From a virus: a stretch of 64,000 nucleotides of DNA. The translations under genes and the position numbers were made by a program. Below the pieces are notes generated by a model. It saw only the letters and a list, made by a program, of their open reading frames with translations, was not told where the DNA came from and made no database searches. The stretch's first letter is position 1. Each line of letters opens with the position of its first letter. The stretch spans positions 1 through 64,000 of the IMG/VR virus record IMGVR_UViG_3300028029_000001. One strand, written 5' to 3'. Of the stretch, positions 1 to 64,000 are shown one piece after another.

Positions 1-903
1 ACCTCTTGATCCTAAAACTCCTTCAGTACTTCCATAAGCTCTCATAGTTTGAGGTAGTACTTGTGTTCTAAATTCTTCTCTTGATACATTTAAGCTTGTA
101 GGACCGTATCCGTTTGTAGTTCCTACATTCATTAAACCTTCTATTTTTTCCCCTTTTAAAGCAGCTATTTCTCTTAGTTGTAATTGTTGATCTTCTTTAG
201 CACCCCATACGGCTTGTGCTCCTTTGAACACTCCATAAGCTGCAGCTAAAACAGGAACTTTCCTTCCTAACATACCTAATGCACTACCTGCTGCTCCTCC
301 CGCAGATTGGTTTGAAACTATATCTCCAGCTCCACTAGCCATTGAACCAAGAGAAACACTTTCACTAGAACTACCGGTTCCATTACCTTGCATAAGAGCT
401 CTGCTCGATGCACTTTTGCTATTTTCTGCATTTGCTGATCTTGTTTCTAATCTTTCTGCATGAACTCTATCTGCATTAGATCTCCTATCATCTGCTCTAT
501 TTTCATCTCTACCTGAACTTTTGAATTCTTCAATTAATTCTCTAAGTAATTCAACCTGGAGTTGATCTTCTTTTGTGCCAGTTTGGATGTTTCTTGATTC
601 TTTTTTAAAATCTTGTTGAATCCCTCCTATTTTTTCTTTGTCACCTCCAGCATTATCTAACCTTGAATCTCTTCTTGTTCTAGATTGTAATTTTGCTGCT
701 GCTGATTCAACTCTATTTCTTTTTTCAATTAATCGAATTTGATCTTCATAATACTTAATAGCTTCTTTCGCATTACTAGTATTTGCACTAGCTTCATTAA
801 TTAAGTCTCTACCTAACCTATTTGCAGATTCTTTGATTCTAGAGATAGTACTTTCTACACCATTATCTCTTGCTGAAAAAATTATTTCTGTATTTTTACC
901 CAT
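1..903 (-). CDS. tail tape measure protein, N-terminal 301 codons (rest lies beyond window start)
   Basis: Hand-translated: ATG at 901-903, frame open to base 1 (MGKNTEIIFSARDNGVESTISRIKESANRLGRDLINEA...). Coiled-coil then Gly/Ala/Ser-rich. Missing from the ORF track only because there is no stop in the window. Follows the sheath-tube-chaperone genes. Confidence 0.6.
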   Translation of the reverse strand, partial: MGKNTEIIFSARDNGVESTISRIKESANRLGRDLINEASANTSNAKEAIKYYEDQIRLIEKRNRVESAAAKLQSRTRRDSRLDNAGGDKEKIGGIQQDFKKESRNIQTGTKEDQLQVELLRELIEEFKSSGRDENRADDRRSNADRVHAERLETRSANAENSKSASSRALMQGNGTGSSSESVSLGSMASGAGDIVSNQSAGGAAGSALGMLGRKVPVLAAAYGVFKGAQAVWGAKEDQQLQLREIAALKGEKIEGLMNVGTTNGYGPTSLNVSREEFRTQVLPQTMRAYGSTEGVLGSRG

Positions 904-904
904 T

Positions 905-1276
905 TTAGCCTCCGATTTTTATTGACCCATCTTCATTTTTCTCTATCCTAGATATATCTATTTCATCAAATAAGTCTTCCATATCTTTTTCCGACATTTT
1001 AACTTTCTTTAATTTCTTAAAAATAGACCCATGTCCAGGGATATATTTTTTTTCAGAATTAATACCATTCTTTGCTTTTTCAATCTCACTATCGAGATAT
1101 TCCCCATACAGAAAATCTTCTTCATATTCAATACGCATATCTAATAAAGATTGCTCTTTATGTAGTTTACTATTGAAAGGAATTTTATGTTTCCTTCTCC
1201 ACCAATAATCGATTGGGTATTTGTGATTCCAATCTTTTATGAAAGTTATTATATCCTTTGATATTTTATCTTCCAT
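905..1276 (-). CDS. tail assembly chaperone-like protein (second of pair)
   Basis: 123-aa ORF between the first chaperone-position ORF and the tape measure gene. Synteny only. In the same frame as the upstream ORF across a single TAA. Confidence 0.35.
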   Translation of the reverse strand: MEDKISKDIITFIKDWNHKYPIDYWWRRKHKIPFNSKLHKEQSLLDMRIEYEEDFLYGEYLDSEIEKAKNGINSEKKYIPGHGSIFKKLKKVKMSEKDMEDLFDEIDISRIEKNEDGSIKIGG

Positions 1277-1282
1277 ATGTTT

Positions 1283-1657
1283 TTATTTCTCCTCTTTTTT
1301 ACCTTCTTTGATTTTTCTTAATGCTGTTTGCCATTCATTTACCCAAGGGATAAAACTTTCTTCATAAGCTTTTTTAAGATCTTGTACATCAAAAATATCC
1401 AACTTAAATAAATCATCACTTTTTAAATCTTTAATTAAATCTGGAACTAATGTTGTCAAATAAGCATTCATGTCTACTAGATCTAAAGCATAATTACCAC
1501 CTATAGTATTGCTAGAAGCTATACCTCTATAATTACTTTCTGCATATATAGCTTTTAAATGCTCTATATGAACTAATTCTCCTACAGTAGGTATATTTAC
1601 TTTGTACTCTCTCTTTTCGCCTTGTACAGCTACTTTAAATATAAAATTTCTTTGCAT
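1283..1657 (-). CDS. tail assembly chaperone-like protein (first of pair)
   Basis: 124-aa ORF immediately after the tail tube gene. Position matches gpG-type chaperones. No motif evidence. Confidence 0.4.
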   Translation of the reverse strand: MQRNFIFKVAVQGEKREYKVNIPTVGELVHIEHLKAIYAESNYRGIASSNTIGGNYALDLVDMNAYLTTLVPDLIKDLKSDDLFKLDIFDVQDLKKAYEESFIPWVNEWQTALRKIKEGKKEEK

Positions 1658-1687
1658 TTTTACGGTGTTTATTTATTAATAATAAAA

Positions 1688-1718
1688 AAGGTGTATCCTT
1701 ATTAAAAAGATACACCTT
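1688..1718 (-). terminator. rho-independent terminator after tail tube gene
   Basis: Perfect 10-bp stem aaggtgtatc/gatacacctt, followed on the minus strand by TTTTTATT. Confidence 0.6.
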
Positions 1719-1739
1719 AAATATAAGTAAATTACTTAA

Positions 1740-2219
1740 TTAAACAGAATAAAGTATTGGGTTAATATAGGTAAAGTCTTGATCATGTCCTGAAATTTGA
1801 CCTTCATTAATATCCATCCCTTCTCTATCAATAAAACAACCTGTTACTGTTGCATGTACTTCTAATTGAGAAGTTATTAAACCTGTAGCTGGATTAATTC
1901 CATTACTCACTTTTTTATAAATCTTCAAATCTACACCATCTTCTTGAAGTAATACATTATCTACAAAATCAAGTAATCCTGGTGCGGCTCTTTTAATCCC
2001 TCCAGGAACTCCTGTATCTTTGAATGTTACTTCATAAAATTGACAAGTTAATGTACCATTCCATTCTAAAGCAGGAACTTCTTGAGGAGTTAATTCTCCA
2101 ATACCTGAAACTCTACCTCTACGGAAAGTTTCAGTGATTCTAATATTTCTCATTTTCCCTACTGTTACTCCGTTAACTTCAATTAACGCTAAGGGTGCTG
2201 TTAAAACTTTTTGTTGCAT
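1740..2219 (-). CDS. tail tube protein
   Basis: 159 aa, directly downstream of the sheath gene. Size and N-terminus (MQQKVLTAPLALIEVNGVTVGKMRNIRITE) are typical of contractile-tail tube proteins. Confidence 0.65.
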   Translation of the reverse strand: MQQKVLTAPLALIEVNGVTVGKMRNIRITETFRRGRVSGIGELTPQEVPALEWNGTLTCQFYEVTFKDTGVPGGIKRAAPGLLDFVDNVLLQEDGVDLKIYKKVSNGINPATGLITSQLEVHATVTGCFIDREGMDINEGQISGHDQDFTYINPILYSV

Positions 2220-2231
2220 CTTTTAAATTTT

Positions 2232-4202
2232 TTAAATATTTGGGTCTATAATTAATCCTGTAAAGAATAATTTATTAATTTCAAAATTAGGAATAAATGA
2301 ATATTCAATAGCATAAGCATCTTGAATTATACTCACTTTTATATCCTGAAACCCAATAATTAAGTTATCAGTCGTTGCTCTCGCAGTTCTTCTTTGTAAG
2401 AAAGCTTTTAACCACTCTTCAACCATTACAGGTCTCAAAGTATGTCTATTAGGTCCAGAATTTTGATTTCCTAATAAATCAATCTTAGCATTTACTTCAA
2501 TTTCTTTATTTAACTGAGCCGCAATTCTTTTTAATTGTAGTGAGTGAGATGTTCCGTCTGCATTCAATACATTTCTATTTCTTTGTAATGTATTAATCCC
2601 TTGAACTACAATAAATGCTCCTAAATCTCCATCAAAAGCTGTTACTAAAACTCCATTATCTAAAGCTTGTTCTTTTTCTCTTTTGATTAGTGGGTGGGTT
2701 TCTGCAGCAAAATTAATCCCTTTGAAAGTTACTGGGGTATATGGTTCTAAACCGGCTACCCTACCTAAAACTGCAGCCATTTTCCATTCTGAAGATTTAG
2801 TTCTTAATCCGGTTCCTGCTACATTAGATGCAACTTCCACGCCACCGTGAACAACTATTACCCTATCTGTATCATAAGCTTTTGCTGCAGCAATAGATTC
2901 TGATACAAAAGTATTTTTATCATTACCTCCAGCAACTACCATAAATTTTTCAAATCTTGCGTCATCTACTAAATGAGACAATATAGCATTGTTGGTTGAA
3001 GAACTGTGTTGAGCTCCTGAATCTGGTGCCATTACAAAAGTGTAATCTAATTCTGCAATTGTATCTAATAATTGTGTTAAGTCTGACGGTGAAAAAGTTT
3101 GTGATCCTCCTTGGAATATACTTAAATCTACATAATTACTAATTGCTGTTGGGGTTATAACCCCTGTCCCTTGAATTACTGCTGTAGTGAGCTTAAAATT
3201 ATTATTAAAATCAAAATCAATATCCATCCAATCTTTTAATTCTTGGAAAGTGTTAAATTCTACAGAAGTTGATATTAACTCTGCTATTGAATTTGCAGCA
3301 TTCACCCCATCATAAGCTATATTATCAATTGCATCACCTGTAAAATTACCTCTATAAAATTTCATAAGAAATTTTGAAGGGTTAGAAGGTGATGATATTA
3401 TCTTATAACCAAGTCCTTGACTTAAATTATTTCCATTAACTCCATTTGCAATAGCATTAGTTGTAGAGGTTCCTGCCCATGTACCTGCCAATACTACAGT
3501 ATTACCATTTTGAGCATCTCCATAACCATTAACTCTAGTTAATATTATCTTTTCAGGAATTAAAGGATCTATTGAAGATATCCATTCATGAGTATTTGTA
3601 CCTAAATTAATATTAGTAACTAATGCAGTTGCAATATTAGCTAAGGTATCTCCTGGTGCTTGGTTATATGTACCGATAGATATTGCATTTAATAATAAAT
3701 CAAGGGTTTGTCCATTTGCTCCTAAAGCAGTTAATGTAACATCTCCTGTTCCGGGAGTTTCATCCGAGATTTTCCCATTTCCTACTAAACCTTCATGTTT
3801 TGCTTCTAAAGAAAACACACCCCCATTTCCTGTATCTACTAAACTTAATATATTTTTTGCAGTGACAGTTGATAGAGCTCTTATGTAGTGTACTTGAGAA
3901 GCACCGTTAATACCAGCACCAAAAGGTCTAAATAATGGTCCTGATAGGTCCCAATATTTACCCCCTCTAATAAAAGATCTAAAAGATCTAACATTATCAA
4001 ATGTATATATTGATTTTTTTTCTTGAGATAATGTACCGTTAATACCGGCACCACCACCAAATTCTGAATTTGGATTGGTATCAATAATTAATACGTTCCC
4101 AAAAGATAGTCCTAGTGAAGGGTTTGTTATCCCTGATTTAGTCTGAGTATAAACTCCAGGAAGCTTAATTAACTGACCATTGAAATTAAATTGTGTAGCC
4201 AT
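2232..4202 (-). CDS. contractile tail sheath protein
   Basis: 656 aa. N-terminal ...LPGVYTQT... and overall layout resemble phage sheath proteins. Immediately followed by the tube gene. Confidence 0.8.
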   Translation of the reverse strand: MATQFNFNGQLIKLPGVYTQTKSGITNPSLGLSFGNVLIIDTNPNSEFGGGAGINGTLSQEKKSIYTFDNVRSFRSFIRGGKYWDLSGPLFRPFGAGINGASQVHYIRALSTVTAKNILSLVDTGNGGVFSLEAKHEGLVGNGKISDETPGTGDVTLTALGANGQTLDLLLNAISIGTYNQAPGDTLANIATALVTNINLGTNTHEWISSIDPLIPEKIILTRVNGYGDAQNGNTVVLAGTWAGTSTTNAIANGVNGNNLSQGLGYKIISSPSNPSKFLMKFYRGNFTGDAIDNIAYDGVNAANSIAELISTSVEFNTFQELKDWMDIDFDFNNNFKLTTAVIQGTGVITPTAISNYVDLSIFQGGSQTFSPSDLTQLLDTIAELDYTFVMAPDSGAQHSSSTNNAILSHLVDDARFEKFMVVAGGNDKNTFVSESIAAAKAYDTDRVIVVHGGVEVASNVAGTGLRTKSSEWKMAAVLGRVAGLEPYTPVTFKGINFAAETHPLIKREKEQALDNGVLVTAFDGDLGAFIVVQGINTLQRNRNVLNADGTSHSLQLKRIAAQLNKEIEVNAKIDLLGNQNSGPNRHTLRPVMVEEWLKAFLQRRTARATTDNLIIGFQDIKVSIIQDAYAIEYSFIPNFEINKLFFTGLIIDPNI

Positions 4203-4261
4203 TGGTTTTCAATTTATTTTTACAAATTCGTTTTCCGTTCCTTTTCCTAAATACAATCTTT

Positions 4262-4295
4262 GACCTAAATATAATGATATTTTCTATTATATCTC
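4262..4295 (-). promoter_or_regulatory. promoter candidate upstream of sheath gene (degenerate member of repeated motif family)
   Basis: Minus strand reads GAGATATAATAGAAAATATCATTATATTTAGGTC about 55 nt upstream of the sheath ATG. It shares AATAGAAA...TATATTTAGGTC with the repeated motif. Confidence 0.45.
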
Positions 4296-4300
4296 TGACC

Positions 4301-4549
4301 TTATGATATTTTTTGTTTTTCAAATTCTTTTTCCCAGTTTAACACTGTTCTTTTATCTGAATTCTTATATTGTTTTTTTACAAACCTTTCATACAAGGGG
4401 TGTATTCCTTTTTTTACATAAAATTGCATTGCTGTAATTAATATGTCTTCAACCTTCTTTGAACTTTTCTTTAAAACCTCTTTTTTTAATACTTCAGGTT
4501 TTTTTGTAGTTTTATTGACTTTCTTGTCATCGTTTACTGTTTTTGCCAT
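4301..4549 (-). CDS. hypothetical Lys-rich small protein
   Basis: 82-aa ORF in an operon-like array. No recognisable motif. Confidence 0.5.
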   Translation of the reverse strand: MAKTVNDDKKVNKTTKKPEVLKKEVLKKSSKKVEDILITAMQFYVKKGIHPLYERFVKKQYKNSDKRTVLNWEKEFEKQKIS

Positions 4550-4560
4550 TTTATTTTATT

Positions 4561-5238
4561 TTACTGATTGGTTACTGTTCCAGGGTTTAATATTAATTGA
4601 GTTATTAAAGGTAAGGGAAATGCTGATGGAACCCTTATATCATAAGAACTCATTATCCCTATACCTCTCATAAATATATGGTTTGGTACATTAGTTTCAT
4701 TAATTTTTAACTCTTGTCCTGATATTTTCATATTCTGTAAACCAGAATGTTCTAATACATGCCATGAACTAATTATCATAGCTCTTAATGTATGATACAT
4801 TAATAATACTTCTCTATTATTTTCTGAAGTACATATTATATAAAATTGAGAATCAAATCTTCTTGCTAAAGTTGGTGTTATCTCTCCAGCATTAGCGTCT
4901 ACAAAAATTTCTGATGCTAATCCAGATTGATCTACTCCTATAGAATTATCTCCCGTTAAATCAGAAGGCATTGTTATATGCATTGTTGGTAAACTAGCAC
5001 GTTCCATGTCATAAAACAATCTGCATGCAACTTTTCTAGGATTGTCTATATCTCGAGATGCAAATAAATGAACAGCTTCTTTATAATAGTCATATTTTGT
5101 ATCAATTACACCATTCCAAAACCTATACAAATGGGTTTTTGTTTTATCTTGAGTATTATTCCAGTTTTTATCTAACTCATTTAATAACCCGTTTATCAGA
5201 TTATATAATGTTACTTCTGGTACGATTAATGATTCCAT
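4561..5238 (-). CDS. hypothetical structural-module protein (neck/tail-completion position)
   Basis: 225-aa ORF between the head genes and the sheath. Position only. Confidence 0.55.
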   Translation of the reverse strand: MESLIVPEVTLYNLINGLLNELDKNWNNTQDKTKTHLYRFWNGVIDTKYDYYKEAVHLFASRDIDNPRKVACRLFYDMERASLPTMHITMPSDLTGDNSIGVDQSGLASEIFVDANAGEITPTLARRFDSQFYIICTSENNREVLLMYHTLRAMIISSWHVLEHSGLQNMKISGQELKINETNVPNHIFMRGIGIMSSYDIRVPSAFPLPLITQLILNPGTVTNQ

Positions 5239-5240
5239 AA

Positions 5241-5996
5241 TTAATATCCTATATTTTCTAAAAATTGATCGATTGCATCTCCTACAATACCTTCAATATC
5301 AAGTTTTGGTAAAGCTTTTTGTGCAAAATTCCTTGCTTCAAACCCAGGGTGATTCCATGAGTGTTTTACTGAATTTAAAGAAACTCTTCTAAAATTAACA
5401 AAACCTCCTTTTGTTTTTTTCAACCCTTGATATATACTTGTTTTTTGATTACTCTCCATTTTTTTAAAAGTAACCGAATCCATTTTTTTTCTTAATGATG
5501 CAGACTTTGGTATTTGGTGCTTGGATGATATGTTTTTTAGTTGTAATCCATTTCTTCCTGATGCCCTTGCAGATCTTTCTATTTCAGGAGGTAATATTCC
5601 TGAGAAAGCTGATGATTCTCCAACAGACCCTGATGAAGCGAATCTAAAAGGTATTGTTAAAAAAGGTTCCCCTTTCTTATTCAATTTTACTTTTGGTGAT
5701 TTTAAAAATCCTTGTTTCATATCAAAAGCAGATAGCCCCACTTCTAAAGCGTTTGGTAACCATGCTGCAGGGTTTAGATAGGCCACTCCTGTAAATCTCC
5801 CCCTACTACCTATTAAAATAGCATCTTGGTATTCTTTTCTTGTAGCTTTCAAACTTTTTTTTGCTTCCATTCCCCAAGAATAGGCAAATTCTGCTGTTAA
5901 TTGTTCTATTGTATATTGCATAAGATTATCAATTTCAGATTTTACTAAACCTAAATCATTTGATAATCCTTGTGTATCAATATCAATATCAATCAT
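5241..5996 (-). CDS. hypothetical structural-module protein
   Basis: 251-aa ORF, tightly coupled to its neighbours. Confidence 0.55.
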   Translation of the reverse strand: MIDIDIDTQGLSNDLGLVKSEIDNLMQYTIEQLTAEFAYSWGMEAKKSLKATRKEYQDAILIGSRGRFTGVAYLNPAAWLPNALEVGLSAFDMKQGFLKSPKVKLNKKGEPFLTIPFRFASSGSVGESSAFSGILPPEIERSARASGRNGLQLKNISSKHQIPKSASLRKKMDSVTFKKMESNQKTSIYQGLKKTKGGFVNFRRVSLNSVKHSWNHPGFEARNFAQKALPKLDIEGIVGDAIDQFLENIGY

Positions 5997-5999
5997 CTT

Positions 6000-6275
6000 C
6001 TATACTAAAAATTGACTATCTAATGCATCAACAACTTGTTGAACAATATCATTCCCTCCATTCTCAAAATCCATTGATATTGCTTGTATGTTTTTTAGCA
6101 TAAAGCCGTAACTAAAATTAATATCTTTCAAAATAATATCTACTGAATAAGTTTTATTAATAAAATCTAGTGGCTCTTTTACTTTTGGGTTCCCTTGAGA
6201 TAAACCTACTATTTCTATTGTTGGATTAGTAATCTCTAGACTACTGTTAACATCCGGTATTATATATTTTTTCAT
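6000..6275 (-). CDS. hypothetical structural-module protein
   Basis: 91-aa ORF, 3-nt gap to its neighbours. Confidence 0.5.
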   Translation of the reverse strand: MKKYIIPDVNSSLEITNPTIEIVGLSQGNPKVKEPLDFINKTYSVDIILKDINFSYGFMLKNIQAISMDFENGGNDIVQQVVDALDSQFLV

Positions 6276-6280
6276 AATTT

Positions 6281-7945
6281 CTAAATAAAATGATATCTAC
6301 AAAAGTTTGCTACTCCACCTAAACCTGCTCTTGATGATGCTATTCTATAATTTACTCTATTATAAATCATATTGTGAGATGTGGGAGTATTCATATATGG
6401 AGTTGAAGTCCATCTATTTAATAACATATTAAAATAAGGGTTATTTACTGTAACTGCTCCTATAAGATTGCTATTTATGATAGAATTTACTTCATTGTAG
6501 CTTGGTACCTTCCATCTATTACTAAATCCTAAAAAGCCATTATTATTGAAGTTCACAGTATCTAAATAAGCATTATTAAAATTCTTTTGTCCACCTCTAC
6601 TTCCATGCCATCCTATACCTGTAAGATTATCAACTATATATCCACCACTACCTACTAATGGTCCAAACTCTGCTGCAAATGTTGTTACAGTTCCATTTAC
6701 ATCTTTCCATTGCGATGTATTAAAATCATAATAACCGCCATTCTTAGATGTAAATCTACTATAATTACCAAATGGGTTTAATGTTAGTAGCTTGAACCAG
6801 TCACTGGGGTCTTGAATAGCCATTTCCATAGTAGCTGGGTTGAAGCTGTATGGGTCTGTATTATTTATTTTATGCCACCCATCATCACCATTAGCATAAG
6901 TTATTGTTGCAAAATTTACAGGCCTTAAATACCCTATGACTTTGGGTGTCGGTGACACGACTATCCATTCATTATTTATTAAATTACCAACTAATGCCCC
7001 TGAAGTATTTTTTACAAGAATATTTTCTGAAGATCCGCTAGGAGCATTCTTATAAAGTGTATTATTTATATTGATTTCTACATCTTTACATTTTGCAGGT
7101 ACTAAAACTTCATTAGAACAACTATCTATTAATACGTTTGCTTTTTTTACACAGGTAATATCATAACTGTTATCTAACAGAAATTCGTTATCAAAATCTT
7201 GTTCATCTAATACATAATGAGACCGCCTTCCGATTGCATGGATTGGCATTCTTGTAGATTCATTAGATCCATTATTTTTATTAAGAGCTTCTGTTTCCAT
7301 AACTCCTCTAGGTAGGTCTATTATATAATATGTTGGGTGGTGTTTATATCTTATAGATACTGTAAAATGTTCCCATGCTAGAAATTCATCAGAAAAAGTA
7401 AATATATTGTCTGCAACTGTATAATCTGTTCCGTACTCTAACCTTTTTAATTTAGTTTCACTATCTACAAATGCTGAAATTTCTTCAATCTCTAAAGGTG
7501 GATAATTTAATCGAGCTTTTACTTTATTATCTATTTGAAATGGGTGTAATGTCTCTGTATGAATAGTTAACCCTTCTAACAAAGTTATTCTATCCATATA
7601 AGCAAGTTCATCTTCATTCCTTGCTGTAATTTTTACTGTTCCTAATCTCTCTTCACTCCATTCCTTATATCTTGTATCAATATTCATTGATTGCAAGATT
7701 AGTTTGCTTTTATATCTGTTTAGGAAAACGTATCCTGAACCGCCACAATTTTTACAAGAAGATAATGCATGATTATTACTTTTTACTTTACAAGGACATT
7801 TAATTGCTTTATCAATAAATACATTATATCCTTGACTCCAAATTGCTGCGTCAAAATCATTTTTTTTAAGACTAACTTTTGCTTGCCCTGCCTGATTAGG
7901 TGGGGTTCTATGGATTATGGGTTTTGAATTAGAATTTGTTGACAT
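6281..7945 (-). CDS. structural-module protein with N-terminal Cys cluster and C-terminal DUF1566/Lcl-like region (possible fiber/adhesin)
   Basis: 554 aa. Has CPCKVKSNNHALSSCKNCGGSG near the N-terminus. The C-terminal ...RWKVPSYNEVNSII...RWTSTPY... resembles the DUF1566 WRLPT..EL pattern. Weak call. Confidence 0.4.
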   Translation of the reverse strand: MSTNSNSKPIIHRTPPNQAGQAKVSLKKNDFDAAIWSQGYNVFIDKAIKCPCKVKSNNHALSSCKNCGGSGYVFLNRYKSKLILQSMNIDTRYKEWSEERLGTVKITARNEDELAYMDRITLLEGLTIHTETLHPFQIDNKVKARLNYPPLEIEEISAFVDSETKLKRLEYGTDYTVADNIFTFSDEFLAWEHFTVSIRYKHHPTYYIIDLPRGVMETEALNKNNGSNESTRMPIHAIGRRSHYVLDEQDFDNEFLLDNSYDITCVKKANVLIDSCSNEVLVPAKCKDVEININNTLYKNAPSGSSENILVKNTSGALVGNLINNEWIVVSPTPKVIGYLRPVNFATITYANGDDGWHKINNTDPYSFNPATMEMAIQDPSDWFKLLTLNPFGNYSRFTSKNGGYYDFNTSQWKDVNGTVTTFAAEFGPLVGSGGYIVDNLTGIGWHGSRGGQKNFNNAYLDTVNFNNNGFLGFSNRWKVPSYNEVNSIINSNLIGAVTVNNPYFNMLLNRWTSTPYMNTPTSHNMIYNRVNYRIASSRAGLGGVANFCRYHFI

Positions 7946-7951
7946 AATTAA

Positions 7952-8737
7952 TTACATAGATAGCATTTCCCAAGCATCATATTTTTCTTTTAATTTAGGG
8001 AGTGCAAGTTTTAAATCATTTAGGTATCCGGTTATTCTAGCTCCATATCCCGCATTTGTTGCTGAAGATGTCGTGGCTATGGATTGACTTAATCCATCAA
8101 TTCCAATACTTTGAGATGCTATACCTGCACCTAATATTATATCACCTAATTGATGATAAACATTAATAGATGCTAATTTTCCTATTACGTCTAAAATATC
8201 TTCTGGTATTCTATCTAATGATGTGCAATATATTGCAGTCCAATAATTTGGTATAGATCTTTGACCCCACCATCCTACGTTTGGTGTAATTCCTGAATAT
8301 ACAGTTGATTGATTATTCGCAGACCCAGATGTTGGTACTAATTTTATATCTCTAGAAAATCCTATTCCATCATTTGTTCTTTTCACGCTTAACCAGTCTG
8401 ATGGAAATTTTACTTGTTCTATTTCTCCTAATAAACCAATTAATTCAAAAGGTTTTCTACAGGGATAAGATACTGGCATGAAACCCCAATATTTATAATC
8501 ATCTCTATAATAATCAAAACTTTCTTCAATTATCTGTTTAGTTAATTTTAAATTAAGAAATCCTTCTAATTCTTCTTTTGCAGCTTTGATAAAAAATTCA
8601 ATATCTTTTGACTGCATTAAAGTACCACTTTGATCTTGAATTGGTATGCCAAAGAAATAGCGACTAGCCAATTCTGTTGCTGAAATTGGTAGTCCACTAT
8701 TTTTCTCTGATTTTATAGAATAAACTATAGTAGGCAT
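7952..8737 (-). CDS. hypothetical structural-module protein
   Basis: 261-aa ORF downstream of the capsid genes. Confidence 0.55.
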   Translation of the reverse strand: MPTIVYSIKSEKNSGLPISATELASRYFFGIPIQDQSGTLMQSKDIEFFIKAAKEELEGFLNLKLTKQIIEESFDYYRDDYKYWGFMPVSYPCRKPFELIGLLGEIEQVKFPSDWLSVKRTNDGIGFSRDIKLVPTSGSANNQSTVYSGITPNVGWWGQRSIPNYWTAIYCTSLDRIPEDILDVIGKLASINVYHQLGDIILGAGIASQSIGIDGLSQSIATTSSATNAGYGARITGYLNDLKLALPKLKEKYDAWEMLSM

Positions 8738-8738
8738 A

Positions 8739-9287
8739 TTACTCTGCTATTTTATTATCAACAACGAATTTTATTAAAGATTCTTTGTTTAAATTAGAAT
8801 ATTCTATGCTAGGTATATTAGATGCCTTACATAATTCTTTTAAATCTGCTTTTGTAAGCTTATTTAAAGGATTCTCTGGAGCTTCTTCTATTTTAGTATC
8901 TTCTACTATAGGATCTTCTTTTTTATCCTCTACAATCTCATCTTTTTTAATAGCTTCCTCTACTACTGGAGTTTTTTTTGTTTTATCAATATCTTCTAAA
9001 CCTTTAATAGGTTCTAAATCAGATAATCCAGGTATTGAACCAGTTTCTAAAACCTTTTCCTCTACTACTGGAGTTTTTAATTCTTTAACTTTTTCAACTT
9101 CTTTGATTTCTTCAAATTTAACTTCTTCATCTGAAAAATGCAATCCTGACATTCCTCTTAATTTATCTGCAATTTCTAAAGAAACTTCAGCTTCACCATT
9201 TTTGTCAAACTCGATTGTGCCTGCTGAGCAAGTAAAATCACCAGGTCTACATCCTGGCATGTTAGTCATAACTTTTACTGTTTTCAT
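8739..9287 (-). CDS. acidic protein with C-terminal SAP/Rho-N-like motif
   Basis: 182 aa with a repeated KTPVVEE. The C-terminal LTKADLKELCKASNIPSIEYSNLNKESLIKF resembles helix-extended-helix (SAP/Rho-N) motifs. Confidence 0.45.
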   Translation of the reverse strand: MKTVKVMTNMPGCRPGDFTCSAGTIEFDKNGEAEVSLEIADKLRGMSGLHFSDEEVKFEEIKEVEKVKELKTPVVEEKVLETGSIPGLSDLEPIKGLEDIDKTKKTPVVEEAIKKDEIVEDKKEDPIVEDTKIEEAPENPLNKLTKADLKELCKASNIPSIEYSNLNKESLIKFVVDNKIAE

Positions 9288-9333
9288 AATTAAAATTTTA
9301 TATTGGATATAAATATACTTATTATTTACAAAA

Positions 9334-9361
9334 AAAGCCTTCTTTTATTAAAGAAGGCTTT
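9334..9361 (-). terminator. strong rho-independent terminator after major capsid gene
   Basis: Perfect 12-bp stem aaagccttcttt/aaagaaggcttt, 4-nt loop, followed on the minus strand by a T7 run. Confidence 0.75.
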
Positions 9362-9384
9362 CATTTATTTTTGGTAACTTAGTT

Positions 9385-10914
9385 TTAAGCTTCTCTACCA
9401 ATGTTGATATATCTTACAACTTTATCAGGTGCAAACATAAATGGTGTACCATAAAGTAATACCATAAATCTATCTGCTGGAGATAATTTAGCTAAATCCA
9501 TTTTCATTAATGGAGCTAATTGTTTGAATTGGATTACATCCATAGACGAATCTAATAACATACCTTCTTCAGTAGCTGGTAAAAATCTGTTTCTATCTCT
9601 TACAAAAGCAGGTGCAGATCCATCAACACCATTTGCTAAAGATCCTCTTTTTGCATCCGACCCTGTAGCTGGTACAGTGAAGATTGGGTAGAAAGTTGTT
9701 TGTGCAGATGTTCCTGCAGGGTTAACTTTAGATCTGTAAATAACATAAGATGTAGGAGCGTAAGGTCCAGCTGTTGCAGTAAATTCTAAATCAATAGACT
9801 CTGTAGCTGCAGCTATTACTAAAGTACCACCTAATTGAGTTAATGCAGATTCTCCATATCTATTTACTGATGCTACAGCATAATAATAAGAACCTAAACC
9901 ATCACTAAATCTTGATAATCCATCTGCAGCAACTACTACTGCTGGTGCACCACCTACTGTAGGTGCAATAGGAGCTTTTGGTGAATTTGCTGGAGAAACT
10001 AATGTTTTTCCTGCTCCACCCGGTTTTGCAGCGTAAATGTCAAAATCAAAATCTATAACACCGTACATAGATTGGAACTTTGAGATAAATTGCCCCATTG
10101 TTGCATTTTGTACAGCACCACTTTGTCCTACATTAACTCTTTTACGAGCATAAAAACCAGTAGCAAAATCAGATAATACAACAGGTGCAGAAATAAACAA
10201 ATCAGGTTGTCCAAAATTTCTGATAATTGTTTGCGCTCCGTTTTCAATGTTTTCTTCTTTTAAGATTTTACCTCTTAAATCAACTACTACAGGAGATGCA
10301 TAATAATCTTCTAATGAAGAATATCTATCATTATTCATATGTTGAGCATACAAACCATTCCACTCTTGGTTAATAGTTGCAGAATCTCCCCAGAATAAAG
10401 CTCTATCAGCTTTTCTTAAAATCCACATGATTCCATTTTGTACTTCTTTTTGAAATACATTACCTACATTAGATTTAACTAATTGCATTTGATGCGTTAC
10501 AGATCTAGTTACACCTAAGTATTTAACTAACTCCGAACGTCTTTGGTAAACTGAATCTTCTTCTTCTGGTAATTCTCCTTCATTATTGAATCCACCTCTA
10601 TCAGTTCCATAAGAAACTAATTGGTTATATTCCTCAACAGTGTTGAATGCTGCTGATTTAGGGAATCTTTTCCAAAATCTAATATCAGACTCTTTAAAAG
10701 TTAAAACTTTTAAATTTCTTTCTAATGATTCTACTTTTAATGCTCCACCAGTAGATTGTGATGCGGATTGATCTGAACCTAATAAAGATCCAGCTTCAAG
10801 AGCTTTGCTTAAATCTGCTAATTGTGATGAGCTTAAATTTGCAGCACTTTGTGCTCCTGAATCAAAACCTGCACCAAAAGCATAATCATTAAGACTAATT
10901 CCTAAGTTGTCCAT
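9385..10914 (-). CDS. major capsid protein (HK97-fold type, with inserted domain)
   Basis: 509 aa, directly after the protease-scaffold gene. Has the N-terminal delta-like region ...GGALKVESLERNLKVLTF.... Strong terminator downstream. Confidence 0.7.
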   Translation of the reverse strand: MDNLGISLNDYAFGAGFDSGAQSAANLSSSQLADLSKALEAGSLLGSDQSASQSTGGALKVESLERNLKVLTFKESDIRFWKRFPKSAAFNTVEEYNQLVSYGTDRGGFNNEGELPEEEDSVYQRRSELVKYLGVTRSVTHQMQLVKSNVGNVFQKEVQNGIMWILRKADRALFWGDSATINQEWNGLYAQHMNNDRYSSLEDYYASPVVVDLRGKILKEENIENGAQTIIRNFGQPDLFISAPVVLSDFATGFYARKRVNVGQSGAVQNATMGQFISKFQSMYGVIDFDFDIYAAKPGGAGKTLVSPANSPKAPIAPTVGGAPAVVVAADGLSRFSDGLGSYYYAVASVNRYGESALTQLGGTLVIAAATESIDLEFTATAGPYAPTSYVIYRSKVNPAGTSAQTTFYPIFTVPATGSDAKRGSLANGVDGSAPAFVRDRNRFLPATEEGMLLDSSMDVIQFKQLAPLMKMDLAKLSPADRFMVLLYGTPFMFAPDKVVRYINIGREA

Positions 10915-10976
10915 TTTATTTTATTTTTTGTTAAACAATGTTTTCACCATTCTTTTAATTACAGTCTTTAATTTTT

Positions 10977-12626
10977 TTACTTTATTAAAGTAATATTTTT
11001 TGCAGATAATGTTTCTTGAATTAATTTAGATACATCTCCTGTAGTTTCATATAAACAAATATCATTAGCTAATGTAGGGTTGTTAATTTCGCCTTTTGAA
11101 ATCCCTGCTGCATCATCTAAAATGTTTAATACTTGAGCTTTATGTAATGAAGCAGACATTCTTTGATTATCTCCCTCTTTATGTTCACCACCTTTGTTTA
11201 AATCATTATCATAAGATTTTTCAATAAATCTCTGAGTTCTTATTGATTTAGCTGGTTGAGGTTTGTTTTCAAACTCATCTAATCTATCAATAGCATCATT
11301 TAATTGATCTTCTAACCCTTTATTTAATAAACCTAATGCTGTAAATTTTTCACCCATTTTATTTTCATAAGCTTCAAATTGACCTTTCATTAAATCAGCA
11401 AACCCTTTGATTAATTCTGAATCTGCATTTGGTAATTCAATACCATTATCAACTTCTCCTTTTTCAATAGTTTTTTTAGCAGGTTTTTCACCTTCTTTTT
11501 TTTCAGGAGCTTCTTCTGATTCTTCTTCCACCATTTCCCCTTTTTTGAAGTTATATTTTTTACCTTCAGAAGAATATGATCCATCATCTCCCATATCATA
11601 TTTTTTGCCTTTTAACATAAAATAAGAAGATTCTTTTTCTTTATCATCATCTTTTTTCTTAGGCTTCTCAGGTTTTTCGCTTTTTTCACCTTTTTCAATT
11701 TTTTCGGGATCTTCTGAAGCATCTTTATTAGCCGCAAGTTCACCTTCTTCTTTTTTCTCAGGAGAAGATTCTCCTTTTTCTAATGTTAAGCCTAATGTTG
11801 CATAAGCTTTTTCAATAGACTCTTGACTTATGTCAATAGCTTCAGTTGATTTTTCCATTTTTTCTTTTTTTTCTATTGTTTCTATTATGTTGAAAATTTG
11901 ATTTATTTGATTTCCTGTATTATTTGGAAATTTTTGCATTAATTGATTTAGTACCTCTCCCTTTTTCATCTTTTTCTTTTTTAATAAATCTTTAATGTCT
12001 CCATCTAAAGATTCTTTTGAAATAGCTGTTCCACTTTCAGAGCCTGCTGTTAAAGCTTTTTTTCGTTCTTCTTCTGTTGATTCTTCATAAGCACTATACA
12101 TACCTTTTATAAGGTCTAAATCACCTTCATCATATCCTTTAACTATATTAGCTATAGAATCTTGATTTTTAGGATTAGGAGTTATTGCGCATCCTGTAAT
12201 TTTTGCTTTTAGAACTTTTTTTGGATCTTTTTTATCTCTTTCAATTACTTTACCTTCTATTGAAAAACCTAAATTTAATCCTTGAGTTTTTAAAACTTCT
12301 GCCAATTTATAAACGTCTTTCGCTAAAGGGTTATGATTGAAAAGTTCGCATTCAAGAATCATTTGTCCTTTACTTATTTTAGCAGAAGTTGGTTTTCCTA
12401 TAATAGCTAAGGGGTTTTTATTTGATTGGTGATTCCAATTCATGTAACCAAAGTTCAAAAAATAATCTAATTCAAACCCTTTAGGGTCTAAAAATTCATC
12501 ATCAGCATCTTTTGATGATGTTGATGCTATCCCACTCATTTTCATTAAAGTATTCCCTTTAGAATCCTTACCTTTAATAAAATTAATGGGTGCAAATAAA
12601 TTAAAATTATCTTCTTGAATTTCCAT
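10977..12626 (-). CDS. prohead protease - scaffold fusion protein
   Basis: 549 aa. The N-terminal ~170 aa look like a prohead protease (...SGIASTSSKDADDEFLDPKGFELDYF...NWNHQ). The remainder is highly charged E/K-rich, scaffold-like. Sits upstream of the MCP. Confidence 0.55.
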   Translation of the reverse strand: MEIQEDNFNLFAPINFIKGKDSKGNTLMKMSGIASTSSKDADDEFLDPKGFELDYFLNFGYMNWNHQSNKNPLAIIGKPTSAKISKGQMILECELFNHNPLAKDVYKLAEVLKTQGLNLGFSIEGKVIERDKKDPKKVLKAKITGCAITPNPKNQDSIANIVKGYDEGDLDLIKGMYSAYEESTEEERKKALTAGSESGTAISKESLDGDIKDLLKKKKMKKGEVLNQLMQKFPNNTGNQINQIFNIIETIEKKEKMEKSTEAIDISQESIEKAYATLGLTLEKGESSPEKKEEGELAANKDASEDPEKIEKGEKSEKPEKPKKKDDDKEKESSYFMLKGKKYDMGDDGSYSSEGKKYNFKKGEMVEEESEEAPEKKEGEKPAKKTIEKGEVDNGIELPNADSELIKGFADLMKGQFEAYENKMGEKFTALGLLNKGLEDQLNDAIDRLDEFENKPQPAKSIRTQRFIEKSYDNDLNKGGEHKEGDNQRMSASLHKAQVLNILDDAAGISKGEINNPTLANDICLYETTGDVSKLIQETLSAKNITLIK

Positions 12627-12710
12627 AAAAACTAACTTTTAGTCAGTTTCCATTCCTTTGATTACGATCTTGTTGTCCTAAATATAATAAAAATTTAGAA
12701 TTTAATTACT

Positions 12711-13019
12711 TTATGCTGCAACTAATTCAACTTCTGCATTTGATTCTTGTGCATCAATTAAATATAGTCCAATACCTGCTAATGATTGTGCTACTGCTTT
12801 TAATCCTACTAAACTGTATTCAATTTCATTAACATTGATTCCTAATTTAATAGCTTCATCAGTGTCTTTGATTTCCATTGCTGTAAATTTTGTATCAAAT
12901 CCTGGAACTAACATTTCATCATTAGTTGCAAAAATATCTACTTTTACTTCTACTCTTAGTGAATTATCTGCTTTTTTAAAAATTAAAGTTTTCATCTTTT
13001 TCTTATAAATAATAACCAA
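12711..13019 (-). CDS. hypothetical protein
   Basis: 102-aa ORF (probable start at MKTLIFKK) upstream of the protease gene. Confidence 0.5.
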   Translation of the reverse strand: MVIIYKKKMKTLIFKKADNSLRVEVKVDIFATNDEMLVPGFDTKFTAMEIKDTDEAIKLGINVNEIEYSLVGLKAVAQSLAGIGLYLIDAQESNAEVELVAA

Positions 13020-13060
13020 TCTTCCTTAACAGGATACTTCTTATGCCTTAAATATAAGAA

Positions 13061-13366
13061 TTATTCTTCTAATAAGGTTTCTAATTTTAATATTTTAATT
13101 TCTTGTAAAGTATTTTTGTTTAAAGATATTTTTAATTTCTCTTTTAATCTTAAAATTTCATATTCATATTCGGAATTATTTTTCTCAACAAAAGAGGCTG
13201 CTTTGATTAAATTTTTCTTTGTTCTAATCAATTCTTTTTCTTTATCCATAAAAGAACTCTCTAATTGTTCTAATCTATCTTCTAAACTCTTTAAAACTTT
13301 CTTTAAATTGAATTTTCCTAAAATCCAATCCCAAACGATCTGTATTTTTTTCATATTTATTTCCAA
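13061..13366 (-). CDS. hypothetical coiled-coil protein
   Basis: 101 aa, heptad-like K/E/L-rich sequence. Confidence 0.5.
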   Translation of the reverse strand: MEINMKKIQIVWDWILGKFNLKKVLKSLEDRLEQLESSFMDKEKELIRTKKNLIKAASFVEKNNSEYEYEILRLKEKLKISLNKNTLQEIKILKLETLLEE

Positions 13367-14106
13367 AAACTTATTGTGTGTAATATTATATCTTTCAATG
13401 TTAATTCAATCCATCCTCCACTACCATTTGGTATAGCATAATATAAAGGTATTGTACCACTTGTCGCTCCAACTACTCCATCAAAACCAATAATCATTTT
13501 ATTTGCAAGTAGTGTTAATATATTTGCAGGTGTTCCATTAGTAGATGCATTTATAATAGCATCTTGAAAAGTATTGTTACCTGTTTGGATGAATTCTGTT
13601 ATGACTCCTAAATCAAAATAATACTCATGAAGTAATTTAACACTATCTTCAATAGAGGTATTTCTATTTTTAGCAACCATATTAAAAATAAGAGTGTTTC
13701 TTCTTTTCTTATAAGTAGTAGATTTTTCTACTAGGTATGATTTAATTTGAGTTAGATCATCTAAATCTCCATCCTCATCTAATCCATCAGGATCTCCAAC
13801 TACAATTCTTTTCTTTTCATTTATTTCTATATATGCAGTGTTTCCTCTAATAAATTCTTTTACTGACCCATCAGGATTTAAAGTATCCATAAACTCAATA
13901 GAGAATGCTAAACTTTCATCTTTAAAAGTCTTATTATCTTCTATTTGAGTATAAAATCTTCTTCCAACATATCTACCATAAACCCAGTCCTTATCTCTTT
14001 TGATTGCTAACCTAGACCAATCCATAGACATTACTTCATCTATTGATTTTGAAACTAAAAACCCTTTAATTTCTATTATTTTTGCTTGTAGTGGTAATTG
14101 TTCCAT
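13357..14106 (-). CDS. hypothetical structural-module protein
   Basis: 249-aa ORF. Confidence 0.55.
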   Translation of the reverse strand: MEQLPLQAKIIEIKGFLVSKSIDEVMSMDWSRLAIKRDKDWVYGRYVGRRFYTQIEDNKTFKDESLAFSIEFMDTLNPDGSVKEFIRGNTAYIEINEKKRIVVGDPDGLDEDGDLDDLTQIKSYLVEKSTTYKKRRNTLIFNMVAKNRNTSIEDSVKLLHEYYFDLGVITEFIQTGNNTFQDAIINASTNGTPANILTLLANKMIIGFDGVVGATSGTIPLYYAIPNGSGGWIELTLKDIILHTISFWK

Positions 14107-14109
14107 AAT

Positions 14110-14649
14110 TTATTCTACTAAGTTTGCTAAGATTCTATGTGTTCCTCCATTTAATGCTATAAATACAGGCATTATGTTTACTTCATTAGGGTTAATTGTT
14201 CCTGCAATTGCAAAAGTTTTAATTATTTGAGATTCATCATCCCAATCAATTTTATTTCCTGAATTAATTCTATATAAAGTAAATTGTCCACCTTTAGACC
14301 CGTCTCCTTCAAACTTAACTTTAAAGAATCCTGAACCTCCACTAATTGAAGCACTATTTGATTGGTTTCCTGAACTACCTATTGTTCCATTATTCCCATA
14401 TAAGCCCCAAACTGTATTTGCGTTTTGAAAATATGTTTCAACCTCCATTTGTGTATATTGTGAATTGTTAGATTCATTAGTAGCATCTGAACCAATACCA
14501 ATCATCATATAATTGGTTGGTCTATTAATAATCCAATAACAAGTTTTATTTTGACCTCTAGTCCATTTAGCCATCTCCCACTTCACCCAACTTCTCCACG
14601 GGGTTAATCCTGTAAACCAAATCCCTCCTACGTCTCTATTTAGAGTCAT
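14110..14649 (-). CDS. hypothetical Gly/Asn/Ser-rich beta-type protein; possibly C-terminal part of a fusion with 14663..15145
   Basis: 179-aa ORF. Its frame is open upstream exactly as far as the G6 run at 14705-14710. Confidence 0.55.
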   Translation of the reverse strand: MTLNRDVGGIWFTGLTPWRSWVKWEMAKWTRGQNKTCYWIINRPTNYMMIGIGSDATNESNNSQYTQMEVETYFQNANTVWGLYGNNGTIGSSGNQSNSASISGGSGFFKVKFEGDGSKGGQFTLYRINSGNKIDWDDESQIIKTFAIAGTINPNEVNIMPVFIALNGGTHRILANLVE

Positions 14650-14662
14650 TCCAATTCTATAT

Positions 14663-15145
14663 CTAAGATCTTTCCCTGCTTGATTCCCATGGGTAAATAA
14701 GTCTCCCCCCTAATCTAAAATCAGTCCACACCCTTATGTATACTTCTAACATATTACTATATATAGAAGTTTGTTCTCCATTTTTAATTTCAATGTCATA
14801 AAAACCTGCATTACCTAATGCTTCTATCTCAACATCTATTCTTTGAGAATTTATATATGTAACAGATAGTACTGTATTATCTATTCCAGAAACTTTAATA
14901 GTAGTATCTTGAGTAAAATAATCACCCGGAAGAGATATAATTTTTGTAGCCCCTTGAATTATTCTAAAAGGGTTTGATGTGTTTAATACTGCTCCTGGGA
15001 AAGGTAGTGTTTTGTTTTCATCAAGTAAATATTTTAAAGCCTCTTTTGTTATTTTATTATCTCTGCTAAGTTCTGTGTTTGAAAAACTTGGTATTTTTCT
15101 TATTACATCAACTAACATATCAAGATCTTTTTTACTCCACCCCAT
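14663..15145 (-). CDS. Ig-like (IPT/TIG-like) domain protein
   Basis: 160 aa. ...IISLPGDYFTQDTTIKVSGIDNTVLSVTYINSQRIDVEIEALGNAGFYDIEIKNGEQTS resembles IPT/TIG repeats. The tail after the G6 run looks non-native. Confidence 0.45.
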   Translation of the reverse strand: MGWSKKDLDMLVDVIRKIPSFSNTELSRDNKITKEALKYLLDENKTLPFPGAVLNTSNPFRIIQGATKIISLPGDYFTQDTTIKVSGIDNTVLSVTYINSQRIDVEIEALGNAGFYDIEIKNGEQTSIYSNMLEVYIRVWTDFRLGGRLIYPWESSRERS

Positions 15146-15189
15146 AATGTAATTTAGTTTTAGATTCTAAAAATAATACATTTTATCGT

Positions 15190-16149
15190 TTAAACAAAAG
15201 ATTCTTTACCATTTACTGTTATTTTTATTTTCTTTCTTTTTCTCTCTTTCTCTTTACTTGTTCTAATAAAAGAATTTCCAACCCATTCCCACTCTCCATT
15301 TACTAAACCTTTTTCTGTGAATCCAAAAGGTAATCTTTCTAAAGTACATCTACACCAAGGGTGGATTGGAGGAATAGTAGGTAACCACTCATTAACTTTT
15401 TTACCTACATTAGTTCCATTATCTTTTAATTCTGATAATTTAAAAATTTTAGGTATAGACCCAACCCCACCTGTTAAATAATGTTTAGTACAGTGTTTAC
15501 ATGCACCGGGATAGACGTCTTTATATACTAAAGGGTCTTTCCCTAGAGATCTTTTTTGAAAACCTGCAGCTCTACCTTCATCAAAAGCTGTATGCATTAC
15601 ATAATCCGATATTCTTCCTAAATCTTTATTCCAGTTTTGAGTCATGTGGCCTAATTCAGATGCCATATGAGAAACTCCTTTCCTATGTTCAATAGTTCTT
15701 CTTGCTATATCTGTTACTCTTTTAGAATGTTTAATCGTGTGATTTTTTTTATCAGCTATGACTAATTGATTTGATATATCACTTTTCATTTTTGATGAAA
15801 GCTTATTTATATCAGAATAAGTTTGGTATTTTAAAGATGTAAGAGCTCTATTTTCTAGAGGAGTTAATTCTATAAATTTACCTGTCTCTAAAAACTCTTT
15901 AAAACCTTCATAAGTCATGTTTTTAGCATTCTTATTACCTATTGCATCAGATAATAAACCAAATTTAAAAGCTTGCTGTATTTTGGATGTATTTGATACA
16001 ATTTTCGAAATATCAATACCTGAAGATTTTAATAACCCTATTTCTTGTTTTGTTAGGATATTTGTACCTACATGCTTTGCTACAAAAGTAAGGGTATACC
16101 TTTCGAGTATACCCATTAATTCATTTATTTGATTGGGGTTGAATATCAT
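15190..16149 (-). CDS. head morphogenesis protein, Mu F / SPP1 gp7 family
   Basis: 319 aa. C-terminal ...WLPTIPPIHPWCRCTL matches the family hallmark H-P-x-C-R-C. Confidence 0.75.
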   Translation of the reverse strand: MIFNPNQINELMGILERYTLTFVAKHVGTNILTKQEIGLLKSSGIDISKIVSNTSKIQQAFKFGLLSDAIGNKNAKNMTYEGFKEFLETGKFIELTPLENRALTSLKYQTYSDINKLSSKMKSDISNQLVIADKKNHTIKHSKRVTDIARRTIEHRKGVSHMASELGHMTQNWNKDLGRISDYVMHTAFDEGRAAGFQKRSLGKDPLVYKDVYPGACKHCTKHYLTGGVGSIPKIFKLSELKDNGTNVGKKVNEWLPTIPPIHPWCRCTLERLPFGFTEKGLVNGEWEWVGNSFIRTSKEKERKRKKIKITVNGKESFV

Positions 16150-16328
16150 TTATCTTTTACTATTTCGAATCTTGCTACTCCATCATATTCACTATCTTGA
16201 TAACCTCTATCATCATAAGATGCATCAGCTTCTTTAATTGAAGAATAAGTCATTTCGCCTCCATCATAATTTTCAGGTTTTCCAGTTTTAAATTTATACC
16301 CTTTTGGTAATGATGGTTTTGAAGACAT
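16146..16328 (-). CDS. hypothetical small protein or C-terminal extension of 16250..16645
   Basis: 60-aa ORF overlapping the upstream ORF by 79 nt. Its frame opens right at the A5 run (16332-16336). Confidence 0.4.
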   Translation of the reverse strand: MSSKPSLPKGYKFKTGKPENYDGGEMTYSSIKEADASYDDRGYQDSEYDGVARFEIVKDK

Positions 16329-16645
16329 TGCTTTTTCTCAGCATCACTAGGTAATCCTCTTTTTCCTCCAGCAACTACATTTACGTAAGTTTTCCCTTTA
16401 TTTTGTTCTATATTATAATCTATAGAGAATTTTGCTCCTTGAGGCCAATGAGATTTACTCTCTACATGGTTACTAAGTTCTTGAATATCTTCTTTGCTTA
16501 TTTTAGCAGACTGGTTCTTTTCATAGATTTCTTTTTCTTTCTTTAACTTATCTTTCAAGCTTGAAGTAGGGTCTAATTTCTTTTTTAAAGATGCTCCTGA
16601 TTTATCTTTAAGTTCTTTTATTTTTTTACCCATTGATAAAGCCAC
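16250..16645 (-). CDS. hypothetical Lys-rich protein
   Basis: 131-aa ORF between the 652-aa protein and the MuF-like gene. Confidence 0.55.
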   Translation of the reverse strand: MALSMGKKIKELKDKSGASLKKKLDPTSSLKDKLKKEKEIYEKNQSAKISKEDIQELSNHVESKSHWPQGAKFSIDYNIEQNKGKTYVNVVAGGKRGLPSDAEKKQCLQNHHYQKGINLKLENLKIMMEAK

Positions 16646-16673
16646 TTCTTTAGATACTACATGGTATTTACCC

Positions 16674-18632
16674 TCATTGTCTAATAGATACTTTTCCTTC
16701 TCTTATAGCTACTTTATCTGCTTGTTTCTTTTGAGATGAAGAATAAGAACCTTCAGGTATTTTAGATTTTGATTTTTTTGGAGAATATGTAGATTTAGCA
16801 TTATTATAAATACTTTCTATCTTAGCTATAGTATTATCATAAGAGTCATTTTCCTCTAAAGATTCTTCATTTTCTTCTAAGAAACCTTCTAAATTTATTG
16901 ACGCATCAAAATTATCTTCATCTTTTAATGCGCTAGATAAACTACCTGAAGATGATTTTGGTAAATTATTTCCTTCTTGATCATCTAACCAATCACTAAA
17001 CATTTCATTTGTATTCCCATTAGAATCTTTAGTCGCATCCACCGCCACTTTTTTAAATTCTTTATATGAAATATTTCCTGCTAAAAAATCTTCATGTGCA
17101 GCTATTGCTGTTTTTGTTGCTACAGCACTTCTTTTTGCGCGATCTTCTAAGTCTTTAATCTTAATATCTAATTCTTTTTTAGAATTATCTAATTTTCCAT
17201 TTTCTTTTTCTTCTTCAAAATATTGTTCTGCATCATCTAACCCGTTTTGCATCCATGATGAAGAGTCTTGAGAAGGGTCTAGGCCTACATCTGTAAGTTT
17301 TTGTAAAAGGTCTTGGTAATCTCCTACTTTACCATCATACACAGAATCAAAAACCTCTTGCCCCACACTTCTTAATTGATCTAAAGAAGGTTTAGTAGTG
17401 TCGTTTGATTCATCACCTTTTAACTTTGCATTCTTAGGGAATTTAGCTTTATTTTTATTTAAAAAAGTTTTAGCTTCACCTAAATCGTAAAACAATTTAC
17501 CATCATTTTTTAAATCAATAAACGTTCGTCTACCTAAGTTATTAAAGACTTCCACCTGAATGGGTGTTTTAGATGAGGCTTCTCTGTCTTTCTTAGAAAT
17601 TTTAGCCCCTTCATAAGCTCTATTCAATGCCCTTTTTCTATCCTCAGCATTATACATGCCTTTATCATTTAAGTTAAAAGCTGATTCTCCATTCACTTTT
17701 ACTATAGGATCACCGGCACCATTTTTTGTAATAGTAACTTTTGCGTCTTTTTTGTTAAGCAGCCCAGATAACATTAATACTGTTTCTGAAGATTTTGTAT
17801 TATATACTGGTTTTTTATCAGACTTACCATCTTTAGGGTTCTTCTCTACTTTTTTAGATTTTCCTTTTTTTACATATTTCCAAGTTCCATCAGATTGTTT
17901 TTGTTTCCCATGAGCATTAATATGCCCTACAGGTAATGCTTTTTCTAAATCATTAACGTCAATAACTCCTAGGGCAGTATATGCTATTGCTTTTTCAATA
18001 GTATATTCTTTATTGTCGATTGTAATGGATTTTTCTATTTCTCTTGCATCACCATATTTATAATTAATAAGATTTTCTTTTGGTGAAGCTTTTGGTATAT
18101 ATAAAAAGAAATATCCTTTATTAACCCCAACCCCTTGTACTAATTCAGCTTTAGATACTACAGCTTTAACTTTTTGGAAATCTGCGTCTCTATTTTCTTG
18201 ATTAGTTCTAACTCTATAAAAAGTAGAATTTCTCACTGGATCAATGAATCCAGGTTTTTCTCTACCTAAGATATCCATTGCTCTTACAACATTATTACCT
18301 TCAGGCTTAGTATTATTTCCGTATTTATGTTTTATAAAATTCTTTTTTGCTTCTTTTTTAGCAACAATTTTATCTGCTTCCTTTTGATGCTTTGGTGGTT
18401 TTCCTACTTCACCTTCGGGATGGGTTGTCTTTTTAGATTTAGGAGAATACGGTTTTTCAGATTTTTCCTGAGCTTTATTTTTCCCTCCATAAATAGGTTT
18501 TCCAGATTTAGTATATCCTGTAATTTTACCACCCCTTGATCCTGGACCAGTTTTCTTTCCTTTTTCTAATAAATCATCAGTGTTACTAAATTGGCTTAGA
18601 ATATGATTTGCTTTTCTATCTCCTAAATTCAT
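16674..18632 (-). CDS. large Lys-rich hypothetical protein (candidate internal/ejected virion protein)
   Basis: 652 aa, K/E/D/S-rich, no catalytic motif seen. Located between the ART and MuF genes. Confidence 0.6.
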   Translation of the reverse strand: MNLGDRKANHILSQFSNTDDLLEKGKKTGPGSRGGKITGYTKSGKPIYGGKNKAQEKSEKPYSPKSKKTTHPEGEVGKPPKHQKEADKIVAKKEAKKNFIKHKYGNNTKPEGNNVVRAMDILGREKPGFIDPVRNSTFYRVRTNQENRDADFQKVKAVVSKAELVQGVGVNKGYFFLYIPKASPKENLINYKYGDAREIEKSITIDNKEYTIEKAIAYTALGVIDVNDLEKALPVGHINAHGKQKQSDGTWKYVKKGKSKKVEKNPKDGKSDKKPVYNTKSSETVLMLSGLLNKKDAKVTITKNGAGDPIVKVNGESAFNLNDKGMYNAEDRKRALNRAYEGAKISKKDREASSKTPIQVEVFNNLGRRTFIDLKNDGKLFYDLGEAKTFLNKNKAKFPKNAKLKGDESNDTTKPSLDQLRSVGQEVFDSVYDGKVGDYQDLLQKLTDVGLDPSQDSSSWMQNGLDDAEQYFEEEKENGKLDNSKKELDIKIKDLEDRAKRSAVATKTAIAAHEDFLAGNISYKEFKKVAVDATKDSNGNTNEMFSDWLDDQEGNNLPKSSSGSLSSALKDEDNFDASINLEGFLEENEESLEENDSYDNTIAKIESIYNNAKSTYSPKKSKSKIPEGSYSSSQKKQADKVAIREGKVSIRQ

Positions 18633-18757
18633 GAGTTTTCTTTTTTATCAATTTTCTTGTCTTTCTTTTTAATGATGATTATATCATCTTGACTGTCCCA
18701 TGAAAATCTATCAGTAGAAACATTTTTCTTGTCTTTTTTTACTTCATCTTTTTTCAT
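18629..18757 (-). CDS. small hypothetical protein (42 aa)
   Basis: Hand-translated MKKDEVKKDKKNVSTDRFSWDSQDDIIIIKKKDKKIDKKENS. ATGA overlap with the downstream ATG. Below the ORF-track cutoff. Confidence 0.35.
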   Translation of the reverse strand: MKKDEVKKDKKNVSTDRFSWDSQDDIIIIKKKDKKIDKKENS

Positions 18758-18772
18758 GATAATATATTTTTG

Positions 18773-18804
18773 TAAATATACGATGTATATTTCTATTAAC
18801 CTAA
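18773..18804 (-). promoter_or_regulatory. repeated promoter/operator motif, copy overlapping the ART stop codon
   Basis: taaatatacgatgtatatttctattaacctaa. TTAGGTTAA also encodes the ...LG-stop of 18796..20019. Confidence 0.55.
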
Positions 18805-20019
18805 GGTTAATTCAACTATTTTGTTTTCTTTATCAATCTTATTAATTGTATACTTTGCGTTTCTATCCAAAATCACTTCATGTTCGATTTCTCTATATTT
18901 AGTTATTTGACTTGCAGGTATAGCTTTTGTTCCTTTTTTTAAATTGATTTTGACAACCATACCTCTAAAACCTCCAAATTTATCAATAGCTACTTTTATA
19001 TCGGGTGATGTAGATTGGAAAGCCTTGTCTTGGAATGAATCTCCTTCTTCTAATCCATCAAACATAGAACCATTAGGCATGCCTCTATAAACTACAGTAT
19101 CTTCTTTAATTACTGCATTTTTATTAGTTTTAAATATGTTATCTAAGATTTTAATAGATTTATGTACATGATCTTTTTTACTCTCTTGTTTGCCTCTTAA
19201 ATGATCATTTATATATTTAAAGCTAGTACTTTGGTATTCTTCAATACCTTCTTCACTTTCTTCTTTAGATAATTCAAACTCATTAGCCCAAGATTCTAAT
19301 TCTTTTAATACTTCTTTAGAATCTTTATATTCTGGGTTTATTGAGCTAGCGCTTGATGTCTTTTTTGATTTAACCCTTTGGTTTTTTATCTTTACAGCAT
19401 CTTCAAATACTTTATCATAAAGTTCTTCATCTGTTAAATCTTCTACATCCCACCTATCCTCTTTTGATAATTTACTAAAAGCATCTAAAGCTTTTCCATA
19501 AGTATCTTCATTTTTAAGAGCTTCAGCAATAGATTCTGGAGAAGATAAATCTAAAGTAATTTCTTTAGAATCCTCATCTTCTTTTTTTAAAGAAGCTTCT
19601 GTCATTAAATGCCAAGCGCCTTGTGGAATTAATTCTTTTACATGATCTGGTAAAGAATTTGCTATTTCATGAGCTTTTTCAGGATTATCTTTTAATAGTT
19701 GTTTAATTGATGTTAACTGAGCTATGTCTTGTTTGGATGGTTGTTTTTTTATTTCTTCTTTTTGAGGTTGTTTCTTATTTTTTGGTTGAAGTTGTTTTGT
19801 TTTTTTTGGAGTTGGGTCTTCTTTTGTTCTTTTAGATTTATTTTCACTTACAGGAACCCATTTATCTCCACGCTTCTGCATTTTAGTTCCATTAGCCCAC
19901 TCTCTTATCTCACCCTCTTGAGCAGGTCCATCACCTTTTTGTAATCCACCAAATTGTTGTATGATTCGGTTTCTTATTTCTGTATTGTGATTTCTTATAT
20001 CTTGTTCAAAATATTCCAT
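18796..20019 (-). CDS. ADP-ribosyltransferase (R-S-E class, C3/Alt-like) with N-terminal Lys/Glu-rich region
   Basis: 407 aa. The C-terminal domain has ...YINDHLRG..., VVYRG (Arg), FQSTS (STS) and REIEHEVIL (ExE). Confidence 0.8.
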   Translation of the reverse strand: MEYFEQDIRNHNTEIRNRIIQQFGGLQKGDGPAQEGEIREWANGTKMQKRGDKWVPVSENKSKRTKEDPTPKKTKQLQPKNKKQPQKEEIKKQPSKQDIAQLTSIKQLLKDNPEKAHEIANSLPDHVKELIPQGAWHLMTEASLKKEDEDSKEITLDLSSPESIAEALKNEDTYGKALDAFSKLSKEDRWDVEDLTDEELYDKVFEDAVKIKNQRVKSKKTSSASSINPEYKDSKEVLKELESWANEFELSKEESEEGIEEYQSTSFKYINDHLRGKQESKKDHVHKSIKILDNIFKTNKNAVIKEDTVVYRGMPNGSMFDGLEEGDSFQDKAFQSTSPDIKVAIDKFGGFRGMVVKINLKKGTKAIPASQITKYREIEHEVILDRNAKYTINKIDKENKIVELTLG

Positions 20020-20023
20020 TTTC

Positions 20024-20221
20024 TTATTGAGGTTTCATTTCAATCATTTTGTCAATTAACTCTTTTTGCATATTAATTAAACTTTTTTTAAATTCTAACT
20101 TAAAAGCATCTTCATATCCATAAATAACTTTAAATCTAGGAGCATCCTTATATTTCTTATTAGATAAAGGAGTTGCCGTATTTCTAGATTTTTTTATATT
20201 ATCTTGGTTTGTTTTGCACAT
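20024..20221 (-). CDS. hypothetical small basic protein
   Basis: 65-aa ORF. Confidence 0.45.
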   Translation of the reverse strand: MCKTNQDNIKKSRNTATPLSNKKYKDAPRFKVIYGYEDAFKLEFKKSLINMQKELIDKMIEMKPQ

Positions 20222-20711
20222 GATCTACATAATTAATCCAACTTTCAAGAATTGGTGTTTTATTGCTTAAAACATTTTTTGGGATAATTCCTGCCGCCAT
20301 TAACCTTTCATTAGCTTCAATATCTCTTTGAATTTTATTTTGAATAGCTTTTTTCAAATGGTTTTTCTCAGCTTTTTCCAAACCTTTAGCAACGAATTTT
20401 AATAAACCTTTAGCATCTTCTAAATTCTTATAATAATTCATTGCAGTTACATAACTAATAGTGTCATCTTCATCACCATAATAATATGGCTTTTTATAAA
20501 TTTTAGCCATCCACTTATTCATCCATAATTTAAAACGAACATTTCCGTATTGATCTTTAGCTAGTGCTCTGTGATAGTAATATTTATCAATAGCCTTTAA
20601 ACCGCCCCACCACTTTAAAGTAAATAAATAATAAATAATAGTGGCTACCCCAAACAAGAGGCTCAATATGAATTCAAATAATGCTGCAAATAAATATAAT
20701 ATAATTCCCAT
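20199..20711 (-). CDS. hypothetical membrane-anchored protein
   Basis: 170 aa. The N-terminal ~40 aa are hydrophobic (MGIILYLFAALFEFILSLLFGVATIIYYLF). Confidence 0.55.
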   Translation of the reverse strand: MGIILYLFAALFEFILSLLFGVATIIYYLFTLKWWGGLKAIDKYYYHRALAKDQYGNVRFKLWMNKWMAKIYKKPYYYGDEDDTISYVTAMNYYKNLEDAKGLLKFVAKGLEKAEKNHLKKAIQNKIQRDIEANERLMAAGIIPKNVLSNKTPILESWINYVDHVQNKPR

Positions 20712-20722
20712 GACTTTATATT

Positions 20723-21160
20723 TTATAGGCTAAGTATGACGCCTGTTACCAATCCTATTAAAATTCCTGCAAATCCCCAAGTATGTTTTTGTAATTTAAA
20801 CTTTTTTGAAGTTTCTTTCTCTAAAGATAATTGTTCTTTGACAATATTTCCTTTTTCAACTTCTTTTTTCAACTGATTTTCTACTAAGTTAATATCTTTG
20901 TTTAGAGATGTTATTTGTTTTTTATCACCCTTTATAATATTTTCTTGATTTTTTATTTTTTCCTCTAAATATGAGTTTTTATCAATACAGCTATCTTTAT
21001 CAATCAAATTTGATGCAAGAAATCTAGCTTTACTTGGAGTCATTACAACTAATGTATCTCCATTAATTACTTCAACCCATACAGAATCAATATTCTGAGA
21101 GAAACTTTGCAACGTTGGTAATAGTACCATCACGAACAATAACATTTTTCTTATATCCAT
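20723..21160 (-). CDS. secreted/membrane coiled-coil protein (N-terminal signal-like segment, C-terminal TM)
   Basis: The track ORF starts at a TTG (21211). The likely ATG is at 21158-21160 (MDIRKMLLFVMVLLPTLQSFSQ...). C-terminal WGFAGILIGLVTGVILSL. Overlaps the upstream gene. Confidence 0.5.
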   Translation of the reverse strand: MDIRKMLLFVMVLLPTLQSFSQNIDSVWVEVINGDTLVVMTPSKARFLASNLIDKDSCIDKNSYLEEKIKNQENIIKGDKKQITSLNKDINLVENQLKKEVEKGNIVKEQLSLEKETSKKFKLQKHTWGFAGILIGLVTGVILSL

Positions 21161-21440
21161 AACTTTTTGCTTTTTTATTCCAAAGACTATCAAGAGTATA
21201 ATTAAATTCAATTAAATTTTCTTTTTCAGTAACCCAGATAGACCTTTCTATTTTTAAAGAATCTCTTTCTTTTTGTATAATTTCTATATCTTTTTGTAGA
21301 TTATTATACTTAATAATTAATTCTTTATCTAAAGATTCTTTAACTCTCTTCAATTGTCTATTTAAAGAGAATATTTGAATAGTCATTGCTATTATGACTA
21401 TAAGTGTTACTGCAGATATTTTTATCGCTTTAGATCTCAT
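21087..21440 (-). CDS. type-II membrane coiled-coil protein (i-spanin-like topology)
   Basis: 117 aa. N-terminal TM (AVTLIVIIAMTIQIF) then coiled coil. Adjacent to the holin-like gene. Confidence 0.45.
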   Translation of the reverse strand: MRSKAIKISAVTLIVIIAMTIQIFSLNRQLKRVKESLDKELIIKYNNLQKDIEIIQKERDSLKIERSIWVTEKENLIEFNYTLDSLWNKKAKSYGYKKNVIVRDGTITNVAKFLSEY

Positions 21441-21992
21441 TTAATCTTCATTTTTAAATTCTAACCATTTTCCCAAAGCCTTTTTAATAACTCTAAAAAT
21501 TTTACTTGATTCCTCATATCCTAATTCCGATAAATTTTCAAATAAACTTATTATGAGTTGTATTATAATTAAATTCAGTACAGTATAATAAATCCATTCA
21601 TAAATATTTACCTTCATCTTTATAAAAGGGATCTCAGGAACTTTTAACCCATTAGCAAAAGAGAATAAACCTCCTATAATTAAGCTATAAATTGACATTT
21701 TGACTATCATTCTTCCAAACTTCCGACTTTGAAGTTTCTTTCCCATTTTATGAGAAGCTCTTATCCCTGTCCAAAATTCTCCTGCTATTAACATTAAGAA
21801 TGTTATATATACTAAAGGTGTTATTCCTAAATATCTTTCTATAAAAAAAGCTATGGTTCCAAAAATTGCGCTGATTGTCATTGTTGATTTTAATGAATTA
21901 GTGTGAAATGTACTATCTGCGAAATCGTTTATTGATTGAAATCCAATTCCTTGTATGTGGAAATTACAGTATGTTATAATCTTATTAAGCAT
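21441..21992 (-). CDS. holin-like protein (phage_holin_4_1 / TcdE-like pattern)
   Basis: 183 aa with about 4 hydrophobic segments. ...LMLIAGEFWTGIRASHKMGKKLQSRKFGRMIVKM... and ...SLFENLSELG resemble the family signature. Confidence 0.55.
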   Translation of the reverse strand: MLNKIITYCNFHIQGIGFQSINDFADSTFHTNSLKSTMTISAIFGTIAFFIERYLGITPLVYITFLMLIAGEFWTGIRASHKMGKKLQSRKFGRMIVKMSIYSLIIGGLFSFANGLKVPEIPFIKMKVNIYEWIYYTVLNLIIIQLIISLFENLSELGYEESSKIFRVIKKALGKWLEFKNED

Positions 21993-23712
21993 TTTGTTCT
22001 GATTTTAAAATTTTAGTTTCAAAATAATTCACAGCATCAAACATAAAAGGGTTATCTTCATGTCCGGGTATACTATTTTGAATCGCTTTTGCTACTACTT
22101 CATCCTTTCCTAAAGAATCCCAGACTTCATTTGAATCAGATTCTTCTTCTACAGCTTCAGTACTTTCCTCTTGATCCTGGCTATATGCCATTTGGGATTG
22201 CATTTGTAAATATACTGAATTTAACGGGAAATCACCTTCTTCTAAATCTTCAGGTAAATTCATTGCCCTCCTCCATTCTTTATATCCCATTCCTTGGGAA
22301 ACTTTCTTGTTTAGTAATTCTACTTCTTTTTCTTCAGTTTCTGTATCTAACCCTACAAAATTGAATTCAAAATCGGTATCTATTGGAGATATTATAAATT
22401 TGTTAATCCAAAATTCTATTTGTTTTAACAAAGGTCTTAAACCTTTATCTCTCGAATATTTTAATCTAGATTCATTAGATGATTCAAACATAGAACCACC
22501 CCCACTTGCATTACCTAAATTAAACCCTATTTCTTCAGGAGCGATTTTAAATATAGCACAAGCAATTTTTATTAAATATTCTTGCCATACACTAAACTGC
22601 ATATCTGTGTTAGATTTTTGTAAATCTATCCAATCCATTTTATCTGATTCAATAACTGGGATTTTCCATGCATTATTAACTCCAGCAACCATGGCTTGCC
22701 ACGATTGTCTAAATTGAGCTAATCTATTCCTATTAATATTACCTGAAACTTTTAATAAACCTCTTGGTGCAGATCCTTGTGTGAAAAATTTTCCATTGTA
22801 AGCATCTCCAAAAAGCATCCATGTTATTATATTTACTAAATCTTCTAATTCAGATCTTCCATAACCGTTTTTATGAATATCTGTTGTGGAATTTCTAATC
22901 CCATAACATAATTCCCAAGGATAATATTCTGCTTCAATGTTTCCTTCTACTACTTGAACAAAAGAAGGGAAATAACCTCTCTCTTCTTTTCTGTCTCCTT
23001 CATAAGCTTCATCATCATATGAATCAGCTATTCTAATAGTATCTCCATCCACAGCAAAGTATTTAACAGGAGTTCCTTTTTTATTTCTTACAATTTCAAA
23101 AGTTGCTGCGTCTAAAGTTAAAGAATCTGCTACTATTTTTTTTAAGAAAGTATCAAAATTATCAGCATACCATGAACTTTGTGCATTTCCACCATTAAGT
23201 AAAAATTCTGTAAGCTCTTTAATTATACCTTTATCTTTATTTGATAACTTAGGTTCTTCATTACTATAATAGTCCTTTTTTTTCCTTATCACGAACCCCG
23301 TACTGTATTTGTTGGATTGTGGGCGGGAAAAATCAGAGACTTGAGTTTGCCTAGTCGATATTATAGATTTAATTACAGGAGTGGTGTTAGCCATTTTCCT
23401 TAAGATTCCTCCGGATATGCTTATCGGGTTTCTTTTAAATCCTTCTGTATCATTCCATTTATTGGGGTCTAATAAAACAGACTTACCTAAATCAACATTC
23501 GATTTCTCCTGTACATCATTCCATGCTGATTGAGCTTTCATGAGTATGTCAGGGTTCATTGAATGCATTCCTTTTTCAATCAATCTACCTTCTTCTGCTA
23601 ATAATTGATTTTTAGCATGTTTGATTTTATCTAGCCTGTTTGGGATAGCTTCTTCATCATCAAATTGTTCAGTATATGATTGTGGTAAACTGTATATTTT
23701 CGACCAATTCAT
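21985..23712 (-). CDS. portal protein (probable)
   Basis: 575 aa with an acidic C-terminus. First large gene of the morphogenesis block, upstream of the MuF-like gene. Size and position only. Confidence 0.55.
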   Translation of the reverse strand: MNWSKIYSLPQSYTEQFDDEEAIPNRLDKIKHAKNQLLAEEGRLIEKGMHSMNPDILMKAQSAWNDVQEKSNVDLGKSVLLDPNKWNDTEGFKRNPISISGGILRKMANTTPVIKSIISTRQTQVSDFSRPQSNKYSTGFVIRKKKDYYSNEEPKLSNKDKGIIKELTEFLLNGGNAQSSWYADNFDTFLKKIVADSLTLDAATFEIVRNKKGTPVKYFAVDGDTIRIADSYDDEAYEGDRKEERGYFPSFVQVVEGNIEAEYYPWELCYGIRNSTTDIHKNGYGRSELEDLVNIITWMLFGDAYNGKFFTQGSAPRGLLKVSGNINRNRLAQFRQSWQAMVAGVNNAWKIPVIESDKMDWIDLQKSNTDMQFSVWQEYLIKIACAIFKIAPEEIGFNLGNASGGGSMFESSNESRLKYSRDKGLRPLLKQIEFWINKFIISPIDTDFEFNFVGLDTETEEKEVELLNKKVSQGMGYKEWRRAMNLPEDLEEGDFPLNSVYLQMQSQMAYSQDQEESTEAVEEESDSNEVWDSLGKDEVVAKAIQNSIPGHEDNPFMFDAVNYFETKILKSEQNA

Positions 23713-23737
23713 TTATTCTCTTCCTTAAATTAATAGA

Positions 23738-24070
23738 TTATCCTTCTTCTTCAGTAGTTTCGATTTTCTTAACATAGAATGTTTCTATTCTAGTCTCATC
23801 TTTTACTAAAACTTTAGATAAACCACTAAGAGAAGAAATAGCTTTTTCCATTATTTCTTTTTCTGATTCAGGACTTTTCCCAATTTCATCAGCAATTGCT
23901 TTTTTAAAGCTTTCTAAGCCTGATTGATCATATACTTCATGGTCTGTTTTGAATCTTTCTTCAAATTCATTTTTAGACATTGATTTTTCAATTGAATCAT
24001 CTCCAAACATTTGCATTAAATGTCTTTGTTGTTCAATATTGTGTTTTTTGATTTCTTTTTCTCCGAACAT
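23738..24070 (-). CDS. hypothetical acidic protein
   Basis: 110-aa ORF. Confidence 0.5.
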   Translation of the reverse strand: MFGEKEIKKHNIEQQRHLMQMFGDDSIEKSMSKNEFEERFKTDHEVYDQSGLESFKKAIADEIGKSPESEKEIMEKAISSLSGLSKVLVKDETRIETFYVKKIETTEEEG

Positions 24071-24080
24071 AATTCTTTTT

Positions 24081-24662
24081 TTAAAGCCCTAGTGCTGCAG
24101 CTTGTTTTACCGATAGTGGATATGTTTTCTTTTCTTCCACGCCATTTTTAATGGTTTGGGCGATCTTTATTTCAACCATACATTCAATCACTTTTTCTGC
24201 GTGACGATTGTATAAGTTCATTTTTTTATAATCATCCAGTTCTCCACTTTTAGGTTTATCAAAAGATGCTGTTAATGAAGTTTCAAAACTTTTCTCATTT
24301 TCATTATAATGAGGGTCATGTACTTTCTTTTGATCCCAAGTATATAATTTTGGAAGATTTATAAAAGAAGATATAGGATAATGCCTTAATGTCCATTGTG
24401 AAGGGGTGCCTGTTGGTATTTCTTCACATTTATATTTCGCAGCCTCTCCTAAATGAGTTACTATTTCCATTTCCTCAGCTTTAATAGCTAAATCCATTGC
24501 ATCAATAATTTCTTTACCTTTTTTATTTAAAGGTAAAGTTTTTACATCTGAGTAACCAAAAGCTTCAATTAAATGACCTTTAACTATATCTTCATGAGAA
24601 AATCCAATTTGTTCTAAATTAATCCTTAATGGTAATCTAGTAATATGATCTATTTTTGACAT
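24081..24662 (-). CDS. hypothetical protein
   Basis: 193-aa ORF. Confidence 0.55.
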   Translation of the reverse strand: MSKIDHITRLPLRINLEQIGFSHEDIVKGHLIEAFGYSDVKTLPLNKKGKEIIDAMDLAIKAEEMEIVTHLGEAAKYKCEEIPTGTPSQWTLRHYPISSFINLPKLYTWDQKKVHDPHYNENEKSFETSLTASFDKPKSGELDDYKKMNLYNRHAEKVIECMVEIKIAQTIKNGVEEKKTYPLSVKQAAALGL

Positions 24663-24711
24663 AATATTTTTTGTTATGACCTAAATATAATTAAAAAACT
24701 TTTACTTATGA

Positions 24712-25068
24712 CTATTCTTCCTCTTTTAGTTCGGTAGCTTCTTTTGCTAAAATTTCTTCTTTTGATTTTTCTAAAGCTTCTGGGATCACAATTAAATCAA
24801 TTGCGTGCTGGTATTTTTGACCAAAAGTAAATGCTTGTATGAATAGTAGACTCATTTGTTTTTTAAAATAAAGATTTAAAGCATCTATCACTTTATCTTG
24901 TTCTACACTATCTTTTGCTGTAGACATTGTTAAAGCAAAATTTGTTAATTCACTTTGCAACACTTTATCATCTGCAGTATTTACTATCTGCATTGCAGCT
25001 TTTAAACTTTTTTCACTATCTCCTTCAGCTATATCTTTAAATAGCCATTGTAATTGATTTGCATCCAT
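24712..25068 (-). CDS. hypothetical protein
   Basis: 118-aa ORF. Confidence 0.5.
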   Translation of the reverse strand: MDANQLQWLFKDIAEGDSEKSLKAAMQIVNTADDKVLQSELTNFALTMSTAKDSVEQDKVIDALNLYFKKQMSLLFIQAFTFGQKYQHAIDLIVIPEALEKSKEEILAKEATELKEEE

Positions 25069-25101
25069 TTTATTTTGTTTTATAATAATTCATAAATATA
25101 G

Positions 25102-25386
25102 TTAATTATTATTAATAATGCAGCTATTTGAATTATATTTCTTTGAGAAGTTTCTCATTTGCTTTTTTAATCTGTTTTCTATAACTTTTAAGCGATCTGT
25201 TGAGATTGATTCAATAATATGCACCTTTATAGATACTTCACCTTTTCCTTCTTTTAAATCAATTGATACTACTTCTTCAAACCTTTTTAAAAGATTATTA
25301 TCTACAGTCTGTTTTATATAATTGAATGCATTTGAGTTAGCTGGCCAATTATGTTTATTGTGTATAATGATTGCTCTTAATTTCAT
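25102..25386 (-). CDS. hypothetical protein
   Basis: 94-aa ORF. Confidence 0.5.
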   Translation of the reverse strand: MKLRAIIIHNKHNWPANSNAFNYIKQTVDNNLLKRFEEVVSIDLKEGKGEVSIKVHIIESISTDRLKVIENRLKKQMRNFSKKYNSNSCIINNN

Positions 25387-25676
25387 CTTCTGATTCTTTT
25401 ACTAAATTTTCTTGTTCTTTTTCTCATACCTAAATAAGTACCTATTGCACCCCCTATTATATGCATTATTATAGGAAATATATTACCTTCCATAACTGAA
25501 TTTGCACCAACGGCAATTCCTACCATCCATGCTAATCCAATCCCTACTCCAGATAATACAGCCCCTAATAAATTGTTTGTAGCTGTATATTTAATATTTA
25601 ATGTTCTTAGCCACAAGAAGATTATTTGGGCTACAAAAACTATTAAACCCATTTCTATAATACTTAAATTTTTCAT
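25383..25676 (-). CDS. small integral membrane protein
   Basis: 97 aa, three Gly/Ile-rich hydrophobic segments, basic C-terminus. Confidence 0.55.
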   Translation of the reverse strand: MKNLSIIEMGLIVFVAQIIFLWLRTLNIKYTATNNLLGAVLSGVGIGLAWMVGIAVGANSVMEGNIFPIIMHIIGGAIGTYLGMRKRTRKFSKRIRR

Positions 25677-25861
25677 TCTTTCTTTTTTAACGATTTTAGA
25701 ACTAAACCTAAGATTTCGTTTTTATCTAAAGTTTTAATTCCTTTACTCTTATTTTTATTTGATTCGAAACCATAATCAATAGCGTCCATTACAGACTTAA
25801 TTAACTCTTTTCCTGAATAATTTTCTTCTCTAACTAACTTTTTCCAATCTAAATAATTCAT
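25673..25861 (-). CDS. hypothetical small protein
   Basis: 62-aa ORF, 4-nt overlaps on both sides. Confidence 0.45.
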   Translation of the reverse strand: MNYLDWKKLVREENYSGKELIKSVMDAIDYGFESNKNKSKGIKTLDKNEILGLVLKSLKKKE

Positions 25862-26058
25862 CTCCAGCCCCCTTTTGGCCTTAAATCAATTCTTCTGGGC
25901 TGTAATAATCCCATTCTATGAGTTGTCCCTTTTATTGTATTTGCTTTCCAAACACAAGTATATCTTGGTTTATTTACCATAACAACTTCTTTAACTCTTC
26001 CATTTACGATCCAAAGAAGGTCATACATTATTTCTTTCTTTTTTACAGGTTGTCCCAT
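25858..26058 (-). CDS. hypothetical small protein
   Basis: 66-aa ORF. Confidence 0.45.
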   Translation of the reverse strand: MGQPVKKKEIMYDLLWIVNGRVKEVVMVNKPRYTCVWKANTIKGTTHRMGLLQPRRIDLRPKGGWR

Positions 26059-26060
26059 AT

Positions 26061-26261
26061 TTATCCTTGTTTTTCAATTTCTATATTTCTTAATCCACAC
26101 CACCCATTAGTTATTTGTTCTAATTCATCTAAATCTTCTTCTGGAATTTCTATTCCTGGAAAGAATGGGTTTAAATAGTGTACATATCCTAAGTTATCCT
26201 TGTCTTTAAAAATTATTGATACAAAGCCCTTATCTGTACTTAGTGTTTTAACATGATCCAT
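26061..26261 (-). CDS. hypothetical small protein
   Basis: 66-aa ORF, first gene after the promoter motif at 26305-26349. Confidence 0.45.
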   Translation of the reverse strand: MDHVKTLSTDKGFVSIIFKDKDNLGYVHYLNPFFPGIEIPEEDLDELEQITNGWCGLRNIEIEKQG

Positions 26262-26304
26262 TTTTAATTATTTAAAATAAAACCTATCTTTTAAGACCTT
26301 AACT

Positions 26305-26349
26305 GGTCTAAATATACGGTGTATATTTCTATTAACCTAATATTTTAGG
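26305..26349 (-). promoter_or_regulatory. repeated promoter/operator motif
   Basis: ggtctaaatatacggtgtatatttctattaacctaatattttagg. Confidence 0.6.
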
Positions 26350-26350
26350 A

Positions 26351-26391
26351 AAAAAGAATAAAAAAAGAGGAATTATTTCTAATTCCTCTTT
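26351..26391 (-). terminator. rho-independent terminator
   Basis: Stem aaagaggaatt/aattcctcttt (26364-26374 / 26381-26391), followed on the minus strand by TTTTTTTATTCTTTTT. Confidence 0.7.
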
Positions 26392-26413
26392 AATATAAAT
26401 TAATTAAAACATT

Positions 26414-26914
26414 TTAAGCTTCTGTTATTTCTTGATCTTTAGATAACATTCCTTGCCCAGGAACTCCTTCTACTACCCCTGTAGTAACTTTATCTCCATT
26501 CTTTACTATAATTGGCGTAACTGGAGCACCTTCTTGAATTTCACCACTATTTTTTTTAGCTTTTAATTCATTAATAACGGCCTCTCTAGCAAAAGCAATA
26601 GGTTTTGGCATTAAAACTATATCACCAACTTTTTTACCCATTTTTACTAATTCTTCTGATTGAGGTAGTTCAAAATCTTCTTCTTCTAAAGTTACTTCAG
26701 TAAACATATCATTCATATCTTCTTTTTGAGAAGATACATTCCCATGATTATTTCCATTAATTACATCAGATTTAACCATTTCTAATAGACCTACCATTTT
26801 GATAGGGTCTGGAAGATTCTCATCTTCATCAGCCTTTACTTCAAATGTGATTTGGCCTTCTTTTAATACTTTAATTGTTACCTGGAACAATTCTTCTTTT
26901 TTTCCGTTTTCCAT
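26414..26914 (-). CDS. hypothetical protein
   Basis: 166-aa ORF. Confidence 0.55.
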   Translation of the reverse strand: MENGKKEELFQVTIKVLKEGQITFEVKADEDENLPDPIKMVGLLEMVKSDVINGNNHGNVSSQKEDMNDMFTEVTLEEEDFELPQSEELVKMGKKVGDIVLMPKPIAFAREAVINELKAKKNSGEIQEGAPVTPIIVKNGDKVTTGVVEGVPGQGMLSKDQEITEA

Positions 26915-26935
26915 CTTACGATTTTTGTTTTTTAT

Positions 26936-27295
26936 TTATAATGTTATGTCTAATTCGATACAAGTAATCACATCATTCTCTGTAGAATAGCTTTTTATTG
27001 TATTTAAAAGGTTGTATTTCTTTAATTTAAGATTACCTCTATGAACTTTTATAGCTCTTAATAAAGAGGTTAATTGATTTACTGTATGATTAGATGATGT
27101 TGAATTACCTGTTGACATATCTTTATATCCTAAGATATGAGCATCTTGTAATATTAATAAACCTTCAATATCAATAATATTCTCTAAATCACATTTATAA
27201 ACTCTATTATTATGATTAATTTGATTGATTTTTGAGTCAAAAGATTGAATTAATTCTTCACTTTTTTCTTGTTTTACTTTTTCAATAAGTTCCAT
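26936..27295 (-). CDS. hypothetical protein
   Basis: 119-aa ORF. Confidence 0.5.
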   Translation of the reverse strand: MELIEKVKQEKSEELIQSFDSKINQINHNNRVYKCDLENIIDIEGLLILQDAHILGYKDMSTGNSTSSNHTVNQLTSLLRAIKVHRGNLKLKKYNLLNTIKSYSTENDVITCIELDITL

Positions 27296-27302
27296 ATAAA
27301 CT

Positions 27303-28175
27303 TTATTTTGTAATAATTAATACTTTAGAACTTACCCCTCCTGTAGTTATTTCTAACACATTTGAAGGTTCTTTATATTTTAAAGAGATCCCAGTATTTG
27401 ATAAAATTTTTGTGATTTCAGTAACTATAGGTAAATAAGTTGTAAATCTAAATTCATTAGTAGCAAACCACCCTGCATGTCTTCCTTGATATATAAACAA
27501 CCTCCAATATCTATATTGAGTCGATATATTAGGATCAACTGGTATTTTATACCAAGTAGGAGTACTACTACTTCCGCTTGTAATGTGATCTTCAATAATA
27601 TCCCAAGGTCCATTAATATCATTAGATGCTTCTAATCTCATATCATCACTACCAAATCCTGGGTTAAAATTATCTAAATGAATTTCCATATTTTCAAAAG
27701 AAAGAGCATTTAAACCTACATCCATCACCCAATATGGTAAATTTGTTGTAGTTGCTCCTGCCGGTGCACCTTGTGAAGTACCTGCTGTTTGATTGAAATT
27801 AACATCTACTAACCTACCATCTATACTTCTAGGATGTCTTATATTATTTGGATCATTTAAGTCAGGGTCTAAAGTTCCTACGATTGGGGTAATGTAATCT
27901 ATTGGTTGAATTTCATTGATTTGATAAACTCCAATTACATTATCTACAGAAATATTATCAACTATAGTGGTTCCTGGATTAATATTTATTATTTGCCTAT
28001 TTACTCTTCCAAAAGAACTTCCTAGTAAAAACATTAATTGTTCTATGTGAGCCTCTCTAATGGGGACAGTTACTGGATTATTAGAAATATCTTTTATAAG
28101 ATCCGCTAATCTATCTGCTGCTACTTCGCTTTTTAAACCCATATTAATTATCTTTTGCTGTAATAAATATTTCAA
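27303..28175 (-). CDS. hypothetical protein, C-terminal galactose-binding/discoidin-like region (weak)
   Basis: 290 aa. ...WYKIPVDPNISTQYRYWRLFIYQGRHAGWFATNEFRF resembles the ends of F5/8-type-C-like domains. Confidence 0.4.
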   Translation of the reverse strand: MKYLLQQKIINMGLKSEVAADRLADLIKDISNNPVTVPIREAHIEQLMFLLGSSFGRVNRQIININPGTTIVDNISVDNVIGVYQINEIQPIDYITPIVGTLDPDLNDPNNIRHPRSIDGRLVDVNFNQTAGTSQGAPAGATTTNLPYWVMDVGLNALSFENMEIHLDNFNPGFGSDDMRLEASNDINGPWDIIEDHITSGSSSTPTWYKIPVDPNISTQYRYWRLFIYQGRHAGWFATNEFRFTTYLPIVTEITKILSNTGISLKYKEPSNVLEITTGGVSSKVLIITK

Positions 28176-28506
28176 CCTTACCTACTGCTGGTAAAGCTGG
28201 TAACTCAACACTTATATGTGATGAACTAAGTAAAAAGCTACCTGCATTTGCTGTATTTGCTGATACAGGTACATTGCCAAGAATTGTTGCATGATCTGCA
28301 CTTGATTTATTAGGACCTTCTTTAATTATAGCATTTCCTGCAAAACCAGTAGCCCCAATACCTTTTATCCATACCTCTACTTTTGCATAAGGTAAAAAAT
28401 CTCTAGATATAATAGGATTGTTAAAATCTTTTTCAGCTAGATCTAAAACATAATGTAATTGTACTCCACCTTGATGTCCACTTGCGTGTCTAATATTTTC
28501 TGTCAT
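28144..28506 (-). CDS. hypothetical protein
   Basis: 120-aa ORF. Confidence 0.5.
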   Translation of the reverse strand: MTENIRHASGHQGGVQLHYVLDLAEKDFNNPIISRDFLPYAKVEVWIKGIGATGFAGNAIIKEGPNKSSADHATILGNVPVSANTANAGSFLLSSSHISVELPALPAVGKVEIFITAKDN

Positions 28507-28551
28507 TTTAATAAAGTTGATATTTACTATCTTGGTCTAAAGATAATAAAA

Positions 28552-29238
28552 TTATTTGGCTTTATAGTGAACAATTGTAACTTCCATGTCATATAATGTT
28601 TCTTCTATTATTTTTTTAACAGATTTCCATTCTCCACCTCCAATACCACACCCGATTAAAGGTAATCCAATTTTACAACCTTTAAACCTTTGATTTACTT
28701 TAATTAAAGCATTTGCTAGAGAATATTCATTGAAATCATTTCCTGGCGTAAATTGACTATATATATTAATTATTATACCTTGATCATATTCCCAATAAGT
28801 CATATCTCCTAATTTTTCAAGAGAAGACCTTTTATCTAATTTATCGATTATTAAATTGTTTGGGTAGGATTTAGCTATTTGTGCTGCGATTCCTCCAGAC
28901 ATATTATTAAAACAATTACACCCATGAGCAATTATATCAAAATCACCTTTTTTAAACATATCCAATAAGTTTCCTTCAATCTCTTTAACTCCTTTAAACT
29001 CTTTGATTAATACCTTATTTAACATTTTTAAGAGGGATTTAGCTTTTGATGCAGTGTTTATATAAAAAACTTTTTGAACGTGTCTAATTTGAGATATAGG
29101 CTTTTCAAAGTCATTCATTAAATCAATTAAATGATTATATTGTTTTGCTACATCTCTTGAAGGTGTTTTGTACCCTAAAGATCTTGCAATGACCTTTATT
29201 GTCAACCTGTTTTTAGAATTTTTAATTATCTCTTTCAT
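28552..29238 (-). CDS. macrodomain protein (TARG1/OARD1/DarG-like) with N-terminal extra domain
   Basis: ...DFDIIAHGCNCFNNMSGGIAAQIAKSYP... and ...IGLPLIGCGIGGGEWKSVKKIIEETLYDMEVTIVHY parallel TARG1 (HCISEDCRMGAGIA...MPRIGCGLDRLQW). The likely start is the ATG at 29236-29238 (ATGA overlap); the track start is 29289. Confidence 0.7.
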   Translation of the reverse strand: MKEIIKNSKNRLTIKVIARSLGYKTPSRDVAKQYNHLIDLMNDFEKPISQIRHVQKVFYINTASKAKSLLKMLNKVLIKEFKGVKEIEGNLLDMFKKGDFDIIAHGCNCFNNMSGGIAAQIAKSYPNNLIIDKLDKRSSLEKLGDMTYWEYDQGIIINIYSQFTPGNDFNEYSLANALIKVNQRFKGCKIGLPLIGCGIGGGEWKSVKKIIEETLYDMEVTIVHYKAK

Positions 29239-29462
29239 CTTCTTTTTATTTGATAAGAAATAGACATTTTGGAATCTAAAGAAACCCAATCTCCTAAAAA
29301 CTTTCTATTTTCTAAACAGTTTAATATTTGACCCTCTATAGTTTCTCTAAACTCTTTTTTATAAGCTTCTATTTGTTTTTCAGAAAAATTATTAGAATGA
29401 AAATATCCTAATTCTTTAATTTCTATATCTACTGGAATTGATAAATTCATATTAATCTTCAT
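29235..29462 (-). CDS. hypothetical small protein
   Basis: 75-aa ORF. Confidence 0.45.
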   Translation of the reverse strand: MKINMNLSIPVDIEIKELGYFHSNNFSEKQIEAYKKEFRETIEGQILNCLENRKFLGDWVSLDSKMSISYQIKRR

Positions 29463-29730
29463 TTAAAGGTTGCATTTTAAATTTCCCTATATTACTTACT
29501 TCTTCATGCCAATTAAAGATCTCTTCTAAACTATCTTTATTTTCATAAAGGAATTTTATTAACCCTGATTCATCAGATTCTTCTGTTTCGTTTTTCCAAT
29601 CAACCTCTTTAAATTCTAATACCTTTTCAGCAAAATGAACTAAAGATTCTGCTTTAGCATCTATTTCTGTTGTAAAAGATGTTCCATTGGTAGCTATAAA
29701 GCTTACTGTTGTTTGTTTTTTAATTGCCAT
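29452..29730 (-). CDS. hypothetical acidic protein
   Basis: 92-aa ORF. Confidence 0.5.
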   Translation of the reverse strand: MAIKKQTTVSFIATNGTSFTTEIDAKAESLVHFAEKVLEFKEVDWKNETEESDESGLIKFLYENKDSLEEIFNWHEEVSNIGKFKMQPLNED

Positions 29731-29734
29731 AATT

Positions 29735-30130
29735 TTATTTTTTTAATGATTCTAAAATATCAACTGCATCATTGAAGTGGTCTAATACCCCTCCATATAC
29801 TAGTCTGCCATTGATTCTCGTTCTTACTACAAAGACTTTATCTCTTTTACTAAAAGAGATTCCTTTTATATCTTTGCATAATTCCTTACAAGCTTCTGTA
29901 TAGCCTTTTTTAGATTTATGTAAAGATTTTAGGATCTTTTCATACTCTGTTTTTTTAGATTCCATTACCTCATACCTAGATAATGCATCTAATTTCCTGT
30001 TTAGAGAATTGAGTTGACTTTTGTATTCTTCTCTCTTATTAGAGAAAACTAATTCTTCAACTAATCTTTTTGTTGATAATAATTCTCTTCTTGTTTGATC
30101 TATAGATCCTTTAATTACTATAAAATTCAT
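29735..30130 (-). CDS. AP2-like DNA-binding domain protein (weak)
   Basis: 131 aa. The C-terminal GISFSKRDKVFVVRTRINGRLVYGGVLDHFNDAVD resembles the AP2 pattern GVSxxKxxxKWxAxIxxNGKxxxLGxF. Confidence 0.4.
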   Translation of the reverse strand: MNFIVIKGSIDQTRRELLSTKRLVEELVFSNKREEYKSQLNSLNRKLDALSRYEVMESKKTEYEKILKSLHKSKKGYTEACKELCKDIKGISFSKRDKVFVVRTRINGRLVYGGVLDHFNDAVDILESLKK

Positions 30131-30210
30131 CTCTTATTTTTTACAAATTGTACATTTATTATTCTTAAACAGTCTCATACTGCAACATTTCTTACAAAAT
30201 TTAAACATAA

Positions 30211-30591
30211 CTATTTATTTAAACCTTCTTTAACCCAGCTAGATGTTCCTGTTATTAATTTACCTTTAGAAACATCCATTAAGATAATTTTATATTTCTT
30301 TCCTCTAGGATTAATACCTTCAATAATATATTCCTTTCCATCTAACTTGACTTTTTTCTTAAAGTCTGACTTATCTAATCCATAGTAATGACATTCTTGA
30401 TTGAAGTAATTTTGCTCTTTACTTAACCCGTTTGTTGGTCTATTAGATACTTCTAATTTAGCAGTAAACTCGTTACTATCATAACTTATTGATCCTAAAT
30501 CAATTTCAATACCATATTGATTTTCTAATTCTTTTACTGTAGCTTTAAAATCTTTTCTAAATGCTTCTAATGTGTTTTTTGTAATATTCAT
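30211..30591 (-). CDS. hypothetical protein
   Basis: 126-aa ORF, first gene after the promoter motif at 30612-30655. Confidence 0.5.
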   Translation of the reverse strand: MNITKNTLEAFRKDFKATVKELENQYGIEIDLGSISYDSNEFTAKLEVSNRPTNGLSKEQNYFNQECHYYGLDKSDFKKKVKLDGKEYIIEGINPRGKKYKIILMDVSKGKLITGTSSWVKEGLNK

Positions 30592-30611
30592 CTCTCTTAG
30601 TTTTTAATTAT

Positions 30612-30655
30612 GACCTAAATATACGATGTATATTTCTATTAACCTAATATTTTAG
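30612..30655 (-). promoter_or_regulatory. repeated promoter/operator motif
   Basis: gacctaaatatacgatgtatatttctattaacctaatattttag, preceded (in the minus sense) by a hairpin at 30677-30693 plus a T-run. Confidence 0.6.
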
Positions 30656-30737
30656 AAAAAAAGAATAAAAAAAAGACTAGAAAATAATTCTAGCCTTTCT
30701 TAATTAAAGGTTAAGAGAAACCTTTTTTGAGAGATTC

Positions 30738-31127
30738 TTAATATTTTGTTAGATGGTATTTAACTATATCGCCTTGTTCTGCTTCTAAATATAATACCAT
30801 TTTATTATTAATTGTATCTTTTTCTATTATAGTAAATATATCTTTAGTTCCCCAATCTTTATCTACTGTAATAATACTATCTTTTATTGAATACACTGAT
30901 CCTAAAATTTCACAATTAGTAATTTGCCATTGAAATCCATTATATTCTGAATTATCAACCCAATTATTATACTCATATTGAGTATTTGTTACTTTCCAAT
31001 CTCCTTGAATAAATTTATGATTATCAAATATGTATTCTTGTGGTGTTGGAATGTTTGGTTTAATAATTTCTTTTTTACAAGAGGTTATACTTATTAAAGC
31101 TATTAGCACTATTATTAAATTTTTCAT
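30738..31127 (-). CDS. lipoprotein
   Basis: MKNLIIVLIALISITSC... signal peptide with a lipobox Cys. Confidence 0.6.
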   Translation of the reverse strand: MKNLIIVLIALISITSCKKEIIKPNIPTPQEYIFDNHKFIQGDWKVTNTQYEYNNWVDNSEYNGFQWQITNCEILGSVYSIKDSIITVDKDWGTKDIFTIIEKDTINNKMVLYLEAEQGDIVKYHLTKY

Positions 31128-31423
31128 AATCTTCTTTGTTTTTTAATTTTATCAATAAATTCATCTACTGCTAACTTTTCTGCGATTGATAAATTTTCTA
31201 CTTTACTTTTGATCATTAAATCTTTGTCATAAATATCAGACAATTTTTTATTACCTCCAAATTGATGCGATATAAACGTTTCACATTCATTTTTTAACCC
31301 TTTGGCATGCATCTTCATTTTATGCTTGTATACGTCTTGTTTTTCTAGTATATCAATAGAACTTAGTATATCTGCACACTCAGTGATTAATTTATAGAAG
31401 TTTTCTTCTCTAGTTAATTCCAT
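31124..31423 (-). CDS. hypothetical protein
   Basis: 99-aa ORF. Confidence 0.5.
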   Translation of the reverse strand: MELTREENFYKLITECADILSSIDILEKQDVYKHKMKMHAKGLKNECETFISHQFGGNKKLSDIYDKDLMIKSKVENLSIAEKLAVDEFIDKIKKQRRL

Positions 31424-31531
31424 CCTTTTAAAATTCTAATTATATTAATAACTATCAATACTATTAAAAAGATGATAGATGAAAGTAATATACCTTCTAA
31501 TTCATTCTCTTCAATATATTTTTTTAATTTT

Positions 31532-31933
31532 TTAATAATCATGAGTTACATTCTTTCTTATAGATTTTACCTCAATTTCTAAAACAGCTGAAGGTAATAC
31601 TTTAGCTCTTATTATGTTAGGCTTTAGATCACCTTCTATAATTTCTTTAAAATCTAATTCTATTGACATATCTTTTTTAGACATTAAACGTAAAACATCA
31701 TTCATCCCTCCTATTAAACACCTTAAATGATGAGATAATTGTTTTTCTGATGCGCCCTTATTTAATAAATTAAATATATTTGGTTTATCTAAATGAGCTT
31801 TAGCTACACATCTTGCTGCTATTAATAATGAATTTTTATTAGAACTACTAATAGGATCTTCTGTTGCCATCATGACTGCTTTAAACAATTCATTGATTTC
31901 ATGCCCTTCTGTTTGTTTTATTGTGTTTTCCAT
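31532..31933 (-). CDS. hypothetical protein
   Basis: 133-aa ORF. Confidence 0.5.
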   Translation of the reverse strand: MENTIKQTEGHEINELFKAVMMATEDPISSSNKNSLLIAARCVAKAHLDKPNIFNLLNKGASEKQLSHHLRCLIGGMNDVLRLMSKKDMSIELDFKEIIEGDLKPNIIRAKVLPSAVLEIEVKSIRKNVTHDY

Positions 31934-31952
31934 TTCTCTCTTTTTTTAATTA

Positions 31953-32279
31953 TTATTCAAATTCTATATAAAATAAGTTTTCTCCAATATAAGTCTCTGT
32001 AATTACTAATTTACCTGGGAGTATTATTTCTTTTTCAATTATGCTTTGATCTAGTTCACTTAATAATGAATTGTTTGTCCCTGTAATTATAAGAGTTCCT
32101 CCTAATGATCCGTCAATATCTACTGAGTAGTCTACTGTACATGATTTAATTTTATCATGTTTAAGCTTTTTATTTACAGGTTCTAATATCTTATCTATAT
32201 TACTATAGACTTCTGCATAATCTTTTAACACCCTTAATTCTTCTATTTTTAAAGCAATTAAATTTTTTAACTTTTCCAT
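31953..32279 (-). CDS. hypothetical protein
   Basis: 108-aa ORF, first gene after the variant promoter motif. Confidence 0.5.
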   Translation of the reverse strand: MEKLKNLIALKIEELRVLKDYAEVYSNIDKILEPVNKKLKHDKIKSCTVDYSVDIDGSLGGTLIITGTNNSLLSELDQSIIEKEIILPGKLVITETYIGENLFYIEFE

Positions 32280-32297
32280 CTCTTATTTTTTAATTAT

Positions 32298-32338
32298 GAC
32301 CTAAATATATATCTTATATTTATATATACCAAATATTT
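32298..32338 (-). promoter_or_regulatory. repeated promoter motif, variant B
   Basis: gacctaaatatatatcttatatttatatataccaaatattt, nearly identical to 42278-42320. Confidence 0.5.
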
Positions 32339-32352
32339 TTAAAGAAAAGAAC

Positions 32353-32390
32353 AAAAAAAAGAAGATCAGCTCGTTTGCTTAATCTTCTTT
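32353..32390 (-). terminator. rho-independent terminator
   Basis: Stem aaagaagat/atcttcttt (32358-32366 / 32382-32390), T-run on the minus strand. Confidence 0.6.
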
Positions 32391-32465
32391 TAATATTTTA
32401 TACTGACTTTATTATCTTTTTAGTTTTGTCGTTACCCTATGATTGGTGGTTTGTCAATTCCGTTA

Positions 32466-32813
32466 TTACCTCCGTAGTGCTTCGAGAATATATATAATCT
32501 CAGGTCTCTCCTTTCCTGATCGAGTACTGTCACTTTGATTTTTTAGCTCCGTCAAGCATATTAATCCCCTTTTTGTTACTGGGTTAAGTGTACTAGTAAA
32601 ACCATGCATAGTTTCCCCGATCATTCCCACAGATTTAATTTCCAATACTGTATAGGATTCGATTTTCCATTCTACGATAGATCTCTCTATTTTTGTTTGT
32701 AGTAGCGTAGCCTCTTTTATTCTTTCTGAAGAATTTGTAATAACATAAAATGGTTTCTTACTCTGGGTTAGAGTAAGAATAATTCCACCAATCATGTATA
32801 ATACTATCTTCAT
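32466..32813 (-). CDS. hypothetical protein with N-terminal hydrophobic segment
   Basis: 115 aa, MKIVLYMIGGIILTLT... Local GC content is visibly higher than in the neighbours. Confidence 0.5.
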   Translation of the reverse strand: MKIVLYMIGGIILTLTQSKKPFYVITNSSERIKEATLLQTKIERSIVEWKIESYTVLEIKSVGMIGETMHGFTSTLNPVTKRGLICLTELKNQSDSTRSGKERPEIIYILEALRR

Positions 32814-32828
32814 TGTGTTAAATATACT

Positions 32829-32990
32829 TTATTTTATTATAAATAATCCTATCATTCCTAATAATATTAAGGTTAATGTTACTAAACCTATCATTCTTAT
32901 TAAAGATATTACTATTTGGATTTCAAGACCTAATTCTGATTTATCTAAAGCGTGTATCCAATTATCTAATTTTTCTAATAAATTAAACAT
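32829..32990 (-). CDS. small membrane protein (53 aa)
   Basis: Hand-translated MFNLLEKLDNWIHALDKSELGLEIQIVISLIRMIGLVTLTLILLGMIGLFIIK. Its ATG overlaps the stop of 32983..33240. The plus-strand track ORF 32794..33012 is its shadow. Confidence 0.45.
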   Translation of the reverse strand: MFNLLEKLDNWIHALDKSELGLEIQIVISLIRMIGLVTLTLILLGMIGLFIIK

Positions 32991-33240
32991 AATCAAAAGA
33001 ATTTCTTTCTGACCAAATAGCTTTAGTTATCTCTCTACATTGAATGATACTAATTCCTTTAGTTGCATTAAATATTAATTTTGATCCACTAGATCTATCT
33101 ACCATATTAATAGCCAATATTAAACCATTTAATAAATTAGTTTTATTTATGTCTAATAATGGTTTTTTAAATTCTGACATTTTTCTATTCATTATAGATA
33201 ATATCATTTTTCTATTTTGATTACTTTGTTCTATTCTCAT
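32983..33240 (-). CDS. hypothetical protein
   Basis: 85-aa ORF. Confidence 0.45.
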   Translation of the reverse strand: MRIEQSNQNRKMILSIMNRKMSEFKKPLLDINKTNLLNGLILAINMVDRSSGSKLIFNATKGISIIQCREITKAIWSERNSFDYV

Positions 33241-33338
33241 TTAATGACTTATTTCTGTATTTAACTTTCTTTTTCTTTGATCTACGAGATCTTCTCTTGT
33301 TTCCGTCAAACTTCTCATAAAGATCTGATTCAGCTTGT

Positions 33339-33605
33339 TTAGCTTCTTCTCTGTATGATAATTCTTCCTGATCTTTTAATATTATTGGATTTGGTTTCAT
33401 AAGCTTTCTTCCATGAAGGAGTTTTTGTTGTGTCCCAATCTATAATTGATTGATCTCTATCTTCCCAGTGTAATGGATTTCCCCACATATTTAATTCCAC
33501 TACTTTTTGATTGGGTATGTTTTGATTTCTTTTATATTTCCAAAAGAATAAAATTAATAATATTAATATTATAAGCCCTATTATTTTTAATAAGTTTTTT
33601 ACCAT
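33339..33605 (-). CDS. small membrane-anchored protein
   Basis: 88 aa, N-terminal TM (IIGLIILILLILFFW). Confidence 0.5.
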   Translation of the reverse strand: MVKNLLKIIGLIILILLILFFWKYKRNQNIPNQKVVELNMWGNPLHWEDRDQSIIDWDTTKTPSWKKAYETKSNNIKRSGRIIIQRRS

Positions 33606-34435
33606 GACTTTATCTTTTTTAACTCAACCCCTAATGTTGGACAAGATTCAGGGTTGTTGAATAGTATTGTTATAAACTTTCTCTGCATTGATGTTAGTTT
33701 ACTTGTTTTATTCACTACCTGATAATAGTTCTCTGTATGTTTTCTTCTCAATAAATCTATTTCCGTTTCACTTAATGGTTCAGGATCTTTTTCTCCTGCA
33801 TATATTGAATCAAACATACCTACATATGGATTTACTATTTTATGAGATTCTATGAAAGACGAATCGTCTTCTAAATTTATAGGAAGATCTACGGCACCTA
33901 TATTAGCGCAAACGACATTACTTTTAGAAGCAGCTATTGCTATTGCAGCGTCTTTTCCTGCATTTCCTACACCGACAACAACTACTTTGACACCCCTTTC
34001 TTTTTCCTCTGACTCTAACTCCTTTGGAACCTTTAAGAGGTCCATCACTGAATTTGAATCTAATAAATCTAAATCGATATTCTTCCCATTTAGAATGCTT
34101 AATAAATACTCTCCAAATCTATCTTGTACAGCATCAGCTATATGTTCAGGTAAATTCAATCCTCCAGTTCCAGTTAAATGTCCATATCCTCTAATGGATA
34201 TTACTTCTCTATCTTCATAGTAAATGTAACTTTCCTCATACCTATACTTTTCAGGATTTAATACTTTTGGTACTACAGTATTGTTATTTAAAGCGTACAT
34301 AAATAATTCCTGAGCATTAGGACTTTGATTGTTAAATTGAAATGCCATTTCATTATCTGCAGTCATTACAGTTCCCCAAGTATTCGTGAATGGTCCTTTA
34401 TAAAAGTTCATCCAATTTATTCTTTTAGTGTCCAT
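33599..34435 (-). CDS. hypothetical protein
   Basis: 278-aa ORF. The Gly-rich VVVVGVGNAGKDAAIAIAAS segment is not enough for a family call. Confidence 0.55.
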   Translation of the reverse strand: MDTKRINWMNFYKGPFTNTWGTVMTADNEMAFQFNNQSPNAQELFMYALNNNTVVPKVLNPEKYRYEESYIYYEDREVISIRGYGHLTGTGGLNLPEHIADAVQDRFGEYLLSILNGKNIDLDLLDSNSVMDLLKVPKELESEEKERGVKVVVVGVGNAGKDAAIAIAASKSNVVCANIGAVDLPINLEDDSSFIESHKIVNPYVGMFDSIYAGEKDPEPLSETEIDLLRRKHTENYYQVVNKTSKLTSMQRKFITILFNNPESCPTLGVELKKIKSW

Positions 34436-34437
34436 AA

Positions 34438-34647
34438 CTAGTTCATTTTTATTGTGTCTCCTACGTGATATTTACTTCTAACATCATAGAAATTAAACGC
34501 GTCCCCGTTAATATCGTCTACAGCTGTATAGTGTGTGAGTGCCGTAGTTTCAGTTACGTAGTATACTGTAAACACGGATTTTTCTGTCTTTGTTGGTGTA
34601 CATGAGTACATAAGCGATATTGTTAATAGTAATATAATTCTTTTCAT
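34438..34647 (-). CDS. small lipoprotein
   Basis: MKRIILLLTISLMYSC... lipobox. Confidence 0.55.
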   Translation of the reverse strand: MKRIILLLTISLMYSCTPTKTEKSVFTVYYVTETTALTHYTAVDDINGDAFNFYDVRSKYHVGDTIKMN

Positions 34648-34651
34648 AATA

Positions 34652-35041
34652 TTAAAGTGTTTTAATTAATTCTTCTTTTGTTTTAAATACCTTACTACTA
34701 TGTACCCATGCAGGAGCTACATTACCTGATGGTCTAGTACATTCAACGCTATACCCTTTTCTACCTATAGTTATTCCACTAATTTGTACTTTAGCCACTA
34801 TGTTACCGACAAATATAAAACACATATCACCTATTTTTATGTCAATATTTTTGTAGGTATCAATAGTTAGTCCTCCTCCATTTTTTAGTAGTTCTGGTAA
34901 AATACCAAAAACAGGTATTAAAACTATTATGTAAAGTACAGTAAATAATATATCAGGCTTTACACCTGTAATAAGACAAGGTATTACACCTAATGCTGTC
35001 GCTAAATGTATAGCGAGTACCACTCTTTTCCATGTTTTCAT
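34652..35041 (-). CDS. membrane protein
   Basis: 129 aa, two N-terminal TM segments. Confidence 0.55.
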   Translation of the reverse strand: MKTWKRVVLAIHLATALGVIPCLITGVKPDILFTVLYIIVLIPVFGILPELLKNGGGLTIDTYKNIDIKIGDMCFIFVGNIVAKVQISGITIGRKGYSVECTRPSGNVAPAWVHSSKVFKTKEELIKTL

Positions 35042-35115
35042 AATCCTTAATTTTAAATACTCGGTAGTAATAGAGCTCTATTACTTTATTACTTTATTAC
35101 TACCGAGTAAACATT

Positions 35116-35406
35116 TTAATCAATTCTCCAATCTGGTACAGCCTCTATATTCTTAATAGCCTCTTCTGTACAAGGAATAATCTGTGTTTTGCCTCCAATC
35201 TCCATCTCAGGGACAGTCATTGTAAATTTGCAGTTATTAGGATTTTTAACTCCTTCTTGTGATAATTGCTCAATAGCTGCTGCTCCTGACCAGTAATAAA
35301 GTTTTCTAACACCTTTTAAAACTATAGAATTTTTACCACTCTTTACTAGTGTACCAAAAAATACACCTGCTAAGTTGTTTCTTGTAATTACTTTCTTTCC
35401 TATCAT
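35116..35406 (-). CDS. hypothetical protein
   Basis: 96-aa ORF. Confidence 0.5.
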   Translation of the reverse strand: MIGKKVITRNNLAGVFFGTLVKSGKNSIVLKGVRKLYYWSGAAAIEQLSQEGVKNPNNCKFTMTVPEMEIGGKTQIIPCTEEAIKNIEAVPDWRID

Positions 35407-35407
35407 A

Positions 35408-36118
35408 CTATTTAATTTTTAGTTTAGTTTTTAATTGTTTAATAATACTGCCTTGGTACTCCGATTCTGTTAATTCAATAAATTCTTTTACTGTAAGTGT
35501 AGACTCTTTTGTAATGCTATGGTTACTCATAAAGTTATTTCTACCTATAGAACAACTACCAGTTAGTAAGTAGTGCCAAGTATAAAATTCTTCTGCTTTA
35601 TACTTATTTTTTAAGTTAAATAATTTTGTAAAGTCCTCTATTCTCTCTTCTATTGGTTTTTTGATTAGTAACTTCTCTAGTAATGACTTATTAGCTTCCT
35701 CCAATGTTTTACCATGAGAAAATGTGTTGTCTTGTTTAATTACATAGCAAGTCTCTATAGATAAATCTAAGTTAAGTATTCCTCCCTTTAATACATTACC
35801 TCTTATATGATACACTACTGTTGGGGTGTTATCTATAGTTATTACAGGGTTATTATTAATAGATTGTATTGTTTTACCATAACCATTACCATAACCATAA
35901 CCATCACCATCACCATCACCATTACCATCACCATTACCATCACCATCACCATCACCATTACCATAACCATCACCATAACCATAACCATAACCATCACCAT
36001 TACCATAACCATCACCATAACCATCACCATCACCATTACCATAACCATCACCATAACCATAACCATAACCAGTAATAGGTATGTAAAGGAATGCTTTTAT
36101 TTTTTCTTTTAAACTCAT
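35408..36118 (-). CDS. protein with ~65-residue Gly-[Tyr/Asp/Asn] dipeptide repeat and unique C-terminal domain
   Basis: 236 aa, ...GYGYGDGYGNGDGDGYGDGYGNGDG.... The frame is continuous with a normal-looking 150-aa C-terminal domain. Confidence 0.65.
   Translation of the reverse strand: MSLKEKIKAFLYIPITGYGYGYGDGYGNGDGDGYGDGYGNGDGYGYGYGDGYGNGDGDGDGNGDGNGDGDGDGYGYGNGYGKTIQSINNNPVITIDNTPTVVYHIRGNVLKGGILNLDLSIETCYVIKQDNTFSHGKTLEEANKSLLEKLLIKKPIEERIEDFTKLFNLKNKYKAEEFYTWHYLLTGSCSIGRNNFMSNHSITKESTLTVKEFIELTESEYQGSIIKQLKTKLKIK
35876..36070. repeat. hexanucleotide tandem repeat (accatN)x~32
   Basis: On the plus strand accat[a/c/t] is repeated without interruption. On the coding strand this is [T/G/A]AT-GGT. 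Confidence 0.95.
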
Positions 36119-36128
36119 AATTCTTAAT

Positions 36129-36347
36129 TTAATTGTTATTCATAATAATCCACTCTTCCAGATTACCAATTTCTACAGTGTCTATTGCAACACCATCTCT
36201 AATCAAATAATAATCATGTCTAAGGTCTATCTCATAATTAGTATTAAACACTCTCTTCTTAGTGTTGGGTGATATAACTACTGCTACTGTGCCTATGAAT
36301 ATACAAGCTAGAATAAACAGTAGAAACTCCATCAGTTCTTTTTTCAT
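36129..36347 (-). CDS. small membrane-anchored protein
   Basis: 72 aa, N-terminal TM. Confidence 0.5.
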   Translation of the reverse strand: MKKELMEFLLFILACIFIGTVAVVISPNTKKRVFNTNYEIDLRHDYYLIRDGVAIDTVEIGNLEEWIIMNNN

Positions 36348-36348
36348 A

Positions 36349-36768
36349 TTAACTTTTTAGGAATTTATGTGCTTTATTATACTTTATAAGTCTAGCAAAA
36401 TCCTTCTCTCTTAGTCCTTTAAGGCGAGTAATCTTTGAATTATGTTCTAAATCTCTTAATTTAACTTCTCTTGCTATATCTTGTAGCTTTATAGCACCAA
36501 TGTAAACATCATAATCTGTTCCATCACGTTTAGTTAATAGGTTAATAGCTAGTATAATACTTTCATTAAATCCCTCTTTAGCCAAATCATCTAAGGTTAA
36601 ATCAGAGTCTTCTACAGCATCATGAAGTACAGCTACTATCATAAAAGGGAACCCTAAATGTCTAACTTTATTCATAACCCATAGCGGGTGTAAAATATAC
36701 GGACTTCCTCCTCTGTCGAATTGTCCTTTGTGTGCGTTTACTGCTATTAGTATTAAGTTACTTTTCAT
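36349..36768 (-). CDS. HD-domain (p)ppGpp-hydrolase-like protein (SpoT/Mesh1-type small alarmone hydrolase)
   Basis: 139 aa. ...AHKGQFDRGGSPYILHPLWV...VAVLHDAVEDSDLTLDDL...FNESIILAINLLTK matches the H...HD...D layout of the RelA/SpoT hydrolase domain. Confidence 0.7.
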   Translation of the reverse strand: MKSNLILIAVNAHKGQFDRGGSPYILHPLWVMNKVRHLGFPFMIVAVLHDAVEDSDLTLDDLAKEGFNESIILAINLLTKRDGTDYDVYIGAIKLQDIAREVKLRDLEHNSKITRLKGLREKDFARLIKYNKAHKFLKS

Positions 36769-44923: not shown

Positions 44924-46375
44924 TTAGTTTTCTTTTACTGTACAGTAAATTAATTCTTTCTTTGCTCTAGTCATAGCTACGTATAATAAATTATTCTCTT
45001 GAATTAATTGATCTTCACTAACCGCAAATTTAGACGGTATTAAAAATCTGTTTAAAAAGAATATTCTATTTGCTTCTAATCCTTTTGCTTTATGTATTGT
45101 ACTTAAAATAATACCTTCTTTTGAATCATCTGAAAATATTTCTCCTAAGTGATATAACATTTCTTTTACGCTCTTATAATTATTAGAAATTACAATAATT
45201 GCTGATATTTTTTCTAATAATGTTTGATATGATGGGTGTTTTATAGGTTTATCAAAACCTCTTTTAATTAAATCATTTGTTAAATCATGTAAATCTCCCA
45301 TTAAACCATCTATCATTTCTTCCATTTCATAGTCTTTCCACTTCTTTATAATTTTAATTAAACTTTCACCTATATCTTTTCCTTTAATAAAACATTTTTT
45401 ACCATCTGCAATAAAATTGAAATAAACCATTATTAAAGGTTTTAAATTTCTACATATTACCATATCTTTATCTTCTGCTTCAAAATAATCCCCTCTCCTT
45501 AAAACTCCAGGTTCTACACCTATTCTTGGTTCTAAAACATTATAAATATTGTTTGCATGATCTATTATCCTACTTGGACATCTATAACATACTGATAATG
45601 GTAATTCAATAGTTCTTTTCTTTATTGTGAATAGTTGGAAAGATTTACTATCTGCTCCTGCAAAATTATAAATACTTTGATGAGGATCTCCTACAGCAAC
45701 AAATCTATTACCTTTTATAATCCTATCAATCATTGCATGTTGGGCTTTATTCAAATCTTGACACTCATCAATAAATGTAGTGTTAAATTTAGGTAAAATA
45801 TATTTAATATTAGTAGCGGGAAGATAGATCATATCGGTAAAATCTACTTCTTTTGGGTTTTTATTATAATTATTAAGGATTTTCATTATTTCTAATGAGT
45901 GTTTTATATGAGATTCTTTATATTCGATACCTATTATTTTTGCAGACTCTTTAAGATCCTCAATTGATTGACATAGAGTTGATCTGTATATGTCTACTAG
46001 TTTATCTACTATATAAAAATAAGCTTCTTGATCAATACTTTTAATATTCCATTTTTTTGAAGCATTGATTATAAATTTATAAGTTTTTCCTTTTTTTAAT
46101 TTTAATCTGCCTCCATGCTCAGAAATTAAGCTTTTCATACCTAATGAATGAAGTGTCATTATTTCTACATTTGGTATATTTACTCTCTTTTTTAATTCTT
46201 CAACAATATCTCCATTAAAAGCTAATACACCTGATAAACCTCTTGCTAAGCCTAATAACATTATTAATGTAGTTGTCTTTCCTGTTCCTGCACCTGCTTT
46301 TATAGTTATGTTATCTGAAGTATTTCTAAATGTTTTTGCTATTTCTATTTGATATTTATCCGGTTTAAAAGCCAT
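44924..46375 (-). CDS. UvrD/Rep/PcrA-family DNA helicase
   Basis: 483 aa. Walker A AGAGTGKTT, FIDECQD, VGDPHQSIY, TIHKAKGLE, LLYVAMTRAKKEL. Confidence 0.8.
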   Translation of the reverse strand: MAFKPDKYQIEIAKTFRNTSDNITIKAGAGTGKTTTLIMLLGLARGLSGVLAFNGDIVEELKKRVNIPNVEIMTLHSLGMKSLISEHGGRLKLKKGKTYKFIINASKKWNIKSIDQEAYFYIVDKLVDIYRSTLCQSIEDLKESAKIIGIEYKESHIKHSLEIMKILNNYNKNPKEVDFTDMIYLPATNIKYILPKFNTTFIDECQDLNKAQHAMIDRIIKGNRFVAVGDPHQSIYNFAGADSKSFQLFTIKKRTIELPLSVCYRCPSRIIDHANNIYNVLEPRIGVEPGVLRRGDYFEAEDKDMVICRNLKPLIMVYFNFIADGKKCFIKGKDIGESLIKIIKKWKDYEMEEMIDGLMGDLHDLTNDLIKRGFDKPIKHPSYQTLLEKISAIIVISNNYKSVKEMLYHLGEIFSDDSKEGIILSTIHKAKGLEANRIFFLNRFLIPSKFAVSEDQLIQENNLLYVAMTRAKKELIYCTVKEN

Positions 46376-46871
46376 TGTATGTATCTAATTTTTCTTGTTT
46401 TGATTTTCTTCCTTTATTAGCTAACTCATCAGCTAATTCATTTAATTCATTCCCTGCATGCCCTTTAACCCAAATAATCTTAACATCTCGATTTTTCTTG
46501 CCTCCATGCTTTTGATATGATGTTATAAAAGATCTCCATAAATCATTATTCTTTTTAGTATTTAGAATACCTGAACTTATCCAACTCCAAAGCCATGTAT
46601 TAGCTGTTTTAACAACATATTCATTATCACAGTATATTTCTATAGGCCAACCTGGATTACATAAGTTTAATGCTTGAATTACTCCTCTTAATTCCATCCT
46701 TGCAGATGTTGTATTTTTATATTTGATTGATGAGAAATCTTTTTTATGTTCTCCACATCTTATTACTATACCAAAACCACCCTCTTTAGATCCTTTTCCT
46801 GTTTTTTTATTATTACAAGACCCATCTGTGTAAACTGTTATTTTATTTCTTTTAATTTTATTTGTTGACAT
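46365..46871 (-). CDS. rnhA: ribonuclease HI
   Basis: 168 aa. VYTDGSC..., ELRGVIQAL, IYCDNEYVV, WVKGHAGNELNELADELA. Confidence 0.8.
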   Translation of the reverse strand: MSTNKIKRNKITVYTDGSCNNKKTGKGSKEGGFGIVIRCGEHKKDFSSIKYKNTTSARMELRGVIQALNLCNPGWPIEIYCDNEYVVKTANTWLWSWISSGILNTKKNNDLWRSFITSYQKHGGKKNRDVKIIWVKGHAGNELNELADELANKGRKSKQEKLDTYNGF

Positions 46872-47446
46872 ATTTTTGTAGCTTTTATACTTAAATCATT
46901 TAAGTTTCCATTATTATCAATAATAAAATCAAAAAATTTATCAGATAATCCTTTTTCCGATTCATGAGATAAATTTCTTTTTTCTCCAATAACACCATGA
47001 TTTCTTTTAATTTTAATAAAAGTTACACCTTCTTCTTTTTTTAATAAATGGATTTCATTTTCAAATCTCAAATCTGTAAAAATAAATACATCATCACTGA
47101 TTTTAGGTATGCTTTTTATTGCAGCTATTGCCCATATATCTTTATGTACATTATCTCTGCAAGCTTCTGTCGCATATTTTTGAAGCATCACACCTAAAGT
47201 CATATCAAAATCAGGCAAATAAGTCTGTTTTTGTTCTCTGCTAAAATCAAGAAAATTATTTGAATAACCATAATCTTCAACATTTAACATAAGTATTCCT
47301 GTTATGTTTGATATATTTTCTTTTACTTTTAAAGCAAAAGATTTTTTAAAAACTTTTTTATCTTTTAAAATATTTGAGATTATTAATCCTAAAGTATCTT
47401 TACCATGACCCATTAGTCCATGTATTGCTATTATTTTTCTTTCCAT
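46838..47446 (-). CDS. deoxynucleoside monophosphate kinase-like P-loop protein
   Basis: 202 aa. IAIHGLMGHGKDTLG P-loop and FTDLRFENEI...IKIKR pattern as in phage dNMP kinases. Confidence 0.55.
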   Translation of the reverse strand: MERKIIAIHGLMGHGKDTLGLIISNILKDKKVFKKSFALKVKENISNITGILMLNVEDYGYSNNFLDFSREQKQTYLPDFDMTLGVMLQKYATEACRDNVHKDIWAIAAIKSIPKISDDVFIFTDLRFENEIHLLKKEEGVTFIKIKRNHGVIGEKRNLSHESEKGLSDKFFDFIIDNNGNLNDLSIKATKICQQIKLKEIK

Positions 47447-47460
47447 AATTATTAAAAATA

Positions 47461-47524
47461 AAAGAAGGCACCATTCAATAGTCTAAGAGAGAAATTTTTG
47501 ACCTATTAAATGAATACCTTCTTT
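47461..47524 (-). terminator. long imperfect hairpin terminator after rIIB
   Basis: aaagaagg...ccttcttt outer stem, T-rich run on the minus strand (47451-47460). Confidence 0.4.
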
Positions 47525-47532
47525 TTGTGTTT

Positions 47533-48858
47533 TTACGCGTCTATAACAGTTATTCCTTTTTCTGAATACAATTTTATTGCTTGAACTATTACTCTTGCTC
47601 TACGAGGTGATTTACCTCCTATAATTTTATCAAAATCTTTTTTAACTTGAGCTATTATTTCTTTAGCTTTTAATCCTGTAAAAATAACTTCTCCATTTTC
47701 TGGAGTTTTTCTTATTTTTCTCACATCTTGATTAGTTATTATTTCTTTTTTACTTACTTTTTTCTTTTCCTTCTTAGCTTTTAATTCTGCAATTTTCTTA
47801 GCTGCAACTTCCTCTTCAGCTTTTCTAATTTCTTGAAATTTAATTAAAATAATTCGTGCTTTTTTTAATATACCTTTTTTATTTTTTAATTTAGACTTTA
47901 TTTTTTCATCATCTAATAAAATAACCCATTCTCCTGTTTGGTTATGTGTGTATTCAATTATTTCTCTCGCTGTCATTTTAGATAATGTATCATCTAAATT
48001 TAATTGTTTAGATGTGACTTCATATTTTCCGTATGAATCAATCTGTACATTTTTTATTGACTCAATTTGAGGAATTGCTGATCCACTTAATAATTCTGCA
48101 TGAGTTTTTATTTGTGGTTTTTTAGAATTTTTCGGAGCATATCCTGTAACGTGATATTTACAAACTCTCATTTTACGATTATTATAATCAATAGGAACTG
48201 AAACAACATCTCTTGGATTTACAGAACATTCTACTATAATATTTCTACTGTAAAAATCTCTAACATAATCAGGTGGAGCAACATGCAATCCTCTAGAACA
48301 GGTTTGGTTTCTATCTGAATTTACTCTAGATCTTTCCATTTCAACAATCATACCTATAGAATTATCTATTCTTCCAGTATAACAATCTACTAATTTATCA
48401 GATTTATAAGAAACACCTTTTTCAACAATCATATTCCCTTCAGGGGTCAGTGCAATGTTATTGTGTATTATAAAACCATACAATTCTCTTTTTGAATCTT
48501 CTGAAGGATTTTCTTTAAGTTTATTCCAAAAATTGATTAATGCGGTATAATCCACTTTAGCCTTTTTCATCTCAACTAATCTTTTTGAAATACATTTAGG
48601 TAAAGGGTCTGATGATCCTTTTATTGTTAAAATTCCATGATTTATTTCAAAATCTTCTCCAGCATATTCCATTAAACCTTTTTGAGCTTTTAAAAATTCT
48701 TTTATTAAACCTTCTTCATCAAAGTTTTCTATCATTTTTTTAAGCTTTTTAAATAAAGCTTTTTGATTTTGCTTTTGGATGTTGATTACACTATTTTCAT
48801 ATTTAAGTACAATAGTACCTTCTGAAACTAAAGCTTTTAATTTTTTTGATTTTGCCAT
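47533..48858 (-). CDS. rIIB: rIIB-like protein
   Basis: 441 aa. NQTCSRGLHVAPPDY and NPRDVVSVPIDYNNRKMRVCKY closely parallel T4 rIIB (QTCSRGLHV...HPRDVVSIPIDYNDAKMRTCQY). Confidence 0.8.
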   Translation of the reverse strand: MAKSKKLKALVSEGTIVLKYENSVINIQKQNQKALFKKLKKMIENFDEEGLIKEFLKAQKGLMEYAGEDFEINHGILTIKGSSDPLPKCISKRLVEMKKAKVDYTALINFWNKLKENPSEDSKRELYGFIIHNNIALTPEGNMIVEKGVSYKSDKLVDCYTGRIDNSIGMIVEMERSRVNSDRNQTCSRGLHVAPPDYVRDFYSRNIIVECSVNPRDVVSVPIDYNNRKMRVCKYHVTGYAPKNSKKPQIKTHAELLSGSAIPQIESIKNVQIDSYGKYEVTSKQLNLDDTLSKMTAREIIEYTHNQTGEWVILLDDEKIKSKLKNKKGILKKARIILIKFQEIRKAEEEVAAKKIAELKAKKEKKKVSKKEIITNQDVRKIRKTPENGEVIFTGLKAKEIIAQVKKDFDKIIGGKSPRRARVIVQAIKLYSEKGITVIDA

Positions 48859-48878
48859 TTCTCTTAATTTTTAATTAT

Positions 48879-48914
48879 GTCTAAATATACATCGTATATT
48901 TCTATTAACCTACC
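48879..48914 (-). promoter_or_regulatory. repeated promoter/operator motif, overlapping the rIIA stop codon
   Basis: gtctaaatatacatcgtatatttctattaacctacc. GGTTAA supplies the Gly-stop of rIIA. Confidence 0.55.
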
Positions 48915-51259
48915 ATTCTTGATTTAATTATGGCTAATCTTGGGTTAATTTTAAATAATTTATCTTTTTTTATTATTTTCTTATAATTTAATAAGTTTAA
49001 TAATTCTTCTATCTCAGGAATACTTTTTGGAGACCACCTTTTTAATGATTCTTTATCTTCAAAATAATCAGCTATATTATTTCTATATTTTTTTAATATA
49101 ATTGTGATTAATATGTTCTCAGATTTCCATTGTTTATAATCCTCAATAAATTTATCTTCTACTTCATTCAAATCTATAATATCTACATTTAATAAGTTTG
49201 ATAAGTCTTTTTGGTCTGAATATAAATCAATCATTGGATATTTCCCATTATGAGCATCAGCCCATTCTTTAGGAATATAATCTTTAAAATGTTTAACTAA
49301 TGTTGAATTTATATGTAAATTAATTTGACTTAATGCGCCTTGCCTGTTTGATTTTAACAACTCTTTTTTTAAAGATTTTTTATGTTTAGAGTAAAGTTCT
49401 TCTAATTTTGGAAAATTATCTTTTTCAAAATATTTTTTCCAAGCAGAATTTTTAACCACAATAGTTTTAACATCACAAAGTTTATTTAAAAAATTAATTT
49501 TTAACAAAGTTTCTTTTCCTAATTCTTCTTTATAATTACTTAATTTATCTACAGTTACAAAACATAGATTTTTTAATTCTTTAATAACTGGGATTATTAC
49601 TTGTTTATGTTCTTTTGAATAATGTAACGTACCTATATTAAAACTATTAAAACTAAACTCTCGAGTATTGATATTTATGTTATCATATTTACCTTTTTTA
49701 TAAGAGTTTGTTTCTTTTGATTCTATACTATTTGTTGATTCTGCTTTAAAATGCTTTAAATCATCATAAAATTCAGTTTTTAAACAACTACTTATAGCAT
49801 GTAATTCTTTTATAAACTTATCCATTTCAGTATCATTAAGCAATTCAATAATTCTTGTAGGGGTTAACGTATATGCTGTTCCTGAATTAGCTTCATTTAA
49901 TTTTAGTGCTTGTAATGATTTCTTTTTTATATTTCTTCTTGATTCTTTAATATAAAACGTTGAATTATCCCATTTAGAATCAATTGATTTTGTTGCAACA
50001 TAATCTAATTTATCTTGACCTGACCACTCTTTAGATATTCTTTTTAATTCAAAAAATTTAAAAGAAATATTTTTGTTTACTTTTAAGAGAAATTTATTTC
50101 TAACAAAATTCCATTTAGAATCTACTATTTTTTTCAAATTAACATCATTCCCATTAGATATTGAAGCTAATGTATTTATTATTGCTCTAGATGATTTATT
50201 CCAACTATTTTCATTTGCATCACAAAATGATCTCCATTCAACACAAGTTTTTACAAATGTTGAAAAATTATCATCAAAATATTTATTTATTTGATCTACC
50301 AAAACCTTTTTTAAAGAAGATAATTTTTTTCTAATTAATTTAACAGTTTCTTCATCATATTGAACAGTTTCTCTATTTGCAGCAATAGTCAATTCTCCAT
50401 TTTTAAATGGAATAAAACATATTCCATCTACAGGTAATATATAAGTTCCTATTAATGACATATCTTTTATAGGATAAGGTATCCCGTCAATTAATAAAAC
50501 AAATCCTTTATTCATTCCATTTAAAATACTCGTACTACCTTCTTCTTTTTTAATATAAATATCTTTAATTTCTTCAGAATCTTCTAATACATTTACAAAC
50601 TCAGGTTCATACACATTAAAATTCAAGTATTCTGGTTTAGTATCCCATAAACAAGTTGCTTTATAACATTCTCTTTCAAAAGAATCTCTATCTGATTCCT
50701 GTATAGGAACAATAATCTTTGTTCCTGTCTCTTTATCTGTTGTTTCAGAATCAAATAATACCATTTTACCTTTTCTTGTAGAATCAATCATTGCGTTATA
50801 AGTATATTCTTTTCTAACTCCATTAGAATCATCACAAACAGTAATTACTGTGAATGTATCATTATAAGCAAAAGGAGTTTTGGCACCTAATCCAAAGCCA
50901 CCCGTTTGGCTATTTGTATCTCTTTTTGTTGATGCTCCATATTTTAAGAAAATGCTTTCCATCCTATCTGGAGTAATTCCAACACCAGAATCTTGAAAAA
51001 CAATAGCCATATCTGTTATAGATAAATATTCATTAGGTTCAGCAATTATAATTTTTATAGATTTATCTCCTGAATTATTCTCTCTATTAGCATCTCTACA
51101 ATTAGATGATACTTCTCTACAAACTGCAGCTATTTTATTCGAATACATCTTATCTCTAAGTATATCAAAAATTACTGAATTTTCGGATTCTATAGAAAAA
51201 GTCATTTCTTTTTCTGCACCCATTATTGTACTTTCAAATTTTGATTCTTGTAATTTCAT
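48905..51259 (-). CDS. rIIA: rIIA-like protein (N-terminal GHKL ATPase fold)
   Basis: 784 aa. MYSNKIAAVCREVSSNCRDAN, DSGVGI and TGGFGLGAKTPFAY parallel T4 rIIA ([21 protein letters not shown]...IGGFGLGSKSPFSY). Confidence 0.8.
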   Translation of the reverse strand: MKLQESKFESTIMGAEKEMTFSIESENSVIFDILRDKMYSNKIAAVCREVSSNCRDANRENNSGDKSIKIIIAEPNEYLSITDMAIVFQDSGVGITPDRMESIFLKYGASTKRDTNSQTGGFGLGAKTPFAYNDTFTVITVCDDSNGVRKEYTYNAMIDSTRKGKMVLFDSETTDKETGTKIIVPIQESDRDSFERECYKATCLWDTKPEYLNFNVYEPEFVNVLEDSEEIKDIYIKKEEGSTSILNGMNKGFVLLIDGIPYPIKDMSLIGTYILPVDGICFIPFKNGELTIAANRETVQYDEETVKLIRKKLSSLKKVLVDQINKYFDDNFSTFVKTCVEWRSFCDANENSWNKSSRAIINTLASISNGNDVNLKKIVDSKWNFVRNKFLLKVNKNISFKFFELKRISKEWSGQDKLDYVATKSIDSKWDNSTFYIKESRRNIKKKSLQALKLNEANSGTAYTLTPTRIIELLNDTEMDKFIKELHAISSCLKTEFYDDLKHFKAESTNSIESKETNSYKKGKYDNININTREFSFNSFNIGTLHYSKEHKQVIIPVIKELKNLCFVTVDKLSNYKEELGKETLLKINFLNKLCDVKTIVVKNSAWKKYFEKDNFPKLEELYSKHKKSLKKELLKSNRQGALSQINLHINSTLVKHFKDYIPKEWADAHNGKYPMIDLYSDQKDLSNLLNVDIIDLNEVEDKFIEDYKQWKSENILITIILKKYRNNIADYFEDKESLKRWSPKSIPEIEELLNLLNYKKIIKKDKLFKINPRLAIIKSRMVG

Positions 51260-51279
51260 TTCTCTCTCTTTTTAATTAT

Positions 51280-51324
51280 GACCTAAATATACGATGTATA
51301 TTTCTATTAACCTAATATTTTAGG
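51280..51324 (-). promoter_or_regulatory. repeated promoter/operator motif
   Basis: gacctaaatatacgatgtatatttctattaacctaatattttagg, about 20 nt upstream of the rIIA ATG. Confidence 0.6.
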
Positions 51325-51327
51325 ATA

Positions 51328-52284
51328 TTATTCATCATCAGGCAATTTTATACCTATTTCATGTAAAGCTTTTCTATAACCCAATTTATCCATCATAGAT
51401 TTATATCTTTTAGGCTCCCTAATAAATAATCTATGAAATTTAGTATTTAAAGGATCTTCAAATTGAATCCCAAAAGCACAGTATGCACACCCTGTTCTTT
51501 TTTCTCCTTGAACTTTTTTACCTTGAATAATTTGATCAATATAAATATCACTAATTTTAATATTATATTTTTTTATTAAACCCCATATATCTTTTTCAGT
51601 AAAAATAGATAAAGGTTTACTTATAGGTCTTTTACCTTCAAAAGTATTACATTTATTATTATTTCTTAAATATGCTTGTTTCCTCATTCCAGACTCACTA
51701 GCCATAGTTCCAATAATAGGATGCAATTTAGATTCTTTTTCAAAAATTTTTACAGGATTCTTTTTTAATATATCACAACATTTACTAGTAAGTTCAATAT
51801 CAGAATCTACTAAAAATTTCCACTTTTCAGAAATTTTACCAATAGTATACTCTCTACCTGATGGAGCAATTTTTTTTATACCATTTAATCTGATATTTCT
51901 TAATTTATCACTTTTAGTATTTTTTGCTTCAGAAATTTTTTGTGATTGATCTTTACTAATTAAAGGGTATCCATATTTTATTAATGATTGAGCGAATGTC
52001 ATTTTAGGTTTCAACCAAGTAACTCTATCTCCATAATTTTTAACAAAATCTAATATCTCTTTATGTTCGTTGGTTGTATTATTGAATATTAGAGGTATCT
52101 TATTGTAGCCTGCAGCTTTGCAAAATTTATCAGCAAGCCAAACTAATACAGTAGAATCTTTACCTCCACTAAATCCTATATAAACTTTACCATTTTTATT
52201 ATGATAAAAGGAATCAATTACAGTTAATGCGTGTAATACTTTTTCTGACAAATCCCATTTTTGTTTTTCTTCTAATTTAATCAT
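51328..52284 (-). CDS. PAPS reductase / PP-loop ATPase family protein
   Basis: 318 aa. PP-loop IGFSGGKDSTVL, C-terminal Cys pair CAYCAFG. Confidence 0.7.
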   Translation of the reverse strand: MIKLEEKQKWDLSEKVLHALTVIDSFYHNKNGKVYIGFSGGKDSTVLVWLADKFCKAAGYNKIPLIFNNTTNEHKEILDFVKNYGDRVTWLKPKMTFAQSLIKYGYPLISKDQSQKISEAKNTKSDKLRNIRLNGIKKIAPSGREYTIGKISEKWKFLVDSDIELTSKCCDILKKNPVKIFEKESKLHPIIGTMASESGMRKQAYLRNNNKCNTFEGKRPISKPLSIFTEKDIWGLIKKYNIKISDIYIDQIIQGKKVQGEKRTGCAYCAFGIQFEDPLNTKFHRLFIREPKRYKSMMDKLGYRKALHEIGIKLPDDE

Positions 52285-52288
52285 AATA

Positions 52289-53140
52289 TTATCCTAATAA
52301 ATTTATTTCTTTATCATCTTTTAAGTCAATTCCTTTATTAAATTCGAGTGATTTACCATCTTCAACACCATAAGTATAAGCATCTTTTTCAGAAGATCTT
52401 CTCACCTTACTTGTCTTTTTTAAATTTTTAAAATTTAATTCCTTAAATTCTTTAATTTCCTCTTCACGCTCATTTTTTAATCTTTGTAATTTATTTCCAA
52501 AAGGGATTATAGATTTGGTATCTAAACCTTTCTTTTTAAGATCAATTCTTTGCTCTTCTTCACGGCCATGTTCTTTTTTAATAACACTAGCTCTTTGTTC
52601 TTCTAATTTTTCATGTAATCCATTTACTGCACCTTTATAATATCCTCTTCTAAAAGGATTAGGGTAGCTCATATATTTGTTTTTCTTTAATTCATTCTCA
52701 GATAAATCCGGATAATCAATTTCCGCATTAGATAACATTTCTATTCTATATTCTTTATATCTCTTTAAAGAATCTTTTCTAAAAACATCTCTTGCCACCT
52801 CAAACATATAGATAGTAGTTTCTACATTTTCAGGCCTTCCTATTACAGTTAATGTTTTATCTTGAGGGTGAATTATTGCTTCACAAAGATTATTACTACA
52901 TAAAACTGATATTAATAAATCTTCCCATCTTCCTTCTGAAGATTTTTCATCATATTTAATACCATCAGTTGAACCTGTTAAATTACCTTGCTTAGAGGTA
53001 TTTTCTATTGAGTTTATAGAAACTCCATGTTTTAATAATAATTCATTTGCTTTAGCCATAAACATTTGAGATTCAGATATTGATTCTACACTTTTTGCCT
53101 TAGCTATTAATTTTTTAATTTTCTCTGTAATTGCATTCAT
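52289..53140 (-). CDS. DUF2786-like protein
   Basis: 283 aa. The N-terminal IKKLIAKAKSVESISESQMFMAKANELLLKHGV fits the DUF2786 pattern. Confidence 0.45.
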   Translation of the reverse strand: MNAITEKIKKLIAKAKSVESISESQMFMAKANELLLKHGVSINSIENTSKQGNLTGSTDGIKYDEKSSEGRWEDLLISVLCSNNLCEAIIHPQDKTLTVIGRPENVETTIYMFEVARDVFRKDSLKRYKEYRIEMLSNAEIDYPDLSENELKKNKYMSYPNPFRRGYYKGAVNGLHEKLEEQRASVIKKEHGREEEQRIDLKKKGLDTKSIIPFGNKLQRLKNEREEEIKEFKELNFKNLKKTSKVRRSSEKDAYTYGVEDGKSLEFNKGIDLKDDKEINLLG

Positions 53141-53162
53141 AATATTCTCTCTTTTTAATTAT

Positions 53163-53195
53163 GACCTAAATATACGATGTATATTTATATTAAAC
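53163..53195 (-). promoter_or_regulatory. repeated promoter/operator motif (truncated upstream half)
   Basis: gacctaaatatacgatgtatatttatattaaac. Confidence 0.5.
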
Positions 53196-53205
53196 AACTA
53201 TAAAC

Positions 53206-53235
53206 AAAAAAAAGATCCCTTTTCAAGGATCTTTT
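53206..53235 (-). terminator. rho-independent terminator
   Basis: Stem aaaagatcc/ggatctttt (53210-53218 / 53227-53235), T-run on the minus strand. Confidence 0.6.
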
Positions 53236-53281
53236 CTCTTTTCAAATCAAAATAAAAACAATAAGTTGTTATTATAGACCC

Positions 53282-53458
53282 TTAATTTAAGTATATTATT
53301 TGAGATAACGGGCTGATTGTCTTTAATTTTAATTGGTCAATTAAACTTTCTACTGCAAATTGATTAATTAATTCCTTATTATCTGTTTTAATAGGCATAG
53401 TTACTTTAACTACCCTTTCGCTAATCTTTGTTTTAAACCTATATATTATATTTGACAT
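53282..53458 (-). CDS. small hypothetical protein (58 aa)
   Basis: Hand-translated MSNIIYRFKTKISERVVKVTMPIKTDNKELINQFAVESLIDQLKLKTISPLSQIIYLN. Bracketed by two terminator hairpins. Confidence 0.35.
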   Translation of the reverse strand: MSNIIYRFKTKISERVVKVTMPIKTDNKELINQFAVESLIDQLKLKTISPLSQIIYLN

Positions 53459-53471
53459 AGTTTTGTATATT

Positions 53472-53500
53472 AAAAAAGCGATCTACTTAGAGATCGCTTT
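53472..53500 (-). terminator. rho-independent terminator after acidic protein gene
   Basis: Stem aaagcgatct/agatcgcttt, 6-nt loop, T-run on the minus strand. Confidence 0.65.
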
Positions 53501-53524
53501 ATATTACTATTATTGTTTAGAGAT

Positions 53525-54334
53525 CTATTTGATTCTATCAATCATTACATTATACTTATCACTAGCATAATATTTTTTAACTAAAGCAATTAAACCATTC
53601 ATTAAATCTGCCCAATCTTCATCTTGCTTAGGATAAGCATGAACTGCTCCACCTGTAGGGATAATTCTTTGGCAAGAATCTAATTTTTCAATTTCAGACA
53701 CCATATCTGTATTTGGTCTTTCTCTTACATCAATAGTACCAACTGTCACTGCACCTCTTGGTTCAGTTTGTCTGATGATAACTTTTGGTAATTTGTTTGG
53801 AGTAGTTTCTTTTGCATCTTCAATAATTTCCTCTTCTTCTTCAATAAGTTCAGGAGCCTCCTCAATTTCTGGTGCTTCTTCAATTTCCATTTCCTCAACC
53901 TCTTCATCCTTTTTGGGATCGGGAAGTGATGAATCTTCCATTTGTGGTTCAAAATTTTCATTGTGCGCACCAGTCTCCATCATTTGAGATTCATCTTGAA
54001 TTTCTTCTTCTTCATTCTCAACAGCTTTAGCTGTACTCTCCGCATTTACACTTTCCACCTCTTCAATGATTTCTTCTTCACCTTTTGGATCAGGAAGTTC
54101 TTCTTTTGGAATATCCTTTACTTCATTTACCGGTGAGGGTGTTTCTACTTTTGGAGCTTCCTCTTTTGCTGTTACCGTTTCTTCAGATTCGTTTTGCCAT
54201 GCCACCTTAGCTCCATCAGGAACCTTATCTAATTCACATGCCCAATATGCTTTCTCATATCGGATTACTACCATTGCATTCTTTTTAGCAAATGCTACTG
54301 CAGAATTCTTATTTGACTTTTTTACCATTTCCAT
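53525..54334 (-). CDS. very acidic protein
   Basis: 269 aa. The central ~170 aa are dominated by E/D (EEEIIEEVES..., EEVEEMEIEEAPEIEEAPELIEEEEEIIED). First gene after the promoter motif at 54361-54403. Confidence 0.6.
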   Translation of the reverse strand: MEMVKKSNKNSAVAFAKKNAMVVIRYEKAYWACELDKVPDGAKVAWQNESEETVTAKEEAPKVETPSPVNEVKDIPKEELPDPKGEEEIIEEVESVNAESTAKAVENEEEEIQDESQMMETGAHNENFEPQMEDSSLPDPKKDEEVEEMEIEEAPEIEEAPELIEEEEEIIEDAKETTPNKLPKVIIRQTEPRGAVTVGTIDVRERPNTDMVSEIEKLDSCQRIIPTGGAVHAYPKQDEDWADLMNGLIALVKKYYASDKYNVMIDRIK

Positions 54335-54360
54335 AATTTCTTATTTTAATTTATTTTGTT

Positions 54361-54403
54361 GACCCTAAATATATATCCTATATTTCTATTAACCTAATAT
54401 TTT
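54361..54403 (-). promoter_or_regulatory. repeated promoter/operator motif
   Basis: gaccctaaatatatatcctatatttctattaacctaatatttt. Confidence 0.55.
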
Positions 54404-54541
54404 CCATATTATTTACCTTTTTATTTTCTCAATGAGGAATATCAATAAAGGTAGAGAGAATAGATTATAAAGATGATGAGGATATATTTATAATCATTTA
54501 GAGGGGTTAATGTAAGTTTTCATAATGAGACGCCTGTCTTA

Positions 54542-55489
54542 TTATAGTATTATAATTTTATTTGAAATCCTTTTCATTATTATAGAGTCCACCAACCTGT
54601 ACGTAGGATCCTTGAATTCATTTCTAAATTCTTTGTACGTTTGGTTGGTGGTCTTTATAAATATATCTCTTTTATTAGATTTAATAAGGTTTAATTTATT
54701 TAATAACGTTTGTAATTGAAATCCTTTTAAAGTTGTTCTAAAACCAAGTAATTTTGCAATACCTCTATTTGATAGAGTTATGTCAAGATTACAATAACTA
54801 TTATTTTTCAACGAATGTTTTTTTGATTCTTCTATATAACGAGTTGCTATTTTGGATTGTTTGGTGTTTTCAATGCTTTCTACTTTATTGCTGTTGTTGT
54901 ACAACTTATCGATAAACCCTCTGATATCTTTTAAAGATCTGGGTTGAGTACGTTCTTTTCGGAGTAGTTTTTTGAATTCACTATTGCTCCTGATCTTTTG
55001 CCACACTTGGTATGCTTGACGGTCTAGGTTTAGATCTATTTCTTCTTTTGCCACATATGCGATTAAATTATCTATCTTTTTAAGGCTTAGTTTGAAGATC
55101 TTAAAGTTTCCTATTCTTTTTGTCTTATTGTTTTGTGTTAGATCATAGCCAAGGATTTCAAATAATTTATCATATCTAACAAGATGATAACTATTCTTAT
55201 CCTTATTTATTAAACCTAATTTAGAGAGTCTTTTAATTTTTCTCCAAATACTTGATTGTGAAAAGTTGTAGTTTTTTTGTATTAAAGGGACTACACTACC
55301 CTTTTTAAAGCAACCTTCTTCATTGATTACTTTTAATTGATAATAGAATTTTAAATCCACAAGAATGCCCAACTCATTAGCTAAACGAATTGCACCTTCT
55401 GGAACTTTTATGTATCTTTTATCCTTCAATTTTTTTCCAAATATATTTGAAACATTCTGATAACAAGAATGTTTTAACATCACTAACAT
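54542..55489 (-). CDS. winged-helix DNA-binding protein (regulator or replication-initiation-like)
   Basis: 315 aa. SSIWRKIKRLSKLGLINKDKNSYHLVRYDKLFEILG looks like a wHTH. Start uncertain (71-nt overlap upstream). Confidence 0.45.
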   Translation of the reverse strand: MLVMLKHSCYQNVSNIFGKKLKDKRYIKVPEGAIRLANELGILVDLKFYYQLKVINEEGCFKKGSVVPLIQKNYNFSQSSIWRKIKRLSKLGLINKDKNSYHLVRYDKLFEILGYDLTQNNKTKRIGNFKIFKLSLKKIDNLIAYVAKEEIDLNLDRQAYQVWQKIRSNSEFKKLLRKERTQPRSLKDIRGFIDKLYNNSNKVESIENTKQSKIATRYIEESKKHSLKNNSYCNLDITLSNRGIAKLLGFRTTLKGFQLQTLLNKLNLIKSNKRDIFIKTTNQTYKEFRNEFKDPTYRLVDSIIMKRISNKIIIL

Positions 55490-55712
55490 TTACTGGAGGT
55501 GACATTTCTTCTTTTAACCTATTTGCATAACCTTCAATATAAATTGAAGATCTTACTAATAATCTTTTTGTGAATTGACTTTTATTATCTGGGCATAAAA
55601 TATCTAACCTTCTGTTAACATATTCTTTTATTTCAGATTTTGTCAATACACACGCTTCATCTACATTATACGTTATATGCGGTTGCGCTGAGGTATTCTT
55701 TCCATTTGACAT
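55419..55712 (-). CDS. hypothetical protein
   Basis: 97-aa ORF overlapping both neighbours. Confidence 0.4.
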   Translation of the reverse strand: MSNGKNTSAQPHITYNVDEACVLTKSEIKEYVNRRLDILCPDNKSQFTKRLLVRSSIYIEGYANRLKEEMSPPVNVSDVKTFLLSECFKYIWKKIEG

Positions 55713-55998
55713 CTCTTGAGAATTTTCGCCTTCTTATAGGCATTTGACTAATTTGACTAATCATAGCATTCTTTGCTTGATCTGTTAATCCTTGGGTTCT
55801 TGTTTGATCAATTACCCATTTTGTAATATTTTGTCCAGATAGTTCCACTACCTCACTTCCTTCTTCTCCAGGAACTATAAACTCACTTACACTATATAAT
55901 GTTGATTCTATATCAACAATACGAAATCCCCAATCATTCAACAATTCGATTACTTCTACTTGTTTTTGTATTCTTGGATCGTAATATAAACCTTCCAT
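55666..55998 (-). CDS. hypothetical protein
   Basis: 110-aa ORF. Confidence 0.5.
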   Translation of the reverse strand: MEGLYYDPRIQKQVEVIELLNDWGFRIVDIESTLYSVSEFIVPGEEGSEVVELSGQNITKWVIDQTRTQGLTDQAKNAMISQISQMPIRRRKFSRDVKWKEYLSATAYNV

Positions 55999-55999
55999 A

Positions 56000-56362
56000 T
56001 TATTTCTTTTTTACTTTATCATACCCCATGTTTCCCATTTCTCTATCCATCACTTTTTGTTTTTGACCTTTCCCTTCTTCAGATAAAGCATGTTTCTTAG
56101 CCCTTTGCTTAAAATGATTGTGGGCTTTTTTTGTTCTTTCTTGGGTAGTTCCTTCATGGAAATTTATTCCCCTATCTGCATAATCAACCCCTTTATTAAC
56201 ATCTAAAGAAATAAGCACTACTTTAGTCTTAGGATGAACTATTTGATCATTCCATTTATCTTTATATATCTTTACACCGTTTTTATCAATTGATGTTGAA
56301 AATGAATAAAAATAAAATTCATCTCCCGATTCTGGGCATTTAAAGTTCTTTTTTGATTTCAT
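56000..56362 (-). CDS. hypothetical basic protein
   Basis: 120-aa ORF. Confidence 0.5.
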   Translation of the reverse strand: MKSKKNFKCPESGDEFYFYSFSTSIDKNGVKIYKDKWNDQIVHPKTKVVLISLDVNKGVDYADRGINFHEGTTQERTKKAHNHFKQRAKKHALSEEGKGQKQKVMDREMGNMGYDKVKKK

Positions 56363-56363
56363 A

Positions 56364-56855
56364 CTATTTGAATTTTAATCTTATATATTCTGCTATTAAA
56401 ACTGCATCTACAATACCATCATGAGGAACCCTTGATCTTTTTGTTGCTAAAAATGATTCATAAGGAAATAACCTTTTTGCTGCTATTAAAGATGTCTTTT
56501 TTGTGTCTTTTTGCTTTGTTACACCTTCCCATGTAATCTTTTGCCATTGTTTAGGGTTGACTAGTGTATATGGTATATTTAACCCTGCTACTAAACCTAT
56601 TAACAATCCTTTACCTAAACCAAAGTTAAAATTCGAAGAATTTCCTATTCTTCCTTGAATTGCATGCACATTTTCAATCCCTATATGAGTTATCTCATAC
56701 TTTTTTAATAATAATTTTAAAGCTTGAACATCATATTCTTTACTTATAGTAGGCATTACATGAATATCCATAATGAAACCATCATCCGTTAAAACGGCAA
56801 AACCTCCCTTTTTACCAGGATCAAACGCTGCAAATATTTTATTCTCCAAAGCCAT
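56364..56855 (-). CDS. RuvC-like Holliday junction resolvase
   Basis: 163 aa. AAFDPGKKGGFAV, IGIENVHA and DGIVDAVLIAEY follow the acidic-residue layout of the RuvC fold. Confidence 0.6.
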   Translation of the reverse strand: MALENKIFAAFDPGKKGGFAVLTDDGFIMDIHVMPTISKEYDVQALKLLLKKYEITHIGIENVHAIQGRIGNSSNFNFGLGKGLLIGLVAGLNIPYTLVNPKQWQKITWEGVTKQKDTKKTSLIAAKRLFPYESFLATKRSRVPHDGIVDAVLIAEYIRLKFK

Positions 56856-57156
56856 ATTCTAAATCTTTATTAGGTGCATCTTTAACTTCCTCTCTTTTTT
56901 TATCCCAAACTTTTTCCATTATATTACAAGAATCTTCTATTCCTGTGAAATCCCAGCGTTCTTCATATCTTCCATATCTAATCACTCTCGAGGGTGGACG
57001 ACCTCTTAAAGTATTGATATCTACTATGAATTCCGCATCTTCACTAGGAAATTCTTTTTTATATTTAAGGAACTCTCCATAATCATAACAAAATACAAAT
57101 ATTTTTTCCCTATTCTCCATAATAAATATTTGAAATTCCTTCTTTTTTAACCACAC
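56839..57156 (-). CDS. hypothetical protein
   Basis: 105-aa ORF (probable start MENREKIF). Confidence 0.45.
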   Translation of the reverse strand: MWLKKKEFQIFIMENREKIFVFCYDYGEFLKYKKEFPSEDAEFIVDINTLRGRPPSRVIRYGRYEERWDFTGIEDSCNIMEKVWDKKREEVKDAPNKDLEYGFGE

Positions 57157-58999
57157 TCACAATGTGAGGATATACTTGATCAAAAGTTCCATGAGTAATA
57201 ACTACAATTGTCTGTTTTACTGAATTTAGTGATTTCATTATACCTCCAATACCTGAGCTATCTACAGACTCAATTACTTCATCTAACCATGTTAAATTTA
57301 AACCTTTTCCAAAATCACAACTACTATTAATTAATTTTTGAAGAGACATAATTACTGCGATCTCAACCCTTGCTTTTTCACCGCTAGATAATCTGCTATA
57401 AGATCCTGCAGCTAACCCATCCCTTAATATTGTTGCTGTAATATTTTCTCTAAGCTTTTTAGTCCTTGTCATTTTATATCCATCTAATTGAATAGATAAG
57501 TTTGTTTTAGTTTTTTCTAAATAATCATTTGCGTTAGCCTCTATTGCTCCAATAGCTTTATTTGATAGAAATGTTTTAAATTTAGTAAATGTTTCTTTTA
57601 ATAAAACCTTATTTGATTTTTCTGTAATTAAACCTTCTGCTTTTTTTACTAAATCAATAATTTGATTGTTTAACTCTTTAATTTGATCTTTAAATTCTGA
57701 TCTTTTATCTTCAAGTTGTTTGTTTTTTATTTGAGCTATTGAAGATTTTATAGTTATATTATCACTAAGTAATCTCTCTATAAATAAATCGCCCCTAGAT
57801 TTCTTATTTAAAAATGAATCTATTTCTTGATTGATTTGATTTTTATCTCTTCTAAAATCATTCTCCTCATTTTCAAAAGATAATATTTCTTTTTGTAAAG
57901 ATATTATTTTTTCTTTACCTTCTTCTTGAAATTTCTCAGATTCTTTTATCGCATCTTTTATTTGTTGATGTCTAAATTTGGCTTTTTCTATGTTTAATTT
58001 TGCGTTTGATATAGAGAATGCATGACTGCATTTAGGACATTTGACTTCATCTGACAAACCTTTTCTAACTTTAGCTTCCAACTCTATTAAACCATTCCAT
58101 TCTTTTTTTTCTATATCATTTTCATTCCTAATATCTTTAATAGAATTTTCAATAATTTTAATTTCTTTTTGATAATCAATAGATTCAAGATTAGTAAGTT
58201 TTATTTCTAAGTTTTCAACCTCAATTAAGATATTTGAATTATTTTCTTTTTTTAAAATAATCTCTTTATCATTTTCTTCTATTTGAGCCCTTAATTCATT
58301 AATTTTTCTATCCCTAGCATCTTCTAAGGATTTCATGGAAAAATTAGTTATTTCATTTTCATAAACCTCTATTTTTCCTACAAGTATATCTTGATCTTGA
58401 CTTACCTTTTCTAATTGATTTGTTTTTTTATCTATTGAATTGTCAATTTTTTCAAAAGAGGGATCTATTAAGTTTGCTTGAGAAAACCTTGCAATTATAT
58501 TTTTTTTCTTTGTATCTGAGATATTTAAAAAAGGTTCATACTTTTCTTTACTAATCAAGAAATAGTTCAGGAGATCTTCTCTTTCTATTCCTATTTCATT
58601 GATTATGAATTTATTTGCATCATCAACATTAGTTAAATCAACCTCTGGAGCTTCTCCATTGATTAATATATTTACTTTTCCTGATTTAGAATTAGAAAAA
58701 ATAGTTCTTTGGATTTCTAATTTTTTATTAAGAATGCTGTTGTTTAATATAAATGTTTGTGATGATTCTATTTCTCCATCAGTTACTAGTTCTTTTGTAG
58801 AAACCTTTCTTAAAGATGAATTAATTAAAGCTACTGAAAGCCCTTCTAAAATCGCTGATTTTCCAGAACCATTACTTATAGACCCTTCATCAGATTCGTT
58901 TTTTCCATATAACATTGTAGCTACACCGTTCACGAAAATAAATTCACTATTTTCATGAGACATAAAATTTTTTAATATTAACTTTTCAGGGTACCACAT
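57110..58999 (-). CDS. Rad50/SbcC-like recombination ATPase (T4 gp46-like)
   Basis: 629 aa. Walker A NGSGKSAILEGL, long coiled coils with a CPKC zinc hook, signature LSSGEKARV, Walker B LTWLDEV. Confidence 0.8.
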   Translation of the reverse strand: MWYPEKLILKNFMSHENSEFIFVNGVATMLYGKNESDEGSISNGSGKSAILEGLSVALINSSLRKVSTKELVTDGEIESSQTFILNNSILNKKLEIQRTIFSNSKSGKVNILINGEAPEVDLTNVDDANKFIINEIGIEREDLLNYFLISKEKYEPFLNISDTKKKNIIARFSQANLIDPSFEKIDNSIDKKTNQLEKVSQDQDILVGKIEVYENEITNFSMKSLEDARDRKINELRAQIEENDKEIILKKENNSNILIEVENLEIKLTNLESIDYQKEIKIIENSIKDIRNENDIEKKEWNGLIELEAKVRKGLSDEVKCPKCSHAFSISNAKLNIEKAKFRHQQIKDAIKESEKFQEEGKEKIISLQKEILSFENEENDFRRDKNQINQEIDSFLNKKSRGDLFIERLLSDNITIKSSIAQIKNKQLEDKRSEFKDQIKELNNQIIDLVKKAEGLITEKSNKVLLKETFTKFKTFLSNKAIGAIEANANDYLEKTKTNLSIQLDGYKMTRTKKLRENITATILRDGLAAGSYSRLSSGEKARVEIAVIMSLQKLINSSCDFGKGLNLTWLDEVIESVDSSGIGGIMKSLNSVKQTIVVITHGTFDQVYPHIVSVVKKEGISNIYYGE

Positions 59000-59003
59000 A
59001 TTT

Positions 59004-59321
59004 TTATTTATATACTTTTATTGATTTCTTAAAAAGACTTCTTTGCTTACTAAAAGGGATCCAGTAAAATTTAAAAGATTTAGTAAAAGATTTATGAATT
59101 ACTTCAATGTCATAAAGGCCTATATCATAAAGAAGGTCTTCATGAAATAATATCTTTTGTAATTTTTTTTCTGTACCTTTATATCCCCTGATTGATAAAC
59201 TCTCTCCTATTAATTCAGATACTTTATTTAATGTATCTTTGTCAATTGTATACCCTTTATAAAAGTTAGATTCTAATTTATTTGATATTTGATCTATTAT
59301 TTTCCAATTTTTCATTTTCAA
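59004..59321 (-). CDS. hypothetical protein
   Basis: 105-aa ORF. Confidence 0.5.
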   Translation of the reverse strand: MKMKNWKIIDQISNKLESNFYKGYTIDKDTLNKVSELIGESLSIRGYKGTEKKLQKILFHEDLLYDIGLYDIEVIHKSFTKSFKFYWIPFSKQRSLFKKSIKVYK

Positions 59322-59326
59322 TCTTT

Positions 59327-60301
59327 TTAATTTATTCCTAATAAAGCTTCTTTGATTTTTAATTCTAATTCATCTAAAAGTTCTAAATTATCTTCTAATA
59401 ACAATAATACTTTAGCTTGTCCTTGCCCAAGTTTAGTATCTCCGTAAGAATACCAACTTCCACCCCTTTTAATGATTCCAAATTCTTCTGCTAAAGATAA
59501 TATTTCTCCCGTTTTATAAATACCTACGCCATATTTAATTGTAGTAAAGCCTTCAGCAAATGGTGGAGCTACTTTATTTTTTATAACTTTTACTTTAATT
59601 TCATTTGCGATAGCAACGTCTCCATCTTTAATGATGCTTTTTCTTCTAATGTCGATTCTTTGTGAAGCATAAAATTTAAGAGCCTGCCCCCCAGAGGTAG
59701 TTTCAGGGCTACCAAACATTACTCCAATCTTCATTCTAATTTGATTGATAAATATTACTGTACATTTTGCATTGCCTGCTTTTATTACTAACTTAGGTAA
59801 TCCTTGAGACATCATCTTTGCTTGGATTCCTATATTAGCTTCACCAAATTCTCCTTCCAATTGTCTTTTAGGGATTAATGCAGAAACTGAATCAACTACA
59901 ATTAAATCAACTTCTCCAGAATCAATCAATTTTTCTGCAATATCTAAAGCTTGTTCTCCGTAAGAGGGTTGACTTAATAATAATTTATCAGTGTCAATAC
60001 CTAAATTTTTGGCATAAAAAATATCAAATGCATGTTCCATATCAATCATGGCTGCAGTTCCTCCATCTTTTTGAACTTCAGCCATTGCATGCATTGCTAA
60101 GGTTGTTTTACCTGATGATTCTGGTCCATAAATTTCAACTATTCTACCTTTAGGCATACCGCCCCCCAATAAAGTATCTACAACCAATGATCCTGTTGAA
60201 AATAATTCAACGTCTAAACCTTTTCCAAAATCTTTAATCCTATGAATAGTTCCTTGACCATACGTCTTATTTAAACTTTCTAATGTCTTATTTAAACTCA
60301 T
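59327..60301 (-). CDS. recA: RecA recombinase (cellular type)
   Basis: 324 aa, collinear with bacterial RecA: GRIVEIYGPESSGKTTL, IDMEHAFD, VVDSVSAL, FINQIRMKIGVMFGSPETTSGGQALKFYAS. Confidence 0.9.
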   Translation of the reverse strand: MSLNKTLESLNKTYGQGTIHRIKDFGKGLDVELFSTGSLVVDTLLGGGMPKGRIVEIYGPESSGKTTLAMHAMAEVQKDGGTAAMIDMEHAFDIFYAKNLGIDTDKLLLSQPSYGEQALDIAEKLIDSGEVDLIVVDSVSALIPKRQLEGEFGEANIGIQAKMMSQGLPKLVIKAGNAKCTVIFINQIRMKIGVMFGSPETTSGGQALKFYASQRIDIRRKSIIKDGDVAIANEIKVKVIKNKVAPPFAEGFTTIKYGVGIYKTGEILSLAEEFGIIKRGGSWYSYGDTKLGQGQAKVLLLLEDNLELLDELELKIKEALLGIN

Positions 60302-60314
60302 TTTGTTTTTATTT

Positions 60315-60569
60315 TTAAAGTGCTATCCTATAGGTATCTAATGTCGAGGATAAATCTTGAAGTTCTCTTATTTCTGCCTGTTTCTTTTGAATTGTTGAAG
60401 ACCTTTTACCTTCAATAATCTTCTTTAATAAATTTTTCGATTCAGGTATTGAATTTCCAGTACCTACAACCTTTCCATTATGATATATGTCAAGACTTTC
60501 ATCAATCAAATATTCCCCTAAAGAAGGTATCTTGTATTTAATTATAATATAATTTGTTAATATCCCCAT
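60315..60569 (-). CDS. hypothetical protein
   Basis: 84-aa ORF. Confidence 0.45.
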   Translation of the reverse strand: MGILTNYIIIKYKIPSLGEYLIDESLDIYHNGKVVGTGNSIPESKNLLKKIIEGKRSSTIQKKQAEIRELQDLSSTLDTYRIAL

Positions 60570-60571
60570 TT

Positions 60572-61621
60572 TTATTTTAGTGTTTCGTTTAATAATGTTT
60601 CCCCTTCTATATTAATTGATTTAACAATCTCATTCTTCTCTACAAACTCAATCCATCCAGATTTTATAGTTTCTTTGTTAAATCCTTTAAAATCTTTAAT
60701 TTCTGCATAATCAATATTAACTATTGGATTTTCTTCTTCACATTTTATTTCTATACCAGCTTTTTCAAAAATACTTTTGTTTAGAGATTTTATCTTTTCT
60801 CTGGTTCCTGTGAATTTGAACCTTATATTGTCTTTATTGTCTTTAAATTTTTCAACTTGTTCATTAATTTCTAAATCTGTCACCTTATTCAAATCTAAAT
60901 AAACTGTCTTATATTCTTTAAAAAGTGTCTTAATTTGTTTCCAAGACCCATCTTCATTGATTATAGTGAACCCTTTTTTATTGTTTTCTCCAAAATTTTT
61001 CTGTTTAAAAGCGCCTATATAAATTACGTTGTCAATAACTTGATAATCATGGTAATGCCCTACAAATACATTTTCAAATAATTTAAAAGAATTAATTCCT
61101 ATAGCTTCTTCTATTTTTGATCCATCATTATTTTTAACCCCATTTACAGCTATGTGAGTAAGCAATATATGTTTTAAATTTTTAAAATTCTCAATTTCTA
61201 AAACTGCTTTTTTTAGATATTCAGGGTAGATTTCTTTTTCATCAAAAAAAGGAATCATATGAACCATATAATCACCTTCTATAAAATTATCATAAGACCT
61301 TACTAATTCTTGAGATGGATTCATTGAAAATATATCTAAATAACTCCTTTCTGATTTATATGATGGTTTGTCATGATTCCCAGGAATAACTCTAAGTATT
61401 ATATCATAAGATTTTGCCATTTCCAATATAGACATCCACGCTTCTAAAACTTTTAATGTTTGTGATTTTCTTGAATCAAATATATCTCCTAAAACATAGA
61501 CTGTCTTAAAATCTAAAACTTGCGCTTCAGCAAATGTTTGATTTAAAAGATCTTTAGTCTCCTCTATATTATCACTGGTTAAATGTATATCTGTCAATAA
61601 AAATAATAATGGATTACTCAT
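60572..61621 (-). CDS. Mre11/SbcD-like nuclease (T4 gp47-like)
   Basis: 349 aa. Metallophosphoesterase motifs LTDIHL, VLGDIFD, IPGNHD, LLTHIAV, VGHYHD. Confidence 0.8.
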   Translation of the reverse strand: MSNPLLFLLTDIHLTSDNIEETKDLLNQTFAEAQVLDFKTVYVLGDIFDSRKSQTLKVLEAWMSILEMAKSYDIILRVIPGNHDKPSYKSERSYLDIFSMNPSQELVRSYDNFIEGDYMVHMIPFFDEKEIYPEYLKKAVLEIENFKNLKHILLTHIAVNGVKNNDGSKIEEAIGINSFKLFENVFVGHYHDYQVIDNVIYIGAFKQKNFGENNKKGFTIINEDGSWKQIKTLFKEYKTVYLDLNKVTDLEINEQVEKFKDNKDNIRFKFTGTREKIKSLNKSIFEKAGIEIKCEEENPIVNIDYAEIKDFKGFNKETIKSGWIEFVEKNEIVKSINIEGETLLNETLK

Positions 61622-61630
61622 ACTTTTAAT

Positions 61631-61666
61631 TTTAAAAATAAAGAGGGAGATTTTAAGCTCTCCCTC
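61631..61666 (-). terminator. rho-independent terminator closing the tmRNA-like coding piece
   Basis: Stem gagggaga/tctccctc (61643-61650 / 61659-61666), followed on the minus strand by TTTATTTTT. Confidence 0.7.
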
Positions 61667-61796
61667 AAACGGCTTACGATTCTTAGGCTGCAGTTGCTAC
61701 AGCTTGGAAAGGATTCATTTGTATAACTTTTGCGGTTATATTTTAACATACTCTTCTCTCGTCCTCTATCTTACAGTCAAAACCAAATACAGCCCC
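61643..61796 (-). ncRNA. ssrA: tmRNA-like coding piece (5' acceptor strand, tag reading frame)
   Basis: Starts GGGGCTGTATTTGGTTTTGAC (cf. E. coli GGGGCUGAUUCUGGAUUCGAC). Tag frame 61733-61683: GCA AAA ... GCA GCC TAA = AKVIQMNPFQAVATAA*. Confidence 0.55.
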
Positions 61797-61964
61797 AATT
61801 GCCTCGAATTTCATTACATGACTATTTCTCACACCAGGCCTATGAGATTTGTAACCACCACTTGAAGGTGTAGTTGAACTGACAACATTCAATTGTAGGG
61901 AAGGGTGCATCTTCGGGGGATGCTTAAAACTCACCACCTAATTCCGTATAGGCTTCCCAATTTG

Positions 61965-62030
61965 TGGAGCTGGAGGGATTCGAACCCTCGTCCAAATAAG
62001 CGACTAAACTTGATACTTACGAATATGTTG
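61965..62030 (-). ncRNA. ssrA: tmRNA-like acceptor piece (T-arm and 3' acceptor strand)
   Basis: ...TTTGGAC-GAGGG-TTCGAAT-CCCTC-CAGCTCC-A. The 3' strand pairs with the GGGGCTG at 61796-61790, including G3:U70. No matching 5' strand lies upstream. Confidence 0.55.
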
Positions 62031-62104
62031 GCCCCTTGAGTGGACTCGAACCACTGACTTTCTGCAAATTCTTGCAAGCTCTAACCAACTGAGCTACAAG
62101 GGGC
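62031..62104 (-). tRNA. tRNA-like gene with abnormal anticodon arm (4- or 6-nt loop in manual fold), G-1:C73 extension
   Basis: G-CCCCTTG-TA-GCTC-AGTTGGTTA-GAGC-TTGCAAGAATTTGCAG-AAAGTC-AGTGG-TTCGAGT-CCACT-CAAGGGG-C. The acceptor, D and T arms are canonical. Abuts the CDS stop (6 nt) and the tmRNA-like piece. Confidence 0.55.
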
Positions 62105-62110
62105 TTTTAT

Positions 62111-64000: not shown

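What the first reader, a model, noticed from the sequence alone, without database searches (positions are those of the whole stretch)
61631..62030. Apparently circularly permuted (two-piece) tmRNA-like gene in a phage
Seen in sequence (minus strand):
- 61993-61965 reads GGAC GAGGG TTCGAAT CCCTC CAGCTCC A. This is the T-arm, 3' acceptor strand and discriminator typical of a tmRNA tRNA-like domain.
- No complementary 5' strand exists upstream. A tRNA-like gene and a CDS stop occupy that space.
- The complement GGGGCTG lies about 170 nt DOWNSTREAM at 61796-61790. It is followed by TATTTGGTTTTGAC, very close to the conserved ssrA 5' end (E. coli GGGGCUGAUUCUGGAUUCGAC).
- The two strands form 7 bp including a G3:U70 wobble, the AlaRS identity pair.
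- 63 nt after the GGGG start there is a short frame GCA AAA GTT ATA CAA ATG AAT CCT TTC CAA GCT GTA GCA ACT GCA GCC TAA (AKVIQMNPFQAVATAA*). It begins with an Ala codon and ends Ala-Ala-stop like a tmRNA tag. A strong terminator follows (61643-61666 plus T-run).
- Segments of the upstream piece can pair with the downstream piece in a P2-like way: TAGTC/GACTG, TATC/GATA, CATATTC/GAGTATG.
- The whole stretch is visibly GC-richer than the flanking DNA, and the track ORF 61743..61937 is probably spurious.

Established knowledge: the gene order 3' acceptor piece, then spacer, then 5' piece plus tag is the permutation known from two-piece tmRNAs of alpha-proteobacteria, some beta-proteobacteria and cyanobacteria.

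Inference: I am not aware of this arrangement being described for a Bacteroidota-type phage. The tag differs from the usual ...YALAA ending, so it may rescue ribosomes without the normal degradation signal. It could act, for example, against host nuclease-based defences that create non-stop mRNAs.
Basis: partly seen in the sequence, partly recalled or inferred. Interest (0 to 1): 0.9.

Follow-up and report, generated by a model that had tools for sequence, protein, structure and literature searches.

The report
Two-piece tmRNA gene in Bacteroidota phage
A large phage that probably infects Bacteroidota carries a genuine but stripped-down "circularly permuted" ribosome-rescue RNA (tmRNA) gene; standard tools detect it and related phages already have it annotated, so it is a real but only moderately novel find.

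Summary
ARAGORN calls a permuted tmRNA with the tag AKVIQMNPFQAVATAA*. Rfam's tmRNA_permuted model (RF04321) matches 61683-62024(-) end to end at 60.6 bits (gathering score 47, E 3e-9).

Homologues with the same gene order occur in Chryseobacterium phage MA9V-3, which has the closest portal protein. They also occur in two uncultured phage contigs and in crAss-like Suoliviridae (cr114_1, cr60_1). Across 7 genes the acceptor stem and the adjacent P2 helix pair in 100% of cells, with 7 compensatory pairs. G3:U70 and the C-terminal Ala-Ala-stop never vary.

The tRNA-like halves match one-piece Bacteroidota tmRNAs. The 30-nt 3' end is identical and nearly restricted to that phylum. No alpha, beta or cyano lineage model reaches its threshold. 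The gene has no room for pseudoknots: a 9-bp intermolecular helix sits where PK1 would be, and the mature RNA is about 230 nt against about 400 nt.

The arrangement is not undescribed. GenBank annotates these homologues as tmRNA, and a 2022 supplementary table lists crAss and Cellulophaga phage tmRNAs as "Permuted".

Verdict: a real gene and a new member of a known kind. It may belong to an unanalysed independent permutation lineage. Function in infection is inferred, not shown.

The parts
62031..62103 (-). tRNA-shaped element directly upstream. Its anticodon loop is only 4-6 nt, so it is not a normal decoder. Its 3' end abuts the acceptor piece, so it probably acts as a processing signal that defines the 5' end of that piece.
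   Evidence: Rfam tRNA model, 44.8 bits. ARAGORN reports 'tRNA-??? anticodon (aa)'. The fold is a cloverleaf with a 4-nt loop, z -2.25. The processing role is inferred.
61965..62030 (-). Acceptor piece, 66 nt, with CCA not encoded. It holds the 3' strands of P2, the T-arm, the 3' acceptor strand CAGCTCC and the discriminator A (61965).
   Evidence: RF04321 alignment; coordinates. The 30-nt 3' end is identical to one-piece Bacteroidota tmRNAs. The 5' boundary is inferred from the end of the tRNA-like element.
62021..62029 (-). 3' strand (AACATATTC) of the distal intermolecular helix. It pairs with 61745-61753.
   Evidence: Cofold. An equivalent 6-11 bp helix of different sequence ends 9-14 nt before the resume codon in the six members cofolded, and cr60_1 has the cr114_1 sequence by eye.
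61996..62000 (-). 3' strand (CTTAT) of helix P2a. It pairs with GTAAG at 61770-61774.
   Evidence: Four of the 5 pairs show compensatory changes across 7 genes. The register was chosen by hand.
61973..61989 (-). T-arm: GAGGG TTCGAAT CCCTC.
   Evidence: The stem is invariant in all 7 genes.
61797..61964 (-). Intervening spacer, 168 nt, presumably excised and discarded.
   Evidence: Its fold is no more stable than shuffles, z +0.75. No Rfam or tRNA match. In homologues the spacer is 54-159 nt and shows no evident sequence similarity on inspection. cr114_1 holds a tRNA-His in its spacer.
61634..61796 (-). Coding piece, about 155-163 nt. In order it holds the 5' acceptor strand, the D-loop analogue, the 5' strands of P2, the tag frame and the terminator.
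61790..61796 (-). 5' acceptor strand GGGGCTG. It forms 7 bp with 61966-61972, including G3:U70.
   Evidence: Read directly from the sequence. Positions 5-7 covary with their partners in homologues (GGGGGTG/CACCTCC, GGGGCAT/ATGCTCC).
61776..61789 (-). D-loop analogue TATTTGGTTTTGAC.
   Evidence: RF04321 alignment. The form GG(A/T)TTTGAC is shared with Bacteroidales one-piece tmRNAs.
61745..61753 (-). 5' strand (GAGTATGTT) of the distal intermolecular helix. It lies 11 nt before the resume codon, in the place PK1 occupies in one-piece tmRNAs.
   Evidence: The PK1 segment of Bacteroidota tmRNAs is absent in the alignment.
61683..61733 (-). Tag reading frame. The resume codon is GCA (61731-61733), the peptide is AKVIQMNPFQAVATAA, and the stop is TAA (61683-61685).
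   Evidence: ARAGORN and translation. Homologous tags are GEVIEMNPVSASFLAA, GKVVNMNQVGMRKAA and GNVIDINKYVAKLEVAA.
61634..61666 (-). Intrinsic terminator: an 8-bp stem, an 8-nt loop and a T-run. It marks the 3' end of the coding piece.

Best explanation
This is a functional phage-encoded two-piece (circularly permuted) tmRNA gene.

Proposed pathway:
1. One precursor is transcribed, probably together with the upstream 429-aa gene. It ends at the terminator at 61666-61634.
2. Host tRNA-processing enzymes cut it. Removing the tRNA-shaped element frees the 5' end of the acceptor piece at 62030. RNase P cuts 5' of G61796. The 3' end is trimmed after A61965 and CCA is added. The 168-nt spacer is discarded.
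3. The 66-nt acceptor piece and the roughly 160-nt coding piece stay together through the 7-bp acceptor stem and an interrupted P2 helix of about 21 bp.
4. Host AlaRS charges the RNA with alanine, using G3:U70 and A73.
5. With host SmpB and EF-Tu it enters ribosomes stalled on broken mRNAs.
6. Translation resumes at GCA 61733, adds AKVIQMNPFQAVATAA, and stops at TAA. This frees the ribosome.

The terminal Ala-Ala probably still marks the product for proteolysis. The benefit to the phage is presumably to keep ribosomes available while host and phage mRNAs are being cut and the host's supply of tmRNA falls.

What is shown: the sequence anatomy, the model matches, the conservation and the covariation. 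What is inferred: processing, charging, tagging and the benefit to the phage.
For: - Detection: ARAGORN calls a permuted tmRNA with this tag. RF04321 matches the full model at 60.6 bits, gathering score 47, E 2.9e-9.
- Homologues: the same architecture occurs in independent genomes. These are L005 (66.2 bits), L016 (56.3), the cultured Chryseobacterium phage MA9V-3 (64.7 bits, annotated as tmRNA in GenBank), and crAss-like cr114_1 (50.9), L020 (54.9) and cr60_1 (ARAGORN only).
- Covariation: across 7 genes, all 17 pairs in the acceptor stem, P2a and T-stem are paired in 100% of cells. Seven pairs have compensatory changes, G3:U70 is invariant, and versions of the structure slid by 1-3 columns pair in only 44-56% of cells.
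- P2 helix: the six members cofolded each have a colinear intermolecular P2 that starts beside the tRNA-like domain, 21-23 bp in the five for which pairs were counted. A distal helix ends 9-14 nt before the resume codon in those six; cr60_1, read by eye, has the cr114_1 sequence.
- Tag: the tags share x-[KEN]-V-[IV]-x-[MI]-N with synonymous codon differences, and all end in Ala-Ala-stop.
- Resume-codon context: TAA(A/C)(C/T)|G, as in Bacteroidota one-piece tmRNAs.
- Other: a terminator follows the tag. The gene sits in the replication and nucleotide-metabolism module in the window, in L016 and in MA9V-3.
Against: - There are no RNA-end, charging or tagging data.
- For the window alone, the P2 pairing energy is not significant against shuffles (41 of 300 shuffles fold as well). 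For MA9V-3 it is not better than shuffles at all.
- The P2a register in the covariation count was chosen by hand.
- There is no PK1, which is important in E. coli tmRNA.
- CCA is not encoded.
- The RF04321 scores (51-66 bits) are well below that of an alpha-type phage control (93.6 bits).
- No promoter was identified.
- SmpB was not looked for in the phage.
- The family is rare in IMG/VR and JGI metagenomes.
Confidence: 0.8

Rival explanations
1. The RNA is made and binds SmpB or the ribosome, but its main role is to compete with or replace the host tmRNA. It could titrate SmpB, or it could swap the host tag (GENNYALAA type) for a phage-specific peptide with a different fate, for example one recognised by a phage or host adaptor. 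Ribosome rescue alone would not be the point.
For: - The phage tags are longer (13-17 aa) than host tags (9-10 aa). They carry their own conserved N-terminal motif, VIxMN in subfamily A and V(T/M)DYT in the crAss-like subfamily.
- The tRNA-like halves copy the host type, so the RNA would compete for the same SmpB and AlaRS.
- A phage tmRNA that is only a tRNA-like domain (DS6A) is reported to resemble a molecule that inhibits tmRNA (PMC4131195; PMC11915505).
Against: - The complete tag frame with invariant Ala-Ala-stop points to normal tagging.
- Nothing here measures competition.
- Conservation of GTTAT in the tag may be partly RNA-level: in 3 of 4 subfamily A genes it pairs with the ATAAC before the resume codon.
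Confidence: 0.12
2. The locus is non-functional debris. On this view it is fragments of a host ssrA gene picked up by recombination, such as an attP-like 3' fragment, that happen to lie near a GGGGCTG motif. Tolerant search tools then mistake them for a gene.
For: - The 30-nt 3' end is identical to host-type tmRNAs.
- Some IMG/VR contigs (L002, L006, L010, L003) carry this 3' fragment with no 5' piece or tag nearby.
- Fragments of ssrA are known in prophages (PMC9004378).
Against: - Both halves, the tag frame and the terminator are kept in at least 7 divergent genes from unrelated phage groups.
- Compensatory changes occur in the acceptor stem and in P2a.
- The tag codons show synonymous variation.
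- No integrase was seen among the window genes that were scanned, and the surrounding genes are a replication/recombination module.
Confidence: 0.04
3. The permuted order is an assembly or genome-permutation artefact of an ordinary one-piece ssrA gene.
For: None specific. Phage genomes are often circularly permuted, and metagenomic contigs can be misjoined.
Against: - Both pieces lie within about 430 nt, on one strand, inside a contig. Intact genes flank them on both sides.
- The same order is found in independent assemblies and in a complete genome of a cultured phage.
- The pseudoknot region of a one-piece gene is absent altogether, not merely relocated.
Confidence: 0.01

Closest known systems
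Permuted tmRNA genes of Chryseobacterium phage MA9V-3 (PV245944.1) and of uncultured phage contigs IMGVR_UViG_3300025476_000088 and IMGVR_UViG_3300006734_000040
   Same: - Same gene order, and the same pseudoknot-free layout with an interrupted P2.
- The tag motif x-[KEN]-V-[IV]-x-[MI]-N...AA-stop.
- A terminator directly after the tag.
- Location in the replication module where the neighbours were examined (the window, L016 and MA9V-3).
- MA9V-3 is also the nearest portal relative, at 44% identity.
   Different: - The spacer is 54-79 nt in these genes, against 168 nt here.
- The resume codon is Gly (GGA or GGC) in them and Ala (GCA) here.
- The P2 sequences are unrelated.
- Only the window has a tRNA-shaped element with a defective anticodon loop directly upstream. 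L005 has a normal tRNA-Gln there.
- The post-tag loop GAAG(T/C)ATAGTA of L005 and L016 is missing in the window.
Permuted tmRNA genes of crAss-like phages (Suoliviridae: cr114_1 NC_055897, cr60_1 NC_055891, and others; annotated 'transfer-messenger RNA, SsrA' in RefSeq)
   Same: - Permuted order.
- A nearly identical T-arm.
- A Bacteroidota-type D-loop analogue.
- The same resume-codon context.
- No pseudoknots.
- Ala-Ala-stop at the end of the tag.
   Different: - A different tag family: GN..(Y/F)V(T/M)DYT..AA.
- The acceptor stem is GGGGCAT/ATGCTCC.
- There is a tRNA inside the spacer (cr114_1) and a tRNA or tRNA-like minihelix after the coding piece.
- They occur in podovirus-type Crassvirales, not in a myovirus.
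Two-piece tmRNAs of Alphaproteobacteria, some Betaproteobacteria and Cyanobacteria, and their phages (Rfam RF01849-51; for example Pelagibacter phage Mosig and the OM43 phage Melnitz)
   Same: - Circular permutation with the acceptor piece first.
- Processing by tRNA enzymes into two base-paired RNAs (established knowledge; PMC11915505).
- Carried by a large lytic phage (PMC9004378).
   Different: - The window reaches the gathering score only for the general model RF04321, not for any lineage model. Mosig matches both RF04321 (93.6 bits) and alpha_tmRNA (67.6 bits).
- The window's tRNA-like halves match Bacteroidota one-piece tmRNAs instead.
- The likely host phylum uses one-piece tmRNA.
One-piece tmRNA of Bacteroidota (Rfam RF00023)
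   Same: - The 30-nt T-arm plus acceptor 3' end is identical.
- CCA is not encoded.
- The D-loop analogue is GG(A/T)TT(T/C)GAC.
- The resume-codon context is the same.
- The tag ends in Ala-Ala.
- L005 and L016 keep the post-tag loop GAAGTATAGTA.
   Different: - The host gene has standard order, is 355-404 nt long and has PK1-PK4. Its tag follows G[END]xN[YF]A[LM]AA.
- The phage gene is permuted, gives about 230 nt of mature RNA, lacks the pseudoknot segments and has a 16-aa tag.

Membership tests
tmRNA (any form) | A tRNA-like domain: a 7-bp acceptor stem with G3:U70, discriminator A73, and a T-arm with a GGUUCGAnUCC-type loop. | tested here: met
   Read from the sequence. G3:U70 and the T-stem are invariant, and acceptor positions 5-7 covary, across 7 genes.
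tmRNA (any form) | A D-loop analogue, GGnUUCGAC-like, following the 5' acceptor strand. | tested here: met
   TGGTTTTGAC aligns to the consensus UGGuUUCGAC. The TTTGAC variant is shared with Bacteroidales tmRNAs.
tmRNA (any form) | A short internal reading frame with no start codon. It resumes at a defined codon and ends in a stop, and the tag ends ...AA. | tested here: met
   AKVIQMNPFQAVATAA*. The frame and the terminal AA are conserved in all homologues.
tmRNA (any form) | Helix P2 linking the tRNA-like domain to the mRNA-like domain. | tested here: met
   P2a covaries, with 4 of 5 pairs compensatory (register chosen by hand). The six members cofolded each show an extended colinear intermolecular P2 (21-23 bp in the five counted), but single-sequence energies are only weakly better than shuffles, p 0.02-0.14, and not better for MA9V-3.
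tmRNA (any form) | Pseudoknot PK1 upstream of the resume codon, and usually PK2-PK4 downstream. | tested here: not met
   Only 42 nt separate GAC from the resume codon, and P2 strands occupy 31 of them. The PK1 segment of Bacteroidota tmRNAs is a gap in alignment A1. Only a terminator follows the tag. Reduced pseudoknot sets are known in other tmRNAs, so this feature is common rather than strictly defining (own knowledge).
tmRNA (any form) | Alanylation by AlaRS, binding of SmpB, and trans-translation activity. | not testable with these tools
   This needs biochemistry or in vivo work. The identity elements are present.
Permuted (two-piece) tmRNA, Rfam RF04321 | Gene order of acceptor piece, intervening sequence, coding piece, and a score at or above the curated threshold. 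| tested here: met
   60.6 bits against a gathering score of 47, over the full model 1-213. ARAGORN flags it as permuted, tmRNA*.
Permuted (two-piece) tmRNA, Rfam RF04321 | Two separate mature RNAs produced by processing. | not testable with these tools
   No transcript data are available.
Alpha-, beta- or cyano-type permuted tmRNA lineages (RF01849, RF01850, RF01851) | A match to a lineage-specific covariance model at its gathering score. | tested here: not met
   No such match appears in the gathering-threshold scan of the window. None is listed at E<=10 either, though lower-scoring hits from the same clan are hidden. The control Pelagibacter phage Mosig matches RF01849 at 67.6 bits. I verified that RF01849 is in the library. 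For RF01850 and RF01851 this is assumed.
Standard one-piece tmRNA (RF00023) | Colinear order of 5' acceptor strand, tag, pseudoknots and 3' acceptor strand, with a score at or above the gathering score. | tested here: not met
   Only a 5'-truncated partial match of 38 bits, below the gathering score of 47, over the acceptor piece. The order is permuted.

The most novel reading that the evidence does not exclude
These genes may represent a further, independent origin of two-piece tmRNA. On this reading it arose from the one-piece Bacteroidota gene, not from the alpha, beta or cyano lineages. It is carried only by phages, both myoviruses and Crassvirales, whose hosts keep a one-piece tmRNA. It has been reduced to a pseudoknot-free minimal form, in which an intermolecular helix takes the place of PK1 and flanking or embedded tRNA(-like) units supply the processing sites.
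Probability: 0.5. Interest if true: 0.6.

Novelty: new member of a known kind. Interest (0 to 1): 0.42.

Why it matters
The finding adds a verified phage-borne two-piece tmRNA in a host phylum that uses one-piece tmRNA itself.

It also brings together a small family that automated pipelines have annotated but that nobody appears to have analysed: MA9V-3, two uncultured phages and crAss-like Suoliviridae.

If the family is an independent permutation, it is a natural experiment in how little of tmRNA is needed. The remaining parts would be the tRNA-like domain, P2, a tag and one hairpin.

It also raises the question of why abundant gut and environmental phages invest in ribosome rescue. MA9V-3 and its Chryseobacterium host are in culture, so the question can be tested.

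The practical lesson for annotation is that ORF calls across such loci (61743-61937 here) are likely to be spurious.

Tried and rejected
- Megablast of window 40000-64000 against INPHARED found no match.
- The search for related loci with the SbcD-like neighbour found no relatives in IMG/VR.
- Blastn of the 601-nt locus found only a 41-nt hit to cr114_1.
- Gapped pattern scans of IMG/VR added only L020, L029 and L030. A pattern anchored on the tag added nothing in IMG/VR.
- The same tag-anchored pattern in JGI metagenomes returned only duplicates of L005 and L016, plus six hits (L023-L028) in which neither ARAGORN nor Rfam found a tmRNA.
- I tested whether the spacer is a structured RNA or holds a hidden tRNA. 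The fold has z +0.75 and there is no Rfam or ARAGORN hit, so I rejected this.
- I tested whether the spacer ORF 61743-61937 codes for a protein. It has no PHROG match and the spacer is not conserved, so I rejected this.
- Automatic MAFFT alignment of re-joined tRNA-like domains put the 5' strands out of register (A2). I replaced it with fixed-length constructs (A3).
- No sigma-70-like promoter lies between the upstream CDS and the tRNA-like element. I did not scan for Bacteroidota-type promoters.
- I did not scan the phage for SmpB.
Full report
**1. Observation**

- A tRNA-shaped gene lies at 62103-62031.
- Next comes CAACATATTC...CTTATTT GGAC GAGGG TTCGAAT CCCTC CAGCTCC A, ending at 61965.
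- A 168-nt spacer follows.
- GGGGCTG TATTTGGTTTTGAC starts at 61796.
- 42 nt further on is the frame GCA AAA GTT ... GCA GCC TAA (61733-61683), which translates to AKVIQMNPFQAVATAA*.
- An intrinsic terminator lies at 61666-61643 with a T-run.
- GC content is 0.44-0.47 across 61800-62099, against 0.25-0.30 in the flanks.

The two acceptor strands form 7 pairs with G3:U70, and the discriminator is A. CCA is not encoded, because CAA follows.

**2. Detector tests**

ARAGORN reports a permuted tmRNA (tmRNA*) at 61592-62057(-) with exactly that tag. Rfam 15's tmRNA_permuted model (RF04321) matches 61683-62024(-) over all 213 model positions. The score is 60.6 bits against a gathering score of 47, with E 2.9e-9 for the whole window.

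No other tmRNA family reaches its threshold. The one-piece model RF00023 gives only a truncated 38-bit match over the acceptor piece. As a control, the alpha-type Pelagibacter phage Mosig gene matches both RF04321 (93.6 bits) and alpha_tmRNA RF01849 (67.6 bits). So the lineage models are in the library, and the window does not fit them.

**3. What the phage is**

The window encodes a tail sheath, portal, RIIA, NrdA, helicase, RecA and SbcCD-like proteins, so it is a large myovirus. It has no near-identical relative in INPHARED. The nearest portal proteins are from Chryseobacterium phage MA9V-3 (44% identity) and from Bacteroides phages DAC19-23 and SJC03 (40%). A Bacteroidota host is therefore plausible.

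**4. Homologues**

The exact 30-mer GGACGAGGGTTCGAATCCCTCCAGCTCCAC occurs in 18 IMG/VR loci. Most of these are ordinary one-piece tmRNAs with tags such as GENNYALAA. Two are permuted genes with the window's layout:
- L005: tag GKVVNMNQVGMRKAA, 66.2 bits.
- L016: tag GEVIEMNPVSASFLAA, 56.3 bits.

L005 also encodes a portal 36% identical to the window's.

The cultured phage MA9V-3 has a GenBank-annotated 'transfer-messenger RNA SsrA'. ARAGORN calls it permuted (tag GNVIDINKYVAKLEVAA) and RF04321 scores it at 64.7 bits.

A second subfamily sits in crAss-like Suoliviridae:
- cr114_1: tag GNFYVTDYTRIAA, 50.9 bits.
- L020: tag GNTMFVTDYTGLVAA, 54.9 bits.
- cr60_1: tag GNTSYVMDYTRLAA, found by ARAGORN only.
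- L029 and L030: near-identical copies of cr114_1.

Scans anchored on the tag found nothing further in IMG/VR or JGI metagenomes. The family is therefore rare in those collections.

**5. Structure and covariation**

I joined the tRNA-like halves and the adjacent helix of 7 genes into fixed-length constructs (alignment A3). Results:
- All 17 pairs of the acceptor stem, P2a and T-stem are standard pairs in all 119 cells.
- Seven pairs carry compensatory changes. In the acceptor stem these are 5:68 (C-G to G-C), 6:67 (U-A to A-U) and 7:66 (G-C to U-A). Four of the five P2a pairs also change on both sides.
- G3:U70 is invariant.
- When the 3' partners are slid by 1-3 columns, only 44-56% of cells pair, and at most one pair shows a compensatory change.

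Caveat: I chose the P2a register by hand.

Cofolding the 42-44 nt between GAC and the resume codon with the 5' part of the acceptor piece gives a colinear, interrupted intermolecular helix in each of the six members cofolded. It has 21-23 pairs in the five for which pairs were counted, and it starts right beside the tRNA-like domain. Single-sequence energies beat shuffles only modestly, with p 0.02-0.14. For MA9V-3 they do not beat shuffles, because its purine-rich and pyrimidine-rich strands make shuffles pair well too.

The most distal segment is a 6-11 bp helix with a different sequence in each phage:
- Window: GAGTATGTT/AACATATTC, 61753-61745 with 62029-62021.
- L005: AGAATTCAAT/ATTGAATTT.
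- L016: TGAATC/GATTCA.
- MA9V-3: GACGAA/TTCGTC.
- cr114_1: GGTCAAT/ATTGACT.

In the six members cofolded it ends 9-14 nt before the resume codon, and cr60_1, read by eye, carries the cr114_1 sequence.

An alignment with Bacteroidota one-piece tmRNAs shows the PK1 segment as a gap in the phage genes. After the tag there is only a hairpin or terminator. The mature RNA would therefore be about 66+3 nt plus about 160 nt. Host genes are 355-404 nt. None of the four pseudoknots has room. The distal helix occupies the PK1 position. That it acts as a functional substitute for PK1 is my inference.

**6. Origin**

Nearly all are Bacteroidota: Bacteroidales, Flavobacteriales, Chitinophagales, Cytophagales and Saprospiraceae. 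ARAGORN on 60 of those loci found only one-piece tmRNAs and none permuted; nearly all carry tags of the form G[END]xN[YF]A[LM]AA.

Further resemblances to Bacteroidota genes:
- The D-loop analogue GG(A/T)TTTGAC and the resume-codon context TAA(A/C)(C/T)|G are shared.
- The first 26 nt of the MA9V-3 gene (GGGGGTGACCGGTTTCGACAGCAGGA) differ at 2 positions from a Flavobacteriaceae one-piece gene (GGGGCTGACCGGTTTCGACAGCAAGA).
- L005 and L016 keep the loop motif GAAG(T/C)ATAGTA, which follows the tag in Bacteroidales and Flavobacteriaceae tmRNAs.

Together with the failure of the lineage models, this suggests descent from a Bacteroidota one-piece gene through a separate permutation. Later gene conversion with the host gene cannot be excluded. 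The sequences are too short and too few for a firm phylogeny.

**7. Likely mechanism (inferred)**

The CDS stop at 62111 is separated from the tRNA-shaped element by only 7 nt, and no sigma-70-like promoter lies there. The locus is therefore probably transcribed together with the upstream gene and ends at the terminator.

The tRNA-shaped element scores 44.8 bits but has only a 4-6 nt anticodon loop. It cannot decode normally. Its 3' end is one nucleotide from the distal P2 helix, so its excision would create the 5' end of the acceptor piece. In L005 a normal tRNA-Gln occupies that place. In cr114_1 a tRNA-His lies inside the spacer, and tRNA(-like) units follow the coding piece.

RNase P would cut 5' of G61796. 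3' trimming and CCA addition would finish the acceptor piece. The pair would then be alanylated and used with host SmpB and EF-Tu, and would tag stalled chains with AKVIQMNPFQAVATAA.

All tags keep Ala-Ala-stop.

The conserved N-terminal tag motif shows synonymous codon variation (GTT/GTA, ATA/ATT, AAT/AAC). This is consistent with selection on the peptide. However, in 3 of 4 genes GTTAT also pairs with the ATAAC before the resume codon, so RNA-level constraint contributes too.

In the window, in L016 and in MA9V-3 the gene sits in the replication and nucleotide-metabolism module. That fits expression while host nucleic acids are being turned over.

**8. What is already known**

Two-piece tmRNA is established for Alphaproteobacteria, some Betaproteobacteria and Cyanobacteria (PMC11915505). 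Phage copies are described for marine pelagiphages and cyanophages and for the OM43 phage Melnitz (PMC9004378).

Table S1 of that paper, built from ARAGORN calls, already lists crAss phages (cr114_1, cr115_1, cr10_1, cr50_1, cr273_1) and Cellulophaga phage phi4:1 as 'Permuted'. RefSeq and GenBank annotate tmRNA in several crAss-like phages and in MA9V-3.

The 2025 tmRNA database counts 48 permuted genes in Bacteroidota assemblies without comment. It calls a tRNA inside an intervening sequence 'unique' for one archaeal-MAG case.

My searches for text on two-piece tmRNA in Bacteroidota phages found none.

The gene is therefore a new member of a known kind. What has not been analysed is the lineage-level picture: Bacteroidota origin, loss of all pseudoknots, and tRNA punctuation.

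**9. Verdict**

The novelty was overstated. Function is inferred from anatomy and conservation only. Interest is moderate.

Noticed in passing
window 62031-62103 (-): A tRNA-shaped gene (Rfam tRNA, 44.8 bits) whose anticodon arm has only a 4-6 nt loop (UGCAA GAAU UUGCA, or UUGCA AGAAUU UGCAG). It cannot decode in the usual way. It abuts the tmRNA acceptor piece. It could be a processing signal, a decayed tRNA or a decoy.
   Followed up: partly
window 41842-41915 (-): A second phage tRNA (55.2 bits, stable cloverleaf with z -3.4) that has an 8-nt anticodon loop, UAAGUAGU. ARAGORN reports a 4-base anticodon 'agta'. Possible readings are a quadruplet or frameshift decoder, or a variant that evades anticodon nucleases. 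Both tRNA genes in this window are non-canonical.
   Followed up: partly
L001 (cr114_1) 3045-3117 and 3340-3380; L029 and L030; L020 625-690: In crAss-like phages an intact tRNA-His(GTG) sits inside the intervening spacer of the permuted tmRNA gene. A tRNA or a T-arm/acceptor minihelix follows the coding piece directly. The 2025 tmRNA database paper describes a tRNA inside an intervening sequence as unique to one archaeal-MAG entry.
   Followed up: partly
L002 3059-3088, L006 2110-2139, L010, L003 (IMG/VR contigs): The exact Bacteroidota tmRNA 3' 30-mer is followed at once by a tRNA-Gln, inside tRNA clusters. No 5' acceptor piece or tag frame lies anywhere in the fetched DNA. This could be an acceptor-piece-only element, an attachment-site remnant, or a coding piece encoded far away.
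   Followed up: partly
L001 1163-1291 and 2521-2688; L155 331-432: A Hatchet ribozyme (86 bits) and a RAGATH-9 RNA (154 bits) lie just upstream of the cr114_1 tmRNA. A RAGATH-20 RNA (122 bits) lies upstream of the cr60_1 tmRNA. Together these form a dense cluster of structured RNAs in crAss-like phages.
   Followed up: no
L152 (Cellulophaga phage Calle_1) 1172-1533: Cellulophaga phages Calle_1-3, phi38:1 and phi40:1 all match the probe; in Calle_1, the one examined, the gene is a one-piece tmRNA (RF00023, 86.6 bits). ARAGORN predicts a long atypical tag, AQIEANMEAVNAILNLEVAVGV, that does not end in Ala-Ala. Bacteroidota phages therefore carry both gene forms.
   Followed up: no
L155 (cr60_1) 639-1085: ARAGORN calls a permuted tmRNA here (tag GNTSYVMDYTRLAA), and RefSeq annotates it. 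RF04321 does not reach its gathering score. The general Rfam model therefore misses part of this phage family.
   Followed up: no
window 62111-63400 (-): The 429-aa protein that is probably co-transcribed with the tRNA-like element and the tmRNA has no Pfam or PHROG match. It has an acidic, Lys/Glu-rich C-terminal region.
   Followed up: partly
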